DNA from: Trichoplax adhaerens
Taxonomy: Eukaryota > Animalia > Placozoa
Length of the DNA stretch: 64,000 nt
Assembly: GCF_000150275.1 (NCBI RefSeq)
Contig: NW_002060943.1
Span: forward strand, 3,864,008 to 3,928,007
Direction of reading: 5' to 3'
Shown here one piece after another: positions 1 to 64,000 of this stretch. Every line of letters begins with the position of its first letter. Position 1 is the first letter of the stretch. The notes beneath the pieces are model-generated. The model saw nothing but the letters and a program-made list of their open reading frames with translations. It did not search any database and was not told the DNA's origin. A program made the position numbers and the translations under genes.

Positions 1-719
1 GACTTGCTTTATGCTATCTTATTTTAAGTCTAAGTATAATAGCTAGTTATTGTTGGTTATTATTTTATTGCTTTTTCTTTTTGTTATAGATTGCTAGTGA
101 AAACTACTAAAATAAAGTCGTAACCTAGAGTATGTTGTACTTTTTGCGACTATTCTTTTGAGGCTATCTAGAAGGGTAGTTCTAGATATTTTAAGCTACG
201 TAGATAGTTGTGACAAGGACTCTCTCATAATAGAAAAACTTCTTATCCAAAGTCATTACTATAAAATACTATCAAAATAGCTGAAAAATATGCGTAAGGT
301 TTGTAAAGAATATAGAGATACACGCTATAAGTTATATCCCTGCTGTTCAAAGAATTCATGCTAAAATGGAATAATTTAAGTGATAGCTTTATCAAATTTT
401 ATCATACTTTATATTTAAACTATATGGAATATAGAGGAAAGAATATAGAAATTATTATAGAGATAAAAGTTGTATCTCTACCGTTTAGCAAGTTCATACC
501 GTATGTAAACTAGAATAGAATAACTGAAGTGATAATGCTGTCAAATTATGATCATAGTTTACATCTAAAGTATGCTTTGATACAAAACTTGATAATCAAA
601 ATACATTAGAAACCATCTAATCCTACACCTTATGGATCACTATCGATTGGGTACTAGGTTAATACAGAGTATGAGTAAAGCGATAATTGGCTATCGCAAT
701 TATTCAAGAGTTTTCATTA

Positions 720-1080
720 CGCTTATAAATTATAGAGACGCTTCAACAAAGAAGATTTAGTAATTCTCAACTTTTCGGTTAAGTAAAAGCTAAATTCTCT
801 ATGTACATCAATATAACAGCTCTGTTTTCAGCTGCAGAGTCAGTTATACTCCTTTTCGATTATACTTTTCAATACTGCAGTAGAATAGAGACTCTAAATG
901 CTAGGCAATCACGTCACCGTATGCTTATATATTATGGAGACACTTCAATGGAGAGGATTTAGTAATTCTCAGCTTTTTCGATAAGTAAAAGAAGCTGAAT
1001 TCTCTGTGTACTGTACATCGGCATAATAGCTCTATTTTCAGTTGTAGACTTAGTTATAGTCCCTTCTGATTATACTTTTT
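720..1080. repeat. Diverged direct duplication of ~150 bp (~720-870 and ~922-1080)
   Basis: Both copies share gagac(g/a)cttcaa...gatttagtaattctca...taagtaaaag...aattctct...tacatc...agctct.ttttcag...agttata...gattatactttt. Confidence 0.8.
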
Positions 1081-1429
1081 AGTAAATTATTATAGTACAT
1101 TACTGTACTTTCAAAAATAACCTCCAGAGCAGCGCGGGTTTTTTTTTTTTAAATCTTTGTTTAACCAGATTCATCTTTTGCGTTACTATTATAATATTCT
1201 AAATTTAACATAAAGATAATCTCATACCTATAGTAACTACATCAGAATTATTGATAGCCACAAAAATTAATACATATCTACGCATTAATCAGTACTTTAA
1301 AACATAATTATTTATATAATCACAGGATAAGACGACAAATAATTGACTTCTAAGATCTGAAATAATTTCAATCATAGTCCTCGCAAATATCACATTGGTA
1401 GGAATATAAGCATAGCAAGGGAATTTTCA

Positions 1430-1620
1430 TCAAGCAACCTATCCAGAATTTAGAGGATATGGTTGAGGATGTTATACTTCAGAGGATTCCATTTAGTCTT
1501 GCTAATCATAGCACTAATTTACCGTCAAGCAATCCATACAGAAATTAGAGAATATAGCTTAAGATGTCGTATTTTACAGTATTCTATTTAGCCTAGCAAA
1601 TCACAGTGCTGATCTACTAT
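1430..1620. repeat. Diverged ~95-bp tandem duplication
   Basis: tcaagcaa...agaa.ttagag.atat...gatgt...attc.atttag.ct.gc.aatca.ag starts at both 1430 and 1525. Confidence 0.7.
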
Positions 1621-2405
1621 TGCTATTCGACTAATTTAGGATGATATAAAGATAAAATATGTAGTAACCAATAGTCTCACCAACAATAATATTATTATAG
1701 CTATAGCACCTGATTTCTTAATGCTGTTCAATTGCTCGGCGTAGGTGTACGCATTGAAAATATTTTTCGTTACACTCTTCTTTTACCCCTTAAATATTGC
1801 ATGAAGGAGCGTCTAGTAAAGTTAGTATAATAATTTTCTGTTGTATGGTATTAAGAATAGCATACATACTCGTGTTAGTGTGAACTAAAGGTATTCCTTT
1901 CCTATTTTAACACTCCATCCACTTATAATTTCGTAAAGACTCCATTACTGAAAGTTAATGCTGACCAGTTCTACTAATTAAATTCCTTTGATCTCAGCTA
2001 TTTTGAAGGTAAATTAGTGCCATAGCAACGTAAATTAGACTTAGATATAGATTAAGTACAATAGTCTCATTTTTCCATTGGTTAATGCAAATTGAATAGG
2101 CATGAACAAATTCTATTTTGTTATCTTTTCTACGGACAAAAGATATCAAGATGACGCATTGCAATTGTAGCAAATGCTAGCACTATTTTAAAGTAGAAGG
2201 TTAATTTAAGTAGCATTAATAGCAACGCTTTTCGTCTTTTACCTCCCTCATCGTCTCTATAATCGTTAAGAAATAATCTCCCTCCATTATAGCTTTTTAA
2301 ACTCAAGACGAATAGTGTGTCGGCTAAATTCCCGTTATATTTATCATCTAAGGGCATTGAAAACTTGATAATGTAAAGTTAACAAGGAAATCAAGCTCAA
2401 CAGCC

Positions 2406-3434
2406 ATGGCCAATGAAAGCAACACAACATTATTACATATCCCAAGTACTTACCAAATTCTATCCGTTGCATTTATATCATTGATCATTACTATCGGAAG
2501 TATCGGCAATCTTGTTAACATTTATTTTATTTATAAAACACCATCGCTGCATAGCTTTAATAACATCCTTATAGCTCATTTAGCCATAAGTGATTTCTTG
2601 CAGGCAATATTAACACTACCTATGGCTATCTTGAACTCTTATTTACGCTTCAACAGCCCAATCATATTATGCCGGGCATTTGCGTTTACTCTTAACTTTT
2701 TGGTCATGGTTTCATTAGCAGCAACATCAGCAATTAGTATCGATCGTTATTTTGCTGTCATTTATCCTTATTCTTATTCGGCTAAAATGAAAATTAAGTA
2801 TATCAACATATTTATCGTATCGACCTGGTTGTCAGCAGCAATCACATCTGGAACTCCTTTACTTGGGTTACAACGCTACGGTCTAGGAGAATATTCATTT
2901 ATCGCTGATGGCTTACAATGCTGGTTTGATTTTCAGCATCATCAAAAAAATAGAATTGCCTTCATAGCTACCTTTGTTTACATCGTAGCAGCTATTTTAG
3001 TGACGATGACTTCCTATCTCGCTATATTTTACGTTGCCTGTCATAAAGGCATCACAGATGTATCTGTCGTAGGTTATGCATCGCTCAAGCGTTCTATTCG
3101 TACCACAGCATTGATAGTAGGCAGTAATTTAGCATGTTTTATACCTGTACTAGTTGGTGCTTCCATAAGTTATTTCACAAAGCGTGATTTACCTCCAGGA
3201 TTGACTGTCGCAGTCTATCTTCTAACATTCTTTAATCCCGCCATTAATCCTGTTATTTATGCCTATACCAACGAAATACTCCGTAGGAAAATAAAACAAT
3301 ATTGTTACTGTCCCTGCAATCCACGCTTTAGGCAAATAAAAGTTCGTAGTAACACTACAATGAGTTCATTATCGTGTCCCAATCAGTTAAGTCAAGAAAG
3401 TAATTTTATATTAAATCAATCGATAACTGTGTAA
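2406..3434 (+). CDS. Intronless rhodopsin-like (class A) orphan GPCR, paralogue 1, 342 aa
   Basis: Seven hydrophobic segments. TM1 GN, TM2 LAISD, TM3 C...AISIDRY, ECL2 QCWFDF, TM6 CFIP, TM7 NPVIY. N-terminal N-glycosylation sequons (NES, NTT). Confidence 0.95.
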   Translation: MANESNTTLLHIPSTYQILSVAFISLIITIGSIGNLVNIYFIYKTPSLHSFNNILIAHLAISDFLQAILTLPMAILNSYLRFNSPIILCRAFAFTLNFLVMVSLAATSAISIDRYFAVIYPYSYSAKMKIKYINIFIVSTWLSAAITSGTPLLGLQRYGLGEYSFIADGLQCWFDFQHHQKNRIAFIATFVYIVAAILVTMTSYLAIFYVACHKGITDVSVVGYASLKRSIRTTALIVGSNLACFIPVLVGASISYFTKRDLPPGLTVAVYLLTFFNPAINPVIYAYTNEILRRKIKQYCYCPCNPRFRQIKVRSNTTMSSLSCPNQLSQESNFILNQSITV

Positions 3435-3509
3435 ATTCTCGAAGAAAGGCACCCTTCATATCATTACTGATCTAATGAAGCACGGAATGAATACTTACAA
3501 CAGTATCAA

Positions 3510-4338
3510 CCAGACTGGAAGTGACATAAATCAAGCTATGATTAATACGAACAAACTTTAAATAAGGATTAATGTATTAGAAAGTTTTATTAAAAAGCAA
3601 AATTACCTCTAAGTATTTACCATCTTATAGAGTGGCTCAATGACCAGCAAAGGATTAATTTGTACTACCATTTCAGGTTAAGACTACGCCAATAAAATAT
3701 ATTACAAAGTAATAACGAAAATCTGAAGTTACATTGTAACTTATATTAAAATTAACATCTCTCAGGACCTCAGGAAAAACTCTAAAAATTTATTTATCAA
3801 TTATGAGTAATTAGAACGGTAGTAAATTTTGCTCAAATATCCAAGGATAGTGTTATATTAATCTAATATAATAATTAACAAACATTATCGTATATATCCT
3901 ATCCAGTAAGTTACTTATTTTGAATTTACTATCAAAAATAATTCCTTTGTAATTCATTTTTATATTATTGACATTTAATACTTCATTTTAACCAGACTTA
4001 AAGTGACGTAAAACAAGCCACGATAAACAGGAACTAAATTTATCAAGGATTAACTGTATTAGAAAGTTTTACCAAATAGCAAAATTGCCTCTGACTATTT
4101 ATCATATTATAGAGTACTTCCATTGCCAGCAAAGCAATACGTGTACTGACATTTCAGGTTAAGACTATTCAATAAAAAATATAACAAAATAATAACTTAA
4201 GTTTGGAAGATTGTAACTTAAGTTAAATCAATATTTCCTAGGATCTCAGAAAAAACTCTACAAATTTATCTGTCAATCATGACTAATTAGAACAGTAGTA
4301 AATTTTGCTCAAATATTCAAGGATAGTGTGAGATTAAT
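3510..4338. repeat. Diverged ~350-bp direct duplication downstream of GPCR 1 (~3510-3862 and ~3992-4338)
   Basis: Colinear shared blocks: ccagact...agtgac, aaggattaa...tgtattagaaagtttta, catttcaggttaagacta, aaaaactcta, taattagaac.gtagtaaattttgctcaaatat.caaggatagtgt. Confidence 0.9.
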
Positions 4339-7300
4339 ACCTGAAATTATGCTTCGATAAAAAGTAAAATTATACCAAGTAAAAATATAGAATAATTAAT
4401 ATTACTGGGCAATGAAGAGATGCTCTAATATTAAAGCGAAAGGATTATCGATCTGACTATTGGTTGATTCAATGACTTATAGCTATTCATAATATTGAGT
4501 ATAACGCTAAATCAAGATAATCTTATCTACTAAATTTTACGCTAAAATTCGGCCTAAAAAATATTTATTTTGTAGGGAATCAATAATCAGACAAAAATCA
4601 TATGCAACCAAGCACAATTCTATAACCTGCAAATTCAGGACGAAACTGACTAATACCACTTAATGCTCTTTAACTTTCAAAAAGAATATAAGTCTGTAGG
4701 GACATACTTGCACTGCATTTGGAGAAATACAATTTAAATTACTCCAGTCAATTTATAGACCGAACATAATAAATTTAAGCTATTCTATAATCATGTAAAC
4801 CACGCATACTGAACCTGATCTAGCAATATAAAATCAAAAAATTAAAATTTACAAATCACTTCTAATCATTATTAGTCACACAAATAACAAAAATTCTAAG
4901 ATACCCGTATCTTGGAATCTTATCAATGGAAATTTTACAGAATAGCTGGTTCCATAAATGTACTTTTATGTACAGCAGAGTGCTTGAAGAAATAATTCCT
5001 CCAAATTTTTATCTCAATCCCTCTTTTATAAACATTTTTTGGTATAATTTTAATAATGCTATATTTTAACCCATTAATATCTATATGGCAGCTATAATTC
5101 TGAATTATGCCTTTAGATAAAAAATTTAGATTGCATTTTAATTTTCTAATGTAACTTCACATGTCGCATTGGCAATCACGACTAATTTATGTAATTTTAA
5201 ACCTTCTAACCGTATATATAGGCCTCGGGATAATGAATTACCATATAATCATAGCGCCTTTGTACTCCCTTCACTTTTAATCGTTTAATAGCATTGTTAT
5301 CTATATATTTTAATATGCCAGTTTCTTTCATAATCTAGCTATATGATTCTAACTTCATATTTTCTGAAAATTGATACGAAATTACTTTAAGCTAATTGAT
5401 TAACCATGTCTTCATATTTCCTTATAAGAGTTATAATAGTGCACATAGTTTCTCGTTTCACCGTTTTTCCCTTCCTACATGAAGTAATTCAAGGCATAAG
5501 CTAAAAATTTTATTCTCAAAAACTCATGCATAAAATTTGTATTCTTTTCAAGTTCTCAAAGCTATATAATTCTAAGTATAATGCAAGGTTTATCCAAAGC
5601 CAATTTGCTAAGCTTGATACTAGACAGAAAGCTATTAGTCATAAAGATAAAGTATCATCTTAGCTCTAAAATAATCTATCCATTTATTGCTACGATAAAA
5701 ACATTTATCATAAATCCGAATTGTGTATTTTACTTTGTGTTAGCCATGACAACTTCATATCACAATACATGGACGACCACTTTTACACAGTAAATCAATA
5801 GCAAAGGTTGAATACAACCTGAATCCCATTAAAGAGTATTTGTATAATTTCAGCATTTTAACACCAGTCACGAAATTGTGATAATCAGTCTGGATCTTCG
5901 ATATTCCTTTTGTTCCATTCATATAAAGCACAGATTAATAATGCTGAAATAGCCTTAATATAATCAAACTAATAGATTGTAGGGGGTATGAATATGATTT
6001 CTAAACTAAAACAATAATAGAATACAGAGATAAAACCCTGAAAAGAAATTGTGTAATATTAGCAATAAGATGATATTCTCTATTTTTAAGCACTATGTTA
6101 CTGCTTTAATTCAAAATTAATTGTATTTCAGTACAATTAGACTATTTTAATATATTATTTGATTTTTAGCTATAAATATTGCTATTTTAACTTAAACTAC
6201 TGCTACGTCAATAAAAGTAATTTTATAATTTGAGAGTAAATCACGAAACCATCAAGTACACATATAATATATGATCCATTACATGCAGTGCGCTAAAATG
6301 AAATTTTGAAATCGATTGAGATATTATGTAGGGTGTACCGTTACAAAAAGAATGGAATGATCACCTTAAATACTTACTTAAGCTGTCTTTATATCCTAAT
6401 TTTTAGATTTGCTGTAACAATGGTAAATAACAGTTAAACTAGTAACAGCTGGGCTTAATTCCCACGTAACCTGAAATAAGCACAGGATTTTACTATTCAC
6501 AAAGAACCATACGCAAATTTACCGAGCTATGCTGATCAACGTATCATAACTATCCTATTTTGCGCTAAATCAAACTTTAAAAGGGTACCAAAAATTATTA
6601 GACTATTTTGATCTATTGGTAACTTGCAATAAATACACAATTTACGGTATTAATATTTTGCACAAGATTTACTGCTTATTATCTAATTTTAGCAAAGAAA
6701 TGAATCCTAATTAGCTGAAAGATGAAGTTAATCTAATCCACAAATCTTATACACTGATATCGAAGAAACTTCTCAGCTATCAGATTTCGTCTTTAATCTA
6801 AAGAATTTTGTTACCACATTATTCAATTCAATACTGCAGTGGAAATTTAATTTATGACAAATAATATCGTAATTATGCATTAGTAATCCTATAAGTAAAG
6901 AATGATTGTAAAAGTCGGATATAGCTGCCGGTAAAATTGTGATTAGTTAAAGATTAAAGTAGAAGATCGATAATTGCTATTTTTATTCACCCATCAAAAT
7001 AGGCTTCAAAACTTTTACAAAATAATTATTGCCTAATTTTAAATATTGATCATAGCAGTTTCATCTGATTACGGAACAACATGAACTAATACCTTTTTGT
7101 AAGTGTGTATGCAAATTCGAAAGCTAATTATTATTCTGTGATGTCTAATTTAATGCCTTAATCCAATGTTATTGAAATATATTATGGGGTCAAGTTATTC
7201 ATAAGTCAATCTCACACTTTACCTAACGTTCATTACTAATAATAAATATCATACATTCTTGTCACATACTTCGGTCATTTTAGACTAAGTTCATGCTGTA

Positions 7301-10256
7301 TCCATTTGAAGTGATTTTATTCGTTATTTACCTAAAGTGCATAGAGATTATTTATTGGTTCCTATCATGAAGTATGAATTTAAAACCCTGAAATAACAGC
7401 TGCTGATTCTGATATGAGTAAATATAAAGAGTAAATGACCTTATAGTAAATATCAACTAGTTCCTATCTTTAATTCTATTTGGTTGTTTAGTGAACTCTA
7501 ATACCTAATTTTAGAATTCTGACGACTACAGCTCATTACTTTCCCTTTACATAAATGATTATGTTCGAGTAAAATAGGATTCTAATTAATTAAGGGCTAT
7601 TCCATACAAATACGATCTTGCACTGTATGCAATTAATGACCTATCCCCGACTAGGTATTTTATCAATCGAACAGTAGTCAGCCAAGTAAGAATATACACA
7701 AGTAAAATACTGTAAATAAGAATAATTTCAATATAAAGACCGAGCCATACACAATAGGAAGACATTAACTTATCGCCATCAATAGTACCTTGTTACCAAA
7801 ATTTGTTTGTTAGAGTTAATTAAGATACTGTTATGTAACGAAAGCTAATTTTTACAATTCTCCTTCAATATTTTAAAGATTTTTGTATTGTAATAAGTAC
7901 ACTAGCTTTAAAAAATAACTAATTTGGTTGGATGACAGTAGATACTACTTAGTATCTTAGTACAGTACATTAAGAATTCGATTACATTATTCGAGTCAAA
8001 ATTTAGCAATATCCGGTAGCATAATTTTGTTATGAATTATAAAATGTAAGATTGTAATTTAAGCGATATACGTATTAGTGAGTGTAACAGTTGTGCTTCA
8101 GTTATGATATAACTGATAGCTAACTTTGATCATAAAATACAGTAGAAGTTAGATTACTTTGCCCATTGATTACAACGTAACCCCGAACATTTTGATCTAA
8201 GTTCTAATTTAAGATCGCTGGTCTGTCTTAATGTATTTCATAGTTATATGCGTATGCTACATACGGTGGAAAGATACAATTGGTATCAATTTAGTAATTT
8301 CGGGAATCTAGGGTAAAATTTATGTTGTCATATGCGATTAATTGTCAGTTTAATTTAGACTACTTAAGACTAATGAATTGATAGTCTGACATCATTAACT
8401 TTTCTGCATAGAATATATGAGGTAGCATGGTTCAGTAGTTGAGTAGTTAAAATTAGTAATATCAGAAGTTATAGATTAGAATTTTCCTAAAAGTCGTGAA
8501 TAGTCTTATTCCTTTGATAGTTTGGTTGGTCAAGGTAGTAATTCTTTTAAGCAATTTTATATGATTGTTGTTAAAAGTTATGATAAACTGTTTTTTTCTA
8601 CTTAATTTAACTTAAGTTGGAATTCAAAGTTAGTAGTATTAATAATTTCTATATCTACTATGACTGTTAATTAAAGAATACTTCTGATATTAGTATTTAT
8701 TATTTATAGATGGTGATTGCGGCAGCTCCTTCACGCATGACTTAAGTTTGGAAAGTAAAGTCTAGACTTAGAAATTATGGCTATAGCAAAAAGTACCATA
8801 ATTTTCTACCGGTAAATAGCTAACTAATTTCATCACTTTAACATAAATCAAAGAATTTTAGTAGCAATGACGTTAAAAGTCTACCCGTAATAAAATAAAT
8901 ATTTCTCTGTTAATTGATTTCGCCTAGTTTATTCAAAATTACGGCGTAGATAATAAATTACACGATAACAGATAACATTACAATATCTAGATTTCGAAAT
9001 CAATACCGCTACTTTTTTGTCAAACTATTTCAACATCGGGGCAAGATTATATTCTAATAATATGCTATTTAGCGGTAAACGCAACGTACTGAAGTTTGCT
9101 GCGTCGATGCGCTCTCCCAAACTACGTGTATACGGGTATGTTTAGCAGCTAAATAAACTAAAGATTGAAGAATGACATTTCCAAATTTTAATCACGATCA
9201 TATCAGTAATGATCATGCACCTGTAGTAGTTTCAGCTAATTACAGCAGTAATTGAAGTACGGCAGCATTAAGAAGTAGGATAGTCTACTATGCTTATAAG
9301 GTAATTTAATGATTGCTGATGATGAAATGGTATACTTATATCATTCGTACTATGTGCGTGTAATGACCTTATGTAACGTTAGAGATTTGCGCAATTTTAA
9401 TAACCCAGATTTTGAGTAAGACGATTGCGGACCTAGGGAGTTGTAAAACCCAAGCACTACAGCACCACAACCAAAATAAATTCAAGTCTAAGCAGCGCTA
9501 AGCTACTAAATCGATCTTGTCAACACTAAATGCTTTGTTTTATCCGAATATACAGTGTTTGATACCATATATATGTCTTATTGTTGCACCATTTTACATT
9601 AGCTTATCTAATCCAGACCTTCAGTGCCTTTAATTAAACTTTCGAAATCAGTTGTTTTGATGAACAGAAATATAGATCCGACCACGATTCATAATGTCTT
9701 AGCTAAGAAAAATGTAATATCTTTTATCATTCACACTAAACATTAAACATCCTTTACTCTAACTTCAGGATTATATATATGTAGTAAAAGGACTAAAAGT
9801 AGAGTCCTTTGTAGTTTTTAGTATGTAATTAGTATTATTTTACTATACAGAATACCTACAAAGTGATAGTGTCTTTAAGTTTTACCCTGCCAAATCATCA
9901 TGTCGCCATCTTTTCTTCTTCATTATTTTACAAGGTATTATATAGATTACTATAGAAGTAGCCCTATAGAGCAAATGCCTAATCTAAAGAAAGGGCGTTT
10001 GATCGTCTATTCAAATTGTAAAGAAATTTGACTTAGTAGCAAAACCCTATCCTTAGAGAAAGGGGATTTATAACATGACGATAAAGTACTGTAATGTAGT
10101 CTATACTCGTACAGTTACAGTACAATCTGACGCTAAAACATCAACTGTCAATACTCGCGAATACTAAGCGGTACTAATGTCAGAAAAGTAGTCGTAGTAG
10201 TCATATAAATTTTTTTGATAAGCGATACTGTGATCTTCATAAAAAAACGAATTTTT

Positions 10257-10385
10257 CCGGATTTGTGTCCGATATAGTTTTCGGATTCGGGGACCGGTCG
10301 GGTTTGTGTCCGATATAATTTTCCTGTTTTGGAACCGGTCGGGTTTATTTTTAATTTATGTCTGAATTATAATTTTTCTGTTTTA
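10257..10385. repeat. 41-bp tandem repeat (two copies plus a degenerate third) at the edge of a C-depleted island; possible mobile-element remnant
   Basis: tttgtgtccgatatagttttcggattcggggaccggtcggg (10262-10302), tttgtgtccgatataattttcctgttttggaaccggtcggg (10303-10343), then tttatgtctgaattataatttttctgtttt. Confidence 0.75.
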
Positions 10386-13300
10386 ATTTTTGGATTTTTG
10401 TTCATGAAAAATATCGTAAGAGTTGATTTTGAGATTTGGACTTTTTGTTATGAATTTGAAACTTTGGAATTTTATGACGTGACTTGAAGTCACATTAGGA
10501 GATTTAGTGAGGAAAATAGAAAATAAGATGGAAATTGGCAGAGGTTGTGTTGATTGTTAGGTAGTTAGAATGTTGTTTTTATGACTAAATCTTGATGTTT
10601 AAAGGTTGATTTTTAGCTTTTTATAGTGTATTAATGATAGAAATTATGTTAGAAATGAAGTTTGATGTATTTTTATAGTTAGCTTATTACTTTTATAGTG
10701 TTTTGTAAGGGAATCGTAGGGTAAATTGTGTCTGAACTTTGAATGATTTTTGTTTTCTTAACTGGTGCAAAGTAGTTTTGTAAAACGGATCTTAAGAGCG
10801 ATTGGTTAGCAAATGTTTAGTTTTAAATACCTCTGACGGCTCTACGAAGCCTATAAATGATAGTGCAATTAGAAAATTTAGAGAGAGAGTAGAAGAAGAT
10901 TTTATTTGAAGAACTTGTTGAATTTAAAAGGCCTTCGGGGTCGAATTGTCGTAAGTTAAAACGTTTTTCTTTTTGAAAGGTTGTTTGGTCGTTGACAGTT
11001 TTTAAGTCTGTCATTTATTTTAATAATACTTAAAGCTAAGTATTTGTGCGGTTGTTCGGTTTATACTTCTCTCCATTTTTGTTTTGAAATAAATTGTTGT
11101 TCGGTTATTTCCCCAAATTTTATTTGGTGTCAAAGTATTAGCGTTAAGTCGACCGGAGTGCAACGAAAGTAGAATCAAAGTTTGTTAAAGTTTCGTAGCT
11201 TGATCTCTACACATTTCATTTCATTACATATAGTTCAGTTGCCGCATATCTATAACAGTTAATTTAATGAGGCTCTAAAACACACTCTCTATAGTGAAAA
11301 AGGACAATAACTACTATTACTGATTAAGCGGTTCTTGATCATTGTAACTTTAGTAATTTATTAACAGAATCGCTGTAACTGCAATTACTCCTAATATTAT
11401 TACTGATTATATATGATAATTTCATGGGTTATGTGTTCAATATAATGTATTGTCATTGTGTAAGACTGCGATAGAAGTTATCAAAGTATTGAAAAGCATA
11501 TACAAACTTCAAAATGATTTTGGAAGTTGGATGCTTTAACTGTACCTATCAGATACTGTACTATCATATATGAAGATTTTAGCTAATAGTAGTAGCTTTA
11601 CTAAGGTAAAATATGTATTAACCAGAATAGGATTGAAATTTATTTTACCTATTTTATTACATTATTTTATTTAAGAATTAAATTTTTTATGTTAATGAAA
11701 CGATACTGGTATAAGCATTTAACTTAATGACTATGAGAGAGGTGCTTTCATAAATATTAAAAAGGTGATAATAACTATTATGAATCTTTCCTGCAGTACA
11801 TAGTCAGAATGAATGAATGAATTAATACCGGTGCCTATTATCCGCTACATGGTTAGCTTCTTTAGCTTGGAAGAACCTACAGTCTTTGTATTGCTTACTA
11901 ATACTAACATAATTTATTTTCACCGCAAATAATCGCTAAGTTTGCCCATGCTAAGAGTTGCCAGAGTGCATTTAGTTACGTTTAGCATTACATTAAAATG
12001 TTTGATTGCTATTGAATCTATGCTCGCTATTAATTAATAACATGATTTTTGTTACAGATATACCAACCGTAATGACGAGAAATTAATAAAAGCAGTAGAA
12101 TTTACATTAACCAAGAAATAATTGTAATTTCCAAATTCTAATTTATAAATATATTATATAAAACACCCATTTCAGCGCTATTCATTAATCAGAGCATCAG
12201 TTACTTGATTAGTTAATTTCATTAGCTATCCGAAAGCATGATACCTTCTCCTTAAAATTGTGAGAATCTTTTCGGGTCTAAAATAAATTGTAAGTCAGAA
12301 AGCTGCATTCAAATTACTTTAAAGGACATTTCTAAGTTGACATATTAGTCAGATTGGATAAAAATTGTTAGGATGAGCCTTGTTCTAGATTTGAACATCA
12401 AAGATCTAATTTGAATTACTTTATTTCGTTATAACAGAATACTTACAGCTGAATAACGTAATGAAAGAATCGTGCATTTGTATCATGTATGATAAAACCT
12501 GAAATGTTAACGGAGAAAATAATGCCAATGAGTTCAAAATGTAATTAAATTAAATAGTGTACATTAAATATCGGTTTAGAATTGAAATTAACTCTTACTG
12601 CAATAAAAAATTCATTAAAATGGCAGAATGTGTATTATTGTAAATACAGCCAATTTCATTAATATTTGATTATAATTATTCATTTTGCATTAAAAGAAAG
12701 CAGCTTAACTACTTACAAATAAACAAGCTAACTAATTTTATCGCAAAGCGATGTATTCTGCAGACCTTTTCAATTAACTTTAAACGTAGAAATATTTCAT
12801 AAATAGATTTTTTACATCTGTCTAGTGCGGGTAGTTAGGCTACGGTCATAGTCTTTACACTATATCCATTGTTAACAGTCAGACAAGAAATGTGATCGTA
12901 GCTGTCTAGCACAAACTTTTTCAATATGAATTTAGCGTATAAAAGGTTTTTACTTGGCGTACTAGAAAAAGCATAACGGCCAGTACAACCCTATATAATG
13001 ACAAGAAAATATACCATCAGTAATAGACTTAAACTATCAACTTATTTCAAATAATAAACCGGATCCTTCATGTCTGCTACTTTCAGAATATGATGACTAA
13101 CTTACTAGCCTTATTACCGGTGTATTATAATCACTATACTAAAAGCAAAATTTTTGAAAGGCCAAGATTTAGTGATTTATAATGTCGGCAATGTTAAACG
13201 ACAAGTTAATTTTAGAAATTATTTTAATAACAATTACACTGTAAAAAATCTCATAAAATCTTTACAACAACTCCCTAACTCATCAAATGCTGTTATTACG

Positions 13301-14958
13301 TTAATTCATAATCTATGTCAATTCAGGAATAAGAAAAGTTTGAATAGATATCGAAGTTTTTCTGGCTATAGAGAGTGCTAGCATCATTGAGCATAGATAT
13401 AGATTAGTGGATGAATTTATATCGTCCCAATAATACTACACGAAGAGAAATGAACTTACGCTTGATGATCTGCTAAAATAATTAAATAGGCATGATGTAA
13501 TTAAAACTCTAGCAATAAGATATATCCGCAACTGAGAAATTACGAAATCTTAAGATCATAATCATTCGTTGAAATACTTTTATTTTTTAAACCCATATAT
13601 ACTTTAATATTACTTAATATAGAATATATGAATAAGATAACTGTAATTTGCTCCGCTTAATTATAACATCTTGCTAACACTAATAGTTTGATGTAGAAGG
13701 ATGAAATTAACAACTTTTTTACCTATTATTATTGCGAAACTTTGTGACTCGATTTAATATCTGAAGTGATATTTGCCAATAAAAGCAAAGAATATTACAC
13801 GTATCTAGGGAAAGCAGTCCGATATTTTAACGCAAGCTATTTTTTTATATACAATCGAAGCTTTCCCTCAAGATAGACCATTACTATTTACTGATCTAAA
13901 ACTAATTAGTACTTCTCTTAATTCGGATTCATTCTCGAACTTAGTTGTTAGAGTACACTCAAGTTTCTTTTCCTACTTACATATCTAGAAAATCAATAAA
14001 ACTCCAAGCGCAACTGTAAATAATTTGCTAAACAGTAAGCAGTTGCTCTATGAATTTTGTACTATTCCAAAGTGTGATTCGCATATTTATTGACAGCCGC
14101 TGAAACAAAACGATATTGCTTCAAAGTCTCAATACTTCCGATATAGGGCGATAATAAATCTTAAAGAAATAATATCCCACATAAGTAATACTACGAAGGA
14201 GGAAGTAATAATAAATTTGCTTAACTATTTAGTTACAGCAAGATGATTCACACTGATTAGATATAAATTTATTTACTTTCTTCTTTTACGTCATGAAATT
14301 AAAATCATTCATAGTAGCTTAACGATTAAGGTTTACAAATAATAACAATCGGCTCCATTAGGATCATCGTGACCTTAACACGGTTCATTAATTGTAATTA
14401 TAATAGGACAAGATCTTCGTTTGGAAGATAGCTGGTGCCTTAAGAACAATTACGTCAGATGCAACAAAACACTCCTTGTAGCAACATTTCCAAATTGCCT
14501 CTGATACTTGCTTATTATTACAATTTGGAAACACGTACACAAAACACCTTAGCAATACAATACTGGCAATTCAATCTAAAAATTTTGATCTTATTATTTA
14601 TTTTAATGGCCTAATTAAGAAAATTATTCACGTGATATTTGCATATTCAGGCGATTATTCTTGTCCATTTTGATAATTGAAGCTGAAATAAATCAATTTC
14701 TGAAGAGTTTAGACCGATGTAATATAACACCACGACATTTAGTGACCGTTTAAATTCACATTTAAAGCATTTTCAATTATAAATTAATGAAGCCAGTAGG
14801 AATAAAGATTTAATACTTGCTATCGGAGAGTAAAGAACAAAATCGTTTCACAAAATGCTAAGATTTTAACTATCAGGCTTTATTTTACTTGGTACAAGAT
14901 ATCGATAAGATAATTAGATTAAGTTAGCGAGGTCAGGAACTGGTTATATTGCAATCTA

Positions 14959-16020
14959 ATGTCTATAATGGAACAAAACAGCAACGGTAGCATTAAAGCA
15001 TACCGAAATAATCTAATTCAGTCCAATCATACCAACGAGACAGCAGCATATTTCGTCAACTTGGTCGCAACTATTACGTATTTAGCAATAATTATCATCA
15101 TTGGTATCATCTATAATGTTATCAATTTAAGTACGATTTATAAAACTGTGATATTACATAATTATAGTAACGTATTAATTGCTAATTTAGCTATAGTTGA
15201 TCTAATGACAATAACTATCGTCTTGCCTATGGCAATTTCTATCTCTATTTTGAAGACCGAAGTCCCATCTTGGGTTTGTCAAGCCTTTGGATTTCTGTCT
15301 CAGTTTCTAGATTCAGTTTCAATTTGTAATAATGCAGCTATTAGTATCGATCGTTTTATTGCCGTAACATTGCCATACTACTACCAAAAACATATGACAT
15401 TTACGATATTAAAATGCGAAATTGTTATACTATGGTTGATACCTATACAAATCGGCGTCTTACCACTGATAAAAATGAAAAATTTTCAATTAGGCCAATT
15501 CGAATACATTTATCGATCTACTCAATGCTGGATTAACTTTCGTCAAAGCTATAATACAATTATAGCCTTAATTATTCTTATTTCAATGACATTAATGTTA
15601 ACCATTATTATTACTTGTTATATATTTATTTTTGTAGTTGCTTATGGTAAAAATATTAAAAATCCACCAAATATTCGAAATCTTAAGAAATCAATTAGGA
15701 CAACTATATTGATTGTTGGTGCCAATATTGTTTGCTGGATACCGATCTTAATTACGTGTTGGTTCTCATTCCTTCGCCCTCAAATAGATTATCCGGACAA
15801 TATTGATAAAATGAGCTCAATGCTATGTTATACTCATGCCGCTTTTAATCCTGTGATATACTGTACAACAAATCACATTTTGCGCAATAAATTAAAACGG
15901 ATCGCCAATAAACGCACAGCAATATTTCCGGCGGTTCCTCTTCGTATAACTCCAGCTTCATCTCGTCATATTCAGCGTGACTTAATTTTTCAAAATTCAA
16001 TTGTTCTAATTGATACTTAA
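14959..16020 (+). CDS. Intronless class A orphan GPCR, paralogue 2, 353 aa
   Basis: TM2 SNVLIANLAIVD, TM3 VCQ...AISIDRF, ECL2 QCWINF, ICL3/TM6 LKKSIRTT...CWIP, TM7 FNPVIY. Confidence 0.95.
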   Translation: MSIMEQNSNGSIKAYRNNLIQSNHTNETAAYFVNLVATITYLAIIIIIGIIYNVINLSTIYKTVILHNYSNVLIANLAIVDLMTITIVLPMAISISILKTEVPSWVCQAFGFLSQFLDSVSICNNAAISIDRFIAVTLPYYYQKHMTFTILKCEIVILWLIPIQIGVLPLIKMKNFQLGQFEYIYRSTQCWINFRQSYNTIIALIILISMTLMLTIIITCYIFIFVVAYGKNIKNPPNIRNLKKSIRTTILIVGANIVCWIPILITCWFSFLRPQIDYPDNIDKMSSMLCYTHAAFNPVIYCTTNHILRNKLKRIANKRTAIFPAVPLRITPASSRHIQRDLIFQNSIVLIDT

Positions 16021-19000
16021 TTCTACTGATGATAATAACCCAACTCTTGAAAATTATTTTAAAATGCTACGATCGATAAGAATAATGACTTTTATAAGTT
16101 ATCCATAGGGGTCTTGTAGATCATTTCACAGCAATTTCGAGACGATATAATCACTGTAACCTTTGAATACAAGACCAAGATATCACATCCATAAGATCTT
16201 GTAAGAAACTCTTTAAATAAATGAATTGAGAAGTACTGTAGCTTTTATTATTATCGACTTCGATCAAGATTCTATGATTCCATTTTGGTACAGCTTCCCA
16301 TAAAGATTGAGCAATACAGAAAAAATAGTTCAGACAAACAGATAGGAAAACTTGGCTACCAGTTTCGTAATAATGACATCAATTTAAATTTTAACTATTT
16401 ACGCTTATTTTCTAAACGTGATGGAGTAGTTTACGATATGTTAAAGTAGTTTTTTTGTATATCTAGAACAGCAGAAACAGTTTTATTCTATTTTTTTTAA
16501 ATTCGCGGTTGCGATGAGGTAAAAATCATCAAATACATCAGTTTTTTAATGAATAACGCGAGAAACATTCTTTCTTATATCTTTACGCATAATGTTTGTG
16601 TTGATTTTGATTTAACCAATGCTATGAAGTAAAAAACACGATCTTATAATGATAACAGTAATTTACTATATGAATAATCACTAATTTTAAATAACTCGAC
16701 TTTCTTTCTATCTTTTATTAATCCTTATATGATTTAATTCAATAACTACGTAGCTCGTGAAGTAATAAAAGATATTCGTTTTTCTTAAGATTTTTATGAA
16801 AGCTAAAAAAATGTAAAGTAATCAAACTATTCTCACTAACTTGAACTAAAATTTTTAGCTAGTCTCTTCAACAAGAGCTAATAAACGATATAGTAAGAGG
16901 TGTACTGTAAGCTATCCCCACTAGGTATTAAAGGATACAATATCTTAAATATAACATTAAATTTCTGAATCTAATGTATAATGTATTATAATATGCTCAT
17001 CTGTCTTTCCATTATTTCAATATTATTTACATTAGGAAGCTGCTTAACTATTGTGTTTACATACTTGACTAATGAATTTCAATAAAACGAAAGCTATTAC
17101 TTCACAACTTGTTAGTCTTTTCGAGATAATATTTCTGTTCAATATATGAGTAAATATCTCCTCTAGGATATAAAAGTACAGCCTGTAATAATTAAAATGA
17201 GAGAAAAAATTCGATTTAAGTCAATTCACATTATTAGACAATATACGCGTATAAGAACATATAATACTACATGCAGATATCAGTCACGTCCAGCTAAGCT
17301 TTATTATTATAAATATAGTAAAATTACACGTTATATACAACTAATATAAAATTTATTTCTTATTAATACTTGTAGTGTTTTAGTTAATAATTTTCATTCA
17401 ATTAGTAATTAATTCGAATCACATTATTTTTGAATGTTCTAATATTGTTATAAGTTTACCTAAAAATAAATGATATATAATGTATTCGATAGTGCAAACT
17501 ATCTCTAATTTTGCTACTTTGCAGTAACCTATGCAGTATTCGTTAATACTATAGTTTATAATTATGAGATCCATATTATTGAACATCTATAGCCTGATTA
17601 AATATTTAAAATATATTTCCGATGCAGCGTTCGTTCTCATGTATCACGTTTTATTAATATTGATGAGAGATAAGTAACCTGCATAGCCCTGTCTCTTAAC
17701 GTGCTCATTTACGTATGCATATTTTTGTGTCTATATAACATGATATACACGGATCAGTCTACGAATATAACTTCGTTAACTCTTCTAGTAATATTTGACC
17801 ATATATTCCCTCACGTATGCAAGCAAAATCGTGGCGCCACTTAATTTCGATTCGACAAGATGTAAGGTTCAATAATACAAGATCAATAAACTATAAGCAT
17901 AAGAAAATCTTAAATGCAGGCATACGATATATGCAATTTACAGCCTCAGTAGAAGCAAGATACGTGAATTAAACTATTACAAGATATTGATACATACTTA
18001 TCAGTTTCGCTTAAATTCATTTATGGAGCTAAAAAAGTGTATACGTTACCGCCAGTGTATACTAAATACTGGTGTTCACACTAGGCTAAACAGGTTTACA
18101 TAATTATCGTATACATACATAACATACCCATTGACTTCATTACAATCTGAAACACAGTATATATCAATTAAATCTCTCGAATGATAAGATATCAAATATC
18201 TTCGATTTCATTTTTACCAATAATTTAGTCATCATATGACACTCACATTATCGATATAGTCAAGTATTGATATTACTGCCCATTCCTTTTAAAGCTATAC
18301 GTAGATTCGTACTTTTTATATGCTGTATCAATAATAAGAAAATAAACGAAGTTGAAATGGACTTTTTATTCGTTCTTGTACGATAGCAATAGTATACCAT
18401 AACTCTTGTATGCAGTGTAGTATCGAAAAGGTTCACGTTAAATTAAATTACTATAAACTGAGTGTCCAGTAAACTAGAATCCAGTTAACTTAGCCAAACT
18501 CTCATTTGTATTATCTCAACAATATTATGGATATGAATTCTATCGATCAAAACTGCCTACTCAGACTATCCCGTACACATACCCATAGAGTGTTGTTATA
18601 TATTATCGTGCACACATTTCAACAATTTCATGCAGTGCTGGTAAAAATTCGATCTCTATTACGATATTTATTTTAGTGGTAATTATAATAAAATGGGGAT
18701 ATAGATATATCCATTCGATCTTTTCCATTAAAAACAGTCAATATCTGAATAATGCAATAAAACATACAATATCAACTTCCGTAATGACAATGTAATTTTT
18801 TATGATTCGTTTATTTTATGTATAGCTACTAAACATGCATATGCGAGTGCATTATGTCTCTTCGTACTCACTTCCTAATAGCATATTCAAATTAGCCTAT
18901 AATAAATTAATACTTCTTGTTCGATGGAAGCGTCAGCCATAAATATGCGTATTTATTAAGGAATCATTTAAAATTTGGATTAGCTTCGATCCTTATACCG

Positions 19001-22000
19001 TATTCTTCAAATTCTCGCCGTAAGACAAAGATAAAAGACTACTTTGTTGACCGAAAGTAGTAGAAACTGCGAACTAACTTAGAAATCAAGAATGTTCTAT
19101 TATTGCCAATTCATAAAATTACTGTCATTTGGTATTGTACGTGAAGAAAATACAAAAGCAACATTTAGAGATATAAGCATTATCATCACCGACTTACCTG
19201 AACGTAAAATTTTTCAATTTAGTCTTTACAGCAAACTCAAATATAAGACGACTCCAGTTTCTTTCCGTAGAAGTTAACTGTCATGATCACTTAGCAACGT
19301 TAATAGATTTTAGGTTGGTGTCATAACTCGCACAACGTATTTGTTAGAAGATGAATTAATTAAATTTATTATACAAAATTTCTTATCCATCCTTTTTTTA
19401 ATATTCGAGCTCCAAGAATATTCGCTTATAACAAATGAGTCATAAAAGGTGTCCAAAAATTCTTCAATATCTAATGTTTTAAATCAAATTCGTCACTTTA
19501 TTACAATACAGGCAAGAGTAGATCTGGCACGATTGCCAGCATTCGTGAATAATGGTTTTAATTCATCAACGAAAAAATCTTCCAAAAATACCAGTAGCAA
19601 TTGAGTCGCTTGGTATATGGAGAATAACAAATTATTACATTTAGGGGACTAATGGGGTAGTGCATTACAAATAGATCAGAACTATAAGTCATTACGAGAT
19701 CAACAAATATTTTAAATGCCAATAACTTATTGCAATACTAGTCTATTAGTCTATTTCTGTTTAAAAACAACATTCTCGTTAACAACAGTAAAAAGTATTG
19801 GATTATATCATTTCTTAATTGATAATGTCTATGGCAATTATTCGTCGAAAAAATTATAAAAAAAAGTTTTCATGCGCTTATTAATTGAATGTTACAAATT
19901 ATTTATTAGAACTATTGAAACCTTATTTATACGCCTTGAGAAAATTTATAACTGCAAAAACATCGATGTTCAGTACTCTATAATTTTCATAAACAATTCT
20001 AACCCTACTGTCATTAGTTAGTTTTTAAATGTAATTTACCTTTCTTTGTAAGTAAATACACTAAAAAACACTGAGATAAGTAATGAAAATAGTCCTACAA
20101 TATGATTTTCTACACAGCATGCACCTTAATTGATATGATAAAGTCGATCTTTATATTTGAGTGATTATGATGCTTCAGTATTTAAACTCACTCCCCAATA
20201 GATCTTGTACTATAAGCATTGAAATCAATTTAAATATTATTATCATTTAAGATTCTAGAGCTGTTACTGCACTTGTAGATTATTGGCTAGTAAGCAAAGC
20301 TTTAGGAATGCTAGGGACATCATCAAAACTGATGGATTGTAACGCTACTATTGCGCAAACTGATATCACCAAGATCAGATGGTTTTATAGGCATATTCTA
20401 TTGCCGTCATTTTTAAATGCATAATAGTCTCCTGCAAGAATGTAAGTATTAAGCCCTATCTATCCTCCTATCTACAGAAATGGAATTCTATGGGTCAGGT
20501 AGCTGCAGAAGAAAGACGGAATATTCTACATTAATAACAGTTTTAACGATGAAATCAGCAAATAAGTTCCATCAGAGATTAATAATGTGACAAATATGGG
20601 AATATTTTAATCTCGTTGAGAAATAAGCAATAAAGATCTTATTCTATTATTGATTTATTAATGAACGAATTGAAATAATACGAAATTGAGAACAGGAACT
20701 GTATTAACAATATTATCCAGTATTCGTAACTTGGTAGATTTTAAGACGATTGGTGTGAGTTTCATTTTAGGACATTTATTTCCATTACTTTATATACAAA
20801 GATTGATGCCTAGATTTTCTTAATATTTTAAGTACTTGTAGCGATTTCAGCCAAATTACTGTAATAATATGAAGGACAGTAATTGTCGCCTGTTACAGTG
20901 TTAAATACTGTATTACAGTAGAAATAACTATGTTAGGATAATTCTGTTAGGCTATCCTTATTTAGTTAACTTCTAATTTGGATATACTGTGTTTTAATAT
21001 AGCACTGACTTTTTATGACAGTGACACTTATACACATACTGAAATTAATAGTTATAATAGGGAATGCAAATCATCTACTTACAATTCGAATCATTGTGAT
21101 TGTAATTTACTTATGCTAGATTGTAAATTATCATGGAAATGTTCCGTGATAGGACATATCGTAATCTGACTATTCTGTATTAGTCATTACATGTCTATGT
21201 TTGTAAATACTGTTGTCTGCATTAAGGGAGCAGTAGCTATAAGTAATATCTAATTCAGTAAAGGATTCCGAGGTTAATTGTATTAACTATGACTCATGAA
21301 CTATTGAGGAATAGTATATAAATGCAGTATATCGTGAAATAAAGAGAATTTCTCCAACTTAGTGCTTAACGTAAAATACGAGGCGTTTAAGTCTTTGTGT
21401 AGTCTGCTAGTAGAGCAAAAGTGTTTGTGATAGTGCAGATATCGTTCCTTGATACGTGGTTCAAGGAATTGACTTATTGATCGTATATTGCGTTATCTTG
21501 TTGCAAAGCTGTTTTGTGGCATCGCCCAATAGAGATTTACTCATTTTTAATAACTCAAATTTCGAGTTAGTAGGTTGCGAACCTAAAGGGTTATAAAACC
21601 CATTCACTACAGTATTAAAGGCAACATAGCCACTTTAGATCGCTATAACTACAGTGCATTCATTGACTAATAGTAACCTTTAAAATTGACGATATATTGC
21701 ATGATAAATTAATTTACTTTTTTGTTCTGACTCTATTAACAAGAATTGGCTTATTATCAGCCAAGTCATAAATATAATTGATAGCTCACCAAATAGATTA
21801 TTACGAAATATGATGAGTATTTTATTTGATAATAATAACAGTAAAGCCGTTATTTCAACTATGGAGGACATCTAGCATCGATTAGTCATGAACTTAAGTG
21901 TCTCAGTATAATCAAAGCTGGTTTATAAAATGATCCTGAGATCAACAGTTACCTAATTAATACAGAATACAGTTCATAGTCTTATGGTCTTACTATTTGT

Positions 22001-23054
22001 TATCAATTAGCATTATATTCTGTAACGCTTCCAAATTTTAGCTGCGTTTATTACCATGATTTAGAGTTTAAAACTAATTTAAATCCATCTCATTATAGCA
22101 ATTTAATTTATAAGTTAATAAATAAGTAATTTTTTTAACTGGGTTAGCCAACTACCGGTAATTGTTCCTGTCATAATTAATGTTAAAAATTGATATACTA
22201 TTATTACTTCATAGAATTATAACTTCATAATGCAGGATATATAGCTTTCATTATAATTATCTAGATGATACAATCATTGATTGAGAGAATAATATTCATC
22301 ATAATAAAAATTGATCAAATCAATTATGATCATTTTAAAGTTTACTTTAATAAAGTAATGAGGATAGATAACAGCTATCCTTGTTAATCAATATCGATTA
22401 TATAGTTTATCTAAATTTAGTTCTAAATCACTATTATAATTACTGCTTTGAAGTATGACAGTAATTAAGACGTTGCAAGTTCATTGTTTTACTGTACTCG
22501 TATAAAATTAAATTATGAGCTAAACTCAAACTAATATAACATAACAAAATGTATCCTCATATATAATTGATCATAATCAGATTTCATTAAATAAGTGAAA
22601 AATACAATAAGCGACTGTAATCACGATAATTATGCTGACGTGAAGAGTAGTCAATTATTCTCTACAGTGATTTTAATTTCCACATATATCTGTCTCCATT
22701 CATTGGGATATTCATTAAGCGACCTTCTATTAAAAAAATATACCTAATGAATGATAACGTTGAACAAATAGGAAAAAACAACTGTCCCGTGACAAAAGAT
22801 ATTATCACCACTTTCCTCTTATTTTCAAATTGATACTACCACAAGCCTTTGGGAACAGTTACAGTGATATATTCTCAGAAGAAAGTATTAAGTACGTGCA
22901 GTAAAGAGCCACAGACTACTGTGATCAATTTATTTCATCTTATGTCATTCTTTTAACATGAGCCCAAATAGACTACTTGGATACAAATTATGTACTAAGA
23001 TATAAAAATTCAATTTATCAATGTTGCTTTTATTGATCGAGCAACCACAACGTG

Positions 23055-24068
23055 ATGATAAATTTAACAAATAGTTCATTTCCTTACATGCCAATCTTAT
23101 CCTACAAAGACATTTTCGTTGTTACAATATTGGGAATAATTGCTTCGGTCGCTTCGTTTGGTAATCTTTTCAATCTCTATCTCATCTATCACTCAAGATC
23201 ATCACAATTGGTTGGTACTTTACTTCTTGCAAATTTAGGTTTAGCCGATTTATTTTCTGGACTTGTTGTTATGCCGTTAGCTATTTATAGTTTCATCGTA
23301 CAAGATACTATATCTCCGTTTCTGTGCCAACTGTGGGCAGTATTAGCTAGCCTAAGTATTGGTGTATCCTTTTATACTACTGCAGCCATTAGTATCGACC
23401 GCTGTATCGCCGTTGCTAGTCCATTTTATTACTCTCAATCTGTTAATTTACGTGTATTAAAAGTCCAGATTGTAATATTATGGCTAATAACTAGTGTAAT
23501 CGCCATTATGCCAATGCTAGGCTTGAAAGCCTATGGTATTGGACATTACAGTTATATTACAGGATCGCAACAATGTTGGGTTGATTTTACGGACAGAGAT
23601 CACAATTATTATATTGGATTGGTTTTGTTGTCGATACTATCGTGCACGATAGTGATCATTGTACTGTGTTATAGTATTATATTTATCATTGCTTGGAGAA
23701 AAGGTTTACAAAATCTATCAGGCCATGGTACTATCAAAAAATCGATCCGAACAACTGGTTTAATTGTTGGCACCAGTCTAATGTGTTGGATTCCTCTTAT
23801 AACTATATCTTACGTCGAATTTATAGACTTCATGTTACTGATATCAGATGACATAGTATTAGCAGCCTATCTTCTTACATTTTGTAGCTCCGCTATTAAT
23901 CCTGTCGTTTACTCATTGACAAATAGCGAACTTAAGCGTCGTGTCCGACTAACGTTGCGAAGGACAAACGTAATTGCATTTTCACAATCAAAGCGTAAAG
24001 GCAAAGTTAACCCGATCGGAATCGATTCTGTTATTGGTAATCTCCATAGCTCTGTAATAGTCGGCTAA
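23055..24068 (+). CDS. Intronless class A orphan GPCR, paralogue 3, ~337 aa (ATG at 23055 rather than the GTG at 23052)
   Basis: TM1 FGN, TM2 LANLGLAD, TM3 LCQ...AISIDRC, ECL2 QCWVDF, KKSIRTT...CWIP, TM7 INPVVY. Confidence 0.95.
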   Translation: MINLTNSSFPYMPILSYKDIFVVTILGIIASVASFGNLFNLYLIYHSRSSQLVGTLLLANLGLADLFSGLVVMPLAIYSFIVQDTISPFLCQLWAVLASLSIGVSFYTTAAISIDRCIAVASPFYYSQSVNLRVLKVQIVILWLITSVIAIMPMLGLKAYGIGHYSYITGSQQCWVDFTDRDHNYYIGLVLLSILSCTIVIIVLCYSIIFIIAWRKGLQNLSGHGTIKKSIRTTGLIVGTSLMCWIPLITISYVEFIDFMLLISDDIVLAAYLLTFCSSAINPVVYSLTNSELKRRVRLTLRRTNVIAFSQSKRKGKVNPIGIDSVIGNLHSSVIVG

Positions 24069-25452
24069 TTATTTGCTTACTGGAAAAGAAATTGATTGTT
24101 TCTAAATGTAATGTGTCATTAGTACATAGACATGTACGGTCCTAATTTATTGTATAAATAAAAAATAAATTATTTTACAAAAATTATGGCGAGCTTTGTA
24201 TTCAATAACGATAAAATGTGGAGCATAAAGTAAATATATTTTTTTTATTTTGCGTAAGGCTAATACATTCGTCATATATTACGTTAAGATATTAAAACTG
24301 ATGATAGGACTTATGAATTCACTAATTTCGTCAATTTGTTTAGTTGAGAAATAGAGATGTTGTTAGCAAGTAATATAGCACATAATCAATCCTTTAAAAA
24401 CCGATGTGTTACCAACGAGTAATCAGATCAAAACTAACCAAATTCTTAAATCTTTGGAAACTTATGGTAGCCTACTTGGGCCTTCCATACTGTCTATATG
24501 ATGAAATACCGTAGTATGTAAATCCAACTACTGTAGGTCATTGACTTTAATTGCATACTTAAAGACAGAACTAACTCTACCGTAACGAATAGAAAAGTAA
24601 ACCTAACTTTCTGTCATACTGTAATTAGAGATTAAACATCGTTATTATCCTTTTCTATAATTCTCCTAATGCAACTATCTCATCATTTCCGTCGATACCT
24701 GTGTCAGTTGAAACTAGCGGATCAGTTCAGTAATAAAATTATGTAAAATCAATAAACAGGAGTACCATAAGTGATTTATTATTTATTTCGAATTTTGAAG
24801 ATATTGTAAAAAATGACTAGGAACTTATTCAATATGTGTACCATGAATATTTTATTCTGAAGTGGACTGCGCAATCAAGCATTCACGATACTTGATTATT
24901 AACTTCGTACATGGACCACTAAAGAGAAGACCTACTTTTCCAGTAGGTCATGCGTCGTATGCTATCCCTTATACCAGGGCTAATTATCGAACTAATTTGA
25001 AAGAGAAAAATACTCGATTTTCTTGGTTATTTGTATTCAAAGTATTATAATCAGTGTGCAGAGTGTAAATTAATTGGAAGGCGGGCGGCAGCCATTATGA
25101 TAATGAGTATCGCTATACATCTACTTTTACGTATTTGTAGATTCGTTAGTTGCCTAGCAATTGTGCCTTTGCAAATTAATTGCCCATTTACTGTTCAAAC
25201 GCAATTTACTCGTAGATCTGCATTGGTCAACAGTCATCAACGATTTTAGCACAAAGGACTACAGGAAACAGTAGTAAACTAGGACATCAAGCCTCTCATG
25301 AATCCCTTAGTGATATATAAAAAAAAAAACAAGCAATTCTAGTGTGGAGTACATCTTGATTGTACTGTAGAAGCCCTATTTTCGATTCGACTAGCGCTAT
25401 AAAACCAACTAGTCCATCCATCTTCTATTACACTAAAAGCTATCGCACTGTA

Positions 25453-25945
25453 ATGGAAAATTCTTCTATTGCAATGAATAATTTCATTACTATTCAATCT
25501 AATAGCAAAGCTATGCACAAAATTGAGTCCATCGGCATGGCGATTGATGATAGATTATTGAATGGTGTACAGTATTATCATCGTGCAGACAAGCAGACGT
25601 GAGCTGTGCAATGCTAGCAATGTTATTTTAGCCAACCTTAGCATTAGCATGACTATCCGAAAATTGATTTTCATTGATAATCATCGATTCTTTCTCTATT
25701 ATCAAGTCCATAGGAAATACTAGGTGCCTATACACTTTCTTTGCTGAAGGTGGTCTTGCCACTATCTGGCTCTGAGTTCTGCTAAGGTCTGCACGTGTGA
25801 GCTACTTTATGGTAGCAACCTGTGCCAATTACAACTATCTAAAGCGTTCTACTTCCTCTGCCAATTCAATCCAATCATTTTTTACACAGTGTTTTGGCCT
25901 ATTTCTGTAAGCAGATTGAGACTGTAATTAGTATCAACCATAGAG
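25453..25945 (+). pseudogene. Probable decayed fourth GPCR of the cluster (N-terminus to TM3 remnants)
   Basis: ATG 25453 gives MENSSIAMNNFITIQSNS. After a frameshift: IIIVQTSRRELCNASNVILANLSIS (~25574-25648; cf. paralogue 2 LHNYSNVLIANLAIVD). Later fragments VPITTI*SVL, LCQF, and gtaattagtatcaac (cf. gcaattagtatcgat = AISID). Same strand as the cluster. Confidence 0.5.
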
Positions 25946-26739
25946 ATAGATCTCATATTTTTATATTATTATCTCGATGGTATCGACAAAGTCGCTTGAA
26001 ATTGCAGCTAAATCAAAGTAGGGCAAGGTAAAGTTTTTTCCGCCATCCTACAAATCCACCATTTAGACACCAGCCAAAGTACGGTTGTCTTGGATACGGT
26101 ACGGTATGGCACGGTCCTTCTACGATTGATTGACTGTCGCTGTTGGCAACTGCAGGTATTGATACAGTATAGGAATTGTGGCTGCATTTTGCGGCATCTC
26201 GCACCTTAACTTAATTCGGCTTGCTCGACTAGCTGCAACCACATGCCATTGCCCATCTTGCCTTGGCGCTGTAGGAAAGTGGGAAAGAGTGCAATTTTCC
26301 ATGCATTTGCTTGCGGTTTTATCCTATAGAATTAATAGACAAGCTATACGTTGACCAGTTTGCTACTTTGCGGACTAATAGTACATGAAGTAATCGTTTG
26401 CCGTCAACCAAGCTTCAATTGGACTTCATACGAGCGCAGTAAACTCCACGTTGCAGCAGCTTGCCATTTCGACGATTTCAGCTATTCTTGCAAAGCGAAT
26501 CGTTCGGTATGCATTGAACAACTGAACATAGTAAATGAAATAAATTGTGATAGGTATTACTTTAGACCTAGTAGTCCTTAGTCCTATCTTGAAAGAGCTA
26601 AAAATAAGATTATTGGTCTGGATTAAATGGTCATTCGTGCTGTTGAACTTCCAACAGTACTGTGTTGAATCCATTTTTTTCATCATTTTTTCTCCTAGCT
26701 GTAACGCAACTCATCTTTCAAGAATTGAATACGAGCAGG

Positions 26740-29700
26740 ATGAAATTATCACCGCGAAAATATCAACTAGATCTTGCTGTGATCGCGCAAGAAAGAAATA
26801 CAATAGTCTATTTAGAAACGGGTAGTGGGAAAACCTTGATTGCTGTCCTTGTCATTCGACAATTGTACAGGGAGCTATCCAAGAGCCTACAAGCAGGAGG
26901 CAAGAGAGCTATTTTCCTAGTTAACACAGGTGCGATGCCCTTTACCTGACATAGATATTGATATGCAAGTAGGATAATCGTATCCACAGTGGTTAATTTG
27001 TATTATTATTTAATGCTACTCTATCCTGGTGATATGCAAGTAGGATCCACAGTGGTTAATTTGTAACTTAAAAGATGTTGTGTATTTATCATTATCTTAA
27101 TAATATCTATCCGTTACTATGCAGTCCCTCTTGTTCACCAGCAAGCCAAATTTATTGCCGATCAAACTAGTTTCTGCGTTGGTAAACTATTTGGTAAATG
27201 TAATAGTGATAAACGTCGTTCCAATTGGAAAGATTTTTTCGATAAAAACAACGTTATAGTTGGCACACCGCAAACGTTATTAAGACTTTTAGAATTGAAT
27301 ATTGTCAACATGCAGATGATCAATTTGATAGTATTTGATGAATGCCATCATGCCACCAAACATCATCCGTATAGCCGTATCATGGATGCCGTAAAAGCAC
27401 TCGAAGAACAGGGCAGACCTAAAATTCTTGGTTTGACTGCATGTATATTTAAAGGAGAATGTAAACCGAGCAAAGTGCCCCAAAGGTTAGCAGAACTAGA
27501 GGAAAAATTATCAAGTACTATCGCTATTCCGGGTTACTTAACTTACATCGATAAAAACAAGACACCTCCAACAGAATATGTAATCGATTACGAAACCACA
27601 GAAACCTCTATTTTTGAACAAGTAGAAGCGCTGTCAGATTGTTCTTTCCTCTTGAAAGGATTCGATGCAATGTATTCCAATTCTTTTGAGAGTAAAGCGC
27701 AACGTGAACAGCAATCTACTTCATTGCAACTTGTGTTGACAGCATTTGACGAAGCTATTCTCACAGTCAACACTTTTGGTTTACGTATATTTCCTTTGGT
27801 CGCCGAAAGTATCGTGAAATGTATCAGAAAGGAATTAAGGATGTTTAGGGGAAAGGATGGAATCGATTACAAACTTTCCGCTAGTAATTCTTGGTTTCGG
27901 CCTGTTATACGAATATTAGAAGCCAAACTTAGCACTAAGATTGATGAATCCCACCCTTGTTATACGTGTTCTCATTTTGCCAAGTTATTGGATGTATTGA
28001 CCACCTTCAAAGAGCAAGATACTGGTATCATCTTTGTCGATAGAAGAGTTACCGCCTTCGTTTTACATGAATTACTCGTGCGAATTTCACATACGGATCC
28101 CAATTTAGCCCATTTAAATGTTGGTTGTGTCATTGGCCGTAGTAGTATCAAGAGCCAACTTTTAGGACAAGCGCAAATGAGTCGATATGAGCAAGAAGAA
28201 GTGATGAACCGATTCCGAAGGCATAAATATAATTTATTAGTTGCTACAAATGTGCTGGAAGAAGGTGTCGATGTATCTGAGTGCAATGTAGTTATAAGAT
28301 TTGATCGCGTCAATCATTTTAGTTCATATTTACAGTCTAGAGGGAGAGCGCGTGCTGACGACTCTTCCTATGTACTGATGATCAATCGAGAAAACCTTGA
28401 TGCATTCATGGAAGAATATAACTCGTGGCATTCGGTAGAAAAATTCCTACGTAGCTCACCAGAATTGCTGAATACTATCGTTTCTGGCATAAGCAAGTCC
28501 CTTTTCTCAAATGATAATAGTACGACTGATGCAAGCACAATCAGCAGCAAATTTGTCGTTGAAACTACCGGTGCCGAAGTTAACCTGTTTTCAGCTATCA
28601 GTGTATTGCTCAGGTTGGTGTACAGTCTAGTGTGTTTCAAAACTTGCTGTAATTTTCATTTGATCGGTAAAATACGGTTAAGTGAAATAATATCAATTAC
28701 TCAAAAAAAGGTACAGTCAAAGCATGATCAATGGTAAATCTCCTGAATTTGAGTACGAGACGAATGATGATCGGACTCGAGCTAAAATAAAGTTGATATT
28801 TTCTAATCCGCCCGAAAAAACTACCATAGAGGTTTGAATTAATTAACAAGTAATACTAGCATTAATTTGGATTATAGTTGTTACGTTACAAAGTCACATG
28901 CAAGCTCATACAAAATCTATATATACTCTTCTTATGCTGATATAAATAAAATTGAACCCCTGTAATAAGGGTCCAATGATGCAAAGTAAAAAAATTGCAA
29001 AAAAAGCCTCCGCCTTAGAAGCATGTAAATTCCTTCATGAAGTTGGTGAAATTACCGATAACTTGGAACCGAATGTGGGAAAGTATCATCAGTCTATTGA
29101 TAAAAGCCAGTATAAGCAATTTCCGATTAAGGTATTTTATTAACTAACTTAAACTATAATATGTATTACGTGCAATGTATAATTTATTTGCTGCAAATAT
29201 TGCGCAAAATCTTAACAAAATGTAATGATATGATCTAATATTCAAAATTAACATTATCAACATATGCTAAATGCTAGTTCCCCGACAATTTATCGATGCC
29301 AATCGAGGATGGTGATAACTTCTATCTTCACATGATTAAGATTGAGCTAAAGAACAGCACAATAGAGTCTATTGATACTGTCAGTTGTAGTTCGGACTTC
29401 GGATTAATATGCAAGACTAAGTTACACGAGGTATGGTCCTAAATTGTACTTGGATTTGTAAACTTTACATTCCGTTATTCCACGTTATTTTCAGAAGATA
29501 ATTGGTGCTAATGGCTAGAAAATTTAATATATATCTTTGCGTTGATAGATTGAGCCAACTTATTTACAAACATCGTGTGGCGACATATTATTTTCGTTAC
29601 AATCACTGGCTGTCCCGATGCACTATTCATGCGATGAATTAAGCCTTATTTCGAAATTTGTAGAGTATTTATTTACCAATATCACACCCTGTAGTACAAT

Positions 29701-31862
29701 AACGGACTTAATCTACGATCCTACAAACAGTTATGCAAAATACATGATTGTTCCTCTAAATTACGCCAAGAGCAGCAGGTTGCTACATTCCCTTTCAGCT
29801 AACTAGAATTATTCTTTGCTTGGATTCAATATACTTTAATTGCATAGAATTAGCCGTATAGGGAATACAAGTTTGAATGTAATACTTTGACATTTTTCAT
29901 TAATTTAAATTATTGACTACTTTTAGGTCTATGTATTCTATAAATTTTGAATTAATGGCAACGCTATTGAAGCCACGGAAATACTGGCCCTTTGCTAGTA
30001 ATCTCGGTGATGGTTGCAAGAACGTTAATGACCTCTTAATAGTCAAAAATTACGGCCACTGGGTTACGAACCAAGTCGACGTATACGCTCTGCGAAACAT
30101 CTGCTACGACCTCTCACCGCTTTCTCGTTTTCCGACGGATAAGCGACTTACTTATAAAGCATATTACCATCGCAAATATCACACCAGAATTGAGAACTCA
30201 AATCAACCTTTATTCGCTGTTAAGACATTGCATCGATTCCCTGTAGCTTTAGTGCATGAAAATTGCATATCCCCTTGTAATAATACTACTGAAAGTAAGA
30301 AAAGTAATAGTGGTTTCGTACACTTAGTGCCTGAGTTATGCCTTGTTCATCCATTTTCCGCATCAATGTGGATGCTCTCACAGTTTTTACCTCTGACCTT
30401 ATACAAAATAGAGAAGAATTGTCTTGCTTATGAGATGATCGATTATATTCAGTGCGCATCCATTCTGAAGAAAGTAACGGAACCTCGAAGGAAAAAACTA
30501 TTGCTACGTGAAACAACCAACCTCGTGGATCGTATCACTCAGTCATTAACCCTCCCTATTGCAGAAGAGCAATGTAATTTTAATAAGATTAAATATATAG
30601 GAAAAGTTTTTATCAAATTGGTTCTCGCTGTTAATTTATACCAAACCTGCCCTGATGATAATTCCTATGCTCTAACCATGAAACGACGACAGCAAAGTAG
30701 CGAATTTTATCTGTTTAATCTAGCTGCTAAGACAAATATTCCATCCTATATTATCAGCAAGCCTTTCAATCAGTTAAAGTGTTGGATTCCCCCTGGTTTT
30801 ACTTTTAGCATCCGTTGCAAGGATGATAGCTCTAGCGATTCAGCCTTGGCTGAAAGGACGATTATAGAATCGATAACAGACAATTTTTTATCTGTTAAGT
30901 CAATAGCGGAATGCATATCTGCAATTGTTGGAGCACTGTTATTTCCTGATAACGAAACTGAAGGCTTAAACTTTCTAAAATGGCTTGGATTTGCCATTGA
31001 GCCATTTTCCTCAATCAGCAACGGTTTTGACGTCTGGAATGAAAAGATTACTCACATGATTGAAGAATCTAATTCCCAGTCGTGGTTAGAGAAACTACAC
31101 AAATTTGAGGAAAATCTTGGATACAAATTCATTAATATTGATTACTTAATTTTAGCCTTTACACATTCATCAAGCGAATTTGGAGATTCTTTTAATTACG
31201 AAAAATTAGAGTTCGTTGGTGATTCGATTTTGAATTATCTCGTTATTAAATACTTGTTTTTGGCAACAGATCAAGACATAACTAGATCTAAATTTTTTTA
31301 TGGTATTGCTATATCAAATGAGGTCTATGGTTTATTATCTTATGCATATAACTTTCACCATCTATTTTATCAGTCCCCTTTCGTAAAGGAGATGATCCTT
31401 GGTTTTGAGAAGAAAACGGCCGATTTACTTGAGGTAGCGTACTGGATTCTATAGTCTTGATCTATTAGGATTAAGAAGCTATTGTGAATAAATTCTGATC
31501 GTAGTATTTATCATCTTAGGGAGGTTCTATACCAAGAAATGGCAATAAGCACGATTGGGTGTACACTATTTTTTCGAAATCAATCGACGACGATTTCAGT
31601 ATTCCAAAGGAACTTGCTGACGTTTTTGAATCTTTAGCTGCAGCTATTTATTTTGATAGTGGTCAAAATCTTTCGACCGTATGGAATATTTATTCAAATT
31701 TATTAAAACCTTTTCTAGGTAATGTAGTCATAACGCAAACATAGAGAATGTTGCTGCGTAACGTTAAATTGCTATTAACACTGAATACGTTTCTTATCGA
31801 ATATAGACAAGCTGCTGAAAGATAATCAAAAAAATTTCCAAGAACTCAACGGTGAAGATTGA
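26740..31862 (+). CDS. Dicer: Dicer-family protein, 9 exons, ~1368 aa: DExH helicase, DUF283, platform/PAZ, catalytically degenerate RNase IIIa, intact RNase IIIb, no C-terminal dsRBD
   Basis: Exons 26740-26929, 27125-28613, 28711-28831, 28970-29131, 29278-29430, 29549-29778, 29927-31433, 31520-31718, 31807-31862; all GT-AG, phases consistent, 4107 nt total. Motifs PRKYQ, ETGSGKT, DECHH, LGLTA, IIFVDRR, ATNVLEEGVDV, QSRGRAR; DUF283 SKKIAKKASALEACKFLHEVGEITDNLEP; PAZ LSPLSRFP...YYHRKY...QPL...LVPELC; RNase IIIb YEKLEFVGDSIL and PKELADVFESLAAAIYFD. Confidence 0.95.
26959..27065. repeat. Short direct duplication within Dicer intron 1
   Basis: tgatatgcaagtaggataatcgtatccacagtggttaatttgta versus tgatatgcaagtaggatccacagtggttaatttgta; identical apart from an 8-nt indel. 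Confidence 0.85.
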
Positions 31863-32156
31863 ATTTGATTAAAATAGTCCTTTATGCCATGACTGATACT
31901 TTAATAATGAGTGGCTCAGTATTCATTTCGGTTAGCAGCAAGAGTATTTTACAATTTTAGGATAGCTTTAAATAAAGGCGTATATCGTGTGTATGTACTT
32001 TATCAGTAAAATAACTGAAAATTATGAACATCGAAAAGTTAATTATCTGTTTAGTTTATCTTGTTGTTCGGATATTAATGACTACAAATACATAATTACA
32101 TTTGAAGTTAACATGTTTGTTTGTTAGTTATATAAGTATGTTGCTATCATTGATCT

Positions 32157-33414
32157 TCATCCACTTGCTGTTACTGGAATTGTATGACAGTGGTGGTCTT
32201 CCATATGACGATGTCTATAGAAATAGAAGTAGTTAAAATAAAATAATGATTGGCACGTTTGCTTTATCAATTTTGTAACAGTTTAAAACAAAAGCAGACC
32301 TTGCACAGTAATCGTGATGGCATCTAAGGCACTTGAAAGGTATTAACTCGTGAGTTCTACACTGCTTCATTGAGCATTTATTGCTCTTGGATGACCCTTC
32401 GCTAGCTACATTGTCTTTGCATCCGCTCATAATATGTCTCTCCACCTATTTTCATAAAACCCAACGTAAGTTTAAAGGCTGAAGTATTAGTCATAGAAGG
32501 TCATGTACAGTAACCGTTGCATGTTATGTTAATGCAAACATCTTTGTGATATGCTAGGATGAATAAAACTTGGTAATTATAGTCGATGCTGCAATTGTAA
32601 GATTATGTGTAAGCTTAAAACTTTGTTATTTGTTCTGTACACCTACAATATTGCTTTGATTTGTTCAACGAACCTGGTCATTCAGATTGAGTTTTGGATC
32701 TCTTCGTATTAGTTTATCACAGAGGGGACATGTTGCTATTTTTACCTATTTTAAAAAAAAAAATAATAATTAGTACGTGCTCGTAAATAAGCTTACTATT
32801 ACGGTAATGCAAAAGACTACCAGAAGTTAACTTCTTTGCCACTGAACTAATAACGTGACTGTAATGTCAACGCATATGGAAGCTACTAAATTATTGCAAT
32901 TGTTTTGTTAAAGTTTGATAGGAAATTGGAGCTATGGTATGAATCTCATACATCTTTATCAGCAAAGGCTTTGCATTGATGCGCTACGTGACTTCGATGA
33001 TTCAAGCTGAAATTGGTAGTAAAAATGAACGATATGAGTAGGCAAGTTCGATAATGATCATTGGCAGTTTAATTGTAACCACTGGTAATAGACAATAAAC
33101 CATGCTATACGCATGCAGAATGCACGTATTGGTTATTCCATTTCGTACAAAGTTAACGTATAAACATGCATTCAAATTTTACCATCGTGAAATCATATTA
33201 CTGTATAATTATAGCATTATTTCATCGTTTTATCGTTGCTTCATTCATCATTAAATTATGGTGCGCTACACATACAATATGGGTATATGAAGTTGATACC
33301 TTACCAGAAAATTTTGTGGCAGTCGTTACAAGTAAAGGGTAAAAAATCCAACTGATTGCAATCTTTCACGGAACAATGTCGTCCAATCGACAATAAATCA
33401 TGCTCCATATTCAT
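32157..33414 (-). CDS. ZFAND2: AN1-type zinc finger protein, ZFAND2/AIRAP family, 5 exons, ~146 aa
   Basis: Exons 33414-33305, 33006-32952, 32745-32674, 32445-32300, 32214-32157. Translation: MNMEHDLLSIGRHCSVKDCNQLDFLPFTCNDCHKIFCLNHRSHVAHQC...CPLCDKLI...VERHIMSGC...NKCSMKQCRTHELIPFKCLRCHHDYCARHRHMEDHHC. Two AN1 fingers flank a CxxC...HxxxxC module. Confidence 0.9.
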
Positions 33415-34104
33415 TTGCGAATTTTGAATTTTATTGGTGGCGCTCGGTTTTCAGTCGTCGAGATGACTTCAGTAGTTCAATAAAGTTAAGTTCCAATATC
33501 AGTATTTAAACCAACTACTTCAATGTTGTCAATTTATACAGTAAGTCTATCGTACCAAAACTATTGGTAGAGGTTACTCAATCTTGCACTGTGCTGTAGT
33601 AGTAGGATGTATACGTAGACTGTACGAAAATATAGTGCTTGTCAATCTTAACTTTGAATGATTATTGATCCGTTAATGCTCAAGTCGTGTAAGAAATGAC
33701 TTGAATATGCGATCTAGCATGAGATTTTATCTATTGATGCTTGACCTTTGGTTTCCTTCCACTAGTGTATTTTATTTACCTTCTAGAAGTTTCTTTTCAA
33801 TGAGCGATACAAGACTTCTCGATTGCAGCTACTATTTCCGGGCAATATTAGTCAGAACTTCCTTCTAATGAATATAATATAGTCGAACCAATAGCCTACT
33901 AGTAAAGCATTGATATATTCGATTTGCTTACCGTAAGGCGTTAAAAATAATCGCCTGCACGATTTTCATCGATTCATTCGAATGTTCATCAAAATTTGCC
34001 GATTCATTCAGATGTCAACAAAAACGACTGCTAGTTCGCTGATGAAAGCATGACGTAGCAGCGATGACGTCACGGCTATTTATTGTTGATTTTCAAAACT
34101 CTTG

Positions 34105-34940
34105 GGTACTACCGTACTGGTACTGTACAGTACAGTGTACAGTAGGAACTAGGGAGTAAAGTACTGTAGTAAGGGAGGGACGCAAAGGTTGCTTCAAAGC
34201 AAAATTATACTTTACCGCGTACTCATCGACTACTTGAAGTCCATGTCACGCTGCACAAAACCAAGTTTGCATCCAATTGCAGTTAATGCTAGGTAATACT
34301 GTATACCGTTGCAAATATTTAGGGAGTTTAAGATCACGAAAACGCGACGGCGACTCCTTTTTTACTTTACTCAGTCTACGGTATATCAGACAGACGGACT
34401 TTTCTGACCAAATGAGACCGTCGAAAAATGACTACTTAGTATGGATCTTCCGTATCTGTTTCTAAATCACTGGTACTAATTTAAATACCATCTATAATCC
34501 TATATAGAACTGTTTTCAAGCAGATCTTTGTAACAGACAATAAGGTTCAATGTAATATTACTCAGTTGAGAAAAAATCAGTCAATTCAAAATGGAGCGTC
34601 TTCATACTCTCGTGGTGCCATAAAACGAAGTGTTTGGCATACTGTACTGTACACTGTACAGTAATATTTTGACGAGATGAGGCCCAGGTGTCTGTCCGTC
34701 CAACAATGATGCTGTATCATTCTTGGACTACAGTACAGCCACAGTGAGCAAGCGCAAAGACACAGTTTTATGCCGTCATCTAACTAATACAATCTGGACC
34801 CGAAATGATGATACAGTATGACACCCCTCATCGTGCTGGCTGTTGTCCTTCCGAAAGGTTCTACTGTGTACTGTAACTCTATCGTATGGTACAGTACTGT
34901 ACAGTACAGTACTTCAGTCAATGGTACTGTACTGGTACTC
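34105..34940. repeat. Clusters of TACTG/CAGTA palindromic pentamer repeats between the divergent ZFAND2 and OCIAD1 genes
   Basis: gtactggtactgtacagtacagtgtacagtag (~34114), tactgtactgtacactgtacagta (~34640), gtacagtactgtacagtacagtac (~34889), ggtactgtactggtac (~34923). Confidence 0.75.
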
Positions 34941-35059
34941 TACCGTCCTCTGAGCATCTGCACTCTGCGACCTGTTCTCATACGCACTCTCGCAAGTCGT
35001 TACCAGTGGCTTGCAAACTTGCTCAAGGATTCAAATCGATTCGATGCTGATTGTTCAAT

Positions 35060-35887
35060 ATGTCAAATCGTGGTGAAGAAATGCCCAGCGAAGATGCCTC
35101 GGCTAAGGTCTCTGACGTAGAATACGACAAGAGGGGCTTACCAAGATTAACACCGCAAGAAGAAGCCGTACTGCGTGAATGTCGTAGCCATTCACTCTAT
35201 TACCGTGGTATTCCTCTAGGAATAATTTCTGTGGTAATTACCAGACGTGCAGCCGCGTCGTCGCCCCATATTCATCGTTGGAGAGCATTTTACTACGTTG
35301 GAATTTTTGGCTTAAGTCTGTTAACGGGAATAGCATCTTATAGACGTCAGTGTATGGCAAAAATATTACAATTGGAAAATTCTCCTTTAGCTGACCGATT
35401 AAAAGAACAATTGAAAGGTCACAGCCCATACCAGCGATTACATCAGTGGCAGCAACATCAACAAGATCAAAATAATCAAGCAACTTTGCAACAAGGGGGA
35501 CAGCCAGTTGGTAGCCTATCTCCTCGTTCAACGTCGTCCTTCGACAGCAACAGAGAGAATTATAAAGATCGTGAAGAGCTACCAGCCTTTCGGAATAAGC
35601 CCTATGATGACCTTAAACTAGGTACGAATACTACTTCTACTTCAGCGCAAGCCGCACCACTAGCAATCTGGGACGACGATGAAAAACCTGATCGACGCCA
35701 GCAGGTTTCTTATAGCGATTTGCGTCAGCAAAACCGAACTCGTTGGGCAGAAAATGATGATAGAAAACAGCGAGGTGTTCCTGAAAGTATGGATAAAAAT
35801 AGCGGTAGTTCTTCGATGCAAGGGAAACAGGATGGCTTTCGAAAGCCCGTAAGGACTAATAAGTATGGTGACCCAATCGATGAATAA
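35060..35887 (+). CDS. OCIAD1: OCIA domain-containing protein (OCIAD1/asrij-like), single coding exon, ~275 aa
   Basis: LTPQEEAVLRECRSHSLYYRGIPLG...GIASYRRQCMAKILQLENSPLADRLK (OCIA domain), SYSDLRQQNR and terminal NKYGD are family-typical. First ATG at 35060. Confidence 0.88.
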   Translation: MSNRGEEMPSEDASAKVSDVEYDKRGLPRLTPQEEAVLRECRSHSLYYRGIPLGIISVVITRRAAASSPHIHRWRAFYYVGIFGLSLLTGIASYRRQCMAKILQLENSPLADRLKEQLKGHSPYQRLHQWQQHQQDQNNQATLQQGGQPVGSLSPRSTSSFDSNRENYKDREELPAFRNKPYDDLKLGTNTTSTSAQAAPLAIWDDDEKPDRRQQVSYSDLRQQNRTRWAENDDRKQRGVPESMDKNSGSSSMQGKQDGFRKPVRTNKYGDPIDE

Positions 35888-37134
35888 TAATAATTAATAA
35901 TTATTAGTGCTGTAGATTGATCAGAAATGTTGTGCAGTAATAATGCAAATCAAGTGTCAACTTGTTCCATGGCCTAAATAGCAAAATGTTGTCGTTTGTG
36001 ATAGTACAACTATTTTTTGCAACTGTACTCCAATCTCTGTTGTATATTTCGTATCTTCAACTAAAATTCATAAATTACGACCCGATTGAGAGGTCTCAAC
36101 ATCTATGTACGCATGTTTAGAGTTAAAATAATAATTTCCAAAAAGAGATTTGAGCTACAGCTTTAAAATTATCCTTCATACACTGTCGATGCAGCATGCT
36201 TTAATTAACCACATATACAACAACAGTGATTCGTATAGGCCAATGAGCAGTGACTGAAGCTTAAAATCTTTATGATATTGCCTGTAGTAATTTTTTAAAT
36301 GCGCTTAATAATGCAATACTTGTCGTATGAATTAGCAAGTAGATTACATGTTCTCTGCAATTTACATGTCCAGTTTTAAATTGATCATGCGTGCAGTACA
36401 GTATGTTCTGATGTATAAATGATATAATGTACGATACCAATACCGGATATGGAAAACTACACCTTGACCTTATATCGCAAATATTTAGTAATCTTCAGAC
36501 TGTAAAGATGTGGTAACTCGAGGGATTGAATCCTTAAAAGTGGTTATGGAAATTAATAGTCACTGATCAAGATTACTGAATGTAAATTGCGCTTTTTCAA
36601 AAGGATGTAGTGTATTGTTATGATCGCAATATCCAGGCTGCAAGCTCACACATCGCAGTGAATAAATAGTGTTGCAGTAGCAATCGTAATAGGACAAATA
36701 ATTTCCATCACTATTAACGCAGATAAGGTTCGATCAATGACCTACAACAATGGTGCTTGGAAGAAAGCAATTCGCAGTAAAACCGAATCATAAAATCATG
36801 TATTGATCATACCCAGAAAGCGTATGTATGATTTATTTTATGTTGTCGCAATTAAAAGATATTTAATATACTGTTGAAGCCAGCAACTTAGGGCTCCGGG
36901 AGCCCACAGCAACTTGACAAAAAATGTCTATTAGAAGAGTGTAACTGCATGTGATATCAGTTGCAGAGCGAAAACATCACATATGTCTAGAAAAAAGCAG
37001 TAAAATGAAATTACCCTTACCTAATCATGCTAAATACCGCTAAAAAAATGTACCTTCAAATCAATTGCTATAACATGATTGAGTACTATTGTTATATTGA
37101 TTTAAACGGGTATGTTCTGCAAAGAGTATATTTA

Positions 37135-42640
<5,506 letters not shown>

Positions 42641-43352
42641 TTTTTCGATTTTTCAGCACGCGCTCGTTATCAATACAAAGAATCGTAAAATACAACGTTC
42701 AGTACACAGCAATTGGCTATTGTAGCGTGTGGCTTGTATGAAGCTTGATTGACTTGACCCTTGTCTTTAATACACGGCGAAGGTTACATCATTACAAAGC
42801 ACAGTATGTCGCAGGGTACACTCCTACTATGCTCCTACTCGCCTCCTATTGTAAAAAAATTGAAACAATTTACTATCTGATGCTCAACCAATCAAACCGA
42901 CTGACAGCACAGTACAATACGGTACTGGTTTTACTACAGTAGTAATACTGTATTGATACGCTTGCGTACTACGAGGCACGAAACTTGACCTGCATGGAAC
43001 TCAGTCTACTGTACAGTACGACGTGCTTAACCCGATGCGTCATATTCGCGATTCGGCTTCCATATTCATCGTACTGTACTGCGTACAGTGTACAGTACAA
43101 CACCCGTGTTTTGCCACTTTTGTAGATCTACTCTACGCAATCCCAAGACAATTTAGGAACAAGCTCAAGCAAAGTTTTTACTTTTGGGTGCCATTAATAG
43201 AGGTCTGAAAATACAGCAATATGCAAATATCATCCACGACTTCAATTTAAAACTACTGTATATTTGGTTTCACCTCTTTTAAACAGAGGTCATTGATGAT
43301 ACCGCAAATTCCTCCTCAAAATATGCAGAAACAGCCTACAATAATAAATAAA

Positions 43353-43845
43353 TACAGTACGGTACGGTACAGTACAGTACCAGTACAGTGTACAGTGTAC
43401 AGTTTGTAGAAGAACCCACGGTACACTCTACTGTACATTGTACACAATGAAACCCCCCTCTAGCCGTGACCCCTGTGGCCCTTCCCATCCCAAAATGACT
43501 CAACTAATGTGCTGTAGTACTGTACTGTACTGTACAGTAGAATCGGTACCTACAGTACAGTACCGTACTATACTGTATACTGTACTGTACTGTACAGTGT
43601 ACAGTAGTACTGTACTGTACTGTACTGTACAGTATACTGTACGGTCCCGGTACGGTACTTCTAATCTCAAGTTGTGAATGAAGTACTGTACAGTACTGTT
43701 GACACGTACACATTGTCCGTCTGTCGTACTGTATAGTCAGGGACTCCGGAGACTAATACTGTACTGTACACTGTACGTACAGTACAGTACTGTTACTGTA
43801 CTGTAGAGTGTACAGTACATTACATTGTACATTGTACAGTACAAT
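43353..43845. repeat. Dense TACTG/CAGTA pentamer array with many perfect palindromes between the divergent IDH1 and BET1L genes
   Basis: Runs such as gtactgtactgtactgtacagtag and tacagtacggtacggtacagtacagtac; 16-bp palindrome AGTACTGTACAGTACT at 43682-43697. Ends ~80 bp before the BET1L ATG. Confidence 0.92.
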
Positions 43846-43922
43846 GGAAAAAGACTGTTGGCCTTGAGCAGCTCTGAAGACCAACAGCGCATGTTCATAA
43901 GTTTTCAATGACATCAGAAAAT

Positions 43923-44782
43923 ATGGCTGCCAACAATGGATGGTCTTCAAGAAGTAAGTATCCCTTGAAGAAATAGCCAAAAGTTAAAATTAAAACTATT
44001 ATCTGATTTCATTACTTTTTTTAACTCTTAAATATAAGGACCTATGAAAGGTGGCAATTTTACTGAAGCGGATAGGATGCTAGAAGAAGAAAATGATAGA
44101 CAAATTGCTGGATTAGCTGGCAAAGTATCTCAACTAAAATCAGTTAGTACACATACGTAGTAGACAGGAAATTGTCACAAGATGATTTACAATTGCTCAT
44201 TGGAAAGAATAATCTTAATGATATCAATATAAATAGAAAGATGTTACCAGCATTAAAAGCAACTTAGTCTTCTCTATATCTCTACTAACTGTACTTGTTA
44301 TAATAACTTTTAATTATATCTTTCCAAGCTAACTGTTGATATAGAAGGTGAAGCAAGAAATCATAACCACTATTTAGATGACATGGTATGATAATACAAT
44401 AGTTTTACTCTTTTAATTATCTATCTTAATATTTTTAAATTCACTTTGGGAGTGTTGAGATGCTGAAATTATACATACTTAATGATCAACCAGCTATACC
44501 CGTATCTGGATAACTATAGCTATTGCCAATTACTGTATTTGAATCAATCGATGGATTCAAGTTTCTGATATCTAAGCCAGCACCATATTCTTGACGTATT
44601 TGTTTTTATAGCAAGGAGATTTTGAAGGTACTACTACATTACTGGGTGGTAGTAACAAGAGATTAAAATCAATGGTGTCATCTGCAAGCCAGAATCCAAG
44701 ATTCATGTGTTACTTAATACTCTTTATCGTCGTCATTTTCTTCATTGCCTATTACATGGTGGGACGGGCTATTGCTACCTAA
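43923..44782 (+). CDS. BET1L: Golgi Qc-SNARE BET1-like (GS15), 4 exons, ~120 aa; absent from the ORF track
   Basis: Exons 43923-43953, 44039-44142, 44329-44385, 44612-44782 (363 nt). Translation: MAANNGWSSRRPMKGGNFTEADRMLEEENDRQIAGLAGKVSQLKSLTVDIEGEARNHNHYLDDMQGDFEGTTTLLGGSNKRLKSMVSSASQNPRFMCYLILFIVVIFFIAYYMVGRAIAT*. SNARE coil plus C-terminal TM; reads closer to BET1L than BET1. Confidence 0.88.
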
Positions 44783-47700
44783 AGAGGCCTCTTATACAGT
44801 ACTGTAATTTATAAATCAGCTATTTATTAGCACACAGTGACCAGTGCTGAAAACTATAAGAATGCTGTATATTGATGTTACTAAATAGCTATAATAAACT
44901 TCGTCATAAAAATGATCAATTAATGCATTATAGTTGAATTAAGTATAGATTTAACTTCTAGGGTAGATTGTGAGCTGAATTAAAATTAATGCAAAACCTT
45001 CTACAAAGTTGTGTTTTACGCTAATAAGAGTTGTGAATTAGGATAATATTCCATTATTGCTTCTTTATCACTATTTTAGCTACTGTTATGCTTCATGTAA
45101 GGAAATTAATTATAAAATGTTGGTTGCCTTAAAATATAATTTCACGAAGCTGCGACGGAGCTTTCGAGAATCATTCTCACTGTATCATTTTTGCTAAATT
45201 TATAATATTGTATATTTCGACTGACAAGAATTAATCACAGGCTTTTAATTTTACTTACTAGTAAGTGTACGTAGATGAAGGGTACTCGTATGTAATCTGG
45301 CGACAACACTTATCCGGGATTGAGCTCATGTTCCCCAATTGCTGTAAATATAAATGATAGTATATAGTCAGATGAAACATTACCACAAACTATAAAAAGT
45401 CTAATTTCTTTCATCTCTGTGACCGACAATGTTCGTAAGGAATAAACCTACTACTTTTTATAATTATTTCCTCTATATTCGTATTCAATAAATGCAGCAA
45501 AAATTAGCTGAGATTGTGTCGGTTTACTGTGTTGCGATTCTCTATTGCTATATAAGAGATACAAGCAGTCCACCGTCGGTAGTTATCTTCGCTTTACTTT
45601 AGCGATATTAGATGCCATAATACATTGATTGATTTACAGCAGTGTCACACACCACTAGTGACAAAGTAGTCTACACACGCCAATCCTTGCGGAGAACGCC
45701 ACTTACTAACTTAAAGAGGCGAGATTAGCTATATCACCAAATAATTCAGTTCCAACAACCGAATACTATGGTATAATTATAGCGTCACAGATGATGTAGA
45801 CGAGATAGTCAGAGATTTACTATCATTTATTACTGAAGGAATCTTGGCACCCAAGATTATAGTCTTCACAATTAAATATCAATTGAAAAACCAGTTGACT
45901 ATCTAACCGACTAACGAACTAAAAAGGAATCTTCAGGCATCAGCCTTTTATAGTCTCGTCAGAAACTCCTGGTGCACATAATATAAAAGTATCCTTTTAA
46001 AGTTGTAGGAATTATTATGAATATTGTCACTAAAGACTTCATATAACAAGCAGGTACTTAAATGATCTGATATAACATTTATACAAGACCAAAAGGCCTT
46101 ATTTTTAAAATTTGGTTTCGTGAAAGCCAACAAATTGCTTGAAGATTCTATCCTAAACCTTTCAACTCCTGGATCGACTACTACTTGAATAATAATTTGA
46201 ATTATGAATGTAATTTAATTCAAAATAATATTTGTATCATTTCTAAGGGCTACTACAAGTACCGCTATAACTGACGCTACTGTTTTGAAAGAAATACTAA
46301 AAGTTATATGTAATATATAATAAAAGAATTTACTTGGCAGTGATGCTATTAGTATACTAATCATAAGTAGGGCAAGAACCGCGACACAATCTGAAGTATA
46401 CCATTTCTTTTATGCTGTAGAAACTTAGATTATTTCTAAGTTTGTCATTTTATATGATATCGATACAGCTAATCAAAAATCGATATCTTAATTCATGTAG
46501 ACATTCTCTTGTATTCTGCTAGGCATAGTAATTATAAATTAAAATCTATTAAAAAAGTACAGATAGCCCATTTTCAACTTTCACCAAGAGTTATTAACAA
46601 TTCATGATTTGTAACGGCCCAACTCTACAACGTATAATCCAATAAACTAGACTATGGATTGCAAAATGTATAACTTTGAAAAACAGATTTAATGATCCAT
46701 AGCTAGATAGTGAATTTATTCGTCTCTGACATAGCTATCAGCATTAGTACCATCTCGTATCGATATAAATTTATTCGGTATTACTCTTCGCTAGTGAATA
46801 ACTTATGAGACTACAAATTGATTCTGATACATTCTCAGTCGTTGGTTTATTCTACATTGGCTGAAATTTGGATGTTTGTTTTATTACACAATTGTAGACA
46901 TCAAAAACTATTGATCTCTATCACAACAACTTCTCATACATTAGTATGGCTAAGCCGCTTAGGAATAATTATACTGTACATCCTGCATAAATTTTAATTA
47001 TGTCTTTTATAATACTAACATTAAGAAGATTTTTAAATTAAGAAATAAGAAATTATGACTATTAACTATGTCATTTAATAAGTCTTTATATAGCCTACAA
47101 TAATGAAGATTAATTTTAAAATTGTCGTCATAAATTCATTTATTATATAATTATAGAATAACATGATCAATATTCTACGAAAGATCTCTCTCTAAATTAT
47201 TAAGGAGAGTGAAAGGGATAAAGTAAATCATGTTGCCGTAAAATAGGCAGATTTAGGATTGTATCATAAATGTTGCAATCATGGCTGACTTTGATCATAA
47301 ATTGATGTAGAAATTATATGAGATACTAACAATGCATTTACGCGAAGTATCACGGGCAAGCATTCTATTAAGTTAATAATTTATAAATATTAGTCATTAT
47401 TCGTTTTCATTATACTGTACATACATATTAACGTGCAAAGTTGGCCATTTGAACACCACATATGTCATAGAGAAATTTATTTATGAATGTGCCCAGATTG
47501 TTAATTTGATAGCATAGAGAGAATAATAAGGAGTATAATCATTTCTCCCTTGTGTGTTTAATTAATTGTTATAAGTTCCAGACTAATTTAAAGCGTTGTA
47601 GGGTAATCATTCCATGTTTATACTATCATCAATGTCTCCATAAAGCTTATAAAAACAGTATAGTTCAACAGATTAGCAGAAAACAAGAAAAGATGGACAG

Positions 47701-50700
47701 AATATGATGATTCTTTGCTCTTAAAGTCTATTGTAAATAATTTCTAAATCTTCCTTTACTAATATTATTTGGCTAACTGAGCCAGTACAATTCTACCTTA
47801 GTTTTAAATTCAGTGTTTAACCATATTCTAGTTTCTAAATTTCGTTCTCTAGCTAAAATTTTACAAAACTATTTCAGTCCCTATATTTCATGCTACAAAG
47901 CAATGAAAGTTTATTTCTCTAATTTTAATGGTTAAAGTATCGTTCTAGTCAAAGTGTACGAGAATTTAGATTTTATCATTACTCTACGAAAGTTTAGAAG
48001 GTTTATTATGCAAATTCTATTGTATACTAGATATTTCTATAAAGGAAATATACACCGTCTTTAAATTAGATCATCTAATTATAAGATTCCTTCCTGATTT
48101 ATCACATGTTCTCCCTAATTCCTAAATAATGATAATCTAGTAGTATTGATAATTTTATTCGATTGCTTACTTATTTAACTTAATACGCTATTTAGTGACC
48201 AATTATAGGTTAATAGCGTAATAAATAAATTTTTCTAAGTAGAAACCACCTTTCATTCACTATTTAGGAGTTAAAATTTGGAATTGTAATTTGAATTTTA
48301 AAAATCTATCAATATTAATGCAATGTAGAATGAATCCATTTCAAAACTAGCCCTTTAAATACGATTTATTATAATTCGAGTATAGCTTCAGAAAATATAT
48401 GTAGAATAACGTGATTAGTGTTAAATAAAGAACTATTTATTTTTGTATTCCTAAGCATTTTATCCGTATACATATACCTTATAGAACCTATATCTGTATT
48501 AAAGTTTGTATTTTTAAACAGGCACTGATGAATTCGTGCAATTATCATACTTTACGTTAGGTCTCTTAATTTGTAGTATTCTAGCAGCATGAAACTTGTT
48601 CTTATGCTATTCACTTTCTCTTAATGTTTACCAGTACATCTGTCACCATAAATCTAAGAGAATATCGCTCACTGTAAAATGAAATACACTTAGCTGCATC
48701 TCTCTAATGAGGGAAAAATTTTCTGCAAGGTGCTTGTTGATCATGCTGGTAGCTTTTATAAAATACTATTTTCCATACTGAAAAGCCATTCTTTCAGCAG
48801 TATTCAACGGTGCAATGTTGCAATAGAGAGCAAATAGATGTCATAATATTAAATCAATTATAGACCAATTTCTTGCATAGTTACAAGGCAATAGTGCGAT
48901 TAGTCCCTTCGGAATTATAATAGCGTAATTTTAGTTATCCAACAAACTTTGAAGTTACTATACTACTATCAAAAAATTTATACTAATAATAAATTTCATC
49001 ACTGCTCGATAATTATAATTAATTCATAACAAGTTAAAACTCGTTTAAAAATCTTGCAATTAGTTCTATATCATTCACTTGGCAGCCGTGCCAAAATCCG
49101 TACAAATAAGAACAACAATAAATTAATAAGAACAAGATCCGCCATTCCAATCATGAACTGTACATGTTCGATCAAATCTCAAAACCTTTCAGCCTTAATT
49201 ATTATGAATGCAATATTGCAACCAATAAAATTATCAATTCAACCTCCATCTTCATATTTTAGCTGTAAAAATAGTTAAGCATTCATTTCATTTAGTTTTC
49301 TTAAGAATTCATTAATGTCTTTAATAAGGTATAAAATCGAATCAGATAAACTCAAGCATCTCGAGAAACTAAATAAATTACACGTTTCTATCCTAATATG
49401 ACGTCACGATTGCTTCTGCAATCGATCTTATTGATTGTCTTTCTGTTTAATTTGTCAATTTTTTTCATTTCAATTGAAGTTTGCACAATAAACTTATAGC
49501 AATCTCTATTCAACAAAGCATAAAAAATCGCTACATTGCCTATAATTATAATAAGAATAATCATCAAATTGCACCTATTTCAGTATCCAATAAGTGCTAA
49601 AATTGACTAAATACTCTCTAACTATATATGGAGCCTTAGAGGTCTTACTTTCATATCTGCAAAACTATTTAGATTACAATCGAAACTCTAACGCAAAATT
49701 AGATAAAATTTATTGCTATCTCTGAATATATAGAACATAAGGTAAAAACTAGGTTAGTGTAAATTAAGACTTGAGCTGGCTCTAATAGAGTAACTGTAGA
49801 GAATAATAATCCTTCAAGATTATACTGATAACATCAAATAACCATTAGGGAAGAAGGCGAAGTTGAAGTTCCAATTTAGGCCAATAACAACTATCAAAAT
49901 TAGCATAGACTGGCGCTACACATATTAGTAAGTTTTCAATATCAGCCAAATTAGCTCTTCTTCATTACTACCTTGATTCTATCTTTTTCGTCCGTTATCC
50001 ATGCCATATTCAATTGTTACGACTAAAAACCGATGACTGACAAAACTGAATGATTAGTTCTTTATGTCAATAATTGATTAAGTGATTGAGATCAATTACG
50101 ATATCATTATAATAATCCACTAATCCATCATTATAATGGACTGCCCATCCCCTTTATGCGCACGCTATACAACATCAACAAGTTTGATGATCTGATCATA
50201 TATGTAAATCTATGTATTTCGTAGCCAATAGAAAGCTTAATCATCCAAGTAAATCTAGATTATATTGATATTACCACCCCCATCGAGGCTCTGAAATCAA
50301 CAGTTTAACGAAGCACTTTGCATCGCCAACAGCTCGTTGTGTAGATAAGTGAATTTCTGATTGCAGATCTTAATAAAGAGTGAAAATAGAGCTAAAGGAT
50401 TGAATTTTGGTTCAACCTGAAAGATTGTCCTATATCGTAAGCAATACTGCTATTCTTGATTTACTGTATATCCATCCTTCGAGATTTAATTTATCCAATT
50501 TATAGTTATTCTTAAAACAGTTTACGATTTTACGTTCGCCATTGCAAATTTCTATGGGGATTTATACTGTCAACTCCTTCTTTTCTTCATTTGTCATACT
50601 TTATTTTATATCTCATCTTTACAGCAATTAAATTTCATGCAATCATACTTAGTTGATGTAATTTCTGTCCATCAGTTTTGCTGCATGAAAGAATTAGTAT

Positions 50701-51479
50701 CTTAACTTATCTCCAGATTATTTATTCATCCAATCGCCTATGTTACGTAATTTATCATAATCAAACTAAAACAATAATAGAAGCCTCTTCAGAAAACAGA
50801 TTGTCATAACGTTACTAATAGTTGATCTCACCTTAATAGATGATTACTATTGCAGTTATAGCAAATTTTAGGGAATGCTTACTAGTATAAGCTAAGTCAT
50901 AGAAAACTAGATAATAAAATACACTCTTATCTATAAACTGAAAATGTGAGCTAGCTGCTTTGATTTCGTCTAAACTTTGGCATAAACTATCAACCTAAAA
51001 GCATTATTTTTATGCATCGATTTATAACTAGAATTAATCTGGGTGCAGAAAAGTTATGAAAAAAAAAGAACGTCAGGGTAAAATTACGCGGAAATCAAGC
51101 CATGCCTACCGTAATAACAGGCTATCTAATCGCAAACGACGAGGGCATAATGTTGTAGTCATAAAAAAGAACTTTAAAATTTCAAGTACAGGTATGAAAT
51201 CTTTTGCAGCTCGAAATCTTTTAGCCAAGTTTTTTTGCATTAAGAATTACTCCAGCTAATTGAATAAATAGGCCTTGAGAAATTTTACGAAAGGTTAAGA
51301 TGTGCAGTAGAATAATTTATATTTAATTATTAATAACCAATGGTTTACAGTAACTCCTAAAGAAAAAATTTAATGCATTTGAACTTTCGTAGATATTAAA
51401 GACGGTAGATTTAATTCATAGATAACTGCCGTAAATGACTTTTTCTCTAAAACGTACAAAAAAATTATCCCTTTTGCAC

Positions 51480-51500
51480 AACCCTAACCCTAACCCTAAC
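51480..51500. repeat. Short interstitial telomeric-type repeat, (CCCTAA)3.5
   Basis: aaccctaaccctaaccctaac, i.e. TTAGGG repeats on the - strand. Confidence 0.65.
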
Positions 51501-52520
51501 ATAGTACGAAAAAATACAACGTACTTAAATTTAAGATAGATTTATTTTATTGAATTTTTATTTCTATTTTCTAATTTGTCGCCCGTTACCTTGTAAATTC
51601 TACTATTCTACTTCCAGAATTTGTGATAGCGTGAAATTCGTTTTCCTATAGTAATGTTATTTTCTTTGCTTATCAACAAATTCAATATGTAGCTTTTTCT
51701 CTCATTTACCTCGTGCCCTTTCTTTCTCTAGTTGTTATCGTTTATATACTTAGCTTCCTTAAGCTGAATCGTATTACAATTTTTTATTCTCATTGCCTTC
51801 TCTTTACTTTAGGCTACATGATATTTTTTATACATTTACGTATTCCGGTGACATTACTCTTTAGGTGTACTGTACTTTATGCAATTTCAGCAAGCAATTA
51901 CTGCCATCAATTTCTGATGGAAGATCGATAATTTCATCGTCATCCTTTTTGTTAACATCACGAATATTCTTTCTCCGTTCTTTTCTATCAATCCTATCAA
52001 TACAATACTGAAGATAAATAAGCTAATTTATTTAGATATCAAATATAACTATTAAGAGTTTATAATAAATGCCTACTAGATTAAGGACATTCTTATGAAA
52101 ATTAATTTTAACCTTATCGTATTTATACAAGTAATATTGTTGACATAAGGTATAAAAACAATAATGCGGCTTTTATTGTTTTGAAATTAGAAGAAAATGA
52201 TATCCTACAGTATATCGATTACGATTACATAAGATCTATTAAGTGGATTATACCTATTCTGAAGAATTAAAAGATGTTAATAATTTATTTATAATCTCCA
52301 TGCATATCAGCCATTTCTCTTCTTAAGGTTAACGTTACTTTAACGTCACCGAAAAAATAGCATAGACTAACATTAATATTGTATTCTCTAATGATGTTTG
52401 TAGCGCATCGGTAGACCTTAAAATGTAAAATAATGATCTAAACAAGTGCTTGACCGTTAATTTGGATATGATTTATTTTTTAACGTCGTATAATTTTTAT
52501 ATATTTCATTAACCGTCCAG

Positions 52521-55500
52521 GGCAAATCGCTACATATCCTGATCAATCGCCATTGGATAACAAGCCGATTCATCAGCAAGAAAAGATGACTGTAGGGCAG
52601 AATAAAATCCTAGATAAAACACTGCAAAAGTGCCGCAATATTGAAATTATTAAATGGTAGCTAACCATTTGACTTTGATTTATTTCACGCATAGAAATTT
52701 AAGTTTGTAATTTTTTCCTTTAAATATACCAGTCTACTTACAGTCGTGTGCATCCGCATATACCTTAGATGAAATAGCTTATAAAAACTTGTTTAATATA
52801 TGGATTAGCTCCTATTGCTACTCAATTGTAATAATTACTATATTTCCTTGTAACAGGTTAGATGAAAACTATACCGTTAATGAAGGTGTTTGTATGCCGC
52901 GATGTATACTTTACGGTCATTATTTGGAGTTTTGTCGAGCTAGAAATGTTATAGCCGCCTGCCCAGCTACCTTTGGCAAGGTAAGAATTATTCTTTTTAG
53001 CACACTTTTTTTGTCTATATTCGTATAGCGACGACAGTTGCAGTCCATTCAAATTCTAGCTGGGAAGATTTTTTTTCTGACCCTAACACGACGATCAAGA
53101 CTTACGCGAGTTTTCGGCATAAATTTCACTTTTTGAGGCCTATAGAATTGATATTTTATAGTTTCCTATCCATTACTTGGTTTCTTTCCCCTTTGGCCAA
53201 GCGGGTTATCGTACTTCAATACAATAGTCCTTGAACCTGAACATTTGCAAATTAATCCATAAACATCCGCGATCTTCATTGTTATTATTATCGATGATTT
53301 GTGTACAAATATGCTAATATCCTAAACCACCCTATAATTTAAGAAGTCAATAACATCCAATTGGCCTATATTCTTAATTTCTCTGATTCATTACGTTGAT
53401 ATTTAGACTAGATTGCGTAGCACATTAGTGTTAAAAAAAGGCGGATAGGGGAGGAGATAGTAGATATAAGAGAGGGGGTAGGAATATCATTAAAGAAGAG
53501 GCTCAGAGAATCACAATATATTATTATCACCGAGAGTTAATGTTTCAGCTACTATACTCTAGGTAAATGATGTAAGGTTTAAAACATTTTGTAATGACCA
53601 AAAACTATCTAAAATACATTCCAATCGTTTTATCTAGTACTATCAAGCATTTAAATAATTACCACTTGTACTTGTAGTCAACAATCTTTCAATACAAGAG
53701 TTTTGATGTAATGTATGAAACTATTGCTGTTCTTATTAGAGTAATTATATTTTGATAGGAAAACCAATTATATAGGAGAAAATATTTGTTAATCATTATC
53801 CATCATCATTCATTATGTATTTTTCGATATTTGCCAAATATAACCGTAATTGCAGTAGCAAGAGTCGCAACACTGAACTAATTTAATTAGGAAATAAGTG
53901 CTAAATAAAACTTACAGATGCATTATATTGGAAACGCTAGTCATAAGAGTTACTAATTGCAGTATAATCTATCACTTCCTGCTATAGAGTTATTGCACAG
54001 TTCTCTCTTTAGCAATAGCGATCGACCTAACGGTAAAGTTAATCTATTTGGAGAATGATCCCGCCATAATAAATCACAGTTGAAAACTTTTTCTTCCTCG
54101 TTATCACATGTGTGTTTCATATGTTGGCATGTTTTATTGTAATGAAGTCTATCCAAGTACTACATTAAAACATGATCAGCTTATTAACTGATTAATCTAT
54201 ATTAAGCTGTTGAAATATTGTCACAATTATTATCCTTAAAGAATTCCTTCTTACAGGTATGACGAAGTTGTTCACTATAGATATATCACAAGTACTTTAA
54301 TTAACTAAAATGACTGTTTTCGCGTCTTACACAGAATAGCATTTCAATCAATTTAAATAGGTATCATTCTTATTACGATAAGATTAGTTTAAGTGCGAAA
54401 AATAATAAAATCTTAGGCAATCTTAATTCATCTTTATTATGTTGCTATATTCTAGTGAGGGAATGATTATCATTTTTCCGATGGAGGATTGCTGTTTTAA
54501 TTATTTTTCAAAGTTTTTTATACACTTTTTGTTTATATGAACCACTTATAACATACTAAGTGTATATTTTAAAGATTAGTTATATAACTAGATAAAAAGT
54601 TATTAATGGAAATAAAAATATAACTAAACATCTGTTAATACAGATACATTTCACGTTAATCTTTTAGCACTTTATCTCAACTAAATTATTAAAAGCATCT
54701 TTAACTAGACACATTTTTTTAGGGAAACTTATAAAATTCGATTTCTATACCCTGTCTATTTGGTTATATCATTAATCATGGAATAGATTTGATGATTAAG
54801 TACCTAATTAGATTAATTAGAGTTCTCGTTACGTATTGTTCTCGGCTCTTAATTACATTTTAACAAAGCATTTCATATCTTATCATGATTTACAGCGGGG
54901 ATAATCATTAATCTTGATCATTCATCTCAGTCCGATTATTTGAAAATGTGTTCTTTGCTTGCCAATTCGATGACTTTATCTCGGACCATTTGCTTATAAT
55001 CGATTACTCTAATTACTATTGTCGTCTTATTTGATCTTAATTGATCACACACTACTTGTACTCTTCATGTTATGATCGAATAATGGAAAAATGTCAATAA
55101 GCAATATAACCTTATTGACATTATTTAAATATTATTGCATCTCTTTTGTCATCATTGTTGTTGTTTATCCCATAGCTAAAGTACATGCGATCAATGTTAT
55201 TTGTTGCTGGCAAAAAAGTAGATTAACTTGTAGATTTGCGATTAACCTTGAACTCTTCCGTTAACGATTAGAATCTATAGCGTGGCTAAGGGGCGTTTAG
55301 TCCGCCTTAAGTAATTCTAGTCTCCAATGTATTCATGTTCCAAAACTTTCCTAGCTACAGGATAAATGACTTAAACGAGAAATCTTCCGGAAATAATTAT
55401 TTCTCCATGATTTATTAAAACCATTATAATCCATAGGTAACATCGATAATTCATACGACAGAATCGCCTCTATTCTATATTAATGTTCCTTATTGTGTTA

Positions 55501-58500
55501 AAATAATATACAGTATGGGTAAAGGGCTGATAGATTGGTTCTCAACAATATAAATTTATATTTAACCTATAAATTCCACACTTTGTCGATTGTTGACTGA
55601 TGTCAAGATAAAAGGTCTCAGTACCAAAGGAAATAGAACTGGGTAACAGAGTGGATCATTTGTTAATTGTGAATGTCAAGTAGGAATAAATAGCGTTTTT
55701 AAAAATATAGTCGATTCTGAAAGGAAATACTAAGTTGATGAATCCTTTACAAGCTTGGCGAGTTTACTGTAAACACGTGGTTATACTTTAGTTGAATTCT
55801 TGCAATTTATGTAACTTCTAAATGTAATTAATTAGTCACTATGTTTGTATAAGCGCACAAAACTACCAGTCGGTAAATTATGCTACAAATTCAAGATTCC
55901 AGCGGACTTGAAAAAATGTTACAAAATTAATCTCAAATCAGCGACTATAATGAAGCAATTTATGTCCTCTGAATAAATAGTATTGGCACAGTTTGAATCT
56001 AGCATATCTATTAAGCTAGTAAAGTACTATCGACTGATGGCTATTATAAGCATATGATTAATGAACTAATTTTTTAATACAATAAACAGTTAAATATCAT
56101 CAGGATAGATTTGTTAACGTTAGTAATTCAATTGCTTTTGCTAATTTGTTCGATGTAATCTGCAGACCATCCGTCAGAAATTTCCAAATCTTACTACCAG
56201 AAGACTTGGAACGCGTGGAAAATCGAAGTAAGTTATGAAATATTTTATATTCCGTTTATTTAAATTGATTTCCTTATAAACGACTTTATATCGTGTAATC
56301 GAATGACAATAGCTCATAATAGCTTTCTGATGCATTAAACAAATCGTATACAAATTATGAAACCCTGAGTCATGATGTTATAGACCACCATTGTAAATAC
56401 GTTGTATTGATCGTTATACAGTTGATAGCTTATCGTTAAGGTTATAGATTATAAAACTAATTCTTTTCCAGTAATGGCAGTTGAATAAGTTACATACCTA
56501 ATTTATAAGAGAGCTCAAAGGTCAGATCGTGTTCTGATCATGACCGCCTCGTGTTATATGCGTGTTCTAAAATATTTTAAAATAGAACATAAAGTGATAT
56601 AAATTTAGTTCTAAGAATATACAAATAGATGCTGGTATAAAGGCGATTTACTTTTTACAATAAAGAAAGTTCGTTATGTTATCGTTTACGCATAAAAGAG
56701 GAACTCTATATCGTTTCTGCCGTGAAACTTCAGGAAAAGTTCATAGTTGTCACGGGGAATTAGTCTTGATATCTAGTTCGAGATAGAAGGTATCTTCGTC
56801 ATGAGAAGAATACGAGTATAGATGCATATATTAGTAACACCCTGCAGATGAATTTTAGTCTACCAAAGCTAAGGTGCCGTGAAATAATTTCAGTTACTAA
56901 TCGTTTCATCCTTTATTTATATCCTATGTACTTAAAACCGAATTGGATAGATATCATTATTATGGAATTGGAATCAAAGAATCCTCACCATATTATAATG
57001 GCTTGCACTCTTTTTCCGGTTTGACAAGGTAAATATGATAAAATTTATAGTTCTAAAAACATCTCAGAAGAAATTTTATACGTGTGGGCGAAAGAGCAAG
57101 TATACATCTGCTTATCTATTTATTTATGATACCAAGAATTTTTATTTCGGCTAAAATTGAATTAAAATTTTTGTTGAATAATACTGCAATTGCAAAAGTT
57201 TAGATTTCTTATTTCGTTATTTTTCTATGCAGATTTTCTGGAGGAAGAACAGCTGATCAAGTAGGTTATATAACATAATGTTAATAATTTAGTTAATTAA
57301 AGACTTTATCTACAATGATCGCATTAGTAAGGGAAAAATAGATCCCAAGGTAGCTGTTAATATTGTACCATATCTTATTTTTAAAAATTCTATTCCAATA
57401 CTATTTACTTGTAATTTAAATGTCAAATACAAGTATTAATAAGGCTCTTATTATTTTTTTATCTCAAAAATACTTATTAAAACTGGGAATGCAATTATTC
57501 CTTTAGTTTATACTACCACAATTAACAGAAGTTAGTCTTAAATTCTATCGTTCATTGGCTTTCATAGTTGCAATTGTCGATAGATTTAATTTGAATCTAA
57601 ACGTAAATCGTCAAGTAGCGAAAGTTTTCAGTTATAATGACAGAGCTTCTACTTTATTATATAGTGTATAATTCCAAAATTTTTATAATATTCTAAATTC
57701 GTAGGGCCAGTATCTTAGCGAAAATACTGGTACTTTGCTTCCCCCGTTTCCTAGCGCTAAGCGGTTAGTTTTTCCGTCAAACATTCCTACAGCCAAAGTA
57801 AGAATAAAGAAGAATAAAAACAATCACAACTAATGTACAACTCCTTTATCAAATATAATCTTTTAACATGTTAATCTTTTACTAATTGATTTATCAAGTA
57901 GTAAAATCTATCGTACGATAGAGCATAATAGCGATAAATATTTATTTACCTTATTGATACTGCCCACAATTTCAGGTGGATACATTCTTTATAATGTATA
58001 AAACGCATTGTCAATGCGTATTAAATGCGGTTATCAATGCAAACTTCGATCAGGTAAGTTATTGATTTGTCAAGATGATTTGAAAAGCGCCTACTGCTCG
58101 AATAGATATCAATCAGAAATAAATGTTTAATTTTCCTTAACTTTCTTTATTTGCAATTTTGCAGATTGATACATTTTTATGCCATTTTTGGCAAGGCATT
58201 CCAACACACTTGATATCGTTGATGAAAGAACCCGCCGTTATTGACATAGTTTGCTATTACGATCATACGTTATACAAGGTGAAAGTTTGAAGCTTTTTAA
58301 GATATTTGGAACGCCATCAGCCCTATGTGTTTCGCTATGGGCTAGATGTCAATTAAACCAGATCGTTAAGAATATTAAAATTTAATATTCATTTTTATTT
58401 ATCTCATAATTAGGTTTTAAACGACATTATGATCCCTAAAGCGATGCAAGCAGCGTCTGGACAGTATGTAGAATAATTACAAAATATTCGCACAATCTTC

Positions 58501-61500
58501 AGTGCGGATATTATTTCATTATGAGAATAAGGATAGATGCTAGCAGTCTAAATTTCACTAGTTTTTCTGCATTTAGCTTTAAGTATCTTTATACCAAAAT
58601 GAAAGAAATTTCCTTTTTGCAGTAGAATGTAATAATAACTAAGTATGTTTCCATGCCAGTATTCTATCTGAAATACGGACCATGGTGAAACGATTTGAAT
58701 CTTGGGTGGTCACAGCCCTGAAAAATCTACCTGAAACTTTGTTGAAACGAAAATTAATAGGTAAAGTTATAAATATAAATTCAATATTAACAATATCTTA
58801 TGAGCCTCGCTTAATTCCAATCTACTTTCCTCACAATATAAGTATAACTAACTATCATATTTAAAACTTGAAAGTTTTGTTGCTTGTACAGTGAATTAGT
58901 CGCTAATTTCCATGACATTGCGGAATTGAAGTCAATATTTGAGTTTACGCATATCTAACATTTTCTCTATGTTGCAAAATGACGGATAAAACTGTCATTG
59001 TAGTTAGCAAATATTCCCTGCATAAGCAATCAGCATGCTGATAACTTGCTCTTAAATAGTATACCGTACCGAACACATGGTAGTGAAAAAGTTATAAAAT
59101 TAAATGTTCGTTTTTATAAACAATCTACTAATTTATTATTTCTATTGTAGTTGCCACTCACTTTATTCATAGCTTACGACGACAAACCTCCTTTATATTT
59201 TTGATGCTGGTAAGACAGTTTCTATTATAAGCCTAACGTGGACAATCGTAATTTGATTTAGAAACAATACGCGCTACTGTTATATAAATATTCGTACGCA
59301 AATAAAATATGAACGGCTAATAAATAAAATTTTAAATAAAAATTATTTGAATTATTATTAGGAATGGCAAAGACTTTACGAAAAGCCAGAATTACAAACT
59401 AAAATTGTCCATTGTGTCAAGGGCATCAAAGTAAAAACTAATGATATCGAACATGAATCGACTAATCAGGATACTACTATAATTTATGAAGGTAACTCAA
59501 CCATTGTATACCCGTGCACTTCTAGGATAATTTAGAACAAGGGTTCGATTTTATTTCATTTGGAGAATGAATGACTTAAAACTAATTTGAAGGATTTATT
59601 TAGATATCTTACTCAATGAAATATTCGTAATATTATCTTTCTTCTTACATTAGTGATATCAACTTGGAAAAAGCTGATGGCCAATAAATCATCAATAAAT
59701 GGTTACATCGAATGGCTAGATGATCTTGTCAAGCACGAAGTTGCTAAGGTAAGAAGATCACGATAATTACAAATCTATTACTAAACCGTATAATGGTACT
59801 ATCAAAGAATGTCGGATATAGTGCTAACTATCAACATATAATATCTTCTCTTGTATATTGCAACAAAACAAGAATGGACTAATGCGATTAGACGAATATC
59901 AACCCTACGCTTGCCATTTCTTGGCTTTATGGTCGAAAGCAACTCAATTTGTTAGTACGCGAATGAAGGGCTGCGAACCAAGTGTATGCGGTAATGCAAA
60001 AAATTTAATAAAGCAATCTATGTAATCTCATAATAAATTATTATAGGATATTAGTAGGATAGCATGGAAATTATTTTAGCTGCAAGTATTGCTAATTAAA
60101 ATATAAGTCCTTATATTTATTCCATATTCCAATACATTAGATGCCATTCATACTTTGAAAATGATGTTAAATGAATATCTGTGCCTTGCAATGGAATCGA
60201 AATATTATCGAAATCTAGATTCGGATATGCAGGAAAGCTTAAACAAATATTATATGAAAGATGGTAAGTTGCTAATATTAATCTATCAAGAATAAAACGG
60301 CATAAATTCAGATAATGTTTCAATATGGTATACTGCATGGATAATTCTTATTACTTGTGCTGTTGCAGTTTTAGTTAATATATGATTTTATGAATGGATG
60401 TAGTTTCGTTTTCTATAGCTCAATAGCTCTGAGCAATGTTAACATTATTTCCACCGGTAAATCGATTATGATTTTGTCTACTCTTACAAGTAGAGACTTT
60501 TTATGTAGTGTTAATGTTGAGGATCTTATCATGGACTACTAAATACTTCGATGTATTTAGTAGTCTATGGTCTTACAGTATTCTTGCATGATATTTTGTC
60601 TGACATCACTAATTCTATACTTGGAAAATGTTACAGTATTTCATGTACTAAAATAGGCTAATGTAATCGCTCGGATATAATTATTCCGTTACTAAACATC
60701 ATTACAAACAATGTTTCATTTCTTCCATACTTGAAAAAGTTATAGTATTTCTATACGTCGTTATATATTACTGCAAAAAATACTGCAATCATGTGTATCA
60801 ATTAATAATATGCAAACTCACCTATAATTTTACCTTAATTTCGGTCAATTAATAATCTTTCATTATTGGGATGTATTGGTTCACTTTTAAGCCTTAAATA
60901 TATATATTTACACGCCTTAGTTTATCACAACTAACCTAAGTTCTGATATATTTTGTTCATCCAAAATCAAGACCAACTATATGAAATTCCTAGCATTGCA
61001 TCCGACGATCCATTTTTAGATCCTTCATCTGAAACTGGTACTAGTGAATCTGATATCGATGAAGAGCAATCTCATTTAGATTATACCCACGGCAATCGAT
61101 CTATGGATGACTGTTACTCAATTTCATCATCACCAGTATCAGTATCTTGCATAACTGATGATACTGAGCACACACCCGATTGTTCTTCTGCATCAACAAG
61201 TGGCAATGTTTCTCCGCAACTACTTACCAGCTACACGGAAAAGTCGAATACCGCTAATATGGAATTATCCTATCGGCAAAATTTGGACAGTATTCCAGAT
61301 TTAGATAGTTACTTGGTAGTATCGATCAATAGTTCCAATCCAACCCAAACCGATCCAACGTTAGCATGGCAAAATACAGCGTTAAAACGATCTCAGCTCC
61401 AAGATTTCGATAAATATCGTCGTCCTTTTTATCATCACTGTCATAACAGTAGTACTATGCACGTTGATGGAATGCTAACATCATCGTCTCGGGTTAATCG

Positions 61501-61873
61501 GAATAAAGAATTGTCGCTAACATCTACACAACAGCAATCTTTAACCGATAAAAATAGGCATAAATTAGCTTATAAAGATTCTAATTATCAAGTCAAAATC
61601 TCAACTACAGAATGTCAACCCATCTCTTATTTTGATCAAGTCTTCAGTAGTAGCAGTATTGGTGATACAAGTGATTCATTAGCGATATCAGATGATGATA
61701 TTTCCAACGAAATTGATAAATCATCTATAGATACTCTATTGTATCCTAATAGTATTGAAAATGATGATATTATTAATTCCGCTTACGATCCTTATTTAAC
61801 ATATGGACAGCTACAAAATAGCAGCAGCCTTATGACGAATCAAGAAGAAATCGTCGACCTTACAAGCTGGTAG
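52521..61873 (+). CDS. RFX6: RFX winged-helix transcription factor, RFX6-like; 5' end not identified, terminal exon junction tentative
   Basis: Exons 52521-52656, 52857-52980 ([27 protein letters not shown]...ACPATFGK), 56166-56227 ([21 protein letters not shown]), 56951-57028 ([15 protein letters not shown]...GLTR), 57233-57260, 57705-57797 ([11 protein letters not shown]), 57976-58053 ([10 protein letters not shown]), 58165-58278 (HFWQGIP), 58414-58463, 58660-58760, 59151-59209 (SLRRQTSF), 59362-59491, 59654-59748 (YIEWLD), 59873-59990, and probably 60972-61873 (S/D-rich tail, phase compatible). Confidence 0.9.
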
Positions 61874-64000
61874 ACAAATAGTCATCTTTAGCAAATTGAA
61901 AAATTGTAACTTGCAAATTGACAAATTTTTATTTTTTTCTACTTGTCTATAATCGGCCAAATCTTTGCTCATCATATCAAAAATTTATTGTAAAAACAAA
62001 GAAAAGTATGAACTTCAAACTGAAAAGCTTTCAGTTAGTTACCAATAAGCTTGACTTGACGTTTTAGCCTACGAGCTGCTGCTAAACCATTTAAATACAT
62101 GATAGCAGAATATAAATTCATGTTATTGTATGATAATGCAACCACGTTTGAAAACTACATGTGAAAAATTGTACTATGCTGATTTTCTTGAATTTTGGAA
62201 CCTTTCCTAAATTAACAAAAGAAGACTCAAGTATTTTCTGTATTTTAATATATAACTGTATTTTATTATATGAAAATGTCTTATCCATGTTTTACGCAGA
62301 TTTCAATGAAACAAATTACATACGATCTTACTATTTTTCTATCTGCAATAAGGATTTAATATTATGATTGTTGATTGATTCATCTTATTTACAGTAATGG
62401 GGGCCTTAATGTTTAAATTCGTGGTATTTGTGTTTTAGAACTCTACTATTTTTAGAGCAACCAGATTAACGTGTTTACCCTGCCATCGGATTGCTAAGTT
62501 GTTTTAACGATATAACAATTCAGTGATTTAGCGGTAAAGAAATGAGTGTTTTACGCAGCATAAAGCCTACCAATATATTAGCTGCCATGATGACCCTCAT
62601 AATATTAGATCGTAACATTAGTCCGAAGTATTAGCATGTTTTTTTCTATGAGACATGCCATTTAGACCGTGATTCTTCTATTAAGCTGAATCTAGTAAGC
62701 GGAAATGATTTTGATTGGAAATTTGGATATTATCATGAAGTAATTTCCAGATGTCAGTTCTATGATTTACAATAAAGTCAATATGAAAAATTTCATCTTA
62801 AATAGGAACTAGTAATTAGGATAATGGTTTATATAGCATCTACTGTATTACCTGGATGCACGAAAAATTGAAATTGATAAAAATTGTTGAGCGATTATCA
62901 AAGATTCTACTAGGCAGCAACTGACATAAAGATAATAAATATAAAATATCAAATTCTAAAGCCTAAGGGTAAATATTGCTATTAATGTATTTTGTAAATA
63001 CTAAATTTTAATTTCTTAAGTTCCTTTATAGCCAAGATGCGAACAAATGCAAAAATGAAATTAAATATCATTGCTTACTATTAGTTCATTTCAATGTTAT
63101 ACGCGTAGATTTTAAGTAAAATTCATAGCGGAGCTCGAAGTAATGAAGTAAATCAGGAGATTAGCATATTATTAAAACGGAATATGCTTTATACGAGACT
63201 TATACGAGTACTAATGTAATTAGCTAACTGCACGATTTATACGTGTAAAGGTGCCCATAGCAAAGTACACATAGTGTTATGTAATAGAACATAGTAAAAT
63301 TCACTAGTTCTTTCTAAGAACTAGGCATACAATACAACGCATAAGAATACTTACACATTCTACGATTAAATTTGAGACGCCATCTGTCTAGTATTATGAT
63401 AACATTATGCTTAGCGATTAACTGAAATTCTCTAAAAGTTGCATGTGTGATCAGGATTTCAACATATAAAAGTAATGGATTAACATGCAATTTTCTCAAT
63501 TACCAGTTATCGATCACATCTGTCCAACTATCTTATATGGCAATATCTATTTATCTTCTAAACCGATTTGCCCAACTATTTAATTTTTAATTTGAATTGC
63601 AAAAGTACCGTATTTCTGTTAAGGTATAGAATACAAAATTTCAGTTCAAGCTTTCTAAATGATGCATGCTACAGCGTACAGGATGTAGATCAAACTTCTA
63701 CATATATTAATATCTATTTGAATATCCACACCGCCTGTTAATCTCACAATTCAGTTTGTCCCCATAAAGTTTGATTTTTTAGTGTTAATTTGGAAATAAT
63801 CCTATCATGAGGTGATATGTAAAACATTCAGTTTGAGCTTTTGAATCCTCCAATCTACAAAATATGTATAATGATTCATTGTCCGTACACATTAATAGCT
63901 TTTCATTCTTTCATGCAAAACCGTTCATGATCGTAACCTTGCGGAATCAGCTATTTTATTATAAAAATTTGCTCCTTATATATCAAAGGCAACTACACTA

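Follow-up and report, generated by a model that had tools for sequence, protein, structure and literature searches.

The stretch of the Trichoplax adhaerens genome analyzed here (64,000 nucleotides; hereafter, the window) carries on its plus strand a Dicer gene already catalogued as TadhB or TriaDCR1b, one of the five Dicer genes in this genome. The five placozoan Dicers were reportedly first described by de Jong et al. in 2009. The gene is TRIADDRAFT_51673 (XP_002107798, 1418 aa), named TadhB (PMC3991619); TriaDCR1b is a second name of the same gene (PMC4791657). The published TriaDCR1b reads ...VTQLIFQELNTSRMKLSPRKYQLDLAV...ETGSGKTLIAV..., and the window sequence is exactly equal. Our coding total of 4107 nt (1368 aa; exon sums were calculated by hand) corresponds to the published model minus a 50-residue N-terminal extension, which that model gains through an upstream exon that is unused in the RNA contig examined here.

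A first-pass annotation, made from the sequence alone, had described an uninterrupted frame over nine exons. This is correct for the coding part, in which 1368 codons are open, and RNA adds one 5' non-coding exon. The RNA evidence consists of one metatranscriptomic run (X9) from a relative, not from the window's strain, in which a spliced contig spans five GT..AG introns of the gene. An X9 contig has 189 letters ahead of 26698, 30 of which equal 26476-26505 exactly; the non-coding exon lies at 26318-26506 (start approximate) and is joined in the RNA to 26699, with an intron at 26507-26698 (donor GT at 26507, acceptor AG at 26697-26698). A TAA interrupts its frame at 26440 (read by hand), and the first ATG appears only at 26740. 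Twenty-one loose letters at 26737 correspond to minus-strand sequence at 26326-26346; we treated them as a contig artefact.

Searches and folding were run exon by exon, and the fold is that of exon 7. The ATG is in coding exon 1 (26740-26929; Pfam ResIII/DEAD), together with GSGKT, which is helicase motif I (26821-26835); we set the donor GT of this exon, at 26930, by eye, and it is absent from the RNA joints seen. The remaining DExD/H helicase is in coding exon 2 (27125-28613, its 3' end being an RNA joint), identified with Pfam and phmmer, with Helicase_C (Pfam E=1.6e-16), DECH (motif II, 27337-27348) and QSRGRAR (motif VI). The N-terminal DExD/H helicase plus Helicase_C of a Dicer is therefore present, with motifs I, II and VI intact. 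Exon 2 aligns, motifs included, with the ancestral Dicer helicase AncD1D2 (9mw6; phmmer E=1.3e-68), which hydrolyses ATP (PMC10159624). DUF283, the Dicer dimerisation domain, starts in coding exon 3 (28711-28831, both borders being GT..AG joints in X9) and continues in exon 4 (28970-29131, RNA joints), where Pfam Dicer_dimer (PF03368) matches above its cut-off (E=6.9e-09). Exon 5 (29278-29430; RNA joints, open frame) covers the platform region and exon 6 (29549-29778; RNA joints) the platform, with a Dicer_platform match of 18.6 bits (E=0.0018), under the curated cut-off; the PAZ match (PF02170, 47.3 bits, E=2.4e-12) is over its cut-off, and we count both platform and PAZ as present.

Coding exon 7 (29927-31433), which starts at an RNA joint and is followed by a hand-read donor GT at 31434, encodes PAZ (~30051-30404), RNase IIIa (~30534-30995) and the opening half of RNase IIIb. 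Both tandem RNase III domains are recognized: Ribonuclease_3 (E=6.6e-13) matches in two stretches, together with Ribonucleas_3_3, and the fold comparison ranks Dicer IIIa-IIIb regions highest. The second half of RNase IIIb, PKELADVFESLAAAIYFD, is in exon 8 (31520-31718; translation and tblastn), with 60% identity to residues 1311-1350 of Dicer P0045 by tblastn. The intron before it (31434-31519, GT..AG) we infer from the sequence; splicing of the introns flanking exon 8 was not seen in the RNA contigs. The gene sequence in one contig of the RNA run starts precisely at the acceptor of exon 8, behind a 52-letter foreign start; 30 letters of that start were searched for in the window and have no match there. 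Coding exon 9 (31807-31862, hand-read) adds an 18-residue tail and the TGA stop. The C-terminal dsRBD of many, but not all, Dicers is absent: the protein stops 18 residues past RNase IIIb, or, if the last intron is retained, at 31744, with no dsRBD in either case. Between the 3' end of TriaDCR1b and the convergent zf-AN1 gene we found no further plus-strand exon.

The two RNase III domains differ sharply in their catalytic residues. The translation of 30402-31460 reads CNFNKIKYIGKVFIKL and SVKSIAECISAIVG. RNase IIIa motif 1 (30582-30617), canonically ERLExLGDSFLK, is NKIKYIGKVFIK, with E replaced by N at 30582 (AAT), E by K at 30591 (AAA) and D by K at 30603 (AAA). Motif 2 (30897-30923), canonically KSIADCVEA, is KSIAECISA, with D replaced by E at 30909 (GAA) and E by S at 30918 (TCT). 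The first-pass annotation had reported these substitutions, and every coordinate it gave was confirmed by translation, hand-read codons, phmmer and an alignment of 45 Dicers (A1). Against solved Dicers, phmmer pairs 'nfnkikyigkvfik' with 'nlerletigdsflk' (fly Dcr-1) and 'nlerlemlgdsflk' (mouse), and 'ksiaecisaivga' with 'ksiadcvealiga', so it is the catalytic positions that are substituted. In no fewer than 90% of its rows the alignment has E, E, D, D and E in the five corresponding columns; TriaDCR1b departs at all five (N, K, K, E, S), so that RNase IIIa has lost both the E..D and the D..E pair of a two-site Dicer, as well as the upstream E. The claim of a dead site within a preserved fold also holds: the whole acidic site is gone, and the domain is still matched by Pfam Ribonuclease_3 and confidently modelled by AlphaFold2 (exon 7 only; pLDDT 85-97 in the IIIa core), with mouse and human Dicer as the best fold matches.

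RNase IIIb, on the other hand, is intact, as the earlier reading had it. Its motif 1, EKLEFVGDS (31200-31226; translation, phmmer, 45-Dicer alignment), keeps E at 31209 (GAG) and D at 31221 (GAT), and exon 8 supplies K at 31607 (AAG), D at 31619 (GAC) and E at 31628 (GAA), all codons being hand-read. Both the E..D and the D..E pair are thus in place, the E/G/D columns of the alignment are retained, and TriaDCR1b departs from the other Dicers at none of the IIIb positions.

Altered catalytic sites are found in three of the five Trichoplax Dicer paralogues. The four others all retain the E..D of RNase IIIa motif 1. The second helicase-bearing copy (DCR1a, locus L002) has an E to K change at the fourth IIIa site, the position equivalent to E110K of Aquifex aeolicus RNase III. 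The helicase-less DCL-E (ABZ10547, 707 aa; P0001, locus L003) has a canonical IIIa and both RNase IIIb glutamates changed to Ala (EKLAFLGD, GDTFAAV). DCL-E and TriaDCR1b are thus both half-dead, as mirror images of each other in the same genome; DCL-E has a dsRBD-like C-terminus and no Dicer-type helicase near its locus, whereas TriaDCR1b has the helicase and no dsRBD. Both are listed in PMC4791657. With the 513-aa exon as query, HMMER found nothing above 35% identity, the best match being DCL-E at 29%, and the protein's own cluster was absent from the results; a word-index search (range 282-898 aa) gave two isopod Dicers and nothing else. Neither search retrieved an orthologue from a more distant placozoan.

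Dicers with one site dead and the other alive have precedents in human DICER1, with engineered inactivation of IIIa and tumour hotspots in IIIb, where cleavage is lost on a single arm. RNase IIIb mutations in DICER1 are reported to disrupt 5' arm cleavage (PMC6695490), and fly Dcr-1 structures include a state captured after the nick of one arm (bioRxiv 10.1101/2022.04.19.488762); the two Dicer cuts are therefore separable. Unlike TriaDCR1b, the human mutants are altered forms of a canonical enzyme, with the tumour hotspots in IIIb; the loss in TriaDCR1b is natural, fixed, in IIIa, and affects all five acids. Lysine in place of a metal-binding acid, the type of swap seen in TriaDCR1b, is known from bacterial RNase III, E. 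coli E117K being one such mutant. The A. aeolicus E110K enzyme has been solved in complex with dsRNA (PDB 1rc7), apparently without cutting at that site. By analogy, the suggestion of the first-pass annotation that the lysines might retain RNA binding has a binding-competent precedent, although the bacterial mutants are homodimers with both sites dead and TriaDCR1b has one dead site of a pseudo-dimer. Natural departures from ExxGD or DxxE in one RNase III domain are also reported in Hydra DicerC and several flatworm Dicers (PMC3991619), and in Naegleria, diatom and Albugo Dicers (PMC4791657); neither paper includes a functional characterisation of these variants. Trichoplax differs from them in having IIIa-dead and IIIb-dead paralogues within one genome.

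With all catalytic residues of IIIa lost and IIIb complete, TriaDCR1b would probably cut only one strand of dsRNA. We give an even chance to its being a functional, expressed Dicer with a pseudo-nuclease IIIa and predicted one-strand cutting by IIIb. In this account RNase IIIa, which has lost its metal-binding acids, two of them to lysine, would still fold and pair with RNase IIIb within the molecule. With RNase IIIb, PAZ, platform, DUF283 and the ATPase-type helicase all intact, the enzyme would bind dsRNA like other Dicers. Cleavage is predicted only on the strand served by RNase IIIb, the equivalent of the 5' arm in human DICER1, and instead of a duplex siRNA the product would be either a duplex with a nick or a small RNA of one strand. 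One-strand cleavage, the choice of strand and any pathway role are inferred, as are the PAZ-measured cut and the separate small-RNA or defence pathway put forward in the first-pass annotation; a one-strand cutter is plausible. RNase IIIb activity may itself depend on features of IIIa, such as ball-and-socket contacts.

The strongest competitor, a minority possibility in our judgement, is that TriaDCR1b is a non-cutting dsRNA sensor or translocase, maintained for its helicase, PAZ and RNA-binding groove. It would sense, unwind, load or sequester dsRNA, for example, with a IIIb site that is little used or not yet lost. The helicase is indeed the best conserved part, with the RNase III exon scoring far lower against other Dicers, and it also matches the RIG-I and MDA5 sensors; the lysines of the IIIa valley would tend to promote RNA binding over cleavage, as in 1rc7. 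However, IIIb retains its four catalytic residues and the motif around them in a protein that is only ~25-29% identical to other Dicers, and such retention is difficult to account for unless catalysis is selected.

We consider it rather doubtful that duplex small RNAs still arise by two-enzyme dicing, in which TriaDCR1b cuts one strand and a second enzyme the other, be it the mirror-image DCL-E or a further TriaDCR1b molecule that enters at the other end of the dsRNA. The complementary defects of the two paralogues, and a helicase present in TriaDCR1b and missing near L003, fit such a partnership. But in Dicers the two RNase III domains of a single molecule form the working pair, and the two genes are 3.2 Mb apart and only 29% identical.

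That TriaDCR1b is a decaying paralogue on its way to a pseudogene, the IIIa loss being the first visible step, is improbable. In its favour, a genome with five paralogues has redundancy to spare, the phmmer score of IIIa motif 2 against mouse Dicer is poor (5 bits), and a dN/dS of ~0.27 is not especially low. Yet the 1368-codon frame is open over nine exons, all introns have canonical GT..AG borders, and the RNA is spliced. The loss of IIIa also appears to be old, since the D to K and E to S changes need several nucleotide steps, and the rest of the gene is unbroken. Between the window lineage and the relative we counted by hand 9 non-synonymous and 10 synonymous changes (dN/dS ~0.27), just 19 differences, counted over the whole gene, between two very close lineages; neutrality would give ~3.3 non-synonymous changes per synonymous one, and the excess of synonymous changes has a hand-calculated binomial p of ~0.005. 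The gene as a whole is under purifying selection; the estimate does not extend to single domains, IIIa having no non-synonymous and two synonymous changes. An unexpressed, neutrally decaying copy, which the first-pass annotation had set as a refutation of its reading, is therefore unlikely given the spliced introns and the 9:10 ratio, small as that sample is. The annotation's other refutation, that the catalytic codons are artefacts of assembly or sequencing, can be practically dismissed and we rejected it: five separate codons are affected, contigs from two further DNA runs of 2022 (X1, X2) are identical to the window along the entire gene, and X5 contigs (30231-30613 and 30773-31032) of a ~99.5%-identical relative (organism B) carry the same catalytic codons.

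The novelty of the observation had been overstated. The gene was catalogued, and Bollmann et al. 2016 (PMC4791657) state in one sentence that the RNase IIIa of TriaDCR1b has 'variations in both motifs'; the altered motifs are thus already in print and are not new. In the literature we searched there was no interpretation of these substitutions and no test of the activity of TriaDCR1b, and Calcino et al. 2018 and a tardigrade Dicer paper are silent on its altered residues. What is new here is the family picture, with catalytic sites altered in three of the five Trichoplax paralogues.

Dicers are taken to cut both strands via two active centres; the known cases of single-site behaviour are tumour alleles and mutants made by engineering. 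If our reading of TriaDCR1b as a one-strand cutter is true, a naturally fixed and selectively maintained single-site Dicer would mean that cutting a single strand can belong to the ordinary work of such an enzyme, and the gene would provide a ready natural enzyme for studying the contribution of each RNase III centre. The interest is tempered by the gene being catalogued, its motif changes being in print and its activity being a prediction. To our knowledge, Trichoplax has neither miRNAs nor piRNAs, and a mirror-image paralogue alongside TriaDCR1b in such an animal strengthens the case. As a more speculative extension, to which we assign a low probability, Trichoplax may divide small-RNA biogenesis or dsRNA defence among single-site Dicers, with asymmetric or nicked products: the IIIa-dead helicase-bearing copies (TriaDCR1b, and perhaps DCR1a with its E to K change) and the IIIb-dead DCL-E may each cut one defined strand. 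Such a division of labour, if true, would be a mode undescribed for any animal.

We found that TriaDCR1b, the Dicer gene under study (window 26318-31862, plus strand), encodes a protein whose RNase IIIa catalytic acids are replaced and whose RNase IIIb is intact. In the translation of the large exon 7 (29927-31433) the RNase IIIa motif stretches read EEQCNFNKIKYIGKVFIKLVLAVNLYQTCPD and SVKSIAECISAIVGALLF; those of RNase IIIb read NYEKLEFVGDSILNYL in the same exon and IPKELADVFESLAAAIYFDSG beyond an 86-nt intron. Each codon was checked on the raw sequence, and the coordinates of the first-pass annotation were all right: RNase IIIa has AAT 30582, AAA 30591, AAA 30603, GAA 30909 and TCT 30918, while RNase IIIb has GAG 31209, GAT 31221, AAG 31607, GAC 31619 and GAA 31628. 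Against solved structures, phmmer paired the first IIIa motif with 'nlerletigdsflk' (fly Dcr-1) and 'nlerlemlgdsflk' (mouse Dicer), and the second with 'ksiadcvealiga'. We take the changes to be E1313N, E1316K, D1320K, D1561E and E1564S in human DICER1 numbering. Exon 7 was also aligned with 44 other Dicers, four of them Trichoplax paralogues and the other 40 full-length representatives. The five IIIa catalytic columns are E, E, D, D and E in at least 90% of the 45 rows, and TriaDCR1b departs from the others at these conserved columns; in the same alignment every row has the RNase IIIb G-D, and nearly every row its E. Since the IIIa columns are changed and the IIIb columns kept, the catalytic loss is restricted to RNase IIIa and complete within that domain; translation, codons, phmmer and alignment thus bear out what the first-pass annotation had read. 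The D to K and E to S replacements each require at least two nucleotide changes, and therefore do not reflect one recent accident.

The novelty attributed to this dead-IIIa Dicer was overstated, since the gene was already catalogued and its substitutions are in print (PMC4791657). Its N-terminal exons are letter for letter those of the published T. adhaerens 'TriaDCR1b', and the DCR1b sequence in the supplement of PMC4791657 is this gene. Bollmann et al. 2016 (PMC4791657) reported that in T. adhaerens the second motif varies in DCL1a RNase IIIa, and both motifs in DCL1b RNase IIIa and DCL2b RNase IIIb. The catalytic residues of all five Trichoplax copies are tabulated in PMC3991619, which comments only on flatworm and Hydra losses. 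We assigned the gene by length to its entry TadhB (TRIADDRAFT_51673, XP_002107798, 1418 aa), since the 1368 aa found here plus the 50-aa N-terminal extension of the published model make 1418 aa. In the papers searched, among which the first description of five Dicers in placozoans (de Jong et al. 2009) did not figure, the Trichoplax substitutions were nowhere interpreted or tested.

A 1237-letter contig of X9, an RNA run from the relative organism B, shows five introns as GT..AG joints (28614-28710, 28832-28969, 29132-29277, 29431-29548 and 29779-29926, after a stated +2 shift). Introns 26930-27124, 31434-31519 and 31719-31806 were placed by hand from canonical sites, frame continuity and tblastn, in which other Dicers match window 31589-31711. 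The coding exons total 4107 nt (1368 codons and the stop). X9 also has a 189-letter 5' part joined at ~26698; since its 30 printed letters match 26476-26505 and a donor GT follows at 26507, we place a non-coding first exon at about 26318-26506 (plus strand), spliced to 26699. Its frame contains a TAA at 26440, and the first ATG comes at 26740. This ATG is probably the true start, or there may instead be alternative first exons. The 50 residues that lengthen the published model to 1418 aa come from an exon at about 25.5 kb, unused in the X9 contig; the N-terminus of that model, MAIDDRLL..., is encoded at about 25.54-25.60 kb. A 21-letter loose end of X9 at 26737, just before the start codon, equals minus strand 26326-26346 in the 5' exon region and probably comes from a contig that is chimeric or folded back. 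Coding intron 1 carries a direct repeat of ~40 nt (26940-27065), with two copies ~70 nt apart (GATATGCAAGTAGGAT...CCACAGTGGTTAATTTGTA).

The protein ends 18 residues past RNase IIIb, or at 31744 if the last intron is retained, and under either model it lacks a dsRBD. Another X9 contig (record 16) runs unspliced at 31521-32214 from the exon 8 acceptor across the final intron and 3' end of the Dicer gene, extending into a convergent zf-AN1 zinc-finger gene (32236-32445, minus strand, sub-threshold Pfam match) with a minus-strand intron at 32215-32299 (CT..AC). Its first 52 letters, of which the 30 printed were searched, have no match in the window. The 3' ends of the two genes may overlap in antisense, the contig may be chimeric, or the relative may have a divergent intron. 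Also nearby are an intronless rhodopsin-family GPCR (23052-24068, plus strand; 7tm_1, E=1.7e-33) and an OCIA-domain protein (35051-35887, plus strand; E=6.6e-11).

Pfam identified ResIII/DEAD, Helicase_C, Dicer_dimer, PAZ and two RNase III domains in TriaDCR1b, with the platform below threshold. Coding exon 1 encodes GSGKT, and the helicase exon aligns to AncD1D2, a resurrected helicase of the ancestral animal Dicer (E=1.3e-68), with DECHHA, GLTA and QSRGRAR among the aligned motifs. Because AncD1D2 hydrolyses ATP (PMC10159624) and these motifs match, an active ATPase is plausible. An AlphaFold2 model of the residues encoded by 30402-31433 had a mean pLDDT of 74.7 (85-97 in the RNase IIIa helices), and its top Foldseek matches were mouse, human and plant Dicers; as its input was a Dicer alignment, the model tells us chiefly that the sequence holds nothing at odds with the fold.

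RNase III enzymes cut one strand with each domain's acidic cluster; with the IIIa acids gone, TriaDCR1b could thus cut no strand but the one that RNase IIIb serves. The 5' arm is cut by the IIIb site in human DICER1 (PMC6695490), and images of fly Dcr-1 capture it after nicking of a single arm (bioRxiv 10.1101/2022.04.19.488762). The first-pass observation is real and correctly read, and its one-strand interpretation is reasonable but unproven; we put the chances that TriaDCR1b is a one-strand cutter at about even. Cleavage would be limited to the IIIb-served strand, and the phosphate of the other strand might be held without metal by the pair of lysines in the IIIa valley. With helicase and PAZ intact, the enzyme might work either by measuring from a dsRNA end or by threading along the duplex with repeated nicks. 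A sensor or translocase that does not cut seems unlikely, and a two-enzyme arrangement still producing duplexes appears quite improbable.

A decaying copy is a very improbable reading. All listed differences between the window and organism B, whose coverage is incomplete, were classed by hand. Ten are synonymous (26853, 27459, 27831, 28518, 30090, 30095, 30446, 30635, 30953 and 31013) and nine non-synonymous (27868 Y>H, 28772 R>G, 29332 M>V, 29593 F>L, 29766 A>V, 30073 Q>L, 30396 T>A, 31062 E>Q and 31832 K>N), where neutrality, with ~77% of coding sites non-synonymous, predicts ~4.4 and ~14.6. The chance of nine or fewer non-synonymous among 19 is ~0.005, and dN/dS is ~0.27 for the whole gene, from a small sample of close lineages. 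The dN/dS near 1 expected of decay was thus not found, and spliced RNA is present in X9; gene-wide, this small sample argues against a neutrally drifting copy. RNase IIIa itself has two synonymous and no non-synonymous differences.

That the catalytic codons are a sequencing or assembly error is hardly credible, as contigs of two 2022 DNA runs with the same organism label (X1 and X2) span 26500-32400 without any difference from the window. Since these runs possibly share one clonal strain, their identity excludes an assembly error but does not extend to a strain-private allele. The organism B runs X5 and X9 (~0.5% divergent) also span both IIIa motifs. In the X5 contigs (30231-30613 and 30773-31032) the listed changes are confined to 30396, 30446, 30953 and 31013; one more, of unlisted position, presumably lies near a contig end, and none is on a catalytic codon.

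In the assembly (105.6 Mb, 1414 contigs, ~30% G+C; window at G000:C1414:3864008-3928007), contig C1414 holds all five Dicer-like RNase III loci; we compared them by translating the exons of the four paralogues and from the proteins P0001 and P0055. A genome search with the helicase exon found a Dicer-type helicase only at TriaDCR1b (3.89 Mb; IIIa K, K, E, S; IIIb E, D, D, E), L005 (6.32 Mb; P0055; both sites canonical) and L002 (6.97 Mb; IIIa E, D, D, K; IIIb canonical), and none near L003. L004 (7.05 Mb), without helicase, has both sites canonical. The helicase-less paralogue at L003, DCL-E (7.08 Mb; G000:C1414:7078220-7082029; P0001, 707 aa), is the mirror image of TriaDCR1b: its IIIa is canonical (LERLEFLGDRYL, KAIADCVEG), whereas both IIIb glutamates are Ala, giving A, D, D, A (SYEKLAFLGD; PKELGDTFAAVVAAV; GDTFAAV). 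L002 (G000:C1414:6968805-6972674, minus strand, ORF 1444-3048) has K at the fourth IIIa catalytic position (KSIADVMKA, continuing as KSIADVMKAIL) and intact IIIb motifs (QKLEFLGDT, SDVVEALIGA). E117K of E. coli RNase III is a classic mutant that can bind but is dead in cleavage. The L002 change is the natural counterpart of such bacterial E to K mutants, which bind dsRNA without cleaving it (1rc7). The catalytic site is therefore altered in three of the five Trichoplax Dicers: in IIIa for two of them and in IIIb for the third. TriaDCR1b is a good and cheap experimental target, and more so within this trio of altered-site paralogues.
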